64,000 nucleotides of DNA, from contig CAYFGP010000003.1 of the NCBI GenBank assembly GCA_964342385.1, forward strand, positions 69,244-133,243. Reading direction: 5' to 3'. The notes below the pieces were generated by a model. That model made no database searches. It was given only the letters and a program-made list of their open reading frames with translations, and was not told where the DNA came from. How positions within the stretch are numbered: the stretch's first letter is position 1; each line of letters starts with the position of its first letter. The translations under genes were made by a program, and so were the position numbers. Positions 1 through 64,000 of the stretch are shown piece by piece. The stretch is from an uncultured Oleiphilus sp. (GTDB lineage: Bacteria; Pseudomonadota; Gammaproteobacteria; Pseudomonadales; Halomonadaceae).

Positions 1-146
1 ATGCAGAACTGGCGTTGTGGTTTGGTATTAAACGGCGTGATTTACCATTAATGTTTCCTAATCTGAAACACTTCTACAATATGGCTAATTTTAATCAGGC
101 TCTGCCGTTAGGTGTGGTACCAGCTGCAGCTCAAGCTCAAATATAG
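1..146 (+). CDS. 3' end of a gene entering from the left; resembles the C-terminus of DUF1501-family proteins
   Basis: The frame from nt 3 reads AELALWFGIKRRDLPLMFPNLKHFYNMANFNQALPLGVVPAAAQAQI*, with TAG at 144-146. The AELALWFG...LP...PNL pattern is recalled from DUF1501 C-termini. A palindromic hairpin follows. Confidence 0.5.
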   Translation, partial: AELALWFGIKRRDLPLMFPNLKHFYNMANFNQALPLGVVPAAAQAQI

Positions 147-170
147 GGCAGAGTGAGGCGGTTCAGGTTT

Positions 171-196
171 GCCCGAAGCTCATATGAGCTTCGGGC
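171..196. terminator. Perfect 26-bp palindrome, probable terminator/stem-loop
   Basis: GCCCGAAGCTCATATGAGCTTCGGGC is its own reverse complement and lies 25 nt after the stop at 146. Confidence 0.55.
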
Positions 197-668
197 CTTG
201 TGCGTATACACAGCGAAAAAAATAACTCGACATCGGCTTCTCTGGAATTCAGATAATAGGGCTCAGTTTGCTCAGGAAAGTTTTTTTTCGCTATTTGTTA
301 ATACACTCTGGCTTGCCAAACTTTAGTTGTTAAACACCCGTTTAAATAAAAATTCTCGATATTATTTAGTCTATTGTTGGAACATCCAGTCTTTTGTTTC
401 AAAAATGCTTTGGTTTGAGTGTTTAATCTTTCAGATAAAAGCTGTCCATTTTGGTGCAAATTGTAGGGAAAGATTGCAGTCTGTTTCAAAGTGTTTCTAT
501 CTGAGCAGAATTGAAATTAATTCACACACTTGCCCTGTTTTTTTCACGTTAATCCTTATGTTTTGCATACATATTTTTCTGATATAGGTTAGTCTTTTTG
601 CACTAGCAAGGAAGCACTATTTTGACCAGGGAGGAAAATTAAAGACGACAATATTATAAATATAAACG

Positions 669-1517
669 ATGATTATTCTTAATAAGGTATTTAGTGATTT
701 GAAAGGGGTAACCCATCTGCCTTGCCGGTCTGTTACTGGCACCGCACAGTGTAAAAATACTAATGTTTATTCCATTGAGCAGGATGTGTATGTTCTAGCA
801 GGCATACATGAAGCTGAGTTAGAAATTGCGTACACCTCACAAGATATGTTCAAAATGGTTATCCCTATTAAAGGGATGTCTGAGGTCCGTTTTGAACATA
901 TGCCTGTCACTCGTAAACCTGGTGAGCTCATCCTAATTAATTATGCTGATGGGGATGAAATTGTTACACCTCATATCGAAAGTGAGTCTATCTGCGTTGT
1001 AGGATCTGTCGATTGGTTTAAACACTATATTGGTCATATCGAAACGGTTAATGTCAGTGATTTATCACCGATCAAACCTATGTTGCAGCATTTTTATCAG
1101 TCAGTTTTTCCTCATTATTGCAATGATGCTTTACTACTAAAAAAACTCTTTTACGACATGATGTTTGATTTGCGTCTGGCATTGAAAGCAGATGAGAAGG
1201 ACGACATGATATTTAATGCCGTAGACTCTATGTTGCAATCTAATGAGTATCGCTATGTTTACCAGATAACAGAAGCATTAGATATCTCTGTTGGTAAACT
1301 CAATAGCTTGTATGAAGCGCGTCATGGGGTTGGTATCAAACGCTATTGTGAAATATATCGCATGGAATTGGCCCGTAAATATCTTTCTAATCGAAGCATG
1401 AAAATTGCTGAAGTAGCCGACTTATTAGGTTTTTCCAGTCGAGAAGGATTAAGCAAGGCATTTAAGAAATACTTTGGCACAACGATTAAAGAGTATGTGT
1501 CTCAGACTGAGCAATAA
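669..1517 (+). CDS. AraC/XylS family transcriptional regulator
   Basis: C-terminal double-HTH signature LARKYLSNRSMKIAEVADLLGFSSREGLSKAFKKYFGTT; 282 aa. Confidence 0.85.
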   Translation: MIILNKVFSDLKGVTHLPCRSVTGTAQCKNTNVYSIEQDVYVLAGIHEAELEIAYTSQDMFKMVIPIKGMSEVRFEHMPVTRKPGELILINYADGDEIVTPHIESESICVVGSVDWFKHYIGHIETVNVSDLSPIKPMLQHFYQSVFPHYCNDALLLKKLFYDMMFDLRLALKADEKDDMIFNAVDSMLQSNEYRYVYQITEALDISVGKLNSLYEARHGVGIKRYCEIYRMELARKYLSNRSMKIAEVADLLGFSSREGLSKAFKKYFGTTIKEYVSQTEQ

Positions 1518-1528
1518 GACGATTTTTT

Positions 1529-1570
1529 TGCCTCATCGGGAATAAGGCCTTGACCTGATGAGGCATTTTT
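1529..1570. terminator. Intrinsic terminator between convergent genes
   Basis: TGCCTCATCGGG...CCTGATGAGGCA stem with T-runs on both sides, between the stops at 1517 (+) and 1631 (-). Confidence 0.6.
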
Positions 1571-1630
1571 ATGTTCTAGGCTAGATAGTGATGGGAGGGC
1601 AATATCTTGCACAACGCTCTCTTATTAAAA

Positions 1631-2410
1631 CTAACTACCATCGGAAAATAATTTATATATCTTCAGTGGCGGTGGTTGCAAGCCATACAGAGCAAATAGT
1701 TCATCCATTTGTGGGCCCTTGCACTTCAACAGCAACTGGTTGAACTCCTCAACGTCGATTGGGGATGAGGGCAGTGTGATAAACTGTCGGTTATAGCTGT
1801 GATCCTCTTTGGGATCGATTTTGAACTTTTGGTATCGCTCCGGTTCAGAAACGGAGATCCAATTTAACAGGGATTCACTAATGATCCCCTTTTCTGTCCT
1901 GCCATGCTCAACCAATCGAATGACAGCCTGTTCATTTTTTACCAGACGAACATAGTCTAGCTTGGGTAGATTTTTAGATTGATAATCCGCAAAAGCATAG
2001 TAAAACCCGGTTACCGCTGCCAGGGTGCCTTTGTTTTCAGGATGAATATTATCCGTCAGACTAAAAAATAGATCTCTGCCATCTGTTAGCGTCAGGCTAC
2101 CAATTCCACCTCGTTTTACCCAACCCCATTCGACATTATTAAAAGCGATCATATCTGGCGTATCGTATTTATCAGTAGACAGAAGACGTTTTACAGGGAC
2201 CAAACGAGCGGAGAAGTGATATTTATCCTGCTTTTTATTTAGAAACTCTAAAAAATCGTAGACCAACCCTTGCTTAGTCTCTGGGTTGACGACAAAGGGA
2301 GGCTGAATAGACGTAAGACCCACATTGACCAGTTGGGTAGCATTGGCTGCTGTTGTAACCAGCAGGGTACTCAGGCTTAAGGTTGTGAGTAGACGTCTCA
2401 GGTAAGGCAT
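1631..2410 (-). CDS. Periplasmic solute-binding protein (family 3-like, amino-acid type), standalone
   Basis: Signal peptide (LLTTLSLSTLLVTTAANA), PPFVV motif, PVKRL and LVEHGRTE segments typical of SBP_bac_3-like proteins; 259 aa. Confidence 0.7.
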   Translation of the reverse strand: MPYLRRLLTTLSLSTLLVTTAANATQLVNVGLTSIQPPFVVNPETKQGLVYDFLEFLNKKQDKYHFSARLVPVKRLLSTDKYDTPDMIAFNNVEWGWVKRGGIGSLTLTDGRDLFFSLTDNIHPENKGTLAAVTGFYYAFADYQSKNLPKLDYVRLVKNEQAVIRLVEHGRTEKGIISESLLNWISVSEPERYQKFKIDPKEDHSYNRQFITLPSSPIDVEEFNQLLLKCKGPQMDELFALYGLQPPPLKIYKLFSDGS

Positions 2411-2977
2411 AAACTAAACTCTGTTGCTGCGCTGCCCACCATTATAGGGACTACTTGCAAAAGCGCCAATGAAGTATTTTTGATGCAGGTCTCAATTTAC
2501 TCTATTGCATTCTGTTGTGTTCTGCAGTTTCAGCTCGCTTCGGCCTGTATTGTGGAGGTACAGGTATTCACATTCAGATTCTTTATCCCAGTATTTATAT
2601 CCTGGTACTTACTATTCAGTCACCTGCATCAAGATGGCCAAAAAGCACTCGCAAAAGGCTTTTAGTCTTTTCTGGCGGTTTTTCTTGTTTCTATGCTTAT
2701 TGCTTGAACGTCTGATCTTTCAGGGGCTTAAAGACCATCCCTTAGAAAATCTAAGTTGTGCCCGGCGAAATTCTCTGATCTGTTGCACTTTTATTTCATC
2801 TTGGTGCAACAAAGCCCTCCTAATATGGCCCCGCACTCTGGTTCAAGCAAGAGTGACAGCAAGGGCGGCAGTATCTACACGTCAGTATTTGACGAAAGAT
2901 CGACTATTTAACGCTCTTAAATTTTTAAGGCCGAACTCAACGTTATTACGGCACAGTTTAGAAGAGCTATTACTCAA

Positions 2978-4234
2978 ATGGGCAAACTAATCCTGATTAT
3001 GGTTGATGGTATCGCGGCGGATTACTTCGAGAAGATTCGTCACCAGTTACCCACATTAAACCGTTTGGCAAAAAACGGTACCCAGGTTCAAGGGGTAAGC
3101 CCAGAGATGTGTGGTACTTCATGCCCGGGGCGTACCTCGATTATTACTGCCGCGGCTCCGGCTGAGCATGAGGTATATGGCAACTTTATTCTCGATGGCG
3201 AAGCGTTCCGCTGGGCCAATCCTTATGATGTGAAAGCAGAAACTTTACCTCAGTTGGCGAAACAGCAAGGTAAAGACGTGGCTTGTATCGGTTACGGCAT
3301 GGTACGTCCTGAAGATTGCACCACCTATGTCGGCCCTTGGTGGGTGGATGAGATGCTGATGTGCGGTAAAGATGCGGAGCCTATCCCAGCCGATCTGCAG
3401 TGGCAGCATTGTGGTAAGACATTTGATTCCGAAGGTCGTATCGAAGCTTTGTACAAACAGGGTATGGCTAAACCACCGGTGACGCCGAATCAAAAGCCGG
3501 AATTTAAACTGCAACTGGGTATGCTGGCAGATCATCAATTGTTAGATATCGCCGCTGGTTTGGCAACATCCGAGCAGGCCCCGGATCTGATCCTGCTAGA
3601 GATCGCGATTACCGACTACTTCCTGCATAAATACGGTGCGGATCATCCATTAACTGAGTGGTCTATGCGTGTGGCCGATGCGCAGATTGGCAGTCTGATC
3701 ACCCGTTTGGAAACCGCCGGTAAACTGGATGAATACAACTTTGCCATTATGAGTGATCACGGTCATGCACCAATGCCGGATGCCTTATATGTAGATCGTA
3801 TCCTGGGTGAGGACGTGAACTGGTCCAGTGAAGGTGCTGTGTTGATGGTGAAACTACGGGATAAACAGCATGCCCATGAAGTTACGCTGGCACTGACCGA
3901 GTTTGGTATCCAGCTGTGGGATAACAACCATCTGCCAGAAAAACTGCGGGATGATGTAATCACCTTTATTACGCCAAAAGGTTCGGATATCAGTTTTGAA
4001 GCCGCACCTGCTGATGCGCCGGAAGGTTACTACGGCAAATCCAAATATCTATCCAATCACGGTATGCGTCCAGGGCGTCGTGAAGACTTCCGCTTCTGTA
4101 TTTTCAGCGGCCCGGATGTACCTAAACAGATTTTACCCACCGCCTACAACCATCAGGTGGCACCAACGGCGGCAGCCATTCTGGGGGTAGAAACCCCATG
4201 GCACGCCCAACCGATCTTTCAAAGCAATGAATAG
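2978..4234 (+). CDS. Alkaline phosphatase superfamily hydrolase (nucleotide pyrophosphatase/phosphodiesterase or phosphonoacetate hydrolase-like), cytoplasmic
   Basis: N-terminal ILIMVDG metal Asp, ITDYFLHKYG (D-x3-H), SDHGH and SNHG metal motifs; nucleophile region TSCPGRTSIIT; no signal peptide. Confidence 0.8.
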   Translation: MGKLILIMVDGIAADYFEKIRHQLPTLNRLAKNGTQVQGVSPEMCGTSCPGRTSIITAAAPAEHEVYGNFILDGEAFRWANPYDVKAETLPQLAKQQGKDVACIGYGMVRPEDCTTYVGPWWVDEMLMCGKDAEPIPADLQWQHCGKTFDSEGRIEALYKQGMAKPPVTPNQKPEFKLQLGMLADHQLLDIAAGLATSEQAPDLILLEIAITDYFLHKYGADHPLTEWSMRVADAQIGSLITRLETAGKLDEYNFAIMSDHGHAPMPDALYVDRILGEDVNWSSEGAVLMVKLRDKQHAHEVTLALTEFGIQLWDNNHLPEKLRDDVITFITPKGSDISFEAAPADAPEGYYGKSKYLSNHGMRPGRREDFRFCIFSGPDVPKQILPTAYNHQVAPTAAAILGVETPWHAQPIFQSNE

Positions 4235-4277
4235 CTGACTTTAGTCGTCTGACGGTGCGTTGTCCCAAAGGGATGAG

Positions 4278-4322
4278 TTTTAGTGGGCTGAATCTCAGTC
4301 GGATAAGTCTCAGTGGGATAAA
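4278..4322. repeat. Degenerate 15-bp tandem repeat (2 clear copies plus 1 degenerate)
   Basis: TCTCAGTCGGATAAG (4293-4307) and TCTCAGTGGGATAAA (4308-4322), preceded by TTTTAGTGGGCTGAA. Confidence 0.5.
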
Positions 4323-4493
4323 CCGTCTTTAAGCTGACCAGGCAGATCTGCGCTTTAGCGTTTCGTTAAGGCAAAGAATGCACCGAAAAAATACAAATGT
4401 ATTGAGCCTTTCGTCTCTGATTTTCAGAGGCGCTGGTCAGCTCTTTTCTGAATTTACGTTATAGACCAAAAATTTGAGTAACAGGAGCAACCC

Positions 4494-5996
4494 ATGAAGA
4501 AGGTGTTTAAATCCCTGGCCCTGGTTTCTGCCATTGGTGCCGCAGCGATCGTAGGTACTACAGCAAGTGTTGAAGCGTTAGCAGGTACCGTACGTGTTGC
4601 CCATGATGCGGGTTATGCCGGTGCAGAATCCCTGGACCCAATCTCACCGACCCGTTTCTATTACGCCAACCAGATGCTGTACTCACGTCTGGTGCGCCAG
4701 GACGAAAACGGTTCACCTTCTGCTGAAATTGCCAAAAGCTGGAAAGCTTCTGCAGATGCCAAGACCTGGACCTTTAACCTGCGTAAAGGTGTGAAGTTCC
4801 ATGATGGTTCCGATCTGACCGCTGCGGATGTGAAATACACCCTGGAGCGTATTAAAGATCCTAAGATTGATTCCCCGGTTGCGGCGGTACTGGGTGTGAT
4901 CTCCAGTGTTGATGCGGTGGATGATTACACCGTGCGTATCAACCTGTCTGCGCCACACGCTGACTTGCCTCTACTGCTGATGGATTACCGTGTCCGTCTG
5001 ATTCCTGAAGGTGCAGGCGACACTATCGCTGAAACCGGTATTGGTTCCGGTCCTTTTATTCTGGAAGAGCTGGATCCGGAAGGTACTACCGTCCTGCGTG
5101 CTAACCCGAATTACTGGGAAGGTAAACCTGCTGCGGATTATATGGAAATTATCGGTATCTCTGACTCCCAGGCACGGGTTCAGGCGTTGCTAGCCGGTCA
5201 GCTGGATATGGAAGACAGTGTACTGCCGCAGCAGGTTCGTCTGTTTAAGAGCAGTGGCAAGTTCAAAACTCAGAATATTGCGACCGGTGAATGGCGTGGT
5301 CTGGTTTTCCGCACCGATATGGCCCCTTACGACGATGCCCGTGTACGTAAAGCACTGCGTTTAGCGGTAGATCGTGACGAGATGATGAAACTGGTATCCG
5401 GTCAGGGTGCAGGCATCGTGACCTGTGACCACCCGGTTTGGTCCGGTGATCAGTATCGAGCCGATATCGACTGTGGCCAGAATATCGCTGAAGCGAAAAA
5501 ACTGCTGAAAGAAGCGGGCTATCCAAATGGTATCGACGTAGAGATCAGCTCTGCGGATAACGAGCCAGAGTGGATCCGCATGATTGAGGTATACCAGCAG
5601 CAGGCGAAAAAGGCCGGTATCAATATCAAGCTGAATATGGTGCCTTCTGACGGTTACTGGAGCGATGTATGGATGAAAGATCCAGCCGTTGCCACCCGCT
5701 GGTCCCAGCGTCCAGCAGATCAGGTGCTGAACGAAGCCTTCCGTTCTACTGCCGCTTGGAACGAGACCTTCTTTAAAAATCGGAGCTTTGACCAGCTGTT
5801 AGACAGTGCTCGTAGTGAACTGGATTTCGACAAGCGTAAAGGTCTGTATGCGGATCTACAGAACACCTTGTGGAATGAAGGTGGCGCACTGATTCCTTAC
5901 CACCTGAATCAGGTTCGTGTGATGAACAGCAATCTGGTTGGTGTTGATCCGGTTGAGTACTGGTCAATCCGCTGGCACAAGGTTGATGTGAAGTAG
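4494..5996 (+). CDS. ABC transporter substrate-binding protein, family 5 (DppA/OppA/NikA-like)
   Basis: Signal peptide; family-5 signature LAKSW/WTFNLRKGVKFHDGSDLTAADVKYT; IGSGPF; 500 aa. Confidence 0.92.
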   Translation: MKKVFKSLALVSAIGAAAIVGTTASVEALAGTVRVAHDAGYAGAESLDPISPTRFYYANQMLYSRLVRQDENGSPSAEIAKSWKASADAKTWTFNLRKGVKFHDGSDLTAADVKYTLERIKDPKIDSPVAAVLGVISSVDAVDDYTVRINLSAPHADLPLLLMDYRVRLIPEGAGDTIAETGIGSGPFILEELDPEGTTVLRANPNYWEGKPAADYMEIIGISDSQARVQALLAGQLDMEDSVLPQQVRLFKSSGKFKTQNIATGEWRGLVFRTDMAPYDDARVRKALRLAVDRDEMMKLVSGQGAGIVTCDHPVWSGDQYRADIDCGQNIAEAKKLLKEAGYPNGIDVEISSADNEPEWIRMIEVYQQQAKKAGINIKLNMVPSDGYWSDVWMKDPAVATRWSQRPADQVLNEAFRSTAAWNETFFKNRSFDQLLDSARSELDFDKRKGLYADLQNTLWNEGGALIPYHLNQVRVMNSNLVGVDPVEYWSIRWHKVDVK

Positions 5997-6279
5997 TTCA
6001 CTTCAAACCGATCGCCCTATTCAGCTGCTTCCCTGCCGGGTAGGGCGTTTGTACCCACTTACACAAAAGCATTTCGATATTCCTTGGTCAACGGCTGAAG
6101 AGAAACTCTTGTGTGAGTGCTTATGTGTGAACCACTGTGTTTGTTTCAGATAACTCCATTTGGTTACTACAAGCCTTTTAGCTTTTATGCCTAACGTATG
6201 CCCTCTGAATCGAGTGCCCGCTGGGGTTATCTGAAACAACATATCCGCAATAAAGAAAAACCAATAAAGATTTAAGACA

Positions 6280-7227
6280 ATGATAAAGCTGATTCTTCAA
6301 CGGATGTTTCTGGCCGTACTCACCCTGATCGGGGTGTGCGTGCTGGTATTTTCTGTGACAGAGGCTCTACCCGGAGATGCCTGTAGCGCCTTTTTAGGTC
6401 GTGATGCCCAAGGCACCCGTCTGGAAAACTGCCGCCAGGAAAGAGGGTTATACAAACCTGCTATTGAGCGTTTTGCTGAGTGGGGCGGTGGCGTGCTTCA
6501 GGGGGATCTGGGTCGCTCACTGAAACGCAATAAATCGATCAATAAGCTGGTGGGCACTCGTATGCGCAATACTGCCGTGCTGGGACTGACCGCCGCCGCA
6601 ATCGGTATCCCGTTGGCGATTCTGTTGGGTGTTTTGGCAGCCTTGTATCGGGATAAAAAGACCGATGTCACCATCTCCACCAGTGCTATTTTCGCCATGA
6701 CTATCCCTGAATTTGTTACGGCTACCCTGTTGATCTATCTGTTTGCGATTCAATTGCAGTGGTTCCCGGCGGTTACAACGGTACGCCATACCGCCCCGCT
6801 ATCAGATCTACTACCCAATATTATCCTGCCGGTAATCACCCTGGCCTTTGTCATGATGGCTCATATTCTGCGCATGGTACGTAGCGCCATGATCGATGTG
6901 ATGGCCAGTGATTTTGTTCAGATGGCAAAACTGAAAGGGGTGCCTTACTGGCATATCGTTTGGTTCCACGCACTGCCAAATGCCATGCTACCTGCGGTAA
7001 ACGTCATCGCGCTGACCATCGCTTGGTTGCTGGGTGGTGTCGTGATTATCGAACAGGTGTTTAACTTCCCGGGTATCGGCACTCTGATGATTCGAGCCAT
7101 TTACGATCGTGATCTGCCTTTAGTGCAGGCGATTGCCCTGATTCTGGCGGCGGTTTATATCGCCTGTAACCTGATTGCGGATCTGTGTTCTCTGGCACTG
7201 AGCCCGCGTTTAAGAACCGCACGTTAA
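6280..7227 (+). CDS. ABC transporter permease (DppB/OppB-like)
   Basis: Multiple TM helices; EAA-like loop MASDFVQMAKLKG; HALPNAMLP; VVIIEQVFNFPGIG. Confidence 0.92.
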   Translation: MIKLILQRMFLAVLTLIGVCVLVFSVTEALPGDACSAFLGRDAQGTRLENCRQERGLYKPAIERFAEWGGGVLQGDLGRSLKRNKSINKLVGTRMRNTAVLGLTAAAIGIPLAILLGVLAALYRDKKTDVTISTSAIFAMTIPEFVTATLLIYLFAIQLQWFPAVTTVRHTAPLSDLLPNIILPVITLAFVMMAHILRMVRSAMIDVMASDFVQMAKLKGVPYWHIVWFHALPNAMLPAVNVIALTIAWLLGGVVIIEQVFNFPGIGTLMIRAIYDRDLPLVQAIALILAAVYIACNLIADLCSLALSPRLRTAR

Positions 7228-7245
7228 GGCATAAGGAGCTAAATA

Positions 7246-8166
7246 ATGACGCAACAAAACAGCTTAATTGTGCCTGATCAGGCGACAAGCGCGCTATTGA
7301 ACAGTGAGCTAAAGCGGGAATCCCGTATCACTCAGGTGTGGCGCAGTATGCGTAAATCACCGTCCGGTATGATCGGCATGATCGTATTGGCCCTGCATTT
7401 GGTGATCGCTGTAATTGCCCCGTGGATCGTGCCCTTTGATTGGACCCTGCAGGATGGCTATCGCATGTTGTTGGCCCCAGATGCCAATAATTGGCTGGGT
7501 ACCGACAATATGGGACGGGATATTCTCAGCCGTACCCTGATGGGCGGTCGTACCGCAATTCTAGTCACGCTATCGGGCACTGCTGTGGCGATGATTTGGG
7601 GCAGTCTGGCAGGCATGATGCTAGGTTTTGTCGGCGGTCGTATCGACGAATGGGTGATGCGTGTGGTGGATGCTCTGTTAGCCATCCCCTGGTTACTGTT
7701 CCTATTGCTGATTATCGCCTTGGTCGGCCAGGAGCTGTGGACACTGATTGTCACTCTGGGTTTCTTCTACGGTATCGCCGTGATTCGCGTGGTACGAGGT
7801 GCCACCCTGGAGTTTGTCTCCCGTGATTTTGTCACTGCAGCCCGTACCCGTGGCGAAAGCAAAATGACCATCGTGGTTAAAGAGCTGCTGCCTAATGTGC
7901 TGGATGCGGTACTGGTAGAAGGTGCCATGCGTTGGGCCTGGATGCTGCTGGCGTTTAGCTCCCTCTCTTTCCTGGGTTTTGGTGTGGTACCACCGACGCC
8001 GGACTGGGGCCTGATGATTGCCGATGCCCGCGGCATGATCTCAATCGCGCCTTGGGCGGTGCTGTTCCCGGCCCTGGCCCTGTCTACTTTGATTATCAGT
8101 ATTAACCTGACCGCAGACGCTTTTGCTAAAGCCATGGGTCTTGATCGTGCCAAGGCTCCGGTTTAA
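7246..8166 (+). CDS. ABC transporter permease (DppC/OppC-like)
   Basis: WLGTDNMGRDILSR motif, FVTAARTRG EAA loop, LSFLGFG...PPTPDWG. Confidence 0.92.
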   Translation: MTQQNSLIVPDQATSALLNSELKRESRITQVWRSMRKSPSGMIGMIVLALHLVIAVIAPWIVPFDWTLQDGYRMLLAPDANNWLGTDNMGRDILSRTLMGGRTAILVTLSGTAVAMIWGSLAGMMLGFVGGRIDEWVMRVVDALLAIPWLLFLLLIIALVGQELWTLIVTLGFFYGIAVIRVVRGATLEFVSRDFVTAARTRGESKMTIVVKELLPNVLDAVLVEGAMRWAWMLLAFSSLSFLGFGVVPPTPDWGLMIADARGMISIAPWAVLFPALALSTLIISINLTADAFAKAMGLDRAKAPV

Positions 8167-8189
8167 CCGCCTGGCCAGTTGATGGAGTT

Positions 8190-10391
8190 TTGAATATGAA
8201 CGCAGCCACCATTTTATCCGTGAAAGAGTTTTCACTGGGATATCACAACGGTAAAGGCGAACTGGTTAAGGTACTGAGAAACGTTAATCTGGATATTGCT
8301 CATGGCGAGACCATTGGTCTGGTGGGTGAGTCCGGGTGTGGTAAAAGTACTCTGGCCTTGGCGCTGATGGGCTTTTTACGTTCGGGTTCTCAAGTACTGA
8401 ACGGCGATATTCTATATAAGCCAGAAGAGGCCGATAGCAAAGCATTGTTTACTCTGCCGGAAAAACAGATCGAAGCAATGCGTGGTAAACAGATCGGTCT
8501 GATTCCACAAAACGCCGGTCAATCCCTGACTCCGACTATGACGATTGGCCGCCAGTTGGAAGAAGCGCTTAAGCTGCATACCCTGTTACCAAAAGAGCAG
8601 TGGTATGGACGTTGTCTGGAGCTATTGGCCCAGGTGCGTTTACCAGCACCGGAAGCGATGATGGAGCGTTATCCGCACCAGTTATCCGGTGGTCAGCAGC
8701 AGCGTGTCGCCATTGCGATGGCGCTGGCCGGTAACCCCGATGTCTTATTGTTGGATGAACCTACTACTGGTCTGGATGTGACCACCCAGGCTCATATTCT
8801 GGAGCTATTACGGGATCTGCGTGCTGAGCTAGGTACCAGTATGGTGTTTGTCAGTCATGATCTGGGTGTGATTGCCCGAATCAGTGATCGCATTGCTGTA
8901 ATGTATGCCGGTGAAGTGATTGAGTTGGGTAGTTCTGCTGATGTATTGCGTCACCCTGCTCATGCCTATACCCGAGGTCTGCTGGCTTCGATTCCACGTT
9001 TACACCAGCAGGGTTTGCCACCGGCGATGCCCGGTTATCCACCAAAAGTGGGTTCGGTGAACCTGGGCTGTGCCTTTGCCCCTCGTTGTGCCCAGTGCCT
9101 GCCGAAGTGTAGCAGTCAGGATGCGCCGATTCGTGCCTTGCCTGCGATGACTTCATCAGCTGCAGCTTCACAAGCGCGTTTGGTGCGCTGTCATCTGCCG
9201 GAAGATACCCTGATTCAAAGCCAGCCCGTTGAACTGGTACAGGTACCGGAACAAGCGCAGGGTGAAACCTTGCTGGATCTGGATCAGGTGGCGGTGAGTT
9301 ATCAGAAATCCAGTTGGATGGATAAGCTGATCGCCAGCACTCTGGAAAAGACGGGTTTAAAACAATCTGCCATTCATAAAGGCAAAGAGAGTGATATCCC
9401 GACAGTGGACGATATCAGTCTGCAGGTAAAACAGGGCGAAACCTTGGCTTTGGTGGGTGAATCCGGTAGTGGTAAATCTACGATTATGAAGGCGATCAGC
9501 GGTGTCCATGCCGCCCGGAATGGCGATATCCAATTGGCCAGCGATAGCCTGAATCAATCCGTTGATAAGCGTCATCCTGCGTTGAAGCGTCGGGTGCAGA
9601 TGATCTTCCAAAACCCTGATGCTTCTTTAAATCCCCGTCATACGGTAGCTGAGATTCTGGCCCAACCGCTGAAACTCTATTTTGGTCTGACCGGTGATGA
9701 GAGCCGTGCTAAAGCCGCTGAGCTATTAAGCAAGGTACGACTGGGCGCTCATTATCTGGATCGTATGCCTGGGCAGCTGTCCGGTGGTGAAAAACAGCGT
9801 GTGGCCATTGCCCGTTGTTTTGCTGGTGATCCTGAGCTGATTTTGTGTGATGAGGTGACTTCGGCACTGGATGTCTCGGTACAGGCGGCGGTACTCAAAC
9901 TGCTGAAAGAGTTGCAGGCAGAGAAAGGCGTGACCTATCTGTTTATCGCCCACGATCTGGCAGTAGTTCAAGCCATTGCAGATCAGGTTGCGGTATTGTA
10001 CCAAGGCCGTCTGGTACAGGTGGGCTCTGTTAATGATGTCTTCCAGGGGCCGCATCACCCCTATACCGAAACCCTGTTAAAAGCGGTACTGGAACCCGAT
10101 CCTGATCATAGCCCGGAACTGTTGGCCAGTGATCAACCGGAGCAACATCCACCAGCACAGGGCTGTGCTTATCAGCGCCGCTGCAACCGTGCTACTGAGC
10201 AGTGTATGCAGCAAACTCCACCGTGGCAGGAAGTGCTGTCTTCAGATGTTGGTAAAGGCGAAAACGTTGCCACTAACCGTATTCGTTGCCATCTACCACT
10301 GGAATCCCTGTCGGCAGAACTCGCAGAACCTGTAGAAGCCAATGACATTCTGGTTAATACCAGTGAGCCAGAGACGGTTTGTGCGGCTTAA
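8190..10391 (+). CDS. Fused double ABC ATPase (DppD-DppF-like); start may be the ATG at 8196
   Basis: Two NBDs: GESGCGKS/LSGGQQQR/LLDEPT and GESGSGKS/LSGGEKQR/LCDEVT, each followed by a Cys-rich oligopeptide-ABC C-terminal domain. Confidence 0.92.
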   Translation: MNMNAATILSVKEFSLGYHNGKGELVKVLRNVNLDIAHGETIGLVGESGCGKSTLALALMGFLRSGSQVLNGDILYKPEEADSKALFTLPEKQIEAMRGKQIGLIPQNAGQSLTPTMTIGRQLEEALKLHTLLPKEQWYGRCLELLAQVRLPAPEAMMERYPHQLSGGQQQRVAIAMALAGNPDVLLLDEPTTGLDVTTQAHILELLRDLRAELGTSMVFVSHDLGVIARISDRIAVMYAGEVIELGSSADVLRHPAHAYTRGLLASIPRLHQQGLPPAMPGYPPKVGSVNLGCAFAPRCAQCLPKCSSQDAPIRALPAMTSSAAASQARLVRCHLPEDTLIQSQPVELVQVPEQAQGETLLDLDQVAVSYQKSSWMDKLIASTLEKTGLKQSAIHKGKESDIPTVDDISLQVKQGETLALVGESGSGKSTIMKAISGVHAARNGDIQLASDSLNQSVDKRHPALKRRVQMIFQNPDASLNPRHTVAEILAQPLKLYFGLTGDESRAKAAELLSKVRLGAHYLDRMPGQLSGGEKQRVAIARCFAGDPELILCDEVTSALDVSVQAAVLKLLKELQAEKGVTYLFIAHDLAVVQAIADQVAVLYQGRLVQVGSVNDVFQGPHHPYTETLLKAVLEPDPDHSPELLASDQPEQHPPAQGCAYQRRCNRATEQCMQQTPPWQEVLSSDVGKGENVATNRIRCHLPLESLSAELAEPVEANDILVNTSEPETVCAA

Positions 10392-10601
10392 TTAATATTT
10401 CTTGATCTTGTAGGAGCTTAATCCTTTCGGCGCTAACCCTCAAGCTATGCTGTTATGCCTGACCTCAGTTTATCGCAGATGGAATCCGCTTCTACAGTTA
10501 ATCGTGTCAATTTTTTTATATGAATTTCTGGTCTAGTCCAGTTTGTTTTTAGCTTAGGGTAGACCGAAAATTTTAGAACATTGAAATATCATGGAATCCT
10601 T

Positions 10602-11252
10602 ATGGCTTTAGTAATTTATGACATGGATGAAACCTTGTTGAACGCAGATGCTTCAACATTGTGGATCGAATACCTGGTCGAGCAGGGCATGGCCGATGCT
10701 CAGGAAATGTTTGCTCAGGAACAGCGCTTAATGGAGCAATACCGCCAGGGCAATCTGGATGTGCATGATTATGTTTCGATGCAGTTGAAACCTAATGTCG
10801 GTATGACTCTGGGAGAACTTCAGCCGCATATCGAGCGTTATATCGATCAGAAGATTCGCCCCGTGATTCGTGATGACGCGCGCAGCAATATTGCTGATCA
10901 TCAGGCCAAGGGTGATCGTTGTCTGGTGATCTCTGCTTCTACGACTTTTTTGGTCGCGCCAATTGCCAAAGAGGTGGGAATTGATGATGCCATTGGTATC
11001 GATATCCATCTGGACGATGAACGTATTGTCGGTACGGTAAAAGGTGTGCCTAGCTATCGTGAAGGCAAGGTGACCCGTTTGCAGCATTGGCTGCAGCAGG
11101 AATCTGAGCAGATGTCTGGTTCCTGGTTTTACACCGATTCGCACAATGATTTACCTTTATTGGAACAGGTATGTAATCCGGTTGCGGTCAATGCGGATGA
11201 CAAACTGGTTCGTCTGGCTCAGGAGAAGGGCTGGCAGCAGGTGATTTGGTAA
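10602..11252 (+). CDS. HAD-IB family phosphatase (SerB/histidinol-phosphatase-like)
   Basis: YDMDETL (DxDxT) motif I, ISAS motif II, GKV, YTDSHNDLPLL motif IV. ATG at 10602 preferred over the upstream TTG. Confidence 0.88.
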   Translation: MALVIYDMDETLLNADASTLWIEYLVEQGMADAQEMFAQEQRLMEQYRQGNLDVHDYVSMQLKPNVGMTLGELQPHIERYIDQKIRPVIRDDARSNIADHQAKGDRCLVISASTTFLVAPIAKEVGIDDAIGIDIHLDDERIVGTVKGVPSYREGKVTRLQHWLQQESEQMSGSWFYTDSHNDLPLLEQVCNPVAVNADDKLVRLAQEKGWQQVIW

Positions 11253-11293
11253 TTTGATAGTTGGTAGTTTGATCGTCTGTAGTTTGATAGCTT
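11249..11293. repeat. Degenerate 15-bp tandem repeat, three copies
   Basis: GTAATTTGATAGTTG / GTAGTTTGATCGTCT / GTAGTTTGATAGCTT, starting at the HAD stop codon. Confidence 0.6.
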
Positions 11294-11412
11294 GGTGATT
11301 CGTTAGCGTGCTCTGGTCAAAGGTTGATAAAGGGGATTGATCTGTTACATATCGGGCCCTCGTGTGTCAAATAAACCAACCTTCCGAAAGGAAGGTTGGG
11401 CTAATCCAAAAT

Positions 11413-11450
11413 AGTCAAAAGGGAAGCTTTTATGCTTCCCTTTTGACTTT
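11413..11450. terminator. Strong intrinsic terminator (15-bp perfect stem)
   Basis: AGTCAAAAGGGAAGC-ttttat-GCTTCCCTTTTGACT. A second perfect hairpin, CCAACCTTCC-GAAA-GGAAGGTTGG, precedes it at 11376-11399. Confidence 0.65.
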
Positions 11451-11613
11451 GGTCAATACTCTGGGATGCGAAAATAATTGACTGAGCTATAAGTTAATTA
11501 AAATCAATAAAGTAGAGCGATAACTCCTTGCTTTATATGATGTTTTTATGTATTTGTCATATTTCTTTATTAGTCTTCCTGCTAGTAGGTTTGAGCAGTT
11601 ATAGGAGTCGCCC

Positions 11614-13656
11614 ATGTCGGCTGTGGCAAGTAAAAAGATTCTGACCCCGGAAGCAGGTGAAACCATGGTCTCTATGACCGACCTGCAAGGTAAAATTACC
11701 TATGTGAATCGCGTCTTTATGCGCGTCTCTGGCTATTTCGAAAGCCAGCTGATTGGCAATAACCACAATGTGGTGCGCCATGAGGATATGCCCAGCTGTC
11801 TCTGGAACCGGGTGTGGGAACGGATTCAGAAAAATGATGAAGCCTTTGTGCTGGTTAAGAACCGCTCCGCGACCGGTGAAACCGTCTGGCTGTTTTCCGC
11901 TCTCTATCCAAATATTGATCCTGCGGGTAATAAGGTGGGTTACTACGCCGTTCATTACCCTGCCCCACAGGATATGGTGCAGCTGATTGAGCCGATCTAT
12001 GCCAAAGTGCTCAGTGCTGAAAAGAAAAGCTATGAAGCAGGTCTGGAATGTCTGGAAGGTTTGTTAAAGCAGGCCGGTCATAGTAGTTATAGTGACTATC
12101 TGTTGGAAGCACACTTTAAGGCCCAGCCTTCTGCTGACAGCAGTCGTAAGAATTATGAATCCACCTACTCTAAGCAGACCTCGCAGGAAAGCTCCTTCTG
12201 GCCCTTTATCCGCTCTCAGATCAAGGTAGCGCAGGCTGCTCATATGACGCTGTCTACGCTGGTGGCCGCGTTGGGTTACTTTGTTTACGACATGCCGGTT
12301 TGGATCTTGATCTATCCCTTGTTAGTACTGGCCATTGTGATCTTCCAGCATCAGCTCACTCAGAAATCTTTTAATGTGCTGCACCGTATTCACCGTACGG
12401 TCAAACGTTCCAAAATGGGGGCGTTGCACCATCGGGTGAATGATGTTGCTGGCCTAGGTGAAGTGGGGCAGGTTGCTTGGGAAGTGAACGAATTACTGGA
12501 TCAGATGCAGAGTTTCTATATTGAAGCTGACAGCGCCTTTCAGGATGTAATCGAAGGTAAAAAACACCGTTATGCCATCACCACGGGTGTATCGGGTCTG
12601 CCGCAAAACTCTCTGCAGCAGTTAAATAAAGGTCTGGATGCGATTCGGGAAGTGAATCATATGAGCTCAAAAAATGAGCTGATGTCGCAATTGAATCAGA
12701 TCAATGTTAATCGTCTGGTACCCAATCTAAGCACCATTCAAACGGATCTGTCCGGTGTGATTGAAGAGATCAAAGTGGCATTGGATACCTCGGAAGAGAA
12801 CCGTTCTGATGTGGAAGCCAGTGAAGCCGTTATCGATAATATGCTGGGACAACTGAGCAATATCACCTCTGTGCTAGGAGATATTCAGGAGTTGGTTGAA
12901 CAGCTGGATAATGATGGTAACCAAGTGGTGCAGGCGCTCGCCTTAATCTCAGATATCTCCGAGCAGACTAATCTGTTGGCACTGAATGCCTCTATTGAAG
13001 CGGCACGGGCCGGTGAACATGGCCGGGGGTTTGCCGTAGTGGCGGATGAAGTGCGTACTCTGGCGGGACGTTCGAAAGAAGCGGCAGACAATATCAGTCG
13101 TATTATTGAAACCTTCTCTCAACGTTCGGTGCAGATGCGTGATGCTTCCGAGCGAGCTGGTAGAGAAGCCACGGCGTTAAATCGTGATATTGACGGTTTC
13201 CACCAAACCTTTAATAAACTTGCGACTTCGGCCAGGGATACACATAAACGTTTGGATCATGCCAGTGATAAGAACTTTACCGTATTGGCAAAAGTGGATC
13301 ATATCGTTTACAAACAGCGTACTTATCTCAGTATTCAGGATCTTGAAGAGCATCAGGTGGAAGTTCAGGCGGTGAGTGTGGATCACCATAATTGCCGTCT
13401 GGGTAAGTGGTACGATGAAGGCATTGGCTATGAGCAGTTTAACCATTTGCAAAGCTATAAGCAGTTGGAGCGCCCTCATGGTGAAGTGCACCAGAATGCT
13501 CACTTTGCAGTCGATCTGGCCGGTCAGGATTGGCTACATAATGCAGATCTACGTGCTGAGATTTTGGCAGCGGTAGAAAGAACCGAGCAAGCCAGTGATC
13601 AGGTGATGGATTTGCTGGATAAGATGGTGGATGAAAAGCACTTGAGGAAAAGTTAA
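11614..13656 (+). CDS. Methyl-accepting chemotaxis protein with Aer-like PAS domain and C-terminal CZB zinc-binding domain
   Basis: PAS: [14 protein letters not shown]...[10 protein letters not shown]; hydrophobic hairpin; MCP core [31 protein letters not shown]; CZB: [11 protein letters not shown]...HGEVH. Confidence 0.9.
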
Positions 13657-13694
13657 AGCAGGTTAAATCCCAAGTTCAGGGGCTTTTATAGATA

Positions 13695-13731
13695 GACGCG
13701 CCTCGGTTATCTCAGGTAGCTGGGGCGTGTT
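13695..13731 (+). terminator. G-U-rich RNA hairpin downstream of the MCP gene
   Basis: GACGCGCCTCGGTTATC-tca-GGTAGCTGGGGCGTGTT forms 17 contiguous pairs, 6 of them G-U. Confidence 0.45.
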
Positions 13732-13760
13732 GCGTTGTAGGTGTTTCACTTTAGCTTCTC

Positions 13761-13818
13761 TTCAGCTGATGGTTCCATTCTCTAGCTGACGGCTCCATTC
13801 TTCTGCTGTTGGTTGAAG
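13761..13818. repeat. Degenerate 20-bp tandem repeat (about 2.5 copies)
   Basis: TTCAGCTGATGGTTCCATTC / TCTAGCTGACGGCTCCATTC / TTCTGCTGTTGGTT. Confidence 0.55.
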
Positions 13819-14023
13819 AATTTCGGAATGCGTTTGTGCCAGCGTGTTATAAATCAATATTTACTGATATAAAGGTCTTTTAGCTGTCACAATTTTTATA
13901 ATAAAGTGTAATATTGTTGATGATAGATTGGCTTGCACTTATTCACCTGAATCCAAGCGGGCCGATTATCTATCTAAGATATAAAATGGATAACTGGCTG
14001 ATAAATAAGGGAAAGGAGCTATT

Positions 14024-14488
14024 ATGTACACTTGGCAAGAGATGCTCTGGGATACAGCTGGCACAGAGGAAGAAGTGGTTGAGACGCTGTTTAATGAAAC
14101 CATCTTTCCTGATCTGAAAGCGTTGGAAGATAGTTTAAAGCAAGCGGGCTGTGAAGTGTCACCGGTACTGAAAAAGTACACGCTGGATGATCGTATGTTA
14201 ACTCGTCTGAATTGGAAGCAGGGTGGCGATGAGTATAAGGTCTGTCTGCAGCATCAAAATGAGCTGAATTTGCTACTGGAAACCGATCTGGCAGGTAAGC
14301 AGGTGGCGGGTAAACAGACCTCACATGAGTGTTGTTTCAGCTTGCGTGAATTAAGTCCTTCAGATTCTGGTGAGGGATTCCTTGATAGCTGGCGCGATGA
14401 GTTATCCCGTGTCTATCAGCAGCATCAGGATAGCCTTAAGCCCGTACATAGTGATCAGGATAAAATTGTGATTACCAAAATGGCTTAA
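14024..14488 (+). CDS. Hypothetical protein
   Basis: 154-aa ORF with AAGGAG SD, protein-like composition and a terminator downstream; no recognised motif. Confidence 0.7.
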   Translation: MYTWQEMLWDTAGTEEEVVETLFNETIFPDLKALEDSLKQAGCEVSPVLKKYTLDDRMLTRLNWKQGGDEYKVCLQHQNELNLLLETDLAGKQVAGKQTSHECCFSLRELSPSDSGEGFLDSWRDELSRVYQQHQDSLKPVHSDQDKIVITKMA

Positions 14489-14525
14489 TGCCGTTTTGGT
14501 AATAAGTTGTTCTTAATAGACAATA

Positions 14526-14559
14526 AGCAAAGGGGCCGCTGGAAAGTGGCCCCTTTGCT
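14526..14559. terminator. Bidirectional terminator
   Basis: AGCAAAGGGGCC...GGCCCCTTTGCT between convergent stops at 14488 and 14591. Confidence 0.7.
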
Positions 14560-14590
14560 GTTATAGCGGTGTTGGTTTTTCTTTCGAATG

Positions 14591-15394
14591 TCAGGCATGA
14601 CCCAGTAGGCGGAAGTTCCAGTTTTCGACAATCCCTTGCTCTAGACGTTGCTCGACTTTACTGCTCCAGCTATTGGATAGAGCTTTAAGCTCTCGAAGTT
14701 GCTCCAGTCCCTGTTGGTTGAGTGGATCACCAAAAAAGATCTCGCATACCTGCTCGATAGTCATAGCATTATCTGGGCGTTGGATTAATATCAGGCTATC
14801 TTCTGGGTTGATATAGCCGGTTTGAATCACACGATAGAGCCAACCGCAGCGGCTGATCTCTTGCATATCTACCGAGAAGTTTTCCACCTGCCAACGGCGA
14901 TTGAGCTTAAAACAGGGTGAGCGGGGTTGGCTGACCTCAATAATGGCTTCACCCCATTGATATTGATCACCGATGCAAACGTTGTTTTCCAGCATGCCTC
15001 GACTGCTGATATTTTCTCCCATACCCGGTGCACTCCAATCATGCGTTGTCGTTTCTGCAGCATCGCCATTTCCACTATCATCAGGGGTACTGGAGTTAAC
15101 CGCTTGACCATATTTATCCAACCAATAAGCGTAATGCTCAACAGGGTATTGATGTAGCGCTCGCTCAGGGCCGCCATGGTGTTTGTTATCGGCGCATTCA
15201 TCGCCAACTAACCCGGTTTCTGATAGAAAAATCCGTTCACTCACTGGCTTTTTGTCAATTGCGGTCTGGAGACCGTATTTCTCTTCCACCTGTCCAATAA
15301 AAACACCCAGCGGTTTAATGGCATCTGGAGTCTGAATGGTTTCTGTCGACGATGATTGAGCCAATGGCTGATCAGAAGTGGTTTCCGATGACAT
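14591..15394 (-). CDS. yiiM: MOSC domain protein with 3-alpha domain (YiiM-like, N-hydroxylated base detoxification)
   Basis: GLVGDE..D.KHHGGPERAL, GMGENIS, CIGDQYQWG, EVSQPRSPCFKLN, RCGWLYRV. Confidence 0.85.
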   Translation of the reverse strand: MSSETTSDQPLAQSSSTETIQTPDAIKPLGVFIGQVEEKYGLQTAIDKKPVSERIFLSETGLVGDECADNKHHGGPERALHQYPVEHYAYWLDKYGQAVNSSTPDDSGNGDAAETTTHDWSAPGMGENISSRGMLENNVCIGDQYQWGEAIIEVSQPRSPCFKLNRRWQVENFSVDMQEISRCGWLYRVIQTGYINPEDSLILIQRPDNAMTIEQVCEIFFGDPLNQQGLEQLRELKALSNSWSSKVEQRLEQGIVENWNFRLLGHA

Positions 15395-15515
15395 GATTGC
15401 TGTCCTTAATAAAGATGCTTAATGGGGGGATGATTTGGGCACTTATGAGGTCGTAGTGTTCGATCAATTTTTAGTGATAAGAGTATGGATATATTGGACC
15501 CATTCAAGGGATCAG

Positions 15516-16058
15516 TTAAACCACCTGAATCAGATTATCCTCGCCGTCAAAATCGGGCAAAATCCAGATCTGTTCAAAGGGATGTTCCGCCATATCGAAA
15601 TTTGCCAAGGTGTCCAGAATCTGTTCCCGGTTCCAGATAGGGCTGGCATTACGAATGACCAACCAAACCCGATCAGAGTCATAGTGCTTTTGAGACTTAC
15701 TATTGAGTAATCGAAATAGTGCAGTTTTTAATTGTTGGCAGGGATCTAAAGTCACCAACTCGGCCAGATAATCCCATAGACGATCATCACTGTCTTTCTC
15801 TCCATCTCTGACATGACGAGCTTCTTCTACAGTGGCGTAGAGATGGGCAATCTCCAGGTCCAGTTGTTCATCCTGGAAATAGCAGGAGATATCAGGCTTG
15901 GCCGGCTCGTTATGCCAGATATGGCGCATGGGTTCACCAAACTCCTGTTCAAAGCGACGCATAAACAGCTTGGCTGCGTCACGTTCCAACAGGCGCTTTT
16001 CATGCTCGGAGCGACTTAACAGAACCCCTTTACTGGTGTGGTTGGTATCAGAAGTCAT
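15516..16058 (-). CDS. Hypothetical protein, possible PD-(D/E)XK-like fold
   Basis: 180-aa ORF; acidic helix followed by KPDISC...LDLEIAH, resembling a PD...E-x-x arrangement (weak). Confidence 0.6.
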   Translation of the reverse strand: MTSDTNHTSKGVLLSRSEHEKRLLERDAAKLFMRRFEQEFGEPMRHIWHNEPAKPDISCYFQDEQLDLEIAHLYATVEEARHVRDGEKDSDDRLWDYLAELVTLDPCQQLKTALFRLLNSKSQKHYDSDRVWLVIRNASPIWNREQILDTLANFDMAEHPFEQIWILPDFDGEDNLIQVV

Positions 16059-16200
16059 AACCGATCACCGCTGTCTAGTGGGCGGAGTATTTTGTTACAG
16101 ATACTTTGATTCTAATGACTTTTTACTATTTAGGGCAAATAACAGAGGGAAAACAAGCAATTACTGATATGACTGAAGCTTATCCTTGAAAAATAAGAAT

Positions 16201-17241
16201 CTACCAGCAGCCGATATAGACATTACTCTGGTTGTAGCGCTCTGTGCAGGGTGGTTGCTCAGGGCCCGCGTTAGCGGCTTCTGCGTTTTGGTTGGTGTCG
16301 ATTCGATAGTTTTGAAGTGTTTGGGTATAAGCTTGGCAGGTACGTCGATCTGTTTGTCCTGTAGAGCACTTCATCATATTGATCACTTGTGAGCGTTGAG
16401 ATTCAACGTTTTGCGGAGAAGTGCCAAGAAGGGTACCTGCTATTGTGAGGTTATTAAGGGAAGAGCTACCCAGAGAACTGTTACCCAGAGAGCTATTACC
16501 CAGAGAAGAGCGGTTAAGTGCGAGCTCTCCTAGTTGAGATCCACCGGATTGTTGTGATTGAACTTCCCATTGCAATAGCTGCTGACAATCTGCCGGACCT
16601 TGAATTAACCCCTGCCAAGAGGTTTGGCTGTAACCACCCTTACATAAACGAATATACAGATCTGCTCCCAATGCTGACCAGATATCAAAATTCTGTAGCT
16701 GTTTCTTACTCATACGCTGCATATGTTGATAAATATAATCTGCCGACTGCTGAGGGTAGTTTTGCAGAAAGGTAATATACTCCTGATCCGTTAAAGGACT
16801 GTTGTCGGAGTTATTGTCGGGATTGTTGTTGGAGTGATCAGGCTGAGCTCTGTTGTTGGCTGAAGTTTTTTCCGAAGCGGATGAAACCACAGAAGGTGAG
16901 CTGTTCTTACTGTCTCGATTTTGCTGAGATTGATCGGGTGAACGCTTAAATTGGTAGTAGCCCTGCTGGTCGGCCAAAATCAGCTGATTGCCCTGGAGCT
17001 GAACTTGAAACTGTATTGGTCCGTGAGGTGTATTGATGACAAGCTGTTGGCCGTTAAACTGCCACTGTCCTGACATCGTATTGCCATTAGCCCATTGTAC
17101 GGTGACTTGTCCATCGGGAGAAAACTGAAAAGTACCACTGGAATTACTCCATCGACCTTCCAAACTGGCCAGTGCAACTGAACTCATCAGGCTTAAACCT
17201 ATTAACAGAGTCAGTACCAGCTGTTTGATCTGTGATGTCAT
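16201..17241 (-). CDS. Exported Gln/Ser/Asn-rich hypothetical protein
   Basis: Signal peptide ending SSVALA; small beta-rich N-domain (LEGRW...FQFSPDG); low-complexity linkers; LGNSS/LGNSS/LGSSS repeat; Cys-containing C-terminus. Confidence 0.7.
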   Translation of the reverse strand: MTSQIKQLVLTLLIGLSLMSSVALASLEGRWSNSSGTFQFSPDGQVTVQWANGNTMSGQWQFNGQQLVINTPHGPIQFQVQLQGNQLILADQQGYYQFKRSPDQSQQNRDSKNSSPSVVSSASEKTSANNRAQPDHSNNNPDNNSDNSPLTDQEYITFLQNYPQQSADYIYQHMQRMSKKQLQNFDIWSALGADLYIRLCKGGYSQTSWQGLIQGPADCQQLLQWEVQSQQSGGSQLGELALNRSSLGNSSLGNSSLGSSSLNNLTIAGTLLGTSPQNVESQRSQVINMMKCSTGQTDRRTCQAYTQTLQNYRIDTNQNAEAANAGPEQPPCTERYNQSNVYIGCW

Positions 17242-17383
17242 AAATCTGTCCTATCGCAATCGGCCGTCGGCAAAATAACCTTTGGGGCATGTCATTTATC
17301 TATTTGCCCTCAATGGGGGAGGATTATAAGGCATGACCTGATCGCTAATCTGGTACTGTTTCACATTCCTTTATTAGCAGATA

Positions 17384-18799
17384 TTAGTTGGTTACTACCA
17401 ATTGCCCCAGGCTTTTAATCGCTTGCTCCACTTCATCACTCCAGGGAATAGCGCAGTTCAGACGCAATGAGTTCTGGTATTGATCCCGTGCGGAGAACAT
17501 CTCTCCAGGCATAATGCCGATATTGTCATCCAGAGCGTTGTAGTGCAGCTGAAGAGTATCAATGCCTACCGGTAAAACCACCCACAAAATATAGCCTCCT
17601 TGGGGATAGCTGACACTGGTGCCTGCCGGGAAATATTTCAGTACCGCTTCGCTCATCTTCTGTACTTGTTTGGCGTAAGCGGACTGAATACGACGCAGAT
17701 GGCGATCATAGCCCCCGTTGGCTAGAAACTCCGCCACGGCCATCTGACTCAGAGTCGAGGTACCGACGCTACTAAAAGACTTTAAAAACTCGATCTGAGG
17801 TTGATAACGTCCGGCAGATACCCATCCCACGCGTAGACCCGAAGCGATCGATTTGGATACCGACGAGCAGTACAACACCTGACCGTTTTCATCATAGGCT
17901 TTGATCGCCTTGGGACGACTGCCGGAGTAGTTGAGATCACCAAACAGATCATCCTCGATCACTGGAATCTCTTTTTCTGCCAACATGGTCAGTAAGCGCT
18001 GACGATTTTCATCAGGCATGGTAAAACCCAGCGGGTTGTTATTGGTCGGTACTAAAGCGACAGCTTTGATCGGCCACTGTTCCAGCGCCAGTTGCAGCGC
18101 ATCTAGACTGATGCCTTTACGCGGATCAGTAGGAATCTCCATCGCTTGCATACCCAAGGCTTCGATGGTTTGCAGCAGCCCCACAAACGCTGGACTTTCG
18201 ATGGCGATAATATCCCCCGGTTCAGCCACTGCGCGCAGACATAAGGTAAGTGCTTCCTGGCAACCGTTGGTAATCACGATCTCACCGGCACTGACACGAC
18301 AACCGGATTCCGCCATGCGTTTGGCGATCTGTACCCTAAGCTCCAAAAGTCCCGGTGGAAATACTGACACCACCACCTCATCCATCCGTTTTCTAACCAG
18401 ACTGCCCATAATACGCTGCAGCTGTTTCACCGGTAGAAACTCGGGAGAGGGAATTGCCGTACCCAGATTGATCGTATCCGGTTGCTGACAACGTTGAAGC
18501 ACTTCCGTCGCGGACTGCTTGATGCTCACCCTGGTTGGCAGTTGCAGATTGTCCTGAATCTCACAGGCTGGCAGATCCGTTTTAATAACTTCACGCACAT
18601 AAAAGCCGGATTGCGGACGGGATTCGATCAGCTGTTGGCGTTCCAACAGTTCGTAGGCACTTTGAATTGTGGCGATACTGACCTGTTTCTGCTGGCTGAG
18701 CTTACGAATTGAGGGCAGCTTATCACCGGCCTGGAAGCTGCCTTCATCAATCTGGCGGGCCAGATCATCGGCAATCTGCTGATAAAGTGTTGAAGTCAT
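17384..18799 (-). CDS. MocR/GabR family regulator (GntR wHTH plus PLP aminotransferase-like domain)
   Basis: LYQQIADDL...GDKLPSIRKL...VSIATIQSAYELL wHTH; IEDDLFGDL; SSVSKSIASGLRVGW with the PLP lysine. Confidence 0.93.
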   Translation of the reverse strand: MTSTLYQQIADDLARQIDEGSFQAGDKLPSIRKLSQQKQVSIATIQSAYELLERQQLIESRPQSGFYVREVIKTDLPACEIQDNLQLPTRVSIKQSATEVLQRCQQPDTINLGTAIPSPEFLPVKQLQRIMGSLVRKRMDEVVVSVFPPGLLELRVQIAKRMAESGCRVSAGEIVITNGCQEALTLCLRAVAEPGDIIAIESPAFVGLLQTIEALGMQAMEIPTDPRKGISLDALQLALEQWPIKAVALVPTNNNPLGFTMPDENRQRLLTMLAEKEIPVIEDDLFGDLNYSGSRPKAIKAYDENGQVLYCSSVSKSIASGLRVGWVSAGRYQPQIEFLKSFSSVGTSTLSQMAVAEFLANGGYDRHLRRIQSAYAKQVQKMSEAVLKYFPAGTSVSYPQGGYILWVVLPVGIDTLQLHYNALDDNIGIMPGEMFSARDQYQNSLRLNCAIPWSDEVEQAIKSLGQLVVTN

Positions 18800-18872
18800 G
18801 GGGCTGATATTGGTCTTTTTATCGTTTTAAATTCGCTGTTAACCGCAATAGTTGATTGAAGGTTTAGCCACA

Positions 18873-18987
18873 ACTGTACTGCAGTGTTACAAAATTTTAG
18901 CCTATGCTAACGGATCTGTAATACTTTTGACCAGTACAGTTTCTGTTAAATTAAGCAGTACAGTAACCAATTTTTAAAACTGTACTG
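18873..18987. promoter_or_regulatory. Four copies of the 9-mer ACTGTACTG in direct and inverted arrangement; probable MocR operators
   Basis: ACTGTACTG at 18873 and 18979; its reverse complement CAGTACAGT at 18932 and 18956. All lie in the divergent mocR/ior intergenic region. Confidence 0.7.
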
Positions 18988-19291
18988 GTCCAATTAGTAA
19001 AAACTAGCTCTGCAAGCGCACAGTCATATTTCCGACAATAGCAGTCAATAATTAAAGGTAGGCCATCGCCTAGCGATGAGACCTACCCTTTGACCAAGAT
19101 GAGTATCGGAAGGTGTGCTGGCTTGATGCACCTGCCAAATCTGAAACGCTACAACGCTCTGACTATTAAGACGTAATCAAGAAGTTATTAAGAAGCTCTC
19201 TAAAGTTTTCTAAAGCTCTTCAACGTTATAGCCAGTGTTCTTATCAGGTTTAACTGCCGATGCCCATCGACAACAACGATAAGGCAGGGTC

Positions 19292-22200
19292 ATGAGTTAC
19301 AAAATTCTGAACGGTAATGAACTGATTATTCAGGGTGGTCTGGAAGCGGGCTTTTCACTGTACACCGGTTACCCGGGCTCTCCACTGGCGGATTACTTCA
19401 ATATTCTGCACTCCCGTAAGAGTGAACTGCAGGAGAAGGGTATTCGTGTGGCTCTGGGTAATACCGAGGCTAACGCTGCGGCGATGGCTGGTGGTGCCAA
19501 GCAGGCTGGCCGTAATGTGATGGTGGGCATGAAGTCCATGGGCCTTCATGTTGCTTCTGATGCCTTATCCGTGGGTAACTTTGCTAACCCGGGTCAGCCT
19601 TATATCGATCCTGAAACCGGTGAGTCCATTCACTCCGGTGTGGTTGTTGTCGTTGGTGATGACCCTTGGTCTATGTCTACTTCTACAGCAGCAGATTCCC
19701 GCTATCTGTTTAAACACTTGCATATGCCGTTTCTGGAGCCATCCACGCCTCAGGAACTGAAGGACTGGATTGCCCACTCTCTGGAACTGTCTCAGCGTTC
19801 CTCTCTATACGCCGGTGTACTGGTCACCACCTTTATTGCCGAAGGTGGTGGTCGTGTTCAGCTGGGCGAAGAGTCAGAAGTACCGAATACCCTGACCGAG
19901 TTTGATCCAAGCACCTTTAACCTGTCTGAATCGGTGATGGTGCCCCCAAACTCCTTTAAAGCCGACGTGCGCATGATTCGTGAGCGTTTCCCTAAGGTGA
20001 AAAAAGTCCTGAAGGAGCTGGCGCTGGACGAACAGTCTGGTAATGCCGATAGCAAGGTTGGCTTTATCTCTTCCGGTGTGGTTTATGAAACCCTGAAGCA
20101 GATTATGCAGGAAGAGCATTACCTGGATGATTTCTCCCTGTACAAGGTGGCTTGTTCTTATCCGCTGGTGGATGATCTGTTGGTGCCTTGGTTACAGAAA
20201 CTGGACACTCTGGTTGTTGTTGAAGAGAAACGCGGCTTCTTGGAAAACGAGCTGATCAGCCTGTGTCAGGAACACGGCGTTAAGGTTCGTGTTTACGGTA
20301 AGGAATTCATTGATGGTGAGCTAGTGGTTGAAGGCTTCCCGGCTGATGGCGGTATCTCTTACGAAATTCTGCGTGGCAAGATGGATACCCTGATGGGCCT
20401 GTTAGGCCTGCGCCCTTGCCAGGAAAAACAGCCTGAGCTGATTGCTCTGGATAGTGCCTTGCCAATGCGTCTACCCACTTTCTGTCCGGGTTGTCCGCAC
20501 CGTGAAACCCTGAGTTTGCTGAAAGAACTGCGTAAGGTGTTTAAAGAGGAAGAGGGTATTAACCTGATCTCCCACGGTGATGTGGGCTGTTACTCTCTGT
20601 CCTTCCTGGAACCCTTTAAAGAGATGCACGATATCTCCGCAATGGGGCAGGGTGGTGCCTTTGGTGCCGGTATGGACCTGTTCTCTCAGAACCCATCTGT
20701 GGTGCTGATGGGTGACTCCACCTTCTTCCACTCCGGTCTGAGTGCGATCTCTAATTCAGTACAGTTGGGTCATAACATCACCTATATCGTACTGGATAAC
20801 GATTTCACTGCGATGACCGGTCACCAGATGTCACCGAGTACCGGTCAATCCGTTGAGGGCCGTAAGCGCCCAGAGCAGGATATGCTCAATTTGGTACGCG
20901 GTATGGGTGTGGATGAAGCGATGGAAGTGAATCCATCGGACCGCTATTTCTATCAGAATGTTCTGAAAGATATGGTGAAGAAGTCCGGCACCAAGGTGAT
21001 CGTATCCAATAAAGAGTGTGGTTTGACCTTTGCGGCGCGTAAGAAATCACAGGATCGTAAGATCTTTGGTGCGGGTGAAACCAAACCGGTACAGACCTTC
21101 TTCCAGATCAACACCTCTGCCTGTGAAGATTGTCGTGCCTGTGTTGAGATGACTGGCTGTCCTGGTCTGTCGCAAACAGAAGACGCCTATGGTCCTAAGA
21201 CCTTTATCGATCCACAGATCTGTGTCTCTGACGGTTACTGCACGAAGATTATGGCATGTCCAAGTTTCGAGAAAGTTGAGGTGATCAACTATCACCCAAC
21301 CCGTTATCAGAATGCCGCCGATAACAGCGCTGTGGTACAGAATGATGCCGCACTGCCTGAGCCAGTACGTCAGAAGTCCTTTGATGACATTCTGGCGGGT
21401 AACGACTGGCGCGTGGTGGTAACCGGCGTGGGCGGTACCGGTGTAACCACGATTTCCCGAGTCCTGGCAGAAGCCGGTGAGCAGATGAACGGCCTGGAAG
21501 GTCTGGACTTTAAGTTTATGGACCAGAAAGGTCTGGCTCAGCGTAATGGTCGTGTGACTGGCCACCTGAGTATCTTTAGTACCGCCAAGTCTGCCAGCGC
21601 TATTACTCCAGTAGGTACCGCGGACCTAGTGCTATCGCCGGATCTGCTCGATGGTAGTGCTGCACTGCCTTTCCTCGCCCCATTTGGCGAAGCCCTGCTG
21701 GATGAAGAGTTCCAGATCCCGCTGAGTATTCTGCTGGATTACGGCGAAGACAACGAAGTACTGACCTCTGACAAGCTGCGCAAACAGCTGACCGATAAAC
21801 TGGGTGATCGTGTCTTCTTAAGCCCAATGAAAGAGGTCTCTCACCGTCAACTGGGTAAAGGCGTGTATGCCTCAGCGGTATTGTTAGGTATCGCGTATCA
21901 GAAAGGTATGCTGCCGTTTACCGAAGACAATATGAAAGATGCCTTCCGTCGTAGCGTACCGAAAGCGGAATACGACAATAACTGGAAAGCGTTTGAACTG
22001 GGTCGTCGTGTGGTTGTGATGGGCATTGAAGCTTTCCGTAACCAGTTCCTGCCACAGCAGGAAACCAGTCAGTTCAACCTGTTCCGTGACAGTGTACGTG
22101 ACTCCGCGGGTATGAAAGAGAGCGCTGATGAATTGGCGCATATCTTTGATAACGGTCTGGCCAAGTTGAAAGGTTTGTTCCCAGCGATTGAAGAGGAACA

Positions 22201-22804
22201 TCTGGCCAATTACGTGCATGATCTGGTGGTTTTCGACCGCAACAAGGCGCTGGATGCCTTTATGGCAGATGCTGAGAAACTGGCTCAACTGTACCCAGCC
22301 GGTGACAATCAGCGTATCGCCCTGCGTGTACTGGTGAAAACACACTGGATTAAAGATGAAGTCTTTGTTGCGCACCTGATGGTATCGCCGCTGAAGAAAG
22401 CCCGTGATGAACAGGCTTACAAGCATCTGGGTAGTGACTTCCGCATCGTTCATATCAACCGTCCGGAATTTGAACTGATGGATCGTCGCTTTGCCTTCGA
22501 ATTCTCGCCAAAAGAGTGGATGTTGAAAACCATGCGTCATCAGCGCTGGTTCCGTAACTCTCAGGCGAAGGTCCATGAAAAAGAGCATCAGATTGCTCAA
22601 CGTATCCGTCACGAACTGCTGGAAACCGTGCCTAACGAAACGGATGATCAGCGTAAGGCGCTGATGCGTTTGGATAACATTAAAGGTTATCGCCAAGTGC
22701 GGTATGAGAAAGCAGAAAAGGTGTTCCCAGATCTGCCTTCATCGCCATCGAAAGGTGGCAAGAATCTCCAACAGATTCCTGTAGTACAGACCCATCAGCC
22801 GTAA
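19292..22804 (+). CDS. ior: Fused indolepyruvate:ferredoxin oxidoreductase (IorA+IorB-like), TPP and 4Fe-4S
   Basis: NGNE...GGLEAG..YTGYPGSP; FCPGCPHR; HGDVGC; GDSTFFHSG TPP motif; ferredoxin CEDCRAC..TGCP...CVSDGYC..CP; beta-subunit VTGVGGTGV and KGLAQRNG. Confidence 0.88.
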   Translation: MSYKILNGNELIIQGGLEAGFSLYTGYPGSPLADYFNILHSRKSELQEKGIRVALGNTEANAAAMAGGAKQAGRNVMVGMKSMGLHVASDALSVGNFANPGQPYIDPETGESIHSGVVVVVGDDPWSMSTSTAADSRYLFKHLHMPFLEPSTPQELKDWIAHSLELSQRSSLYAGVLVTTFIAEGGGRVQLGEESEVPNTLTEFDPSTFNLSESVMVPPNSFKADVRMIRERFPKVKKVLKELALDEQSGNADSKVGFISSGVVYETLKQIMQEEHYLDDFSLYKVACSYPLVDDLLVPWLQKLDTLVVVEEKRGFLENELISLCQEHGVKVRVYGKEFIDGELVVEGFPADGGISYEILRGKMDTLMGLLGLRPCQEKQPELIALDSALPMRLPTFCPGCPHRETLSLLKELRKVFKEEEGINLISHGDVGCYSLSFLEPFKEMHDISAMGQGGAFGAGMDLFSQNPSVVLMGDSTFFHSGLSAISNSVQLGHNITYIVLDNDFTAMTGHQMSPSTGQSVEGRKRPEQDMLNLVRGMGVDEAMEVNPSDRYFYQNVLKDMVKKSGTKVIVSNKECGLTFAARKKSQDRKIFGAGETKPVQTFFQINTSACEDCRACVEMTGCPGLSQTEDAYGPKTFIDPQICVSDGYCTKIMACPSFEKVEVINYHPTRYQNAADNSAVVQNDAALPEPVRQKSFDDILAGNDWRVVVTGVGGTGVTTISRVLAEAGEQMNGLEGLDFKFMDQKGLAQRNGRVTGHLSIFSTAKSASAITPVGTADLVLSPDLLDGSAALPFLAPFGEALLDEEFQIPLSILLDYGEDNEVLTSDKLRKQLTDKLGDRVFLSPMKEVSHRQLGKGVYASAVLLGIAYQKGMLPFTEDNMKDAFRRSVPKAEYDNNWKAFELGRRVVVMGIEAFRNQFLPQQETSQFNLFRDSVRDSAGMKESADELAHIFDNGLAKLKGLFPAIEEEHLANYVHDLVVFDRNKALDAFMADAEKLAQLYPAGDNQRIALRVLVKTHWIKDEVFVAHLMVSPLKKARDEQAYKHLGSDFRIVHINRPEFELMDRRFAFEFSPKEWMLKTMRHQRWFRNSQAKVHEKEHQIAQRIRHELLETVPNETDDQRKALMRLDNIKGYRQVRYEKAEKVFPDLPSSPSKGGKNLQQIPVVQTHQP

Positions 22805-22820
22805 GGTCGATAGAGCTGTC

Positions 22821-22854
22821 GCCAAATCAGGTCCTCTCCAATACCTGATTTGGC
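22821..22854. terminator. Stem-loop just downstream of ior
   Basis: GCCAAATCAGGT-N10-ACCTGATTTGGC, a perfect 12-bp stem. Confidence 0.5.
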
Positions 22855-23007
22855 CAGGAATCTAGAGATACTCTGAGTCGTGCTTATTTAGATATGCCTT
22901 TCTGGATAAGCATGATGGGTTATCTGGCTGAGTTAGGGTTTTGCCAGGTGACTGTTTCAGAGGCTTTTGGCCCTTGCAAAAGGGCAATCGTTGTTACATT
23001 TGGTCTT

Positions 23008-23089
23008 GTCCAGTTTTTACTGGTTTTTACCTCGATCCCGCAAGGGAGAGAGCTCTGCACTTTCCCCGCCGATTTGGCGGGTTTTTTTT
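23008..23089 (+). ncRNA. Candidate ~80-nt small RNA ending in an intrinsic terminator
   Basis: Extended -10-like TGtTACATT at 22992-23000; hairpins CCAGT-TTTT-ACTGG and CTC(GA)TCCC-GCAA-GGGAGAG (GNRA loop); terminator CCCGCC-gattt-GGCGGG-T8 at 23065-23089. No family assigned. Confidence 0.4.
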
Positions 23090-23279
23090 GTTCTGAGACA
23101 GAGGCTTTATGATTAGCAAAATCAAAGGATTGCGACATATAAGATCGTGTATTTATCGCAAGCCATTTTTTAACTGACCTCTACTCAATCTTTTCTTCCC
23201 TTCACCACTATAAATTCCTTGCTGAGCTAAATAACAGCTTGATATTCTTGAAGCTTTTAGACGATCAGGCTACAGCAGA

Positions 23280-24998
23280 ATGAAGCAGACCGAGCAGGAA
23301 TTTCTCAATCAACTGGATAACAAACTCTGGACCGCCGCCGATAAGCTGCGCTCAACATTGGATGCTGCCCAGTATAAACACGCTGTATTAGGTTTGATCT
23401 TTGTTAAGTATGTGTCAGATGCTTTTTCCCTACGTCAGGATGAGATCAAAGCCGATCTGCTTAATCCTGAACATGAGTATTACCTTGATCCAGAGGATTA
23501 CTCAGAGGAGGAACTGGCGGAAGAGATGGCCATCGAGCTGGAGCAGCGCGACTTCTACACCGAGAAGAACGTGTTCTGGTTACCGCCTGAATCCCGTTGG
23601 TCGTTTCTGCAAGACAAGGCTCCTACCGTGATCGGGGGCAGAGAGTTAGAGGTTACCGACGCTAACGGCAAGACGACTCAAAAGAAGATCACCTCTGTCG
23701 GCCACCTGATTGATAACGCCCTGGAAGGTATCGAGCGGGATAATGCCAAGTTAAAAGGCGTATTAAACAAACACTATGCTCAATTAAAAATTGATCAGTC
23801 AAAACTGAATGAACTGATCAACCTGATCGCGACCATTCCGTTTAACCACGAGTCTTTAAACAGTAAAGATATTCTGGGCCACGTCTACGAGTATATGTTG
23901 GGCCAGTTTGCCCTGGCAGAGGGTAAAAAGGGTGGTCAGTTCTATACACCAGCCTCAATCGTAACCCTGATTGTAGAGATGATAGAACCCTTTGAAGGCC
24001 GGGTATACGATCCTGCTATGGGTTCCGGTGGCTTCTTTGTGCAATCTGAGAAGTTTATCGAGCGTTACGCCAACGAAAAGAAATTCGACCCGATTAGCCA
24101 AAAGCGCAAAATCTCTATTTATGGTCAGGAATATAACCACACCACATGGCAACTCGCCGCCATGAATATGGCGATTCGTGGTCTAGATTATGACTTTGGC
24201 AAAGAACCTGCCAGCACCTACACCAGCGACCAGCACCCGGATCTGCGCGCTGACTTTATTATGGCCAACCCACCTTTCAATATGAAAGAGTGGAACAGCG
24301 GTGTCGATGAAAACGACCCGCGCTGGAAATACGGCACACCACCAGCCGGTAACGCCAACTTTGCCTGGTTGCAGCATATGCTGCACCACCTGGCACCGGA
24401 TGGCTCTCAAGCCCTGTTACTCGCTAACGGCTCTATGAGCTCCAGCACCAATAACGAAGGCACGATCCGTCAGGCTCTGATCGACAATGATCTGGTGGAA
24501 TGTATGGTCGCCCTGCCAGGGCAACTGTTTACCAACACCCAGATTCCCGCCTGTATCTGGTTCTTAACCAAGAACAAAAAACAGCGAACCGACCGAGCGG
24601 GCCGCAAACTGCGTAACCGCCAGAAAGAAGTGCTCTTTATCGATGCCCGTAACCTCGGCTATATGAAAGACCGGGTTCTCAGAGACTTTAAATGGGAAGA
24701 GATCGAACAGGTCGCCAGCCTATATCACGCCTGGAAAACCGGAGAAACTGTTCATGGCGTAAGCTACGAAGACCAGCCAGGATTCTGTAAATCCGCCACC
24801 CTGGAAGATATTGTCAAACACGATTACGTCCTTACCCCTGGTCGCTATGTCGGTGCCGCAGAAGAAGAGGATGATGGCATTCCATTTAAAGAAAAGATGG
24901 AGACCCTAACCGCCAAACTAAGCGAACAGTTTGCTGAATCCGCCAAGCTCGAAGCAGAGATTAAAAAGAATCTAGAGGGGTTAGGTTATGACATCTAA
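23280..24998 (+). CDS. hsdM: Type I restriction-modification methyltransferase subunit
   Basis: LWTAADKLRS N-terminus; EGKKGGQFYTP; motif I VYDPAMGSGG; motif IV MANPPFN (m6A); LTPGRYVG. Confidence 0.96.
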   Translation: MKQTEQEFLNQLDNKLWTAADKLRSTLDAAQYKHAVLGLIFVKYVSDAFSLRQDEIKADLLNPEHEYYLDPEDYSEEELAEEMAIELEQRDFYTEKNVFWLPPESRWSFLQDKAPTVIGGRELEVTDANGKTTQKKITSVGHLIDNALEGIERDNAKLKGVLNKHYAQLKIDQSKLNELINLIATIPFNHESLNSKDILGHVYEYMLGQFALAEGKKGGQFYTPASIVTLIVEMIEPFEGRVYDPAMGSGGFFVQSEKFIERYANEKKFDPISQKRKISIYGQEYNHTTWQLAAMNMAIRGLDYDFGKEPASTYTSDQHPDLRADFIMANPPFNMKEWNSGVDENDPRWKYGTPPAGNANFAWLQHMLHHLAPDGSQALLLANGSMSSSTNNEGTIRQALIDNDLVECMVALPGQLFTNTQIPACIWFLTKNKKQRTDRAGRKLRNRQKEVLFIDARNLGYMKDRVLRDFKWEEIEQVASLYHAWKTGETVHGVSYEDQPGFCKSATLEDIVKHDYVLTPGRYVGAAEEEDDGIPFKEKMETLTAKLSEQFAESAKLEAEIKKNLEGLGYDI

Positions 24999-26331
24999 TT
25001 GGCAAACTTATACCCTTGGTGACGTATGTGAAAAGATTACTGACGGTGCTCATCAAAGCCCTAAGTCTGTAGACGATGGTAAGCCAATGGCTTCTGTTAA
25101 GGATTTAAGCTACTTTGGGGTAGATTTATCGGGTGCACGAAAAATATCTCAAGAGGATTTTGACTCTCTCGTAAGGCAAGGCTGCAAGCCTGAAATTGGT
25201 GATGTCCTAATTGCTAAGGATGGTAATACCGCTTTAGATACAGTTTGCACTGTGGATAAAGAATTAGATGCAGTTCTTCTATCTTCTGTTGCAATATTAA
25301 GGCCTAATTCAGAAAAGGTTGATTCCGAGTTCTTGAAATATTATTTGTCTTCACCACGGACAATTGATTATCTGAAGTCAAATTTTATATCTGGTGCAGC
25401 TATTCCTAGGGTCGTGTTGCGTGATTTTAGAAAAGCGCTTATTACACTACCACCCGTTAGCTTACAGTTGAGAATTTCAAACATTCTTCGCTCTATAGAT
25501 AAAAAGATTCTGAATAATATTGAATCAAACCAAACCTTAGAAGAAATGGCTCAAGCCCTCTTCAAATCTTGGTTTGTAGATTTTGACCCAGTTAAAGCCA
25601 AAATGAGTAGTGAACAGCCGGTAGGTATGGGTCAGGAAACAGCGGAGCTTTTCCCTAATAGACTTGTGAGTTCTGAGTTAGGAATGATTCCTGATGGATG
25701 GGATGTTGGTACGATTGATTCATATACGACGCTGATTATTGATCACCGTGGCAAAACACCAAAGAAACTTGGCAGTGACTGGGTTGAAAGTGGTTACCCT
25801 GCAATATCTGCAAAAAATATCAAATCAAAGAAAATTGTCAGAGAAGATACTATCCGCTTTATTAATGAAGCAACTTATAGAAAATGGATGAAGGAGCCAT
25901 TGGTCAAGGGGGATATTATTATGACTTCCGAAGCACCAATGGGGGAGCTTTATTTCTATGATGGAGTTTCACCGTTTTGTCTAAGCCAAAGGCTATATGG
26001 ATTACGTGCAAACCCACAGCTTACTTCACCTGAGTTTCTATATTTCTGGTTGCAAACAGTTAAAGCTCAATCAGATATGGAAGGTCGAGCTTCAGGTACA
26101 ACAGCACTAGGTATTAAACAAGCTGAATTAAGAAAAGTTAAAGTACTTAGCCCTCCAATTTGGTTAGTGAGAAAATTTAGCCAGTTTGTTGGAGGCTTAG
26201 TCGAACTGTCGGCTGAAAATAATAGATCAAATGAGTCGTTGATAAACTTGCGTGATACTCTTCTACCTAAACTCCTATCTGGTGAGATTCAGCTATCTGA
26301 AACTGAAAGCCTGACTGGGGCGGTAGTGTGA
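24988..26331 (+). CDS. hsdS: Type I RM specificity subunit
   Basis: Two variable TRDs separated by conserved NQTLEEMAQALFKSWFVDFDP and a terminal LRDTLLPKLLSGE; overlaps the hsdM stop by 11 nt; AT-richer than hsdM. Confidence 0.95.
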   Translation: MTSNWQTYTLGDVCEKITDGAHQSPKSVDDGKPMASVKDLSYFGVDLSGARKISQEDFDSLVRQGCKPEIGDVLIAKDGNTALDTVCTVDKELDAVLLSSVAILRPNSEKVDSEFLKYYLSSPRTIDYLKSNFISGAAIPRVVLRDFRKALITLPPVSLQLRISNILRSIDKKILNNIESNQTLEEMAQALFKSWFVDFDPVKAKMSSEQPVGMGQETAELFPNRLVSSELGMIPDGWDVGTIDSYTTLIIDHRGKTPKKLGSDWVESGYPAISAKNIKSKKIVREDTIRFINEATYRKWMKEPLVKGDIIMTSEAPMGELYFYDGVSPFCLSQRLYGLRANPQLTSPEFLYFWLQTVKAQSDMEGRASGTTALGIKQAELRKVKVLSPPIWLVRKFSQFVGGLVELSAENNRSNESLINLRDTLLPKLLSGEIQLSETESLTGAVV

Positions 26332-26410
26332 TGTGGTTGGCTCTTGCTCTAAGTAGTTTAGAGTCATTCTCAGCATATATCGTATCTTAAAAAATAGATT
26401 AGGTATTCTG

Positions 26411-27430
26411 ATGATTACTGATTTTGAGTTAAAGAACTTTGGCCCTATTAATCAGATATCAGGTCATTCTCTGAGCTCAATCAATCTGATTATTGGAGAT
26501 AATGGGGCAGGAAAAACCTTTCTGCTTAAAGCTTTATATAGTGCACTAAAAAGTCATGAGAGTACTGATCAAAGTGATGGGCAGCGAGGTTTTTCAAAGG
26601 TTTTATCTAATAAACTATCTCGCACTTTTCAAACAGAGAAAGTTGGAGATCTTGTTTCAAAAGGGAAAGGAAAGAGGCTACAGCTAACTTTAAACACCAA
26701 AGATAATCAATATTTAGTGTTTTCTTTTGGGGCGGAAACTAAAAGTAAGATTACTCAGTTGCAGAATCATCTAGAGTCGAGAGGTGCAAGTACAGTATTT
26801 TTGCCTTCTCAAGAAGTGTTATCTCCGACTCCTGTTATTTTGGATTCCCAATTACGGGATAATGCATTTGCTTTTGATGACACCTGCTTGGATCTAGCCT
26901 TAGCATTACAAAAGCAATCCCAGCCATCGGCCGACAGCGATACTTTATCTCTAGCAAGCCGACAATTAGGCGCAATGCTGGGTGGCAAGATTGAGTTTGA
27001 TACCGTTAAACGATGTTGGGTCTATAAAAAGAGAAATAGTCGATATCCAATATCTGCAGTCGCCGATGGCTTTAAGAAGATTGCAACTTTTGATATCTTG
27101 TTAAGAAATCGCTTTATCAATGAAGGCTCTATAGTATTTGTTGATACACCTGAATCGGCTTTGCACCCTACAAACGTTGTCGAACTCTTAGACGTAATCA
27201 GCTTGTTAGCTCAATCTGGTGTTCAGTTCTTTATCGCTAGTCATTCCTATTTCGTGATTAAAAAACTGTTGTTGGTAGCCAATAATGAGAAAATGCAAAT
27301 ACCTGTGTTTGTTGCAGACAATGCAGGTGACTGGAGACAAAGCTGTTTATTAGAAGATGGCTTGCCTGAGAACGAGATTATTAATAAGTCAATACGCTTA
27401 TTTGAGCAAGAGTTTACAGGAAGCTTCTGA
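26411..27430 (+). CDS. ABC/AAA_21-like ATPase with non-canonical Walker B
   Basis: Walker A GDNGAGKT, signature-like ADGFKK, Walker B FVDTPESALHP (usually DEPE), H-loop ASHS. Confidence 0.82.
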   Translation: MITDFELKNFGPINQISGHSLSSINLIIGDNGAGKTFLLKALYSALKSHESTDQSDGQRGFSKVLSNKLSRTFQTEKVGDLVSKGKGKRLQLTLNTKDNQYLVFSFGAETKSKITQLQNHLESRGASTVFLPSQEVLSPTPVILDSQLRDNAFAFDDTCLDLALALQKQSQPSADSDTLSLASRQLGAMLGGKIEFDTVKRCWVYKKRNSRYPISAVADGFKKIATFDILLRNRFINEGSIVFVDTPESALHPTNVVELLDVISLLAQSGVQFFIASHSYFVIKKLLLVANNEKMQIPVFVADNAGDWRQSCLLEDGLPENEIINKSIRLFEQEFTGSF

Positions 27431-27490
27431 TGGTTTTACTGAATAAATCAGGCATTTCATTTAAAAAGCTTTGGCTGGAGGGGTAAAGCT

Positions 27491-28564
27491 ATGAAGCCCC
27501 CTTTTACTATTACCAGTGAAATACTGACTCTGGTTGCCAATATCAGCGAGCTGGTGGGGCGCTTAACTGAGCAGTTGGCTTCTCAGCATGATGTTCGTTT
27601 ACGTCGGGTAAACCGGGTGCGAACGATTCAGGGCTCTTTGGCAATTGAAGGTAACACCTTAAGCGAAGAACAGATTACGGCTATTTTGGCGGGTAAAAGG
27701 GTGATCGCTCCACCTCGTGAAGTACAGGAAGCCCAGAATGCGATTAAGGTTTATGATCAGTTCTCTTTCCTGCAATTTGGTAGTGAGCAGGATCTGTTAA
27801 AAGCCCATAAAACCCTGATGCTTGGCTTAATTGATACTGCAGGCGCATATCGTTCAGGTGGTGTGGGGGTTATGAAAGGTGATCAGGTGATTCATATGGC
27901 ACCGCCTGCGAATCGTGTTCCTGTTTTGATGGGCGATTTAATGCGCTGGTTGAAACAAAGCCAGGATCACCCGCTGATCAAAAGCTGTGTTTTTCATTAT
28001 GAGTTTGAATTTATCCATCCGTTTGCTGATGGCAATGGTCGTATGGGGCGTTTGTGGCAAAGTCTGATATTGGCTGAGTGGCAGCCGTTATTTGCTAACT
28101 TGCCCGTTGAGAGTTTGATCCACCAGTATCAGGATGAGTACTATGCTGCGATTAATCGAAGTACTCAGATTACAGACTCTGCACCTTTTATCGAATTTAT
28201 GCTCAAGATGATTCTTGATGTATTAGAAGAGGGGGCTGAGAGTGCGGGAGAGCAGCAGACCCGCCAAGTCAGCCCTCAAGAAACCCACCAAGTTAGCCCT
28301 CAAGTTATCCGTGCTGATATAGGCTTAAAATATGCTGATATTTCACCTCAGGTGCAGCTGTTATTGCAGTCTGTAAAAGGAGAAATGTTACGAGGGGAGT
28401 TGCAACAAAAACTGGGTCTAAAAGATCGGGCTTCTTTCCGAACTCGTTATTTAAAGCCTGCTATTGAAGGTGGTTGGCTAGAGATGACACAACCCGATAA
28501 ACCAACAAGTCGTACCCAGCGTTATCGTTTAACGGCAAAAGCCAAGAGCTATCTACAGCCTTAA
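27491..28564 (+). CDS. Fic family protein with C-terminal winged-helix domain
   Basis: Canonical HPFADGNGRMGR motif; QVSPQ-repeat linker; C-terminal LKPAIEGGWLEMTQPDKPTSRTQRYRLT. Confidence 0.92.
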   Translation: MKPPFTITSEILTLVANISELVGRLTEQLASQHDVRLRRVNRVRTIQGSLAIEGNTLSEEQITAILAGKRVIAPPREVQEAQNAIKVYDQFSFLQFGSEQDLLKAHKTLMLGLIDTAGAYRSGGVGVMKGDQVIHMAPPANRVPVLMGDLMRWLKQSQDHPLIKSCVFHYEFEFIHPFADGNGRMGRLWQSLILAEWQPLFANLPVESLIHQYQDEYYAAINRSTQITDSAPFIEFMLKMILDVLEEGAESAGEQQTRQVSPQETHQVSPQVIRADIGLKYADISPQVQLLLQSVKGEMLRGELQQKLGLKDRASFRTRYLKPAIEGGWLEMTQPDKPTSRTQRYRLTAKAKSYLQP

Positions 28565-28604
28565 TAATTGAATATTAATCGGTGTAGAACATATAGAGAT
28601 ATGG

Positions 28605-29801
28605 ATGATGAAAGCACCTCTACATGATAGTCATTATGTAATAGAGAAGGTTGAGCAGTATCTTCAAAATAAATTGGATGAAAACAGAGGCTTTAATGAC
28701 GAAGTAAATAGTAGTGCTCTGGTTGAAATTGCTAAGGAAGGGCCAAAAGTTAAAGTTACTAGCTTAACTGATCCCGAGACGCATTTTAGCTATGATGTTA
28801 GTGATATTCTATTTTGGATAGAAAGAGAAACATATTTCGATGAATTTTCAAAATGGAATGGTGCTAAGCTGACCGATAAGCATGAATCTACAATTGATTA
28901 TCTGAGAAAGACGAATCAGCTTCCGTTATTCCAGGATCTAATTGCGGCAATACAGCGACAACGTATCGCCCCTTTTATTGGTGCTGGAGCATCTTATCCT
29001 GCTGGATATCCAATCTGGAGGGATGCTCTAGAGTCTTTAGCTAAACAGCTTGGAGATAATGTTTTTGCAGAGATTAAAGATGCTTTAGATGAGTATCGTT
29101 ATCTCTATGTTGCCGAACACTTATACAAGAAAAATGAACCTTTTTTTAATAATTACATACAAACTGATTTTCGCTTAAAGCCTAGGTATGAAGAAGATGA
29201 TCCTATTTTTCCTCCTGTTATAGAAGTATTACCTATGCTGGCCAAAGGATGTATAGTAACAACTAACTTTGATAGGCTAATTGAGAAAAAATTTGAACAA
29301 GTGAATAGTAGACCTTTGGCTGGTTATATGTATGGTAAACAAGCTGAGAATGGTTTTGTCAGTCAGCTCTTAAAGGGTGAAAACTGTTTGATGAAGTTGC
29401 ATGGTGACTTAGAACAGAGTCAATCTTATGTATTTACCGAATCTCAGTACAATGAAGCGTATGGGACTGAGGAAATTGATTTTTCTAAACAGCTACCTCG
29501 ATCATTACGCCAGATTTATATCAGTTATTCCCTATTATTTATTGGTTGTTCGTTAGAACAGGATCGTACACTGGATCTGTTTCAATCAGTTAAGGCTCAA
29601 GGTCATTTCGAAATCCCAAGTCATTTTGCATTATTACCTGAGTCTGAAGGAGAAGATAAAGCTACAAAGATGGGGCGCCTTCTGGATATGAATATCAGGC
29701 CTATCTGGTATGAGTCGAAAGATAAAGATCACTCTATGCTAGAAAAGTTGCTGCTACTCGCCATTGATGTAGCTGAGAAGAAGTTTAGTCTGGGAGGTTA
29801 A
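28605..29801 (+). CDS. SIR2-like (SIR2_2) domain protein, predicted NAD+ hydrolase, with ~105-aa N-terminal domain
   Basis: PFIGAGAS, IVTTNFD, MKLHGD and LLFIGCSL sirtuin motifs; AT-rich; stop is 3 nt before the hsdR ATG. Confidence 0.88.
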   Translation: MMKAPLHDSHYVIEKVEQYLQNKLDENRGFNDEVNSSALVEIAKEGPKVKVTSLTDPETHFSYDVSDILFWIERETYFDEFSKWNGAKLTDKHESTIDYLRKTNQLPLFQDLIAAIQRQRIAPFIGAGASYPAGYPIWRDALESLAKQLGDNVFAEIKDALDEYRYLYVAEHLYKKNEPFFNNYIQTDFRLKPRYEEDDPIFPPVIEVLPMLAKGCIVTTNFDRLIEKKFEQVNSRPLAGYMYGKQAENGFVSQLLKGENCLMKLHGDLEQSQSYVFTESQYNEAYGTEEIDFSKQLPRSLRQIYISYSLLFIGCSLEQDRTLDLFQSVKAQGHFEIPSHFALLPESEGEDKATKMGRLLDMNIRPIWYESKDKDHSMLEKLLLLAIDVAEKKFSLGG

Positions 29802-29804
29802 GGC

Positions 29805-32800
29805 ATGATTACTGAAGATCAATTAGAACAGAATTGCCTCCTATGGTTTCAAGACATTGGCTATGACTATTGTTCAGGTGTCGGTATTGCCCCTGATGGA
29901 GAGAATCCTGAACGGGATGATTATTATCAGGTGGTGTTAAAGCCGCGTTTATCTGAGCGTTTGGCGCTGCTGAATCCTGAGTTAAGTTCGGATGTGCTGG
30001 AGCAGGTTGTTCAGACTGTGTGCACCCCTGAAACACCTGTGTTGATCAAGAATAACCGTAGCTTTCATAAATATCTGATCGAGGGTGTGCCGGTTGAATA
30101 CAGTGTCATTGAGGACGGTCAGTCGGTTAGCAAGCACAGTCATGCTCGGCTAATGGATTTTGATCAGCCAGATAATAATGATTTTCTGGTGGTGAATCAG
30201 TTTACCGTTAAAGGCCGTTCCAGTTCGGGACAAAACAGCACCCGTCGTCCTGATGTGGTGGTGTTTATTAATGGTTTGCCCATTAGTGTGATTGAACTGA
30301 AAAATCCGGCGGATGAACATGCGGATATCTGGAATGCTTTTAATCAGCTGCAAACCTATAAAGACGATATCAGTGATCTGTTTATCTTCAATGAGGCTTT
30401 GGTGATCAGCGATGGTTGGCAAGCGCGGGTAGGGTCGTTAACGGCGAACAGAGAACGCTTTTTACCCTGGAAGACCATTAAGAGTGAAGACGATAAGCCG
30501 CTGTTAGAGTATCAGTTAGAAACGCTGATTCGGGGCTTTTTCCAGCCTGAGCTGCTACTGGACTATATCCGTTATTTTATTCTGTTTGAAAATGCGACAG
30601 AGGCGAGTAGCGATAGTCTGATTAAGAAGATTGCGGCTTACCATCAGTTCCATGCGGTGCGTGCGGCGGTTAAAGCAACGGTGATTGCGGCACAGCCTTC
30701 AGAGAAAGTGGCTGAACCCCGTGCGACTTATGCCGAACGTGTATTACCGGGCAGTAAAAAGGCGGGGGTGGTCTGGCATACTCAGGGCAGTGGTAAAAGC
30801 ATCTCTATGGTGTGTTATGCCAGTAAGTTGTTGCAGCAACCGAGTATGAATAACCCAACACTGGTGGTGGTGACAGATCGTAATGATCTACACGGTCAGC
30901 TGTTTAATACCTTTAGTACGGCTCATGAGACGCTGAAGCAACTTCCGCAAGAAGCAGGTAGCCGTGATGGTCTACGTGAACTGTTATTCAGCCGTCAATC
31001 CGGCGGTATTATTTTTACCACGATTCAAAAGTTTGCTCTGCTGGACGGCGAGCTAAATCATCCGGTGTTATCAAAGCGGGATAATATTGTGGTGGTATCC
31101 GATGAGGCCCACCGTAGTCAATATGGTAATACAGCCAAACTGGTGGATATTAAGGACAAAGACGGTGCCGTCATTGAGCAGCGCTACGTCTACGGTTACT
31201 CCAAATATCTGCGTGATGCCTTGCCTAATGCTTCCTTTATCGGTTTTACCGGCACCCCCATTGCTCTGGATGATAAGGATACACGGGGTGTGTTTGGTGA
31301 CTATGTCTCTATCTATGATATTCAGGATGCGGTAGATGATGGTGCGACGGTGCCTATCTATTATGAATCCCGTTTAGCCAAACTTGATATTCAACAACAG
31401 GATATTGAGGCGTTAAACGATCAGGTGGAAGACGAGATCGCTGAAGAAGATGAGCTAGCGGCCCGAGAGCAGATTAAATCCAAATGGTCGGCGCTGGAAA
31501 AGCTGGTGGGAGCTGAACCTCGGATAGAGGAAGTGGCGAAGGATCTGATTGCCCATTTCACTACCCGTACCAAGACATTCCCTGGCAAGGCGATGATTGT
31601 TGGTATGAGCCGAGAGATCTGTGTGGATCTCTACGACGCCATCACCAAGCTGAGGCCCGACTGGCACAACGATGATCCCAAGCAGGGCGCTATTAAGGTA
31701 GTAATGACAGGGAGCGCCTCAGATAAAGAGAAACTACAGCAGCATATTTATGATTCTAAAACCAAAAAGCATTTTGAGAAGCGCTTTAAAGATACCGCTG
31801 ACCCGCTACAGCTGGTGATTGTACGGGATATGTGGCTGACCGGTTTTGATGCTCCTTGCTGTCACACCATGTACGTGGATAAACCAATGCGTGGCCATAA
31901 CCTGATGCAGGCGATTGCACGGGTAAACCGGGTGTTTAAAGATAAACCCGGTGGTCTGGTGGTGGATTATATCGGTATCGCCAATGAGCTGAAAAATGCG
32001 CTGAAGACCTACACCAACAGCTCCGGTAAAGGTCAACCTACGGTTGATACGGCGGAAGCTTTCTCTCTGCTGCAGGAAAAGATCGATATTATTCGGGGCA
32101 TGTTTGCCACACCGGTTGACGGTCAGGTGTTCCACTATCGGCCAGATTTTGAAACTCAAGCGCTGCGTTTATTACCTGACGCCGCCAATCATATTGTCAG
32201 TTTAGTTATCCCTAGCGCCAATAACCCCGAAGGTGAAAGAAGTGGCAAACGTCGCTTTCTGGATGTGATGGCTGCCCTCAGTAAGACCTATTCTCTGTGT
32301 AACACTCTGGATGAGGTACAGGAATACAAAACTGAAATCGCGTTTTATTCGGCCATTAAAGCGGCATTTCTTAAACACTCCAATGTGGATAAAAAACGCA
32401 GCGATGAGGCTCGTAACTCAGCCCTGAAACAGATCCTGGATAACGCCATTACCGCTGATGGAGTAGATGATATCTTTGCGATGGTCGGTCTCGATAAGCC
32501 AGATATCAGTCTGTTGTCGGAAGAGTTTCTGGAAGACGTGCAAAATATGCCGCAGCAAAATCTTGCGGTTGAGCTATTGGAAAAACTACTGCGGGATGAA
32601 GTCAAAGCCCGCATGAAAACTGATGTGGTACAGGAGCGTAAATACTCTGACCTCATTACAGAAACTCTGAAAAAGTATCACAATCGTAGCATTGAAACCG
32701 CCCAGGTGATTGAGGAACTGATCCAGTGGGCAAAAGAGATGGCTGCTGATGCTGAAATGGCCAGCCGACTGAAACTGTCCCCTGATGAGATCGCGTTTTA

Positions 32801-33059
32801 CCGTGCTTTGATTGTTAATGAAGCCTCTGTGCGTGAACTGGGTGATAACAATCTGCGTCAATTGGCGATTGAACTGACCCAGAAACTACGGAAGTCCACT
32901 ACGGTGGATTGGAATAAACGGGAGAGTGTCCGGGCGAGAATGCGTAATCTGGTGCGCCGTTTATTAAGACGCTGGAAGTACCCACCAGATGCTGCTGAAG
33001 ATGCCGTTAGGCTGGTGCTTGAACAGGCTGAAGCACTGGCAGACGAGTGGAGTGACTAG
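29805..33059 (+). CDS. hsdR: Type I restriction endonuclease subunit R
   Basis: Nuclease RPDVVVFING...IELKN; Walker A HTQGSGKS; DEAHRSQYG; GFTGTP; MWLTGFD; QAIARVNR. Confidence 0.96.
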   Translation: MITEDQLEQNCLLWFQDIGYDYCSGVGIAPDGENPERDDYYQVVLKPRLSERLALLNPELSSDVLEQVVQTVCTPETPVLIKNNRSFHKYLIEGVPVEYSVIEDGQSVSKHSHARLMDFDQPDNNDFLVVNQFTVKGRSSSGQNSTRRPDVVVFINGLPISVIELKNPADEHADIWNAFNQLQTYKDDISDLFIFNEALVISDGWQARVGSLTANRERFLPWKTIKSEDDKPLLEYQLETLIRGFFQPELLLDYIRYFILFENATEASSDSLIKKIAAYHQFHAVRAAVKATVIAAQPSEKVAEPRATYAERVLPGSKKAGVVWHTQGSGKSISMVCYASKLLQQPSMNNPTLVVVTDRNDLHGQLFNTFSTAHETLKQLPQEAGSRDGLRELLFSRQSGGIIFTTIQKFALLDGELNHPVLSKRDNIVVVSDEAHRSQYGNTAKLVDIKDKDGAVIEQRYVYGYSKYLRDALPNASFIGFTGTPIALDDKDTRGVFGDYVSIYDIQDAVDDGATVPIYYESRLAKLDIQQQDIEALNDQVEDEIAEEDELAAREQIKSKWSALEKLVGAEPRIEEVAKDLIAHFTTRTKTFPGKAMIVGMSREICVDLYDAITKLRPDWHNDDPKQGAIKVVMTGSASDKEKLQQHIYDSKTKKHFEKRFKDTADPLQLVIVRDMWLTGFDAPCCHTMYVDKPMRGHNLMQAIARVNRVFKDKPGGLVVDYIGIANELKNALKTYTNSSGKGQPTVDTAEAFSLLQEKIDIIRGMFATPVDGQVFHYRPDFETQALRLLPDAANHIVSLVIPSANNPEGERSGKRRFLDVMAALSKTYSLCNTLDEVQEYKTEIAFYSAIKAAFLKHSNVDKKRSDEARNSALKQILDNAITADGVDDIFAMVGLDKPDISLLSEEFLEDVQNMPQQNLAVELLEKLLRDEVKARMKTDVVQERKYSDLITETLKKYHNRSIETAQVIEELIQWAKEMAADAEMASRLKLSPDEIAFYRALIVNEASVRELGDNNLRQLAIELTQKLRKSTTVDWNKRESVRARMRNLVRRLLRRWKYPPDAAEDAVRLVLEQAEALADEWSD

Positions 33060-33147
33060 TCCTTTAAGCCGTTGGAAGTGAGACAAAGAGCTTGCCCTGA
33101 GAAGTTGGGGGCAGGCTCAAGGAATCATAAGGAAGTAGAGGATAAAA

Positions 33148-34332
33148 ATGCTAATGATTGGTCAGTCTGAAAATTCGTCTTACGTATTAAATTGTCCGGA
33201 AGAGTTTGATCTTAATAAAGAAATCCTAGCTGCTGAAGCGGTGTATATTGCTACTGCATTTGCCCATGAAAGTGGTTGGCGTTTAATAAAAAAAGGACTG
33301 AAAAATACCCAGGCTAAAGTTAAGTTGATTGCGGGGTTAAACTTTTGTCAATCTGAGCCTAGGGTGCTAGAGCAGTGGATCAGCCCTGACTTTGATCACG
33401 CCGAAGCTTATTGTTATATCGGAGAAGAAACATTCCATCCGAAGGTAATGATTGTAAAGGGACAAGAGCACAGTTTTGCCATTGTCGGTTCAGGCAATAT
33501 GTCCCGAGGCGGCTATATCGATAATGTTGAGTGCAATGTTTATCTCTCATCTGACCAGGATGTTGAACGTTTGATCGAGTGGTATCAGGGCATTATTTCA
33601 GGCGGCAGTAGCGCTCTGTTAAATGCTAATCTGCTGGCTGACTATAAGATCAAACATGCCGCAGCTCAGAGCAGTATCGCCAAGGCCAAAAAGAAAAACC
33701 GTCAAGCTCAGAATGAACTGGCGCAGTTGGTGCAGAATAGAGCCAAAAAAGAAGCAGGTTTTGAAAATTGGGATCAAGCGATTAAAGATGCCAAAGCATT
33801 CTATGCTTCCGATGAGTTTGCCAATGGTTGGTATAGGAACCACAAAAAAGCGGCGAAAGAGATTAAAGAGCAGTTGGGCTATCCCAATTTTAATTTTGGC
33901 TATGAGCAGTGGGATGAATTCTACCGAATTGAGAGCTTTGGCAATCTGAATGATATACCTAAGAAGCGAATTTTTGGTGAAGACAAGAAACTTAAAGACG
34001 GACTCAAGCAGCTCTTGGATGAAAGCATCCCTGTTGCAGAGAGGGTCAATTACTTGGTGGATAATAATCGATCTACCGGCATTTCTGGTATGGGGATAAA
34101 TACCGTTTCAAAGGTATTGTTGGCATCGGCACCGAAACGTTGGCCTGTTATGAATGGTCCTGTTGAGAATGTATTGGATTATTATGGCTATGCGGAACCC
34201 TTTCGAGTGAGTAAAGGTGATAAGTATGCTGCTTATGCCGAATTGATGCAGCGATTTATCAAAGAGGCAGGGATCAAAAATATGATGGCCCTCGATTGTT
34301 TCTTCTACTGGAAGAATGAGCAGATCAGCTAA
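33148..34332 (+). CDS. Phospholipase D-family (single HKD) nuclease with C-terminal domain; putative restriction endonuclease
   Basis: FHPKVMIV...IVGSGNMSRGG..DNVE motif of Nuc/BfiI/NgoFVII-type PLD nucleases; directly downstream of hsdR. Confidence 0.78.
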   Translation: MLMIGQSENSSYVLNCPEEFDLNKEILAAEAVYIATAFAHESGWRLIKKGLKNTQAKVKLIAGLNFCQSEPRVLEQWISPDFDHAEAYCYIGEETFHPKVMIVKGQEHSFAIVGSGNMSRGGYIDNVECNVYLSSDQDVERLIEWYQGIISGGSSALLNANLLADYKIKHAAAQSSIAKAKKKNRQAQNELAQLVQNRAKKEAGFENWDQAIKDAKAFYASDEFANGWYRNHKKAAKEIKEQLGYPNFNFGYEQWDEFYRIESFGNLNDIPKKRIFGEDKKLKDGLKQLLDESIPVAERVNYLVDNNRSTGISGMGINTVSKVLLASAPKRWPVMNGPVENVLDYYGYAEPFRVSKGDKYAAYAELMQRFIKEAGIKNMMALDCFFYWKNEQIS

Positions 34333-34361
34333 ATAAAGCTAGATCCCTGACTTAACAGTCT

Positions 34362-34398
34362 GATCTCACTCCTATCTATGATGGATAAGAGTGAGATC
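34362..34398. terminator. Stem-loop closing the defence cluster
   Basis: GATCTCACTCCTATC-N7-GATAAGAGTGAGATC (14/15 paired). Confidence 0.55.
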
Positions 34399-34646
34399 GG
34401 CTTGGTCAATTACAGTGCTAGTTCCAGTCTGAGCTAATTACAACGAGTCCCAAGCAAAAATCTCCGCTGGTAAACCAATAATCGGAGCTTGTTACAGTTA
34501 GTCTTTCCCCTTACCCATCTTGTTTTCCTAATGATTATTAAGCGTCTTGTGTTGTCACTGGTGTAATGACTAGGATCGCGTCGCAAATCAATTGCAGCTG
34601 TTAATAAAAACAATTAGCATTACGAGCTTGAAATAAGGAGCTCGTT

Positions 34647-35840
34647 ATGGGGATTTATCAGGGCCTGAATAGATGTGATCTGTTTAGTCGGACCCGCCCA
34701 CAGGTTCAAGGCATATCTGCCTTATCTTTTTTGACCACGGTTTTATCTGTCGCAAGGACTTCTATCGTCTCTCTTCTACTCGCTATTGTGTCAGTTCTGA
34801 TCGTATTTGTTATTAGCTCACCGGCATTGGCTCAGCAGGCAACGGTATCTGCTTTAGATCAGCCCCAATCAGCGGTACAAAGCTTACAACAGGAACGAAG
34901 AGTGGCTGATAAAGGTGATGGCCTGGTGATTCAGGGCATGCCCAAACGAGTTGTGGTGCTGGAATACTCTTTTCTTGATGCGGTGGTACTGGCGGGCATT
35001 ACTCCAGTGGGGATTGCTGATGACCAAAAGCCTCAGCGAATTCTGCCGCAACTGAAACAGCGGATGGGTGATTATCAATCTGTTGGTTTGCGTGGTCAGC
35101 CTAATCTTGAAACCATTGCCAGCCTGAAACCGGATCTGATTATTGCTGATCAGCAGCGTCATAGCGGTATCTACCGGGAGCTACAGGAGATTGCTCCAAC
35201 GCTGTTATTGCTAAGTTATGGTGCGGAATATAACGATCTGTTAGATGATGCTGTGTTGATTGGTCTGGCGCTGGGCAAACAAACCTACGTTGAGCAGCGT
35301 TTACAGCAGCATGAAACAGCGATGGATCGTTTTCGTGTCCAATTAAGGAGTGCTCAGTTAACAAACTTCCAGTTGAAAAGCACCCAATCAAAAAGTACGC
35401 AGGGGCAACAAGCTCAAGCCGAACGTTTCCTATTTGCTACGGCCAGTGCACGGGGTGTCGCGGTGCATGCCAGTAAAGCCTTTGCCACAGGCGTTATACG
35501 TCGCTTAGGGCTGCAGACGGCGATTCCTCAAGGGGATAACAGTGCCTATATGCGTGTCAGCTTTGAGCAGATGGCAGGTATGAACCCTGATTGGTTGTTG
35601 GTGGGTGATTATAACCGTGCGCAAGGTGGGGCTGAGGCACTAAAACGTTGGCAGGCTCATCCATTGTGGCCGATGTTAAATATGGCCAAAAAACAGCAGC
35701 TGAAGCTGGTGGATCCTAAGGTTTGGTCGCTCAGTCGCGGTATTTTTGCTGCCGAGCAGATTGCTGAGGACCTGATTAAACTGGTTTCTGCTTCTCAACT
35801 GGTTTCACTTACACCTGTAGAGGGTGTGCAACAACCATGA
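34647..35840 (+). CDS. fecB: Fe(3+)-dicitrate/siderophore ABC substrate-binding protein
   Basis: PKRVVVLEYSFLDA, PVGIADD, SVGLRGQPNLETIASLKPDLIIAD, WSLSRGI. Confidence 0.85.
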   Translation: MGIYQGLNRCDLFSRTRPQVQGISALSFLTTVLSVARTSIVSLLLAIVSVLIVFVISSPALAQQATVSALDQPQSAVQSLQQERRVADKGDGLVIQGMPKRVVVLEYSFLDAVVLAGITPVGIADDQKPQRILPQLKQRMGDYQSVGLRGQPNLETIASLKPDLIIADQQRHSGIYRELQEIAPTLLLLSYGAEYNDLLDDAVLIGLALGKQTYVEQRLQQHETAMDRFRVQLRSAQLTNFQLKSTQSKSTQGQQAQAERFLFATASARGVAVHASKAFATGVIRRLGLQTAIPQGDNSAYMRVSFEQMAGMNPDWLLVGDYNRAQGGAEALKRWQAHPLWPMLNMAKKQQLKLVDPKVWSLSRGIFAAEQIAEDLIKLVSASQLVSLTPVEGVQQP

Positions 35841-36940
35841 GTGCTTCTGAAGCTACAGCCAGTAGATTAGCGGCTGGTCCTAAATGGTTTTTGCCTTTTT
35901 CCCAACTCATCCTATTACTGAGTCTTTTGATGCTCGGGGGCGTGTTAGCTTCTATCGGTGCATCAACATTTACCCTGACTTTAGCGGATCTCTGGCAAGC
36001 GGTACTTAATAAGATTATTGATGCGGGAATGATTGGTGCCGTAGTAGTTGAAGCTCTGTCTCTTGATGATCAAGTGGACGCTAAGACTCTGGCTTCTCAA
36101 TTGATCAGTACCATACGCCTGCCTCGTGTGATGGTTGCGGCTGTAGCCGGTGCCGCTCTGGCTATGGCGGGGGCGTTGATGCAGGGCATTACCCGTAATC
36201 CTCTGGCGTCACCGGCTTTATTTGGTATTAATGCCGGTGCGGCTTGTTTATTGGTGATGGCTCAATCCGGTTTAATTCCCCTATTAGCAGAGCTACCCTT
36301 GATTGTCGTAACAGCCATTGGCGCTGGTGCTGCCGGTGCCTTGGTATTGATGCTAGGTGGTGGATTAGCCGGGCGTATTCATCCCGTGCGAGTGGTGCTG
36401 GCCGGTGTGGCGGTAACCGCATTGCTGATCGCATTAACACGCACCTTATTGATTCTGGATGAGCAATCTCAGTCTGTTTTGGATTGGCTATCTGGCTCTT
36501 TGACAGATATCGGTTGGGCAGAGTGGCATCAGTTATGGCCCTGGGTATTAGTAGCAGGATTGTTGTCCTTGTTATTGGCTCAGCGTATTAACTTATTGGC
36601 TCTGGGTGAGGAAATGGCCTCAGGTCTAGGCATTTCACCGGTCAAACTACGTTTGCAGGTCTCCTGTCTGGTAATCATTCTGTCGGCTGCAACAGTGGCG
36701 ATTACTGGTCCTGTGGCGTTTGTTGGTTTGTTAGTACCTCATCTGGCACGCAAATTTACCGGTGCGGACCATAGAGTTTTATTGCCTGTGTGTGCGCTGA
36801 TGGGAGCGACCTTGATGGTTTGGGCGGATTATCTGTCCCGTTTGCTGGTTTTTCCTTCTGAAACCCCTGTTGGCTTGGTGACTGCTTTAGTGGGTGCGCC
36901 TTGTTTTCTTTGGTTGGCCAGTCGGGAGGGTAAGCGCTGA
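35837..36940 (+). CDS. fecC: Iron ABC permease (FecCD family)
   Basis: IRLPR, GALMQGITRNPLASP, GPVAFVGLLVPHLAR, ETPVG; overlaps fecB by 4 nt. Confidence 0.88.
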   Translation: MSASEATASRLAAGPKWFLPFSQLILLLSLLMLGGVLASIGASTFTLTLADLWQAVLNKIIDAGMIGAVVVEALSLDDQVDAKTLASQLISTIRLPRVMVAAVAGAALAMAGALMQGITRNPLASPALFGINAGAACLLVMAQSGLIPLLAELPLIVVTAIGAGAAGALVLMLGGGLAGRIHPVRVVLAGVAVTALLIALTRTLLILDEQSQSVLDWLSGSLTDIGWAEWHQLWPWVLVAGLLSLLLAQRINLLALGEEMASGLGISPVKLRLQVSCLVIILSAATVAITGPVAFVGLLVPHLARKFTGADHRVLLPVCALMGATLMVWADYLSRLLVFPSETPVGLVTALVGAPCFLWLASREGKR

Positions 36941-37887
36941 TGTATCCTCGTTTAACGTTAACGCTGCTGCCTGTTTTTTTATTGGTGCTGGCGATCAGTG
37001 GTGTCTTGCTGGGCTCTTTGGATCTACAAACGGCACTGAGCACAGGCCCAGATATTTTGACCGATCTAAGACTATCTCGTGTTTTGGTCGCGATATTGGC
37101 CGGAGCGGGCCTAGGTCTGGCTGGAGCCATGATTCAAGGTGTGGTGAGAAACCCGCTGGCATCGCCGGATATTATCGGTGTGACCGGCGGATCTGGTCTT
37201 GCTGCAACGGCATTATTGCTGCTGTTTCCTGGGGTAGCCTTCGGCTGGATGATTCCAGCAGCCATTGTGGGTGCCTTGCTGACGATGGCTTTGATGCTAT
37301 GGCTGGTCCGTAATCAGGATTTGAATCCGGCTCGTTTAGTGCTGGTAGGGGTCGCCCTAAGCGCCTGGTTGGGTGCCTTGATCGATTGGCTATTAGTAAG
37401 CCATCCCTATCAGGTTAATGCCGCTCTGGTATGGCTAACCGGTAGTTTATGGGGCCGGGGCTGGGATCATGTCGCAGTACTCTTACCTTGGTTGCTGGTG
37501 CTATTCCCATTGGCGCTGATGATGGCATTACGCCTGGATCTGCTGGCGCTGGGTGATGAAGCCGCAGAAGGCCTTGGCGCAAATGTGCTGCAAACCCGTA
37601 AGCTAGCCCTGTTGTTGTCCGTTGCTTTGGCTGCAGTCAGTGTGGCCGTGTGCGGTGCTATTAGTTTTGTCGGGTTGATCTCGCCCCATCTGGCGCGTTT
37701 GCTGGTAGGTGGGAGTCACCATCGGTTAATACCGGCGACTGCTATGATCGGAGCTGTGTTGGTTCTATTGGCAGATATTCTGGCCCGTACTTTGGCTCCG
37801 CCTATTGAGTTACCGGCTGGTGTGCTGACATCCCTGATCGGTGCGCCCTATTTTCTCTTCCTGTTAACCCGTTATCGAGGCTGGTAA
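36940..37887 (+). CDS. fecD: Iron ABC permease (FecCD family)
   Basis: LRLSRV, QGVVRNPLASPDIIG, GAISFVGLISPHLAR, IELPAG, GAPYFLFLL..YRGW. Confidence 0.88.
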   Translation: MYPRLTLTLLPVFLLVLAISGVLLGSLDLQTALSTGPDILTDLRLSRVLVAILAGAGLGLAGAMIQGVVRNPLASPDIIGVTGGSGLAATALLLLFPGVAFGWMIPAAIVGALLTMALMLWLVRNQDLNPARLVLVGVALSAWLGALIDWLLVSHPYQVNAALVWLTGSLWGRGWDHVAVLLPWLLVLFPLALMMALRLDLLALGDEAAEGLGANVLQTRKLALLLSVALAAVSVAVCGAISFVGLISPHLARLLVGGSHHRLIPATAMIGAVLVLLADILARTLAPPIELPAGVLTSLIGAPYFLFLLTRYRGW

Positions 37888-38657
37888 TGAACTATCTGTC
37901 TATTGAAAATCTGACGGTCAGTTACGGCGATAAAGTGATTCTGAACGAGCTGAATCTGCAGATTCCGAAAGGAAAAATTACCGCTCTGATTGGCCCTAAT
38001 GGTTGCGGTAAATCTACGTTACTAAAAACCGTGGCTCGTATTCTGTCGCCTAAACAGGGGCAGATTCTGCTACAGGGTGAGAGTCTGCATAAACAGGATA
38101 CCCGTCAGGTAGCAAGAAAGCTGGCGTTATTGCCTCAGGCCCCCATTACCCCAGAGGGTGTGACGATTCGTGAGTTGGTGGGTTATGGTCGCGCACCCTG
38201 GGGTTCCCGTTGGGGGCGCTTGAGTGATGAAGATCGAGCCATTGTACAACACGCTTTGGAGCAAGTCGGTCTGTTAGAACTAGCGGACCGGCCCGCTACA
38301 GATCTATCTGGCGGACAGAGGCAAAGAGCCTGGATTGCGATGATCTTGGCGCAAAAGACCGATCTGGTATTACTGGATGAACCGACAACCTGGTTGGATA
38401 TTGCCCATCAGATTGAGCTGTTAAAGCTGATGCGAGAGCTGAACCTGCAAGGGAAAACCATTGTTGTAGTGCTGCATGATCTTAATCAGGCTTGTCGCTA
38501 TTGTGATGAGTTGGTGGTGCTTAAACAGGGGGCTGTACAGCAGCAGGGCACGCCGGAGCAGGTATTAACTCAAAAACTGGTGGAAGAGGTGTTTGATCTG
38601 TGTGCAGAGATCCACCCTGATCCTGTCGCGGGTAGTCCTACCTTGGTTCCTGTATAG
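37887..38657 (+). CDS. fecE: Iron ABC ATPase
   Basis: GPNGCGKSTLL, LSGGQRQRAWIAM, LLDEPTTWLDI, VLHDLNQACRY. Confidence 0.92.
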   Translation: MNYLSIENLTVSYGDKVILNELNLQIPKGKITALIGPNGCGKSTLLKTVARILSPKQGQILLQGESLHKQDTRQVARKLALLPQAPITPEGVTIRELVGYGRAPWGSRWGRLSDEDRAIVQHALEQVGLLELADRPATDLSGGQRQRAWIAMILAQKTDLVLLDEPTTWLDIAHQIELLKLMRELNLQGKTIVVVLHDLNQACRYCDELVVLKQGAVQQQGTPEQVLTQKLVEEVFDLCAEIHPDPVAGSPTLVPV

Positions 38658-38832
38658 ATTTCCTTCTTATAACCGTCAATCAAAATAGCCCATTAAAACT
38701 GTCCATCAACGTTCTATCAAGACAGCCCATAAAAAGCCCCGATGCTTTCGTTCTGGTTGAACTAAGACTCGGGGCAAAATGAGAAAGGACCGAACAGCCT
38801 CTCAGCAGAGAGACTGAGTTGTTTTTGTGCGA

Positions 38833-41355
38833 TTAAAATTTCATATCCAGTTCAACAAAGGCTGTCGCCGGTGCTCCAGCACTGATGCCTGCACCATAAG
38901 GCTGATCTGGGCCGCTCAGAGTGTAGTAGTCCTTGTTAAACAGATTCTTCACACCAAAAGCGATGCTGCTAGCATTTTTACCTTCGGTCATTAGATAGCT
39001 GACACGGGTATTCCAGATAGAGAAGCTCGGCAGCTTGCCACGGTAATAGGTGTTGTTAACGACGGTTAACTCACTGGTATTCTCATTGTCGGCAAACTGA
39101 GAGGACTGGCTATAGTTATCCAGATTCCAGGTCCAACGCCCATGCTGATATTCCATGCCCAGATTGCTGACCCAGTTAGAGTAGTAAGGCAATTCGTTCC
39201 CTTTTAGTTCCCCCTCTCTGAACTCGGCTTGGGTATAGGCCAGGTTGCCGTAAACACTCAGGCCAGTGTCCGGTATTTGATAAGATGCTCCTAGTTCAAC
39301 ACCGTAGTGGCGGGTTTCACCCTTGTTTACGTGGTGACCCAGATCGTCGTCCCACTGAAGTTTATTATCAAAGTTGATATTAAACAGGGTGACTTCTGCA
39401 TTCAGAGTGTCCTTGTTATAGCGGCCACCCAGCTCAAAGGTACGGGCGATTTCAGGCTCCAGATTATTATCAGTGCTATCTGACAGCTGTAGATGCTGTA
39501 GGGTGCCAAATGAGGTGCTGAAGTTAGAGAACAGAGTTGTTTCTGGCGACAGCAGATAGCTGACGCTCAAAGAGGGTAGGACTTCGGTATAACTCTCTTC
39601 GTTGCGGAAATTATTCGGGCTGTTTTTCTTCACCAGGCTATGGCGATAAACCTCAACATTTTCCAAGCGTACGCCCGGTGTGATCTGCCATAAGCCGACA
39701 CTGATACGATCATCAATAAAGGCCGCATGTGCAGTGGTACCCGCCTTATCCTGGGTGCGGAAAACTCCTTCAATGGATTTAGGCGCATCACCTTCAGCAA
39801 AGTTATTCCAACGGTAACGAGTCAGATCCGCGTCTTCTTTTACAAAGCGGTAACCAACAGAGACTTCGTGGTCGATATCGCGGGTAGTAAACAGCTGGCT
39901 GTAGCGAGGTTCGATACCGTAAACATCGTACTCACGGCCCCATTCGTCGTAACGCTGACGAGAGTCTGGATTAAACTGCAAGCCGTACAGACGATAGGTA
40001 TTTGCCGCAAAGGCTTGAACTTCAAACTCTTGAGTGGCACTGATCTCATTGGTATAGCGGATACGGCCTTCGGTACGATCACCTTTAAAGTGATTGTAAT
40101 CATAACGGGATTGCCATGGATTTTGATCATACTGCGTTTGATTTAAGCCGCCAGGGATATCGGTTTCAGCGTTGAAGAAACGGATATGACCTTCAAGCAG
40201 TTCACTGTCGGATAACCAGGTTTCCCCCTTGAGCATCAGGTCATCGATATTCTCATCGGAGTTTTCTCGGAAACCGCTGCCATGGCTACCGGAGTAGATC
40301 AGTGCCAGGCCGGTATCTTCGTTTACCTTACCGCTGAAAAAGGCGTTCATCTGACCGAGCAGATTCTGTTCGCCATCGTCGATCGCGCTTTCGGCTTTTA
40401 GCTTGATACGTGCAGTGGTTTCTTCACTGATCTGCGGGGTAACAAAGTTGATAATGCCACCGACGTTCTGTGGTCCGTAACGCACTGAGCTACCGCCTTT
40501 CACCACATCAATAGCGGCCAAGTTACCCAGACCTACAGGGGCGATAGACAGCTGAGGCTGACCGTATGGGGCAAAGGAGAGCGGCATGCCGTCCAGCAGA
40601 ATAGTGGACTTCTCAGAGAAACGGGATTTCAGACCGCGTACACCAATGCTAAGAGCGTGATTAGCGCCATAGCTCTCCGCTGGAACGCGAACCTGAACAC
40701 CCGGTATTTTGCGAAATGCCTCGGTTAGGGAGCTAACCCCCGACTTTTCCATCTCTTCCTGAGTTAATTGCTGACGGGAGCCGGGGAAGTTCTGCCGTGT
40801 GGTGCTATCGGCTTGGTTTAGCCAGTTACCGATGACCACTAATTCATCCTCAATCAGCTCATGTTCAGCTTGGGATTGTTTTGCTGCTGAATGAGTTTGA
40901 GATTGACCGGAAGAGGAGCTTTTTACCAACATCAGGCGATTACCTGTGCCGACTTTAAAGCTGAAGCCACTCTCTTTCAGTAGTGTTTTCAGAGCCTGTT
41001 GCGTACTCATCTGGCCACGGATTACTGGTGCTTGCAAACCTTTTAATTGGCCAGGTTGCAATAGAATATGTAGTCCAGCTTGTTCTGCCAGATCAGTAAT
41101 TGAACGATCCAAAGTCTGTGCCGGAATATTCCAGTTTTGACTTTGTTGCAATACTGTTTGAGCAGTACTTTGTTCAGCCATCGCTGGTGAGGCTGCGAGA
41201 GCAGATACCATCAAACCCGCAGCAAGTGATCGCTTCAAGCCTTGTGCATATTGACCGTCCTGAGTGTTTGGACGAGCGTGTCCCTCTGCGTGAAGAGAAT
41301 CCCGGTGATGCTGACGAATTGCAGACTGCAGGATGTTCATATGTGGCGCGGGCAT
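38833..41355 (-). CDS. fecA: TonB-dependent ferric-citrate-type transducer receptor with N-terminal signalling (STN) domain
   Basis: STN WNIPAQTLD...L.EQAG; plug IGVRGL...FAPYGQPQLSIAP...VRYGPQNVGGIINF closely recalls E. coli FecA; C-terminal Phe. Confidence 0.88.
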   Translation of the reverse strand: MPAPHMNILQSAIRQHHRDSLHAEGHARPNTQDGQYAQGLKRSLAAGLMVSALAASPAMAEQSTAQTVLQQSQNWNIPAQTLDRSITDLAEQAGLHILLQPGQLKGLQAPVIRGQMSTQQALKTLLKESGFSFKVGTGNRLMLVKSSSSGQSQTHSAAKQSQAEHELIEDELVVIGNWLNQADSTTRQNFPGSRQQLTQEEMEKSGVSSLTEAFRKIPGVQVRVPAESYGANHALSIGVRGLKSRFSEKSTILLDGMPLSFAPYGQPQLSIAPVGLGNLAAIDVVKGGSSVRYGPQNVGGIINFVTPQISEETTARIKLKAESAIDDGEQNLLGQMNAFFSGKVNEDTGLALIYSGSHGSGFRENSDENIDDLMLKGETWLSDSELLEGHIRFFNAETDIPGGLNQTQYDQNPWQSRYDYNHFKGDRTEGRIRYTNEISATQEFEVQAFAANTYRLYGLQFNPDSRQRYDEWGREYDVYGIEPRYSQLFTTRDIDHEVSVGYRFVKEDADLTRYRWNNFAEGDAPKSIEGVFRTQDKAGTTAHAAFIDDRISVGLWQITPGVRLENVEVYRHSLVKKNSPNNFRNEESYTEVLPSLSVSYLLSPETTLFSNFSTSFGTLQHLQLSDSTDNNLEPEIARTFELGGRYNKDTLNAEVTLFNINFDNKLQWDDDLGHHVNKGETRHYGVELGASYQIPDTGLSVYGNLAYTQAEFREGELKGNELPYYSNWVSNLGMEYQHGRWTWNLDNYSQSSQFADNENTSELTVVNNTYYRGKLPSFSIWNTRVSYLMTEGKNASSIAFGVKNLFNKDYYTLSGPDQPYGAGISAGAPATAFVELDMKF

Positions 41356-41654
41356 CTATTGCTCCTTGATCTTATAGAATTATGCAAAAGATAATCTTTA
41401 TTATTTGCACTTAAGAACTAAGACGGAGCAAATTCAAAACACCCAACCCTAATTTTTAAATTTTTTTCACAAAAGTTTGGTAGCAGCATTTTCTGAAAGG
41501 CTTGGATTCAAGTAATAAGTGCAATGAAAGAGCAAGAAAAGGACAGGTTAGAGAAAATGTGCCGGGCAAGGTTCGATACCTTGTAAGTTATCAAACGTGC
41601 AAGGTATCGATCCGGTACAGGATGGCCGATTAGTGCAGAGCTAATGCGGGAAAG

Positions 41655-42773
41655 TTAATGTAGAACAACCATCTGCTCAGTTACCTTGATGACATCGGCA
41701 CCCAAGCTGCTATTCAGCAGGCTTAAGGTAAAATCAAGATCATTATTGGGTAGTATGCCGCTCATTTTTTTATCTGCCAGCGATGGATTCGCCAGGATTA
41801 TTTGAGCCGAGTATTGGCGGTTTAAACGCTCTAATACCTCAGATAGCGGCGTATCATCCAATCTGATGATTTGGCGTTTCCAATCCGGCAGGTAAAGCTT
41901 ATGGCCTGAGCTGTGATTGATCTGCCCAGAGTCAGTTACCGTAACGCTTTGACCGGCTTTAAGCTGAGCCTCTTTAGATTGGTTCGAATTGGATAAAACT
42001 GTAGTGACCTTCAACCGGCCCTCTGTCAGTGTGGTCTGCACCTGATTATCCAGTTGGCGCACATTGAATGCCGTACCTATAGCGGTAGCCGTTACATAAT
42101 GACTGATTACCTGAAAAGGGCGGTTTTTGTCGGATGCAACCTCAAAAAATGCCTCGCCATAAAGCAGTTCAATGCTGCGAGCAGACTCTGTGAAGTTGAC
42201 TGCAATACCCGTTTGGCCATTAAGATGTACCTGGCTGCCATCATCTAAAGTAATGCTTAGCTGTTCACCAACCGGCGTCGCGTAATCCGGCGAATGCCAG
42301 ATTTGTGGCGGTAGTAAAACCACGACTAACAGTGCTAGGGTAGATACCGCTAATGCGGTAAATCCTTTAGCGATTAAACTCGAGCTCCAAGATATTGCAT
42401 TTGATCGTTCTCTTGGTTGAATATCTCTATTATCAGGATGGCTAGAGATGCTATACGTAGGTGCCACTTGTTGAGGCAGCTGTTGAGGCTGTTGTTGATG
42501 ATCGGATTGCAGAGTGGGTGCCTGAGAAGATGTTTGGAAGGATAGAGCCCCTTCGTGATATTCATCCTGCAGCTGTTGTGTAGCGGTTTCCATATCCTGC
42601 CAAAGTAAACAGGTTTCCAGATATTGCTCTTCATGCTCAGGCGCTTGTGCTAGCCAGAGCTCAAATTGTTGCAACAACTCAGTGTCATCTGGGTTAGATT
42701 GCAGCATCAAAAACCAGTGCTGAGCTTGTTCCGATAATGTGGAATTGCTGGATTGATCTATGTTCGTTTTCAT
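41655..42773 (-). CDS. fecR: FecR family anti-sigma/transmembrane signal transducer
   Basis: EQAQHWF...WLAQAPEH N-terminus, TM helix, TLDDGSQVHLN, LLYGEAFFEVA.D..RPF, AIGTAFNV. Confidence 0.9.
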   Translation of the reverse strand: MKTNIDQSSNSTLSEQAQHWFLMLQSNPDDTELLQQFELWLAQAPEHEEQYLETCLLWQDMETATQQLQDEYHEGALSFQTSSQAPTLQSDHQQQPQQLPQQVAPTYSISSHPDNRDIQPRERSNAISWSSSLIAKGFTALAVSTLALLVVVLLPPQIWHSPDYATPVGEQLSITLDDGSQVHLNGQTGIAVNFTESARSIELLYGEAFFEVASDKNRPFQVISHYVTATAIGTAFNVRQLDNQVQTTLTEGRLKVTTVLSNSNQSKEAQLKAGQSVTVTDSGQINHSSGHKLYLPDWKRQIIRLDDTPLSEVLERLNRQYSAQIILANPSLADKKMSGILPNNDLDFTLSLLNSSLGADVIKVTEQMVVLH

Positions 42774-42790
42774 TGTCTATCAGCTCCGCA

Positions 42791-43438
42791 TCAATGCATA
42801 TCTGAGGTTAATGCACTTCGGCATTTCTGCAGAGCAGTTTTTAAATGCTTTTCAACCATGGTTTGAGAGATATCCATTTCTCTTGCCACCTCTTTTAACG
42901 TCATCTCTTTAAAGCGTGCGAGCATTAGTGCTTGCTTAGAGCGTTCTGGCAGTTGAGAGATGGCCTGTTTTAACAGGTCCAGACGACGCTCTTTAATCAA
43001 GGTTTCTAACTGTTCAGGTTGGGCTGAGACCAGCTCTTCAAACACCTCATCACTTTCGAGTGTGGGCGTTGTTTTTTGCTGACGGAGATAATCCAAAGCT
43101 AAGTTTGTTGCGATCTTGGTTAGAAATGCTTTGGGTTGGCGAATTACTTCGATCCCTGGCACTTTGGAGAGTCGCACAAACGTATCCTGTAATAGCTCTT
43201 CTGCAATAGCTCGGTTTTTCACCATAGCCAGCAAATGCAGCAGTATATCCTGCCGATGAGCCTGGTACATCCGGGTGATAGCCTGTTCCTTCCTTGAAGG
43301 CGAGAAACTTTTTTCTGATTGCTTGTTGTCGCCTTGCCCTTTGCGGCCTTGTTCTTTGTGGCCGTTAGATAACTTATCCGTGAGGGTATCCGATAAGCGA
43401 TCTGTGTTGTGGCCATCATCAAAAAAGACTTGGCTCAT
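42791..43438 (-). CDS. fecI: ECF sigma factor, FecI-like
   Basis: AEELLQDTFVRL; PKAFLTKIATNLALDYLR; region 4 ISQLPER...MTLKEVAREMDISQTMVEKHL. Confidence 0.9.
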   Translation of the reverse strand: MSQVFFDDGHNTDRLSDTLTDKLSNGHKEQGRKGQGDNKQSEKSFSPSRKEQAITRMYQAHRQDILLHLLAMVKNRAIAEELLQDTFVRLSKVPGIEVIRQPKAFLTKIATNLALDYLRQQKTTPTLESDEVFEELVSAQPEQLETLIKERRLDLLKQAISQLPERSKQALMLARFKEMTLKEVAREMDISQTMVEKHLKTALQKCRSALTSDMH

Positions 43439-43486
43439 AGAAGATTTCCAGCTTGGAAAATTAGGTAGTGCATAGCGTTATCTTTT

Positions 43487-43505
43487 GCTAATGAAAATTG
43501 TTATC
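43487..43505. promoter_or_regulatory. Fur box upstream of fecI
   Basis: GCTAATGAAAATTGTTATC matches GATAATGATAATCATTATC at 15/19 positions and lies about 50 nt upstream of the fecI start. Confidence 0.72.
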
Positions 43506-43749
43506 AGTTAATGTTTTGTCGGCATTATACATCGTTTTCCGAGAAATCCATTGTCGGATAAAAATGGGACTGTTTTATTGGGAAAGAAAAGTGGAGCTGT
43601 AAGCTATTACGTCACATTCCTTATGCCATGTAAGGTCTTGTAATAGTGGCGTTTGCCTGGATGGTTGAAAATTAGCGCTTTGTGCAGAGCAGGTGCGTCT
43701 ATAAATCGCTCTGTATTGTAGATGAGAGCTACAGCCGAAAAGGTGAAAT

Positions 43750-45240
43750 ATGAAACGAGTTAACGGTGCATTGCTACTGTGTGGTGCGACAGTGATGAGC
43801 GGTTGTGCTCACATGTCCAATACGGCACAGAACAGTGATCATGGGCGTCATTATCACAAAACAAAACGTTTTTATCAGGAGATCATCAATCAGGAGAAGG
43901 TTGATGTTTCCAAGCTGAATCTGTTTTTTACTCAGATGCCCAAAGGTGGTGATATCCACCATCACTATACTGGCAGTATTTATACTGAGACCTATCTGGA
44001 ATGGGTGGATGCCAAAGGTTGGATGATTGATAAATGCAACCTGAAGATTATTAGAGCCGCTGAAGATGCCTGTGATGGGAAGGGACTTACCATTGATCAA
44101 CTGATGAGTAACAATGCCCTGTACCGTAAGCTGCTGATGGTATGGTCCAATAAAGATTACGCAAATCATTACCACGATCAGCCACCACCCGACGCCAATT
44201 TCTTCCAGACTTTTGGCTATTTCGGTGGTGTTTCTGGCCAATATATGGACACAGGGCTGAATATTCTTAAGACACGTGCCAAGAAAGAGAATGTGAGTTA
44301 TATCGAAACTATGCTGCGAAAAGTGGGTGCACGCAGTGAAAATGTTTTCAATGAGGATCAAATTGCTCAGATTTCACAGCGGCTGAGAGCGGCAAAAGAC
44401 CAGGCAGCAGTCGATGAGATTCTGGAGCAACTGGTGGAGGTTTACGATAATAGTAAGAGCTTTGATAAAGCCATTAAAAAGTATCTGTCTAAGTTGAATA
44501 AAGATCATCAGGGCATCGACGATGAGCACTTTACTATGCGTTATCAGACCTATGCTTCCCGAACCTCCAACCCTGTGAAAGTGTTTACTGATCTTTATTC
44601 TGGTTACGTTGCAGCGGATATGTCGCCACTGGTGGTTGGGGTCAATATTGTCGCGCCGGAAAACAACCATATTGCGCTCAGGGACTATACCCTGCACATG
44701 CGCATGTATAACTTTCTTAAACGAAAATACCCGGATGTGGGCCGTTCGCTACATGCCGGTGAATTAACTCTGGGTATGGTGAGACCAAAAAACCTGACTT
44801 TCCATATCAATGAAGCCAGAAGTATCGCCAAGGCTCAGCGTATTGGTCATGGTGTTGATCTTCCCTATGAAGAGAAGCCTGAAGAGTTACTTAAAGATCT
44901 GAAAGAGAACTCTGCCATTGAGATCAATCTGACCAGCAATCAGTTTATCCTGGGAGTGGATAAGGAAAACCATCCTTATCAGATCTATGCCGCTTACGGT
45001 GTGCCTATGGTGATCTCAACCGACGATTCTGGCGTGTCCCGTAACAATCTGTCGGGTGAGTACGTGTTACTGGCTTCCCGCTATCGTGTGGATTATCCCA
45101 CAATCAAAAAATACGTTTACAACAGTATTGATTACTCTTTCCTGAGTGACGATGACAAGCGTAAACAGCGCGATCTTCTGGATAAATCTTTCCATCAGTT
45201 TGAAGCTGAAATTGCTCGATTGAGTGAGAAAATGCACTAA
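43750..45240 (+). CDS. Adenosine/AMP deaminase family protein (ADGF/ADA2-like), predicted lipoprotein
   Basis: Lipobox-like VMSGC; MPKGGDIHHH, LHAGE, RIGHG and STDDSG metal/catalytic motifs. Confidence 0.88.
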   Translation: MKRVNGALLLCGATVMSGCAHMSNTAQNSDHGRHYHKTKRFYQEIINQEKVDVSKLNLFFTQMPKGGDIHHHYTGSIYTETYLEWVDAKGWMIDKCNLKIIRAAEDACDGKGLTIDQLMSNNALYRKLLMVWSNKDYANHYHDQPPPDANFFQTFGYFGGVSGQYMDTGLNILKTRAKKENVSYIETMLRKVGARSENVFNEDQIAQISQRLRAAKDQAAVDEILEQLVEVYDNSKSFDKAIKKYLSKLNKDHQGIDDEHFTMRYQTYASRTSNPVKVFTDLYSGYVAADMSPLVVGVNIVAPENNHIALRDYTLHMRMYNFLKRKYPDVGRSLHAGELTLGMVRPKNLTFHINEARSIAKAQRIGHGVDLPYEEKPEELLKDLKENSAIEINLTSNQFILGVDKENHPYQIYAAYGVPMVISTDDSGVSRNNLSGEYVLLASRYRVDYPTIKKYVYNSIDYSFLSDDDKRKQRDLLDKSFHQFEAEIARLSEKMH

Positions 45241-45251
45241 GAGGCATTCGG

Positions 45252-45281
45252 CAGTTCCCCTGAAGTAGATCAGGGGAACTG
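45252..45281. terminator. Stem-loop after the deaminase gene
   Basis: CAGTTCCCCTGA-N6-TCAGGGGAACTG. Confidence 0.6.
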
Positions 45282-45427
45282 TTGCAACTGGTACGGTGCC
45301 CATAAAAAATATGAACTCTTAGAGTTGTATCAATCTCCCATCATCTTCTGGATTGGCTATGGTTAAAGGCCAAGTTGGTCACTAAGCACTCACACAAAAG
45401 TTCCTCTTTAGCAGATGGCATCATTCT

Positions 45428-45616
45428 TCAGCCGCTGGCCAAAAAATATCGAAATACTTTTGTGTAAGTATGTATGAACAATTTAAGTTTTGATTTGCGA
45501 CTAAATTTGTCGCATTCTTGGCTTGGGAAAGATGATAGCGGTCGACATAAGGGGCTCTTTTCACTTGGTTCACTGAGAGATTGGATAATCCGCTCCTTGT
45601 TAACCTTTCGCCTCAT
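45428..45616 (-). CDS. Small basic ORF (62 aa) in the cro position, divergent from the repressor
   Basis: SD AGAGGA just upstream of the ATG and a divergent position across operator repeats; no recognisable HTH. Confidence 0.3.
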   Translation of the reverse strand: MRRKVNKERIIQSLSEPSEKSPLCRPLSSFPSQECDKFSRKSKLKLFIHTYTKVFRYFLASG

Positions 45617-45648
45617 ATTCCTCTCTTTTATTGGAAATTTTCACCTTT

Positions 45649-45722
45649 TGTAATCTAAACTTACAATTAGCAATGCAGCAGATTAAGTTATTCTTGTGCT
45701 GACTGTGCAAGTAACACTTGTA
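45649..45722. promoter_or_regulatory. Three spaced 17-bp imperfect palindromes (YAAG-N5-CTTR); probable repressor operators
   Basis: TGTAAT-ctaaa-CTTACA (45649), ATTAAG-ttatt-CTTGTG (45682), TGCAAG-taaca-CTTGTA (45706). Confidence 0.55.
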
Positions 45723-45724
45723 AA

Positions 45725-46414
45725 ATGGTCAGTATGGAAACGACAATAGGCGGCAGAATTGCCGAAGCAAGAAAAGCCAAAGGCTTTAACCAGTCAGAAC
45801 TGGCAACCCGAATCGGTGTAACTCCTCAATCAGTACAGCATTGGGAGAATGACCGTACTGTGCCAAGAAATAATAGGGTTGAATTGCTTGCCAGTGTGAT
45901 GGGCGTTAGCCAGGAGTGGATTCTCTTTGGTGATAAACCTGATCGTGTGGGTGATTCTGCAGAGGTTGTCTATACCTATAAACCGTCGCCAGGGATTGTT
46001 CATATTCCGTTTTTTTGCATAGAAACTGCTGCAGAGAAAGGGGAGGATGTAAGCTTGGAAGACGTGACAGATCGGGTCTCATTCGGTAAAGAAATCCTGG
46101 AGAAGCACGGACTGGAACAAGGACAGGTTGTTGCTGTTGTTGTCTCTGATGATCATATGGAGCCTCGTATCCTGAAAGGGGATACGGTACTGGTTGATAA
46201 ATCAGATAAAACCTTGGTGGATAACCATGTTTATCTGATACGGGTAGAGAATGCCCTAAGAGTGCAGCGCATGGTGAGCAGGGTTGACGGTAAGTGGGTG
46301 ATTACTTGCGATAACGCTAAATTTGCTCAATATGACACTCTCATCTCAAGAGAAGAATTCGATCAGCTTAATGTTATAGGTCGGGTTTTTATGATCCTTA
46401 TGGGTGAAATCTAG
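45725..46414 (+). CDS. Phage CI/LexA-like repressor (XRE HTH plus S24 domain) lacking the autocleavage residues
   Basis: RIAEARKAKGFNQSELATRIGVTPQSVQHWE HTH. S24 region VSDDHMEP (Ser->His144) and LRVQRM (Lys->Gln181) keeps the 37-residue dyad spacing. Confidence 0.9.
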   Translation: MVSMETTIGGRIAEARKAKGFNQSELATRIGVTPQSVQHWENDRTVPRNNRVELLASVMGVSQEWILFGDKPDRVGDSAEVVYTYKPSPGIVHIPFFCIETAAEKGEDVSLEDVTDRVSFGKEILEKHGLEQGQVVAVVVSDDHMEPRILKGDTVLVDKSDKTLVDNHVYLIRVENALRVQRMVSRVDGKWVITCDNAKFAQYDTLISREEFDQLNVIGRVFMILMGEI

Positions 46415-46584
46415 CGTTTCTTCTCACTGATTTTATTTGTTATTTATTGTCGTTTTTGCCTCTTTTTTAATCCTTTCTGTATTGCACTTATTATCCGAAA
46501 CTGCACCACCTTTTTCACCTTAGTACGCATTTATCATCCGAAACTGTGTTTAAATTAATCTTTGATATAGTTTAAATTATAATC

Positions 46585-46636
46585 TTGACAAGATTAACTT
46601 GATCCGTTTGAATTCTTTTTGTAATTTTAAATTGTA
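46585..46636 (+). promoter_or_regulatory. Sigma70-like promoter overlapped by the same operator motif
   Basis: TTGACA (46585)-17 nt-TTGAAT (46608); GACAAG-attaa-CTTGAT at 46587-46603 and TGTAAT-tttaa-ATTGTA at 46620-46636. Confidence 0.55.
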
Positions 46637-46696
46637 TTTGTTGGGCTGCATTATGTTTAAGAGCACGCCGTTTTGTGATTACCCAAGGAAAGATTG

Positions 46697-47011
46697 ATGG
46701 CACTGCAAGCTGCTGAAGTAAAATGTGATAACGAGGGGCACTGGCAACACCCTGATCTACCTCGTTGGGCAGAAGATGCCTCCAGTACAGAGATGGAGGA
46801 TTGGTTGGGGCAGCAGAGAATCAAATCAAAGATACTCCGTATAGAACAGGCTGAAGCAGAGCAAATCTTTAATTCTGGTCATATTGTTCGAACAAAAGCT
46901 CGATATAACAGGCACAGCTTAGACCTCTATTTGGAAAAGGGTTATATCGTGTTGTCCGTATATCGATCCGAGGAGGGGACATTTATTTGGTTAGGGTGTG
47001 ATAAGAGCTAA
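46697..47011 (+). CDS. Small hypothetical protein resembling lambdoid phage early-region proteins
   Basis: EGHWQHPDLPRW...MEDWL and a terminal GYIVLSVYRSEEGTFIW pattern recalled from phage hypotheticals; AAGGA SD before the ATG at 46697. Confidence 0.6.
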   Translation: MALQAAEVKCDNEGHWQHPDLPRWAEDASSTEMEDWLGQQRIKSKILRIEQAEAEQIFNSGHIVRTKARYNRHSLDLYLEKGYIVLSVYRSEEGTFIWLGCDKS

Positions 47012-47287
47012 ACCCTTTTTACACTACCGGTCTTATCATCTGTTTTGGCTTTCTTATTAATCTATTCTAATTGCCGCACAAAAATTCAAATAGCATTATC
47101 CATGTAGGGTATTATGAGGTCACAGATAAGCACTCACACTAAAGCTTCTCTGTGACAAAGGACTTCATTCTTCAGCTGTTGATCAAAGATCGTTGAAACA
47201 TTCTTTGTAGGTGAGTAGTAAATGAGTGAGTGAAGCTATGGCCTGCCAGCGCAAAGAATATGCACGCTTTGAAATAGGATAGATCGC

Positions 47288-48358
47288 TTGATGATAGGAA
47301 TAACAGGTTTACTGCAGCGTAAGATGCATATCGGTGTTATCACTTTGGCTATGGCTATAACCGCGTGCGGTGATGCCATTGTTGATCAGAAAGGGAATGC
47401 TAACAGTCAAGCTATCCCTGCTACATTGACTTCAGTTCCTGTGCCTGTAGAGCATAGTCATGCTGCGATCCAGCTACAAGCCAGTAATCGCTTACAATAC
47501 GGTGGTTTTTCAGCGCTCTGGTTATCTAAGGATTGCTCTCAAATGATTAGTTTTTCTGACTACAGTCAGGTCAGCTTTTTTAGCTTGGATGGCCAGGTCA
47601 AGCGCTCTGGTTGGATTCAGGCAAACCTCTCTTTTGATGCCAATGATAAGCTAACAGGGTTTAATCTTGTCGATCAGGGGCAGTTAAAAGATGCGGACGG
47701 TGATCTCTTGTCTGGTGCAGCGGAGTCTCTGGCTTGGGATGGCAGTGGCTTTTTAGTCTCCTTTGATGATAAAGGTGATCTCTATCGCTACGCTGGTGTT
47801 CAGCCACAAGGTGCTTTGTTTAATCAACTTCCTGAAATATCAATCAAGCAAGAGCGTTTGGGTAAAGACAACGCGGGCTTGGAAAGCATCACAGAGCTTC
47901 CTGACGGAAGAGTGTTAGCTCTTTGGGAGAAGAACGATAAACAAAAGCCCGTTACTCATGGGCAATTAATTCAACCAGATGGCCAATCCCTGCAGTTCAG
48001 TTACTCCTCTGACGCCAATCCAGGTGCTGCTACCACCTTGCCAGATGGCTCATTTGTAATAGCAGAGCGAAAGTACAAGGGCCCTGAGCAGGGTGTTCAA
48101 TTAAGATTAACGCGTTTTCTGCCCAGTGATATTCAGACAGATAGGCTGTTAACTCCACAGGTTCTGCTTGATCATACCTCAATTTCTTACGACAACTTTG
48201 AAGGTATCGCTAACTGTCAACGTAATGGCAAGCAGTGGTTGTTTGTGCTGTCGGATGATAATGGTGATTGGCCAGAATCCTGGGTAGAAGGTAAAGGCCG
48301 CCAGCGACAAAAGACCCTGCTAGTGCAGTTTGATTTAACCCAATTAATGGCTCAATAA
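47288..48358 (+). CDS. Esterase-like activity of phytase family protein (beta-propeller), predicted lipoprotein
   Basis: Lipobox ITAC; YGGFSAL, AAESLA, NAGLESIT, DNFEGIA and LFVLSDDN motifs. Confidence 0.78.
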   Translation: MMIGITGLLQRKMHIGVITLAMAITACGDAIVDQKGNANSQAIPATLTSVPVPVEHSHAAIQLQASNRLQYGGFSALWLSKDCSQMISFSDYSQVSFFSLDGQVKRSGWIQANLSFDANDKLTGFNLVDQGQLKDADGDLLSGAAESLAWDGSGFLVSFDDKGDLYRYAGVQPQGALFNQLPEISIKQERLGKDNAGLESITELPDGRVLALWEKNDKQKPVTHGQLIQPDGQSLQFSYSSDANPGAATTLPDGSFVIAERKYKGPEQGVQLRLTRFLPSDIQTDRLLTPQVLLDHTSISYDNFEGIANCQRNGKQWLFVLSDDNGDWPESWVEGKGRQRQKTLLVQFDLTQLMAQ

Positions 48359-48370
48359 GTTGTCACTCCT

Positions 48371-48808
48371 ATGCTAACGAATGACTCTATTCATACCGGA
48401 CAGTGCCTATGTGGGCAGGTCCGTTACCAGGTCCAGGGAAAGCCAATCATTGTTGCTCATTGCCACTGTGTGGATTGCCAGCGCTTGTCCGGCTCAGGCC
48501 ATTCTACTGGAGCTATGTTTCCGGTTTTGAGTTTTCAAATGGAAGGTCAAGTCGGTGAATTCCGATACCAGTCGGATAATGGCAATACTGTGACGCGGGT
48601 GTTCTGTCCATCTTGTGGCAGCCCAATCTTAGGTAAAAATACAGCAGCAGAAGGCTTTGTTACCATTTCACTGGGAACATTGGACAACTCCGATGATTTT
48701 CAGCCAGAAGTTGTTGTCTTTGCTCGTAACCGAAAGCCTTGGGACTATATGGATAACTCAATTTGTACATTTGAGGCACAACCGCGATGGAGCCCGGAGG
48801 ATGATTAG
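48371..48808 (+). CDS. GFA / CENP-V family Zn-binding protein
   Basis: GQCLCGQVRY, CHCVDCQR, RVFCPSCGSP. Confidence 0.9.
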   Translation: MLTNDSIHTGQCLCGQVRYQVQGKPIIVAHCHCVDCQRLSGSGHSTGAMFPVLSFQMEGQVGEFRYQSDNGNTVTRVFCPSCGSPILGKNTAAEGFVTISLGTLDNSDDFQPEVVVFARNRKPWDYMDNSICTFEAQPRWSPEDD

Positions 48809-48862
48809 CAATAATGCTATTGGGGTGTTATGCGACAGGGATTTAGAAGAAAGGAAAAGATA

Positions 48863-49162
48863 ATGATGTTAAATGCAGATGATTTGGGTGTTGATCTGGT
48901 TGGTGTAAAGGTTGCTAATACAAATGATCTCCAAACGACTCATAGCCCTGAAGCCAGGCTGGTTACCCGAGGTGTTGATGTATCAGTGCGCTATAAAGGC
49001 GTTGATATTCGCATCGAAAAGATTGAACATGATGATAATGGGCTTTTAGTCGGTTTGGTTTCCAGCTTTTCTAATGTCTGCTCGACTCAATATGAAGGCA
49101 TCGGCTTAGGGCAGAAAATCACCTTTCGCTATCATCACGTACAGCAGTCGTTTGAGAACTAG
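48863..49162 (+). CDS. Hypothetical protein
   Basis: ORF continuing the phytase-like/GFA run; AAGGA SD before the ATG at 48863; no motif recognised. Confidence 0.55.
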   Translation: MMLNADDLGVDLVGVKVANTNDLQTTHSPEARLVTRGVDVSVRYKGVDIRIEKIEHDDNGLLVGLVSSFSNVCSTQYEGIGLGQKITFRYHHVQQSFEN

Positions 49163-49337
49163 TCTAAGATTGAACCGCTGTTGTAGTGGGATATAGTTTT
49201 ACTTTGTAGTGCTCTTTATACTCTTACACAAAAGTGTTGCGGTATTTTTTAGCCAACGGCTGAAGAATCCATTTGCTAAAGAGAAACTTTTGTGGGGTAC
49301 TGAGAGACCAGCTTTAAAGGCATCAATGGCTTGTCTC

Positions 49338-50511
49338 CTATGGGCCATTGGTCTGTATGATTAGACATAGTCATTGAAATATCTGTCCTGTCCCGAATAA
49401 TATCCTTTGCACTCAGGATAATACGATGAATGTCCTAACTCTATCCAATTGCCTTCTGAAGATTGCCGTAAGCTGTAATCTCGGATCAGAAAAGCATCTC
49501 TGCCTCAAAGGGATGTTATCTGGGGCTGAATCATTCTTATGCTAAGTGACGGTCTGACGTTAGCCTACATTGTTCGAAAAATAAGTTCTAGTCGCTCTGT
49601 AGTTAACAAATGGCATAGAAGGTATGAATCAACTGGTGCCATGGAATTAAGAGACGCCTCTCGAAGCGGTCAGCCAACAAAAATGACTCCAAAGATTCGC
49701 CAAAAAATCTTGCATATGACTGTTCTCATGATTCCCTAGGAAGCATCCTATTGGAGTGTTAGGTTGATAGTGAAATATGAAGGGATTACCCACTGGCAAG
49801 TTGCTTGGATCTGGAAAGAAGCCGATCTAAAAACATATCCTTCTCACATCTAAGATGAGCAGTGATCCTTTTCTTACTGAAAAAGTAGTCGATATTATCG
49901 TGATTTATGTGTAATGCAGTAGTCTTGGCTGTTGATGAAAATATACAAATACTTGATCGAGCTCATCCTATATTACTGCTGAAACCTGGAATGGCGTAGT
50001 GTTGTGCTCACGACTATAGACGTCATGGAATGGTTAACCTGTATGCATACTTCGATATATTAGTTGGAAAAGTCTGAAGCCGTATTACTCAATGTTACAG
50101 AGCGAAAAAGCTCCTGAGCTTTATAAAGCAAATAGATCAGTCAGTACCACAAGGCCTGGATCTTCATTTGATTTTAGATGACAGCAGTACGCATAAAACA
50201 CCAAAAATGCAAGAATGGTAAGAAGAGCATCCTTGCTTTGTTATTCGCTTCACTCTTACGAGTGCCTTATGACTAAATGCAATTGAAGGTCGGTTTGCTC
50301 AGCTGGAAAGGCGATCACTTCATCGAGGAAGTTTTAATAGCACGGAAGAATTCAGGAAAGAGATTAAGCGCTTCATCAAGGCTCATAATTAGGAGAATAG
50401 CAAATTTTTTATCTGGAAAAAGTCAGCAGAGGCGACTTTAGGACCTATAGCGTAGGCTAAACTGAGCTTGTTAAAATAAAAGGTTCTCAAATTAACCATA
50501 TGGTCCACTAG
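49338..50511 (+). mobile_element. Decayed IS630-family element (transposase pseudogene)
   Basis: Interrupted frames give an HTH (VVNKWHRRY...LRDASRSGQP), then VDE, HDYRRHG, LHLILDDSSTHKTP and LNAIEGRFAQLERR with several stops/frameshifts. Degenerate terminal repeats CTATGGGCCATTGG and CCATATGGTCCACTAG. Confidence 0.85.
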
Positions 50512-50952
50512 AGGTCGATTTAATCGGCATATAATAAGAATCTTTTAGGGGGTACATGGCAAGCTTAGCTTGGTATACGATGTTTTATTAGTGCATCTTA
50601 AGAATGTTGTTTTATTATGCGACCTTATTTGTCTTGTTTTTTTATTTATATCTCACTGATTTTTTTAATGTTTTGGTGTCGTGATTGCTGTTGGTTTTTA
50701 GTTGATAAGACATGTTGTTTCATTTCTGTTATCTTGCGATCTATAAAATATTCTTAACGATATTCTGTCGTCATAAAAAATCCATTTATCACTTGTATTG
50801 AATTGTGGTAGAAGTGTTAGGTAAATGTTGAACGGTTTTATATTTTATCGTTTTGCATTATTTCGTCCGTTCTGTAGGTTTTTATGTTAGTAAAAGCTAA
50901 TTATTTTCCAGAATGCATTAATGGATATGAATATCACGAGTAGGAAGTCAGG

Positions 50953-53091
50953 ATGAATAAAGATGTGATAGTTATTGGTGCCGGTTTTACTGGGCTCACG
51001 GCGGCCAAAAAATTGGAAAAAGAGGGAAAAGATTTTTTAGTTCTTGAAGCAGAAAATAGACTAGGAGGAAGAAATTTTAGCTTTAGTCCTAAAAATATAG
51101 AAATGCCAGGGCTAGAATATGAACACGGCTCTCAATACATAGGACACTCTCAAGAGCCGCTGTGGTCGACTGTGACTGGTGATGATTTTTATAACTGGAT
51201 GGTTGAGAATTACCCGGAATATACAAAATCATTTGTACCTGATGTAGCCAATTCAAGTTCTGATTGCGACGGTAGCTTACCGCCTTACATTGTTGATAAC
51301 TACACTGATAGACTACCCTACGATGAGCAAGTGCTTATCCTGACTGACACCAGAACAAAAGAACCGACTCGATTCCCATTTAATAAAAATGATACCCCGT
51401 ACGGTATCACGGGTTTACCCAGTGGTATTGGTCTGCCTAGTATCTTGGCAATTGGCCTTGTTTCCTTAGATATTATATTTATTGAAAGCTGTATTAATGT
51501 TGTTGAGCCATGGGAGTCTGAGTTTAAAGGTCTTTATACTGCAGAAGACCTTGATTCAATCAGCTTTGAGGAATGGTTGAATGAAAGCCCGCGCAGCAAA
51601 TATATGACACCAACGGCTCTTGATGCTATTCGTATTGCTGTTCAAGCACTGCTTTCGGTTGAGCCTTCAGAAATATCTGCTTTGTATTTTTTCTGGTATT
51701 GCGCCTGTAATGAAGGCTTCTTCAATGAAGTTAATGATTCTATCAATGGCCCTCAGCAGTATTGGTTACGCTGTGGGTTTGGCAAAGTACTTGAGTTTTG
51801 TAGTGAAAGCTTCAAGGAGCAAATTCAGTTTGAGCAAACAGTGAAATCTGTTTCTGTAGATGAAAGCTCAGAGTATCCTATTTGCTTAAAGGTTAATGAA
51901 CATGACGCTTATTATGCCAAACAACTTATTGTTGCAGTGTCACCTCATACCGCTAATAAAATAGAATGGCCGAGTGATTTGCCCGAGTACTATCAAGCGC
52001 TAATGAAGCAAGGTATGGGGCGTACTCTCAAAGCTCAAGTGTTTTATGATAAAAGCTGGTGGAATAATATTGATAATACAGGGTGGCAAGGTTATTCGGG
52101 TGGTACCTCTTATCCTGTGTTATGGACCATGGACAACTCAGCCTATGATGGTAATGGAACATATCACTCGTGTCTGATGACATTCACGATTGGCGACCAG
52201 ATTAACGAACTTGAAAAAGCTTTGGCAACCGCTGAGTCAGATCCTCAGGAAGGGCTTAAGTCATTCTTGACGAAACATATTAGTTATTTGTTTACAGGTC
52301 GTTATGATTACGGACCAGCCTTAAAACCTGTCGCTATTGAATCAAGCCTTTGGGTTAAAAAAACTAATATAGATGGCTATCAAGTAGGGACTTTTATCGG
52401 TGGTGGACCTAATACTGTCTTTGCGCCAAACTTTATTACTTCAATGTATGATGGCAAACCAGCCCTATCCTATATAAATCAGCCATGGAAAAATTTAATC
52501 TATTTTTCTGCCGCTGAGCTTGCACGCAATCTTAATCCGAAAACGCCGGAGGTTTGTGAAATTAAACAAGATGAATCTGGGTCTCTACTTCCCACAGAGC
52601 AGTTCTCAGATAATCGTTGTAACTTAGGTTACATGAATGGCGCTATCTATAGTGGTCAATATGTTGCTCAGCAAGTGATCGAGGGTGTTGATTTTAAAGA
52701 ACCCGTTTCCCCTGAATCTTCAGCTGAGAAAGGACATTGGCAACCGATCACCCTGCTATCTTATGCACTCAGAAGGGCGTTAGATTCTTTCTTTAGCTCT
52801 GGGCAGACCTTTTCAGACATTACTCAGAACCAACAAGAAAAACTGCTAAGTAGCTTGTTAGGAGACTTGGATAAAGATTCAACAGATCAAGGAAGTATGG
52901 GGCATATGCTTAGAAATAGAGCTATGGAGCTCTATATGAATAAGGATATTAATAAAATTGATTTCCTGGCTAATTTAGCTAAAGAGCAACTTGACAGCTT
53001 TGATGTTGTCCATGCTCAGCTTAAACAGGAAGGTGTCTCAGAAGAGATGATTGACTTCCTGGCAAGGTTGTATGGCCAGAGTGCATCTTAA
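50953..53091 (+). CDS. Flavin-dependent amine oxidase (MAO family) with ~130-aa C-terminal extension
   Basis: Dinucleotide-binding VIGAGFTGLTAA...VLEAENRLGGR; EHGSQYIG; GRTLKAQVFYDKSWW (conserved Lys); GYMNGAIYSG. Confidence 0.85.
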   Translation: MNKDVIVIGAGFTGLTAAKKLEKEGKDFLVLEAENRLGGRNFSFSPKNIEMPGLEYEHGSQYIGHSQEPLWSTVTGDDFYNWMVENYPEYTKSFVPDVANSSSDCDGSLPPYIVDNYTDRLPYDEQVLILTDTRTKEPTRFPFNKNDTPYGITGLPSGIGLPSILAIGLVSLDIIFIESCINVVEPWESEFKGLYTAEDLDSISFEEWLNESPRSKYMTPTALDAIRIAVQALLSVEPSEISALYFFWYCACNEGFFNEVNDSINGPQQYWLRCGFGKVLEFCSESFKEQIQFEQTVKSVSVDESSEYPICLKVNEHDAYYAKQLIVAVSPHTANKIEWPSDLPEYYQALMKQGMGRTLKAQVFYDKSWWNNIDNTGWQGYSGGTSYPVLWTMDNSAYDGNGTYHSCLMTFTIGDQINELEKALATAESDPQEGLKSFLTKHISYLFTGRYDYGPALKPVAIESSLWVKKTNIDGYQVGTFIGGGPNTVFAPNFITSMYDGKPALSYINQPWKNLIYFSAAELARNLNPKTPEVCEIKQDESGSLLPTEQFSDNRCNLGYMNGAIYSGQYVAQQVIEGVDFKEPVSPESSAEKGHWQPITLLSYALRRALDSFFSSGQTFSDITQNQQEKLLSSLLGDLDKDSTDQGSMGHMLRNRAMELYMNKDINKIDFLANLAKEQLDSFDVVHAQLKQEGVSEEMIDFLARLYGQSAS

Positions 53092-56000
53092 ATGGCTACG
53101 ACATCTGAATCTACTGCTGATTCAAAGATCCTCCCTTTCCAGATTGGCAACTTTCTGGTTAAGGGAGTGTTGGGGCGTGGAGGCATGGGGATCGTTTATG
53201 AAGCTTGGGACGAGCTAAACGAACGGTCCGTTGCTCTTAAGGCTATTCAGCTTAATATTCCCTCTGCGCTTTACCGATTGAAGCTGGAATACCGCCAGGT
53301 CTCCTCAATTGTTCATCCTAATCTGGTTGGTTTATACGATCTAACATATCTGGATGGGCATTGTTATATCGTGATGGAGTACATCGAAGGCAAGGCACTT
53401 GGTCATGTTATTGCTAACACCTATGGACTAGATAATAGATTAGAAGCACTTACTTCTACAAAAATTCTTGCAGATAGCCCTTATGTTGATCAGTCCGAAG
53501 TACACTGGCCTCCTAATAAACCATTCGGATCGGATATCAACGTACTGGATATTGCAAGGCAGTTAGCCCAGGGAATATTTGCGTTGCATGTGGGTGGTGT
53601 ACTGCATTTAGATATAAAACCATCAAATATGATATTAAAAGATGATGGTCAAATTAAGCTGCTTGATTTTGGCGTTGCTCAACTGATCAATGTTAAACAT
53701 AGAAAACTGCATTATGAGAGGGCCGCTACTTTACAGTATGTTTCTCCCGAATACTTAGATGGTGAAGTCCCAACTGCTGCCAGTGACTGGTACAGTTTTG
53801 GTGTTGTTGTGTTTGAGCTAATAACAGGCAAACAATATACAAGAAGGCTGTTTCACAGAAACCCACATGAGCAAGCTATTTTTGATGAGGTTACTCTTAC
53901 ATTACTGAATGACTATTTGCCATCAAAAATAACTCTATTGTTAGAACGGTTACTGAATGAAGATCCATTGAAACGTCCACCAGATAGAGAGATTCTTGAA
54001 GTATTTAACATTCATGAGCCGCTTTGGCATATAGGGGAAGAGAAAGACGAAAAAAAGGTATTTATTGGCAGGCAAGATGAATTAGAGCAATTAAGTAATG
54101 CATTTGATTGTCATAGAGAAGGAAAGTCTAATATTGTCAATGTCGTCGGGGCCCCAGGCGTTGGCAAAAGTGAGTTGATTAATCACTTCTTAGATGCTTA
54201 TAAGGATTCGCTTATACTGGTAGGACGCTGTTATGAGCGAGAGACAGTCCCTTTCAAAGCTTTAGATATGGTCATTGATGATTTTTCTGAGTACCTGAAA
54301 AGCTTACCAGCGACAATTCGCGATAGTTATGTTGTTGATGGATTTGAGTATTTAGCAATACTATTTCCTGTTCTCAAATATCTTGTGCCAGATAAGACTT
54401 TGAATCTTAATATTGATGCAGCTCATTGTCGGATTCTGGCAATGAAGGCATTAGCATCCAGTCTGACTTTAATTGTTAATGATCAACCCGTTATTATTTT
54501 TATTGATGATATTCAATGGGGAGATGAAGATAGTGCCAACTTATTGATCAACCTAATGGAGTTTCAGTCATATAAAAAGCCTTTTATTGTATTGAGTGAA
54601 AGATCGGGAGGAGATTTAAACAGTCGTTTTACTTCTACGCTCAATCAATTCTGGAGCAATAGCAGCTCGGATATGCAATACCAGACTATTGAAGTTGAAT
54701 CTTTTGATGAAAAAGAGGGTATGACGTTGGTTGATGCTCTTTTGGGGAATGCACATGCCATTTCAGAGCAAAGGGCGCAAGAGATAGTTCGAGTCAGTCG
54801 AGGTATTCCATTTATTTTGGAACAGCTTCTTCTTTATTATGATCAAACTGGGGCTATGGAGAATATTAATGCTGTCGGTATTATCAAATCCAGGCTTGAT
54901 GTTCTGTCAAATCAATCCCGAGAAGTCTTATCTTTATTAGCTATTGCTGGTCAGCCCGTTAAGGTTAGTGCAATTCTAGAAGCTGCTGGAGTTTCCAATA
55001 TAGATGATTTTTCTTTCACTTGTCTTAGAGCCCAACGATTTCTGATTGTTCAGCATGACGAGTCGGTACAATACTTTCACGACCAAATTCGTGAATCTGT
55101 ATTGATTCTTGAGTCAGAGAATAGGGTGGAAGAGAAGGCGAGAAAGCTCGCACTTGTATTGGAGAAATATTCTGATTCTGATAATTCATTGTTAGGTCGA
55201 CTCTTCTATCAAGGCGGAGAAGATCAGAAAGCTATTTCGTTTATGCTAAGAGCGGCAGACGATGCTGAAAGCAGTTTGGCATTTAGCCGTGCAGCTGATT
55301 TATATCAGAATGTTATTAATTGGTTACCTGATTCAGAGTTTGATGAGAGCCGAAGAGTTAAAGAACGAAAAGCTATCGCATGGTCTAAAGCAGGCTATGG
55401 AAAAAAAGCAGCTCAGTTATTCAGTGACTTAATGCGAACAGGTGGCGTAAGTGACGAAGAAAGAGCTCGGCTAGGCGCTTTGGCAGCAGAACAATTCATG
55501 TACGGGGGGCATATTGAGGAAGGTGAAAAAATATTTCGTCCTTTATTAAAAAAGTGGAGATTGCCTTACCCTTCCTCAATCAAGCTGGCGACCATTAGTA
55601 TTATATACAGCGCCTTGTTATTAGAACTCAAAAGGAGAAGGCTTTCTTCTCGCGCGTTCAGCCGCTCTCAGAAAGTACACCCTAAAATCGAACTGGCTTT
55701 TTCTGTAGCACAAGCCATGGGGAACTGGGATCCTATTAGAAGCCTCCATTTTTCTTTAATCGGCCTGAGGTTAGCAATATCTGCGAATGATTTACCCTAT
55801 ATTGTTCAAGGATTGAATATATACGCTTTAGTACGCTCATACGGTGGCAAGCAAAAAGACAAAGAAGTGAGTGATTCGATTTTTAAACAAGCCTCTAGTC
55901 TAGCTAAGCAATTAGATGATCCTGCTAATACCAACTATGGCCTGTTACTTAAAGGGATTGCTCATACTGCACGTAGCGAATTGAGGCAAGGTATCCAAAT

Positions 56001-56871
56001 GATCATGGAAGCCGAATCCCAGTTCTCACAACGGCTGGTAGATACAAAAAATAATAGTGTTATTGCTCGGACAACTGCACTTAATATCTATTGGCAAATG
56101 GGTGAGTTAAATCAGATTGGTTCCCTAGCACCAGGATGGATTCAAGATGCTAAAGCCCGAGGGGATAAATTCTCTCTTGTTGAGTTAAATATGTTTCTTG
56201 GAATTTACGATGCTGCGAGAGGAGACTATATCAAAGGGCGTAAAACGATTGTGTCTGCAATTGAGTCTTGGCCATTGCAAGATTTTACTTTTCAGCACTG
56301 GGTCGCATCTAAAGCAATTACGCAAATTGATTTATTGTCTGGTCGGGAAGCTGAAGCTTGGCCGCGGTTACAACAAGAGATTAAGTTGGCTAAAAAAGCT
56401 GGTTTATTTGATTCTGTTTTTGTGCGCATCGACTTTATGTTCTTAAAGGGAAGGGTTGCATTGGCTTGTGCTGAGTCCGGCAGTAAATTAAGACCCTCGA
56501 TGATAAAGGTTGCACAGAGAGAGTCTGATAGGCTCAGGAAGGAAAATAATCATGCAGCAAAAGGGCTGGGCTTTTGTCTTCTGGCTGCAGTCGCAAGGCT
56601 AAGGAATCAGCCAGAACAGGAAATCCTGGCCCTTAAAGAGTCATGTATCTATTTTGAACTGGCTCAGATGGAATTGTATTTATTAGCGATGAATAATTGT
56701 TTGGCAAAAATTAATCGTGAACAAAGCACTCTTAAAAAAATAAAAGATCGTTTTATTGATCTAGGTGTTAAAGATCCTGAACGATACCAAATAATTTACT
56801 ACCCATATATGGCTTATTATGATGAAAAGAATATTTTTGAGTTCAATGATCGGGATTGCCTGATGGAATAA
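53092..56871 (+). CDS. Hanks-type Ser/Thr kinase fused to a STAND (SWACOS/AAA_16-type) NTPase and a helical repeat C-terminus
   Basis: Kinase: LGRGGMGIVY, VALK, HLDIKPSN, DFG, YVSPE, SDWYSFGV. NTPase: FIGRQDEL, GAPGVGKS, IFIDDIQWGD. Long TPR-like helical tail. Confidence 0.9.
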   Translation: MATTSESTADSKILPFQIGNFLVKGVLGRGGMGIVYEAWDELNERSVALKAIQLNIPSALYRLKLEYRQVSSIVHPNLVGLYDLTYLDGHCYIVMEYIEGKALGHVIANTYGLDNRLEALTSTKILADSPYVDQSEVHWPPNKPFGSDINVLDIARQLAQGIFALHVGGVLHLDIKPSNMILKDDGQIKLLDFGVAQLINVKHRKLHYERAATLQYVSPEYLDGEVPTAASDWYSFGVVVFELITGKQYTRRLFHRNPHEQAIFDEVTLTLLNDYLPSKITLLLERLLNEDPLKRPPDREILEVFNIHEPLWHIGEEKDEKKVFIGRQDELEQLSNAFDCHREGKSNIVNVVGAPGVGKSELINHFLDAYKDSLILVGRCYERETVPFKALDMVIDDFSEYLKSLPATIRDSYVVDGFEYLAILFPVLKYLVPDKTLNLNIDAAHCRILAMKALASSLTLIVNDQPVIIFIDDIQWGDEDSANLLINLMEFQSYKKPFIVLSERSGGDLNSRFTSTLNQFWSNSSSDMQYQTIEVESFDEKEGMTLVDALLGNAHAISEQRAQEIVRVSRGIPFILEQLLLYYDQTGAMENINAVGIIKSRLDVLSNQSREVLSLLAIAGQPVKVSAILEAAGVSNIDDFSFTCLRAQRFLIVQHDESVQYFHDQIRESVLILESENRVEEKARKLALVLEKYSDSDNSLLGRLFYQGGEDQKAISFMLRAADDAESSLAFSRAADLYQNVINWLPDSEFDESRRVKERKAIAWSKAGYGKKAAQLFSDLMRTGGVSDEERARLGALAAEQFMYGGHIEEGEKIFRPLLKKWRLPYPSSIKLATISIIYSALLLELKRRRLSSRAFSRSQKVHPKIELAFSVAQAMGNWDPIRSLHFSLIGLRLAISANDLPYIVQGLNIYALVRSYGGKQKDKEVSDSIFKQASSLAKQLDDPANTNYGLLLKGIAHTARSELRQGIQMIMEAESQFSQRLVDTKNNSVIARTTALNIYWQMGELNQIGSLAPGWIQDAKARGDKFSLVELNMFLGIYDAARGDYIKGRKTIVSAIESWPLQDFTFQHWVASKAITQIDLLSGREAEAWPRLQQEIKLAKKAGLFDSVFVRIDFMFLKGRVALACAESGSKLRPSMIKVAQRESDRLRKENNHAAKGLGFCLLAAVARLRNQPEQEILALKESCIYFELAQMELYLLAMNNCLAKINREQSTLKKIKDRFIDLGVKDPERYQIIYYPYMAYYDEKNIFEFNDRDCLME

Positions 56872-56890
56872 TCATGTAGTTAGTTTTGAG

Positions 56891-56929
56891 ATCTGTATTT
56901 ACGATAAACATCGTAAATACAGATTTTTG
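56891..56929. terminator. Terminator between the convergent kinase and PAP2 genes
   Basis: ATCTGTATTTACGAT-aaac-ATCGTAAATACAGAT, a perfect 15-bp stem followed by TTTTT. Confidence 0.7.
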
Positions 56930-56938
56930 CTAAAAAGG

Positions 56939-57628
56939 TTACTGATTAGAAGAAGACTTAGCTATACAAGAGTCTTCCTTTAACATCCACTTGGCCATCA
57001 GCCAGCCACTGGCGTAACAGATATAGCCTGAGAAGATAATATCACTCAGAAAGTGCCCGCCCTGAATTACTCGAATACCACCAACAAACAAGCCTAAAGC
57101 TATACCAAACGTCATCCAGCGGCGGCAACGGAATACCCAACCCAGTGCGATAAAGGCAAACCCCATGGCGGCATGGCCGCTCACAAATGAGCAGTTTTTC
57201 TGACACTGGTTACTCACTTCTAGTGGTGGCGTAAAGTTCAGTTGGCCGCCAAACTCTACTACGTCCCTTGGACGGGCTCGATCCCAGTTATCTTTAAAGC
57301 CGGTGTGTACAATGATGCCAGGGCCAATCAGGAGAAAGGCAAGCATAAAGTAAGATTTTCGCTTGTGGGTTCTACTCCATTCTGGTGCTTGTTTAAGTAG
57401 AGGGACTAGGCATAACGCGAGTAATAGGGGAATGATAACGTTGGGAAGTTCCTTGAAGAGCCAGTAGATAAACTGTACAAACAGATTGTCGTTGGCGGGG
57501 AAACTCACTGTGGTCGGGTCATAGAATAACCCTGTTATCATGATGTCCAGCTCGGGCCAGAGGGTGAACAGAAGCGCTGCGAATAGGAAACTTGTGGAAG
57601 CTATGCCAAATGGCCATTTTTTTATCAT
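56939..57628 (-). CDS. PAP2 family integral membrane phosphatase (lipid A 4'-phosphatase LpxF-like)
   Basis: KDNWDRARP (K-x6-RP), SFVSGH and RVIQGGHFLSD motifs; several TM helices. Confidence 0.85.
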   Translation of the reverse strand: MIKKWPFGIASTSFLFAALLFTLWPELDIMITGLFYDPTTVSFPANDNLFVQFIYWLFKELPNVIIPLLLALCLVPLLKQAPEWSRTHKRKSYFMLAFLLIGPGIIVHTGFKDNWDRARPRDVVEFGGQLNFTPPLEVSNQCQKNCSFVSGHAAMGFAFIALGWVFRCRRWMTFGIALGLFVGGIRVIQGGHFLSDIIFSGYICYASGWLMAKWMLKEDSCIAKSSSNQ

Positions 57629-57917
57629 CGTAAGTTCCGTACATTTTTTTATTATTGGTAGAGGCTAAGTTCGTTTAGCCACACTGACGTTACCAAAACA
57701 CGTAAAAATTTCAAATTTATGACTCATATTGAGCCCTTCTAATATCGGGTGAATATAGAATATTTGGTTATAGAGCTGCTTGGTCAAAGATTGTCGCAAC
57801 GGAATATTAAGGAAAGATTAAGAGATCAGCGGTGGAAAAAATGTTAGAGGTTGAGAAGACGCATTTACTGCAGAAGTGTTGATAAATGCGTCAGCTCGAT
57901 GTGTGAATAGGGGCGAT

Positions 57918-60149
57918 TTACATACCATTTGCTCGAAGAATACGTTGCTCAATTCCCTGTTTCAGTACACCACTGTTTTTATACACCAATGTGAACCTGT
58001 CTTTGGCTCGGGTGATGCCGGTGTAGATCAGCTCTTTACTCAACACTGGTGAGTTATGCTCTGGTAGCACTAAAACGGTGTGATTAAACTCAGAGCCCTG
58101 AGATTTATGCACCGTCATGGCAAATACAGTTTCGACCGCTTGCAAACGGCTGGGTAGAATCCAGCGGATACGTTCTGAGCCATCGCCCATAGGGAAGGCG
58201 ACTCGCAGCATAAACTTGAAAGAACCATCATTCTGCTTAACCGGTACCTGCAGAGTGATACCGATATCACCGTTCATCAGCTTTAGGCTGTAGTCATTGC
58301 TGGTAACCAGTACGGGGCGACCGGGATACCAGATCTGGCCTTCTCCTTTAAGCTTACGGCGTAAAATCTCGCGAATACGGATATTTAGCCCTTCGATACC
58401 CCATTCGCCACGACGCAATGCGGTGAGCAGTTGGAAGCGGGAGTATTGTTTAATCACGCTAGCCGCCCATTGATCTAATACGGCTTGTCGCTGGGTATCC
58501 TGCCCTAGTGCCAGAAGTGATGGTTGCTCCTGGTTACTTTGCAGGTTTGCGCTGAAATCTTGGCTATGGGGTTGATAAGATTGTGATAAGGGTGAGGTAT
58601 TCACCATATCCAGATAGGGGCCGTAGCCATTTCGAATCAGCTGCTCAAAGCTTCTGTCTTGCTGATCCTGTATCACCCGTTGATCAATATCTGTTTGTCC
58701 TGACTTCAGCGTTTTAACCGCTTGTTGGCTTTGGCATTGGTTAACTGCATCGGCCAGTTGTTTAATACCACTGTCATTAGAGAAACGATAACTCTTGCGC
58801 AGCATTGCCACGGCCTGATCCAGCTTTTGGCCCTGAATATCCTCAAACTGATCACTGATCTGTTCGCCGGTAACTCGCTGCAACCATTGCAGCGTTTCGG
58901 GCTGATAGTGTCCAAGGTCGGCGCGTTCACACAGGCTACCCAAGACAGAGCCAGCTTCCACCGAAGCCAGCTGGTCTTTATCGCCCAGTAGGATTAGACG
59001 GGCTTTGGGCTTGAGTGCATCCATCAAGCGAGACATCATCTCAACGTCAATCATCGAGGCTTCATCCACTACCACAATATCTGCGGTTAAAGGATTGTGC
59101 TTATGATGGCGGAAGTGACGACTATCAGGTCGTGCGCCCAATAAACGGTGCAGTGTGGTCACTTCTGTTGGGATATGGGCTCTAACGGCTTCATCCATAC
59201 CCAATTGATTACCGTCATTCAGGCCTTGCAGATCCAGACTGGCGATACGACCGCTGAGGGATTCATTCAGTCGGGCTGCGGCTTTACCGGTTGGTGCCGC
59301 GAGAGCGATCTGTAGACCTTGGCTGGATTGTTTCAGTGCGACAAACTGCAATAGGGCCAGTAGATTGATAACCGTGGTTGTTTTACCGGTACCTGGACCG
59401 CCGGTGATAATAGCAAAGGCACTCTTGGCCGCGAGAGCACAAGCCACTTTTTGCCAGTTGGTATCATTGGATATATCCGCGTTATCTTTTGGCTTGAACA
59501 GGTAGCTTAAGGCTTGCTGGCTATCTTGTTCTGGCAATGCGACGGGCAACGATAATAAACGTTCCAGATGGCTAAGAATCTCTTGCTCGTACTGCCAGTA
59601 ACGGCGCAGATAGAGCAGAGGTTGGATAATTGTTTTAGCTGTTTTTGCTTTTTTACCTTTCGATGGAGCTGAAAGTTCTGATTTTAGGAACAGTACCAGA
59701 GGCGCTTGTGCCGAGTTGAGTTCCCCTTCCGTATCCACCAGTAGGTTGTTCTGCTGTAGCGTTACCTGCCACTGGGCAAGCGTCACCTGTTCCAGCAGTT
59801 GATCCGGTGTGAGTACCGCTTCGGCTAGTTCTGGCAGATCTTCTGGTGGCATAGAGAGCACAAAGTTTGGTCTTTGCAGACACTGGGCCAGATCCAGGCA
59901 GACGTGACCACGACCGGTTTGGTGGCTGGCCAGAGCGGCGGTCAGCAGTACCAAAGCATCCATCTCTTGAGCCTGATCCTGCAGGAAACGGGCACAGGCC
60001 AGATCCAAGGCTCTTAACCAACCTTTATTGACCCATTGCTGTAACAGCATCAGCATTACCTGTGGTTGCTGTAGAGCGGATTTGGCTGTAATCACTGGGA
60101 CTTGAGCCTCTTCATTCAACCAGGGCATTTGCATGGATTGAGAAAACAT
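57918..60149 (-). CDS. recD: Exodeoxyribonuclease V alpha subunit
   Basis: GGPGTGKTT, TLHRLLG, VVVDEASM, LGDKDQLASV, AMTVHKSQGSEF, LIYTGITRAK. The ATG overlaps the recB stop (TAATG) with GGAGG upstream. Confidence 0.96.
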   Translation of the reverse strand: MFSQSMQMPWLNEEAQVPVITAKSALQQPQVMLMLLQQWVNKGWLRALDLACARFLQDQAQEMDALVLLTAALASHQTGRGHVCLDLAQCLQRPNFVLSMPPEDLPELAEAVLTPDQLLEQVTLAQWQVTLQQNNLLVDTEGELNSAQAPLVLFLKSELSAPSKGKKAKTAKTIIQPLLYLRRYWQYEQEILSHLERLLSLPVALPEQDSQQALSYLFKPKDNADISNDTNWQKVACALAAKSAFAIITGGPGTGKTTTVINLLALLQFVALKQSSQGLQIALAAPTGKAAARLNESLSGRIASLDLQGLNDGNQLGMDEAVRAHIPTEVTTLHRLLGARPDSRHFRHHKHNPLTADIVVVDEASMIDVEMMSRLMDALKPKARLILLGDKDQLASVEAGSVLGSLCERADLGHYQPETLQWLQRVTGEQISDQFEDIQGQKLDQAVAMLRKSYRFSNDSGIKQLADAVNQCQSQQAVKTLKSGQTDIDQRVIQDQQDRSFEQLIRNGYGPYLDMVNTSPLSQSYQPHSQDFSANLQSNQEQPSLLALGQDTQRQAVLDQWAASVIKQYSRFQLLTALRRGEWGIEGLNIRIREILRRKLKGEGQIWYPGRPVLVTSNDYSLKLMNGDIGITLQVPVKQNDGSFKFMLRVAFPMGDGSERIRWILPSRLQAVETVFAMTVHKSQGSEFNHTVLVLPEHNSPVLSKELIYTGITRAKDRFTLVYKNSGVLKQGIEQRILRANGM

Positions 60150-63100
60150 TAGCACGCCTCCTGGCTGATACCGGCAAACAGTTGATCCAGTTGTTCGATT
60201 AAGATTTTTTCTGGTCGATCAGCAAATACGCCCTGGCTATCGCTATGGCTACCGCGTAGAAACAGATACAGGGCCCCGCCGACATGCTGATCGTAATCAT
60301 AGTTCGGTAGTCGGGATTTTAGGTGGCGATGCAGCGCCAGAATATATAGCAGGTACTGCATGTCGTAACGTTTTTTCAGGATCGCTTCCAGCATACTGCT
60401 GTAGTGATAATCGCTGTTTTCCGGGCCGATATAGTTGGATTTCCAGTCGATCACGTAATAACGACCATCGTGTTGTACCACCAAATCGATAAAACCTTTC
60501 AACATGCCGTTGAGTTCATTGGCTAAGATCTCGGGCCGAGGTTGGCTGTTTAAACTGTACTGGCGCACCAGTTGATCCATGGCTTGAGTTTTAACGTGAT
60601 GGGCTTCAAACCAAAATTCCATCTCAGCCTGATAGATTTCGAGGGCTGAGAGTTGTAATGGTGCGTGGCTCATCTCTGTTTGAGTGGTTTGCTGAGAGGT
60701 CTCGGTACGAGCACTGGCAAAAGCTTGCTCCAGATCCCAAGGCGTTGATAAGAAATCTTCCAACCAGAGATTGAGTGGATTAATCCACTGTTGCCAACCC
60801 CGCAGCTGACAGCGGCGACTGAGCATGTCCAAACGGTCCGCTTCATTGCTAATCGCTAGGTCAAAGCCTTCTTCTGCAGCCCATTCCAGCAGACCATGAA
60901 GGAAGGTACCGGCGTTAGCCCCTCGGGGGAACAGGTGCAGTTCACGCAGTAGCTGCTTGGATTCTGCATCCAGTACCGCGGCACTAAGTTGAATATCCCC
61001 CATCTGATCGGATTCTTCTTCTGCTGTGGCTTGCAGGGCCGTATCAGGCGCGTCCGGTAGAGTAGGGGCTTCTGTTTCACTCGGCTCAAACTCATTTAAG
61101 GTGTTGAGAGTAATTGAAGGATCTGTGCCATTGCTACCCGTCACTGCTCCGGTTTGTAAGCTTGAATAACTGGCGATCCACCAGGGATCTCTGGGCTGAA
61201 CCTGGCTAATTTGCGCATGTCCCAGAGTCTGCTGATTGCTCTCTGCAAAACAGAAATCGTTTGCTTCAGGTAGCGTATCCAACTGAATATAAGATGACTT
61301 CTCGGTGAGTTCCGTCAAATTGAGTTGCAAGCCTTCAGCAGTAAACTCAGCACCACCATTCAATAGATAACCCAGCGCCCCTTTTTCCAGCTGTGGCTTT
61401 TTGCTATTACCTACTGCAAGCGGTGCAACACCTAACCAGGTAGCGTATTTAGCACGGGTTAAGGCTACGTATAATAAACGCAGATCTTCACTGAGGCGTT
61501 CGGCATCGGCTATTAGCCAGCTTTCCGGTGCGCCTTTTTTACCGGCCAGTTCCATAATGCGTTCGCCGTTATTTGGCTGATAGCTGAACAGATCACTGGA
61601 GGCTTCTTTCCAGCTGGCGATAAATGGCAGAAATACCAGTGGGTATTCCAAACCTTTGGATTTGTGGATGGTGACCACTTTCACCAAATCATCGTCACTT
61701 TCCAGGCGAAGGATAAACTCATCTGCGCTTTCGCCAATATGTTCGGCCAGGAAGCGAATCAGGGCAAAGTCACCTTCGATAGTGCTGGCACATTCCTGTA
61801 GCCATTCTGCCAGATGCAATACGTTGGTCAGACGGCGTTCACCACCGGATTGTGTCAACAGGCGGGCAGGAAGTTCAAAGTCGTGCAGCAAACGATGGCA
61901 CATCGCTAGTACACCCTGTTGCCACCATAGGCGACGATACAGACTGAACTGTTCAACCTTGCTTTCCCACGCCAATTCATCATGGTTAAGCTGATCTAGC
62001 GCTTCAATGGGCAGATCCAGTGTACTGGTCGCCAGTGCATTTCTGAGCAGCGTATCCCGGTTAGGTTCGGCGCAGGCTTTTAACCAGATGAGCAGATCTT
62101 CCGCTTCCTGGGTGGCAAATACGGAATCCCGATCTGATAAATAAACACTGTTTACATTGCGGTTGGCTAGCGCGGTTTGAATGGCATCCGCTTCGGTTTT
62201 ATTACGCACCAGAATAGCGATATTGCTGGGCTTAACCCCTTGGATAGGGTTTTCATGAGAGCCCGAGCTTTGTCTACTTGAAGCAGAACCAAAACCGGCT
62301 TGGTTTTGCTGACCCAGGTTGAGTAAACGCACAATCTCGCTGGCACTGCTTTCGGCCATAGCAACACGGTAGCTGGTGCTATTCACCTTTTCTAAGCCTT
62401 CTTCTGGTGGCAGATGCCATAGCTGCATGGCGGGGGCGGTCTGGCCCTGAATGATAAAGCTATCGACTTTACCCTGAGCATCCACTGCCTCAAACGGTAG
62501 ATCATCTCCCTGAAAGCGGAAGGGGCCGTAGGCGTAGTGTGAGGCTTGCTCAAATAGGGTATTGGTCGCTTCGACTACACCCCGTGTCGAGCGGTAGTTT
62601 TTCTTGAGCGTATGATGACGGCCTTTGGTGGCTGATTTTGCCTGTAGATAGGTATAGATATCCGCACCCCGGAAAGCGTAAATCGCCTGCTTGGGATCGC
62701 CAATCAGAATCAGTCCGTTATCGGGATTGTTCTCTTCCAGTTTGTAGACAGTATTAAAAATTCGGTACTGAATGGGGTCGGTATCCTGAAACTCATCAAT
62801 CAGGGCAACGGGAAATTGCTGGCGAATACTTGCTGCGAGAGCTTCACCCTGATCACCTTGCAGTGCTTGATCCAGCTGGCTGAGTAGATCATCAAAACCC
62901 ATCTGTGCTTTGGCTTGCTGGCGCTGATTAAAGGTGCTTTGACACCATAGCGCAGCGTGGACTAACAGCTCTTGTTTTAAGCTGCTGCCGTCGGCTTCTT
63001 CGCTCAGTGCATCCTGCCATTGTTTAAGTGCAGCAAATACCGGAAAATCTGGCTCGGGTTGATCCTTACCTTTTTTATAGGCAAAGCGACCGCTGGCAAA

Positions 63101-64000
63101 GTTACCCAGTTTAGATGGCGCTTTTTGACCCTGTGACCAGTCCGCGATCTCCGCTAAAAAGGCGTTAAATTTATCCGGTTTGCTGGAGTTATGTTTGGTG
63201 CCGTTTAAGCTGGGTTGCAGCTCAGTCAGGGCCTGCTCAATACCTGCTTTATCTTTTAACCATAAGTTTCTGGCGTTGTTTTCCAGCTCAATCAGCTGGT
63301 TTTGATGGGTGAGTTCCTGTAATAGCCTGTCGGTAACATTGAACTCACCATTAAGCTCATGACCCTGATAGTAAATCCGGCCCGAACTGATCTTTAATAA
63401 GGGGAGTAAAGCGTGTTTAAGCGCATCAGGGCTCGGAAAGTTCTGTAATACCAGTAGGGCTGCTTCAGGCCTTAAAGAATAAAAATGACTGCGCCAATAA
63501 TCTTGTACCACCTGTTCCAGTAGCTCTGATTGATCAGTTACCAGTTCCTGATCAAACAGGCTGCCACTATGAAAAGCGTGTTCATGCAACATGCGGTGAC
63601 ACCAACCGTGGATGGTGGAGATAGAAGACTCATCCATCCATTCCGCTGCTTGAATCAGCTGGCGGGTGCACTGGCTGTATTGTTCAGGTTCGATATCCTG
63701 CCGTAGATGAACCAGAGGATTACCGCTGTCGTGATCTTTGAGATCATCAAATTCACTTTCATTGAGTGCAAAGATATCCGCCGCCTCAACCAGCTTAGCA
63801 CGGATACGATCTCTCAGTTCCTGTGTCGCAGCATCGGTAAAGGTTACTACCAGAATCTCGGGTGGCATCAATGGCCGTTGATAGCCATTTTCGCCGCCAT
63901 GGCCCAGCACCAGTCGAGTATATAAGTGAGCCAGGGTAAAGGTTTTACCGGTACCTGCACTGGCTTCAATCAGCTGACTGCCTTTTAGGGGAAAGCGAAT
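60149..64000 (-). CDS. recB: Exodeoxyribonuclease V beta subunit (5' end lies beyond the window)
   Basis: In-frame from 64000: IRFPLKGSQLIEASAGTGKTFT; VTFTDAAT, LIDEFQDTD, IGDPKQAIYAFRGAD, TIHKSKGLEY; nuclease GFIDLV...IDWKSN. Confidence 0.97.
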   Translation of the reverse strand: MRFPLKGSQLIEASAGTGKTFTLAHLYTRLVLGHGGENGYQRPLMPPEILVVTFTDAATQELRDRIRAKLVEAADIFALNESEFDDLKDHDSGNPLVHLRQDIEPEQYSQCTRQLIQAAEWMDESSISTIHGWCHRMLHEHAFHSGSLFDQELVTDQSELLEQVVQDYWRSHFYSLRPEAALLVLQNFPSPDALKHALLPLLKISSGRIYYQGHELNGEFNVTDRLLQELTHQNQLIELENNARNLWLKDKAGIEQALTELQPSLNGTKHNSSKPDKFNAFLAEIADWSQGQKAPSKLGNFASGRFAYKKGKDQPEPDFPVFAALKQWQDALSEEADGSSLKQELLVHAALWCQSTFNQRQQAKAQMGFDDLLSQLDQALQGDQGEALAASIRQQFPVALIDEFQDTDPIQYRIFNTVYKLEENNPDNGLILIGDPKQAIYAFRGADIYTYLQAKSATKGRHHTLKKNYRSTRGVVEATNTLFEQASHYAYGPFRFQGDDLPFEAVDAQGKVDSFIIQGQTAPAMQLWHLPPEEGLEKVNSTSYRVAMAESSASEIVRLLNLGQQNQAGFGSASSRQSSGSHENPIQGVKPSNIAILVRNKTEADAIQTALANRNVNSVYLSDRDSVFATQEAEDLLIWLKACAEPNRDTLLRNALATSTLDLPIEALDQLNHDELAWESKVEQFSLYRRLWWQQGVLAMCHRLLHDFELPARLLTQSGGERRLTNVLHLAEWLQECASTIEGDFALIRFLAEHIGESADEFILRLESDDDLVKVVTIHKSKGLEYPLVFLPFIASWKEASSDLFSYQPNNGERIMELAGKKGAPESWLIADAERLSEDLRLLYVALTRAKYATWLGVAPLAVGNSKKPQLEKGALGYLLNGGAEFTAEGLQLNLTELTEKSSYIQLDTLPEANDFCFAESNQQTLGHAQISQVQPRDPWWIASYSSLQTGAVTGSNGTDPSITLNTLNEFEPSETEAPTLPDAPDTALQATAEEESDQMGDIQLSAAVLDAESKQLLRELHLFPRGANAGTFLHGLLEWAAEEGFDLAISNEADRLDMLSRRCQLRGWQQWINPLNLWLEDFLSTPWDLEQAFASARTETSQQTTQTEMSHAPLQLSALEIYQAEMEFWFEAHHVKTQAMDQLVRQYSLNSQPRPEILANELNGMLKGFIDLVVQHDGRYYVIDWKSNYIGPENSDYHYSSMLEAILKKRYDMQYLLYILALHRHLKSRLPNYDYDQHVGGALYLFLRGSHSDSQGVFADRPEKILIEQLDQLFAGISQEAC

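Follow-up and report, generated by a model that had tools for sequence, protein, structure and literature searches.

A recurrent, undescribed pairing of a predicted MAO-like flavin amine oxidase with a kinase-STAND looks more like a signaling module than a phage-defense system

What is a flavin amine oxidase doing beside a kinase fused to a STAND NTPase? The question arises from two adjacent genes on the forward strand of the stretch of DNA analyzed here (64,000 nucleotides, hereafter the window). The first, ORF1 (50953-53091), is predicted to encode an MAO-like flavin amine oxidase of 712 aa. The second, ORF2 (53092-56871), encodes a protein of 1259 aa that joins a Ser/Thr kinase to a STAND NTPase (AAA_16) and a sensor with TPR-like repeats. 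As the first-pass annotation had noticed, the oxidase stop codon (TAA, 53089-53091) abuts the kinase ATG at 53092 with zero gap, giving the junction TAAATG (53089-53094, forward strand), and the two genes share one reading frame. This junction suggests translational coupling of the oxidase and the kinase-STAND. The same annotation viewed these two genes, 5.9 kb in all, as an acquired, co-translated module of a kind not previously described, possibly serving in signaling or defense.

We began with the borders of the module, both of which had been read correctly. To its left, the inserted segment is bordered by a decayed, frame-broken IS630-family transposase (49530-50389, forward strand), represented in the list of open reading frames by short fragments only, whose stop-interrupted remnant peptides matched HTH_29 (2.5e-7), HTH_32 (2.2e-7), and DDE_3 (1.2e-4). 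An intrinsic terminator hairpin on the forward strand (56888-56929) closes the right end, where the kinase-STAND gene and a PAP2 gene converge. It consists of an 18-bp stem and a 4-nt loop (56888-56927) followed by a T-run, and its folding energy (dG -25.9 kcal/mol, z = -5.6) was equaled by none of 200 shuffles, while the hairpin at 56888-56927 was absent from the list of a simple consensus terminator scanner. Immediately upstream of the oxidase is an AT-rich region of 443 bp (50510-50952, forward strand, GC 0.31), which we regard as the promoter and a possible long 5' leader. This region had no Rfam match, and no conservation was found between it and the upstream region of the related locus in Pseudoalteromonas rubra.

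The pair itself (GC 0.40, GC3 0.34) was also AT-richer than its flanks, including recD/recB at GC 0.49-0.50, as had been claimed. Relative to the 35 other long ORFs of the window (mean GC 0.47 ± 0.04, GC3 0.47 ± 0.07), the pair fell about 1.6-1.8 SD under the mean. The low GC is real but not extreme, because four other genes of the window are equally AT-rich.

Metatranscriptome contigs crossed the oxidase/kinase junction in three runs, namely X3, X4 (52284-53530), and X5 (50556-53389), although these contigs are strandless and could derive from DNA, and the X3 contig covers the opposite-strand recD as well. Contigs from X3 and X5, which belong to two independent studies, begin at 50556/50557 with adapter at their ends, a position that is a lead rather than a mapped transcription start site. 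The pair is represented in both coral and seawater metatranscriptomes. Altogether, the reading of the locus as an acquired module stood up: it is a real, self-contained, and probably acquired and co-expressed two-gene unit.

ORF1 matched Amino_oxidase (PF01593) with 89.1 bits (cut-off 19.8) and NAD_binding_8 with 48 bits, and it carries the dinucleotide-binding GxGxxG motif as VIGAGFTG at residues 6-13. Its best PDB sequence matches were MAO-B/A (6e-24). An AF2 model (pTM 0.81) displayed a two-domain MAO fold, and Foldseek matched this model to MAO-A/B and putrescine oxidase with TM-scores on target length of 0.8-0.88 (0.87 for both MAO-A 2BXR and putrescine oxidase). In a phmmer alignment, K360, Q268, and Y560 correspond to K296, Q206, and Y435 of MAO-B, and these residues and the GxGxxG motif were invariant in 28 members of the oxidase family. 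The family has an invariant GGGPN at the presumed place of the MAO SGGCY motif, an equivalence based on motifs and lying outside the phmmer alignment. From these residues, the family probably lacks covalent 8-alpha-S-cysteinyl FAD and retains only half of the aromatic cage. We describe ORF1 as a predicted cytoplasmic MAO-like FAD amine oxidase.

What marks this family is that the catalytic core, some 580 aa long, is followed by a helical extension at the C terminus (about 130 aa, approximately residues 590-712). Ordinary amine oxidases are without this extension, and their profile match ends near position 468. We consider the extension a candidate docking element. The family is small, with about 16 clusters at 50% identity in a search of 1.84 billion representatives, is concentrated in Myxococcota, and is separated from ordinary amine oxidases by a sharp fall in score. 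No oxidase-kinase fusion occurred among its members, the longest of which has 785 aa.

ORF2 begins with a Hanks-type Ser/Thr kinase domain (residues 23-302; 53158-53997, forward strand) that matched Pkinase with 139.1 bits (cut-off 31.7, 2.4e-40). Its catalytic motifs are all intact in the alignment, including the Gly-loop GRGGMG, VALK, HLDIKPSN, and DFG. The kinases of the window and P. rubra are non-RD (HLD), whereas most myxobacterial partners have HRD. The STAND NTPase (NOD) core follows at residues 324-500 (54061-54591, forward strand) and matched AAA_16 with 72.7 bits (cut-off 32.6, 6.5e-20); matches to NB-ARC and nSTAND1 were weak and below thresholds. Walker A (GAPGVGKS) and Walker B (IIFIDD) are present, and these motifs were kept in 14/14 partners. 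The presumed sensor is a TPR-like, all-helical repeat region spanning approximately residues 698-1235 (55183-56796, forward strand). In the AF2 model of the STAND part (pLDDT 86), paired helices run unbroken from model residues 388 to 925, and Foldseek matches for this region included TPR proteins as well as the 6MFV sensor. The best PDB match of the whole STAND model was likewise the TPR-STAND 6MFV (E 2.9e-12), followed by SAMD9, Apaf-1, Roq1, and Avs4, with the low TM-scores (0.25-0.44) expected of flexible multi-domain proteins.

By predicted architecture, ORF2 is a PknK-type kinase-STAND, with kinase, AAA/STAND, and TPR parts in one soluble protein, and its P. rubra orthologue is named 'serine/threonine-protein kinase PknK' at NCBI. 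We rejected a TOMM kinase/cyclase fusion (TIGR03903), which scored 108.7 bits against 705.75 and would require a cyclase domain that is absent. The kinase-STAND family is large (more than 1900 matches in our search), and the window protein shares only 27-30% identity with its nearest relatives outside Pseudoalteromonas.

Whether the pairing recurs was a check proposed by the first-pass annotation, and it does. Of 21 informative loci of the oxidase family, 18 have a kinase-STAND beside the oxidase; they come from at least six divergent lineages, including P. rubra, Chondromyces, Polyangiaceae, Sandaracinaceae, and soil metagenomes. About nine of the 18 linked loci form one closely related clade (72-90% identity), and oxidase identity between linked lineages falls to 30-35%. 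The kinase-STAND is directly downstream on the same strand in 15 loci (the window, L001 of P. rubra, L005 of Chondromyces, L006, L091-L094, L096-L098, L100, L102, L104, and L105). In the other three (L002, L087, and L099), the partner is divergently transcribed and has the architecture Pkinase-AAA_16-GAF-Guanylate_cyc. The junction is an ATGA overlap of 4 nt in nine myxobacterial loci, a gap of 2-8 nt in P. rubra, and TAAATG in the window. No partner was present in the available DNA of three loci, on both sides at L088 and L089 and downstream at L101, whose contig breaks off on the upstream side. The oxidase can therefore exist alone, as it does in these two or three cases.

The linkage is one-sided, in that 4/4 kinase-STAND relatives examined had no such oxidase. 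As the oxidase family is also small, the oxidase has the look of an accessory dedicated to the STAND. Only the oxidase and the kinase-STAND are common to the window and P. rubra, and the pair moves as one horizontally mobile unit, in line with the low GC of the window copy and the adjacent IS630 remnant. Distances of the oxidase and its partner co-vary (r = 0.91, Mantel p = 2e-4), a correlation for which shared species phylogeny accounts in part. Neither PADLOC nor a literature search turned up a described system or publication with this pairing, in agreement with the earlier claim of novelty. This two-gene unit is undescribed and recurs in hosts that range from soil myxobacteria to marine bacteria.

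What might the unit do? The partners of the oxidase differ in output (kinase only versus kinase-like with GAF and cyclase) but are constant in the NOD/sensor part, which favors an input role for the oxidase. Our leading, if tentative, reading is accordingly that the pair constitutes a mobile two-protein signaling unit in which the oxidase serves the input of a STAND kinase of the PknK type. The oxidase and the kinase-STAND would be made together through translational coupling, most likely as a complex. The oxidase would turn an amine into a product seen by the TPR sensor, or would strip away an inducing amine; alternatively, it may hold the resting STAND and release or activate it once substrate is present. 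The STAND would swap ADP for ATP and then oligomerize, and the oligomer would gather the N-terminal Ser/Thr kinase domains, leading to phosphorylation of downstream targets. With cyclase-type partners, the output would be a cyclic nucleotide.

Several elements of this scheme were observed directly, comprising the domain identities, three intact sets of enzymatic motifs, linkage, start/stop coupling, junction-spanning contigs, and joint movement. We infer the physical contact between oxidase and STAND, the type of ligand (amine or oxidation product), and the way information flows. There is precedent for such an arrangement: the STAND protein MalT is restrained in its inactive state by three enzymes, MalY, Aes, and MalK (PMC10427625), and TPR-STANDs are autoinhibited before inducer binding (PMC6468293).

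Information could instead flow in the opposite direction, with the kinase-STAND, as dedicated regulator of an enzyme for amine catabolism or detoxification, sensing via its TPR region and phosphorylating the oxidase or its transcription factor, thereby switching amine oxidation on or off. We consider this possible, albeit on the doubtful side. Tight operon coupling and the intact catalytic motifs of the kinase are compatible with it, and the PknK of Mycobacterium tuberculosis controls an adjacent mymA-headed operon by phosphorylating the AraC regulator VirS (PMC4601284). An AraC gene lies divergently upstream of the pair at L091, and an OmpR-type regulator adjoins it at L105, but regulators are not conserved across loci. 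Nor were transporter or aldehyde dehydrogenase genes of a catabolic type conserved beside the pair at the loci compared. The same oxidase family is, moreover, paired with cyclase-output STANDs. The first-pass annotation had imagined the oxidase as a phosphorylated toxic effector, which fits less well because the family also pairs with the kinase-AAA_16-GAF-cyclase protein, whose output is probably a cyclic nucleotide. However, K, D, N, and DFG are retained in the kinase domain of these cyclase-type partners, which might also phosphorylate the oxidase.

A more speculative reading, which we deem unlikely, is a new NLR-like immune or stress module, in which the STAND kinase detects a cue from an invader or the host and unleashes a cytoplasmic oxidase that makes H2O2 and aldehyde, or in which the oxidase is a guard or decoy that signals the cue. 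In a variant, the pair would be a receptor for host monoamines or polyamines. If true, the module would bring a flavin oxidase, as effector or sensor, into a bacterial STAND system for the first time, and the receptor variant would amount to a coral-associated bacterium with an MAO homologue wired to an NLR-like kinase.

Antiphage defense or abortive infection is, in our estimation, quite improbable. Here the STAND would sense a phage protein and oligomerize, with the kinase, the H2O2/aldehyde-making oxidase, or both arresting or killing the cell. The layout of effector, STAND, and TPR sensor resembles that of Avs, with weak fold matches to Avs4 and RADAR RdrA (E 1e-5 to 5e-4), and RADAR is a precedent for joining a STAND-like ATPase to a metabolite-modifying enzyme. 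The pair is also accessory, patchy, and mobile. To our knowledge, no defense system with a kinase effector and a flavin oxidase has been described, and if the pair were one, it would bring new effector chemistry. Yet the defense-island context proposed earlier was not found: no recognizable defense genes lay beside the pair in the window or 10 related loci, based on inspection of about 12 loci rather than a statistical defense score.

PADLOC, likewise suggested as a check, matched the pair only to the generic Hanks kinase fold, P-loop, and Rossmann motif. Outside the kinase, residues 311-1259 of the kinase-STAND had only P-loop matches (PDC-S27 at 1.4e-5, SngB, and mad8), none better than E 1e-5. 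An antiviral STAND of the Avs/bNACHT kind was rejected on these P-loop-only matches and on neighbors without defense genes. The kinase domain is similar to the defense kinases PD-T4-6 and MAD6, but assignment to PD-T4-6, MADS MAD6, or BREX PglW was rejected, as the PADLOC matches cover the kinase domain alone (residues 19-306). NCBIfam scores of ORF2 were far under the cut-offs (137 versus 460 for MAD6 and 21 versus 990 for PglW), and no MADS or BREX partner genes were nearby in the window. Expression in coral and seawater metatranscriptomes and a family residing mostly in Myxococcota, home of abundant signaling kinase-STANDs, also argue against defense.

Tailoring of a secondary metabolite, with the oxidase modifying an amine-containing natural product and the kinase-STAND acting as a LAL-like pathway regulator, is very unlikely. 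Myxobacteria and P. rubra are prolific producers, and biosynthesis-type enzymes occur near some loci (an aromatic ammonia-lyase and a PLP enzyme in Chondromyces, a halogenase-like flavoenzyme at L091). Nonetheless, no biosynthetic core genes were conserved with the pair, the loci have only the two genes in common, and no cluster surrounds the pair in the window. Finally, meaningless adjacency, such as chance in genomes where kinase-STAND genes are numerous, as in Myxococcota, is effectively refuted by the conserved linkage, order, and strand, by the overlapping or abutting codons, and by a pairing kept in gammaproteobacteria despite wholly different neighbors.

These results matter because PknK-type kinase-STANDs are very numerous, in myxobacteria, actinobacteria, and M. 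tuberculosis. A small oxidase family that is nearly always STAND-adjacent, mostly with start and stop codons that overlap or abut, offers a testable handle on kinase-STAND input. The ligand would be an amine or its oxidation product, with the enzyme belonging to the receptor. Should the oxidase bind the STAND, the MalT-MalY gating principle would hold for kinase outputs as well, and for a dedicated partner that co-evolves, in a module that has moved between phyla. Its occurrence in P. rubra should open the module to genetics, provided that a culturable strain has it.

Among known systems, PknK (Rv3080c) of M. tuberculosis shares the layout of ORF2, a soluble protein that opens with a Hanks kinase, continues with an AAA/STAND NTPase, and ends in a sensor of helical repeats. 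It regulates a neighboring operon headed by the monooxygenase gene mymA, and the signals that it senses are unknown (PMC4601284). PknK, likened to ORF2 by architecture, differs in acting via VirS and in having no translationally coupled MAO-like oxidase. The maltose regulon of E. coli, with MalT and MalY/Aes/MalK, is the model for an enzyme as a STAND input subunit, an interaction only presumed for our pair. The resting state of MalT is set by bound metabolic enzymes, and its activation needs a small-molecule inducer and ATP (PMC10427625, PMC4381067). Unlike ORF2, MalT has a DNA-binding output and no kinase, and it shares no coupled operon with its enzyme partners.

PH0952 of Pyrococcus horikoshii (6MFV), which has a double-autoinhibition mechanism (PMC6468293), is the best structural match to the NOD-arm-TPR part of ORF2, with TM-scores of only 0.34-0.44 and 13% identity, and has neither a kinase domain nor an oxidase partner. 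Human and bacterial monoamine, putrescine, and cyclohexylamine oxidases have the fold, the flavin-proximal Lys, the Gln, and one cage Tyr in common with ORF1. At about 20% identity, ORF1 differs from these MAO-family enzymes by its extra C-terminal extension, by the lack of a membrane anchor, and by a STAND almost always encoded alongside its family. Avs1-5 and bNACHT resemble ORF2 in their tripartite arrangement of effector, NTPase, and repeat sensor, and RADAR (the RdrA ATPase with the RdrB adenosine deaminase) combines a STAND-like ATPase with a small-molecule-modifying enzyme, as does the pair. However, matches of ORF2 to the PADLOC models of these systems end at the P-loop, and their defense-island context was not seen for the pair. 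The closest characterized relatives of the STAND part are signaling STANDs (by PknK naming and the TPR-STAND 6MFV), and the pair looks more like an amine-sensing signaling module than a phage-defense system.

The oxidase gene (ORF1, 50953-53091, forward strand, 712 aa) and the kinase-STAND gene (ORF2, 53092-56871, forward strand, 1259 aa) abut as the first-pass annotation had read them, the oxidase stop codon TAA (53089-53091) being followed at zero gap by the kinase ATG at 53092. Both genes occupy one reading frame with a single TAA between them (junction 53089-53094), and readthrough of this codon would yield an oxidase-kinase fusion protein of ~1970 aa. That annotation had proposed checking whether the pairing recurs, and it does. 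Linkage was assessed from gene neighbourhoods and an HMM scan of 28 loci (metagenome contigs, core-only oxidase alignment); L006, a true family member, came from a genome-contig scan with the full oxidase alignment. In 15 loci, the gene immediately downstream of the oxidase, in the same orientation, encodes a kinase-STAND (the window, L001 of Pseudoalteromonas rubra, L005 of Chondromyces, L006, L091-L094, L096-L098, L100, L102, L104 and L105). Three distinct loci (L002, which is the same as L003 and L004, L087 and L099) have a divergent neighbour with the architecture Pkinase-AAA_16-GAF-Guanylate_cyc. The partner was not found in three others, on both sides in L088 and L089 and on the downstream side only in L101; six loci too short to judge are outside these counts. 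Although a single clade (72-90% identity) accounts for ~9 of the linked loci, the pairing is kept in at least six lineages with oxidase identity of 50% or less. Nine loci have an ATGA overlap at the junction, the window has TAAATG, and in P. rubra the genes are 2-8 nt apart; the two genes are all that the window, the P. rubra locus and the loci of myxobacteria have in common.

We found only ~80 close relatives of the oxidase, every one 650-785 aa long, from P. rubra (55-58% identity) and otherwise, where a source was named, mostly from Myxococcota (30-36%). A profile search of 1.84 billion representatives recovered ~16 full-length family oxidase clusters at 50% identity, below which scores fell sharply to ordinary oxidases of 450-550 aa matching the catalytic core only. 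In contrast to this small family, the kinase-STAND family is huge (>1900 matches), and a family oxidase was absent beside all four of the kinase-STAND relatives looked up. The oxidase-kinase link is asymmetric. Oxidase distances co-vary with partner distances (r = 0.91, Mantel p = 2e-4), a correlation to which shared phylogeny contributes.

The paired kinases do not clearly group in a clade of their own, the Chondromyces and L092 partners being equally close to the unpaired kinases P0131 and P0159 as to each other. A Rosetta-stone fusion of oxidase and kinase was likewise sought, and none was present among the 1.84 billion representatives; the longest family member has 785 aa, and longer hits were ordinary amine oxidases that carry a ceramidase, amidase, patatin or C2 domain as a fusion. 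In L096 (9286-11596), a soil-metagenome locus, a frameshift or an assembly error divides the family oxidase between two overlapping ORFs, with the kinase-STAND partner intact. The related kinase-STAND genes of P0131 and P0148 are each immediately preceded, in the same orientation, by a gene for an MR_MLE (mandelate racemase/muconate-lactonising) enzyme (L108, 4852-9837; L109, 4921-9951). An amino-acid permease lies beside the MR_MLE gene in both loci, and an ordinary 451-aa amine oxidase lies three genes downstream in L108. The MR_MLE pairing suggests that a metabolic enzyme plus a kinase-STAND may be a more general design.

The oxidase matches the Pfam family Amino_oxidase (PF01593, 89.1 bits against a cut-off of 19.8) and carries an N-terminal NAD_binding_8 Rossmann motif. 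Its closest solved sequence relatives are human MAO-B and MAO-A (E 6e-24), followed by cyclohexylamine and putrescine oxidases. An AlphaFold model built with 28 family members as input (pTM 0.81) aligns structurally with MAO-A/B and putrescine oxidase at TM-scores of 0.8-0.88, normalised on the target. Residues K360, Q268 and Y560 align with Lys296, Gln206 and Tyr435 of MAO-B, and because these equivalents are invariant across the family, the oxidase looks catalytically competent. Where MAO has SGGCY, containing the covalent FAD cysteine and the second cage tyrosine, family oxidases have an invariant GGGPN; from this motif alone, we infer that FAD is bound non-covalently and that the substrate cage is altered. 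No signal peptide was found in the oxidase. The last ~120-130 residues are modelled as a helical, low-confidence extension, which ordinary amine oxidases lack. Among the next-scoring ordinary amine oxidases (P0230, P0241, P0243, P0280 and P0303) are some joined to neutral ceramidase, amidase or patatin phospholipase domains. These fusions are a hint that related oxidases use amines freed from lipids or amides, and may give a lead on the substrate class.

ORF2 encodes a Pkinase domain (139 bits, residues 23-302) and an AAA_16 domain (72.7 bits, residues 324-500), with NB-ARC and nSTAND1 matches below threshold. The kinase motifs GRGGMG, VALK, HLDIKPSN and DFG are all present, as are Walker A (GAPGVGKS) and Walker B (IIFIDD). 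In the window (53605-53628, kinase residues 172-179) and P. rubra, HLD replaces HRD, making these non-RD kinases; most myxobacterial partners are RD kinases, and the glycine-rich loop is degenerate in partners of the cyclase type. The model of residues 311-1259 (pLDDT 86) consists of an NTPase core, a helical arm and helices arranged in pairs over ~540 residues. Its best PDB match was the TPR-sensor STAND PH0952 (6MFV, E 2.9e-12), followed by SAMD9, Apaf-1, plant NLRs, Avs4 and RdrA, with low TM-scores throughout. The orthologue in P. rubra carries the name PknK at NCBI.

The first-pass annotation had also described the pair as AT-rich, with a decayed IS630 to its left and a terminator at its right end, and these readings held. 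The pair has a GC of 0.40 and GC3 of 0.34 versus 0.47 +/- 0.04 and 0.47 +/- 0.07 for other long ORFs in the window; GC is 0.49-0.50 in recD/recB and 0.31 in the 443 bp upstream of the pair. Other window genes are equally low (669-1517, 24988-27430 and 28605-29801; GC 0.37-0.39, GC3 0.29-0.35) and may also be acquired. Stop-interrupted fragments at ~49530-50389 match HTH_29/HTH_32 and DDE_3, identifying by domain content a decayed IS630-type transposase. On the right, a perfect 18-bp hairpin followed by a T-run (56888-56929; -25.9 kcal/mol, z = -5.6 versus shuffled sequences) sits between ORF2 and a convergent PAP2-superfamily lipid phosphatase gene (56939-57628, reverse strand), with recD and then recB beyond. 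A PAP2_3 fusion also occurs near the pair in L006 (1879-4896), and PAP2 proximity in both places may be coincidence. Named relatives of RecD (Nitrincola, Halomonas, Pseudomonas) share only ~51% identity with it, the host being a poorly sampled marine gammaproteobacterium. A tRNA-flanked island was rejected, there being no tRNA between positions 40 and 64 kb in the window. A high-depth spot at 45383-45475 proved to be a short dispersed repeat with three copies left of the pair (45383-45468, 47127-47205 and, inverted, 49223-49268). The repeat is ~80-90 nt long with terminal inverted repeats CACACAAAAGT...ACTTTTGTGT; because it has very high depth and many different flanks in metagenome contigs, we consider it MITE-like or REP-like.

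Sequences 95-99% identical to the region occur in metagenomes and metatranscriptomes from marine, seawater and coral samples. Three runs yielded assembled metatranscriptome contigs that span the junction between oxidase and kinase: X3, X4 (52284-53530) and X5 (50556-53389). Since these contigs lack strand information and may contain DNA, they are consistent with co-transcription of the two genes rather than proof of it. Contigs X3 and X5, from two independent studies, start at 50556/50557 adjoining adapter sequence, and a perfect TATAAT lies upstream at 50530-50535. This hints at a transcript 5' end there, with a leader of ~400 nt before the oxidase ATG. A riboswitch or other leader element in the AT-rich upstream region was rejected, as nothing in Rfam matched at E <= 1 and the sequence is not conserved upstream of the pair in P. 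rubra. For presence or absence of the pair, low-coverage seawater metagenomes gave only fragments without joints.

We tentatively favour, at somewhat under even probability, a two-protein signalling unit in which the oxidase would act on the input side of the kinase-STAND. Translational coupling is typical of complex subunits. An input-side role is favoured because members of the oxidase family hardly seem to occur except as STAND accessories, because the oxidase is made by translational coupling and because its family-specific C-terminal extension could act as a docking element. Since the outputs of paired STANDs differ (kinase alone versus kinase-like plus GAF plus cyclase), the shared NOD/sensor part is the one pointed to as the partner of the oxidase. 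Physical contact between oxidase and STAND, ligand identity and signalling direction are steps that we infer.

The strongest alternative, in which a pathway-specific regulator controls the oxidase as its output through phosphorylation, has precedent in PknK-VirS-mymA (PMC4601284) and seems somewhat unlikely beside the differing outputs of paired STANDs. An abortive-infection or defence system, which the first-pass annotation had entertained, is possible, currently unsupported and in our judgement improbable. No defence-island context was found in the window or in the neighbourhoods of related loci. Neighbours of the pair in the window are a phytase-like protein, GFA, an HTH-S24 repressor, a deaminase-like protein, PAP2 and recDB; those at other loci are transporters, hydrolases, regulators and assorted enzymes. 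PADLOC matched only the kinase fold (mad6, PD-T4-6, MkoA), a Rossmann motif and a P-loop, and ORF2 scored far under the NCBIfam cut-offs for MAD6, PglW and TOMM kinase/cyclase. The PADLOC candidate models PDLC01086 (C3a186, 'C-3',4' desaturase') and PDLC01088 (C3a189, 'kinase') bear near-consecutive numbers. They looked like a possible known version of this pairing, but the first matches no more of the oxidase than its Rossmann motif (residues 4-45) and the second is confined to the kinase domain, and we treat both matches as generic. Natural-product tailoring by the oxidase is very improbable, and adjacency without meaning is scarcely credible for a pairing that recurs across lineages.

An input-side oxidase would resemble the arrangement in MalT, a STAND controlled by a small inducer and by the enzymes MalY, Aes and MalK, which bind it directly (PMC10427625, PMC4381067). 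TPR-STANDs stay autoinhibited as long as nothing engages the sensor (PMC6468293). An amine oxidase partner is mentioned neither in two large STAND surveys nor in a paper on conflict systems, and our literature searches found no description of the pairing, in agreement with the first-pass annotation. Each part is of a known kind, one a MAO-family flavoenzyme and the other a PknK-type kinase-STAND; neither the conserved and coupled pairing of the two nor the dedicated subfamily of oxidases appears to have been described, and the pair offers a testable way into what kinase-STANDs sense.
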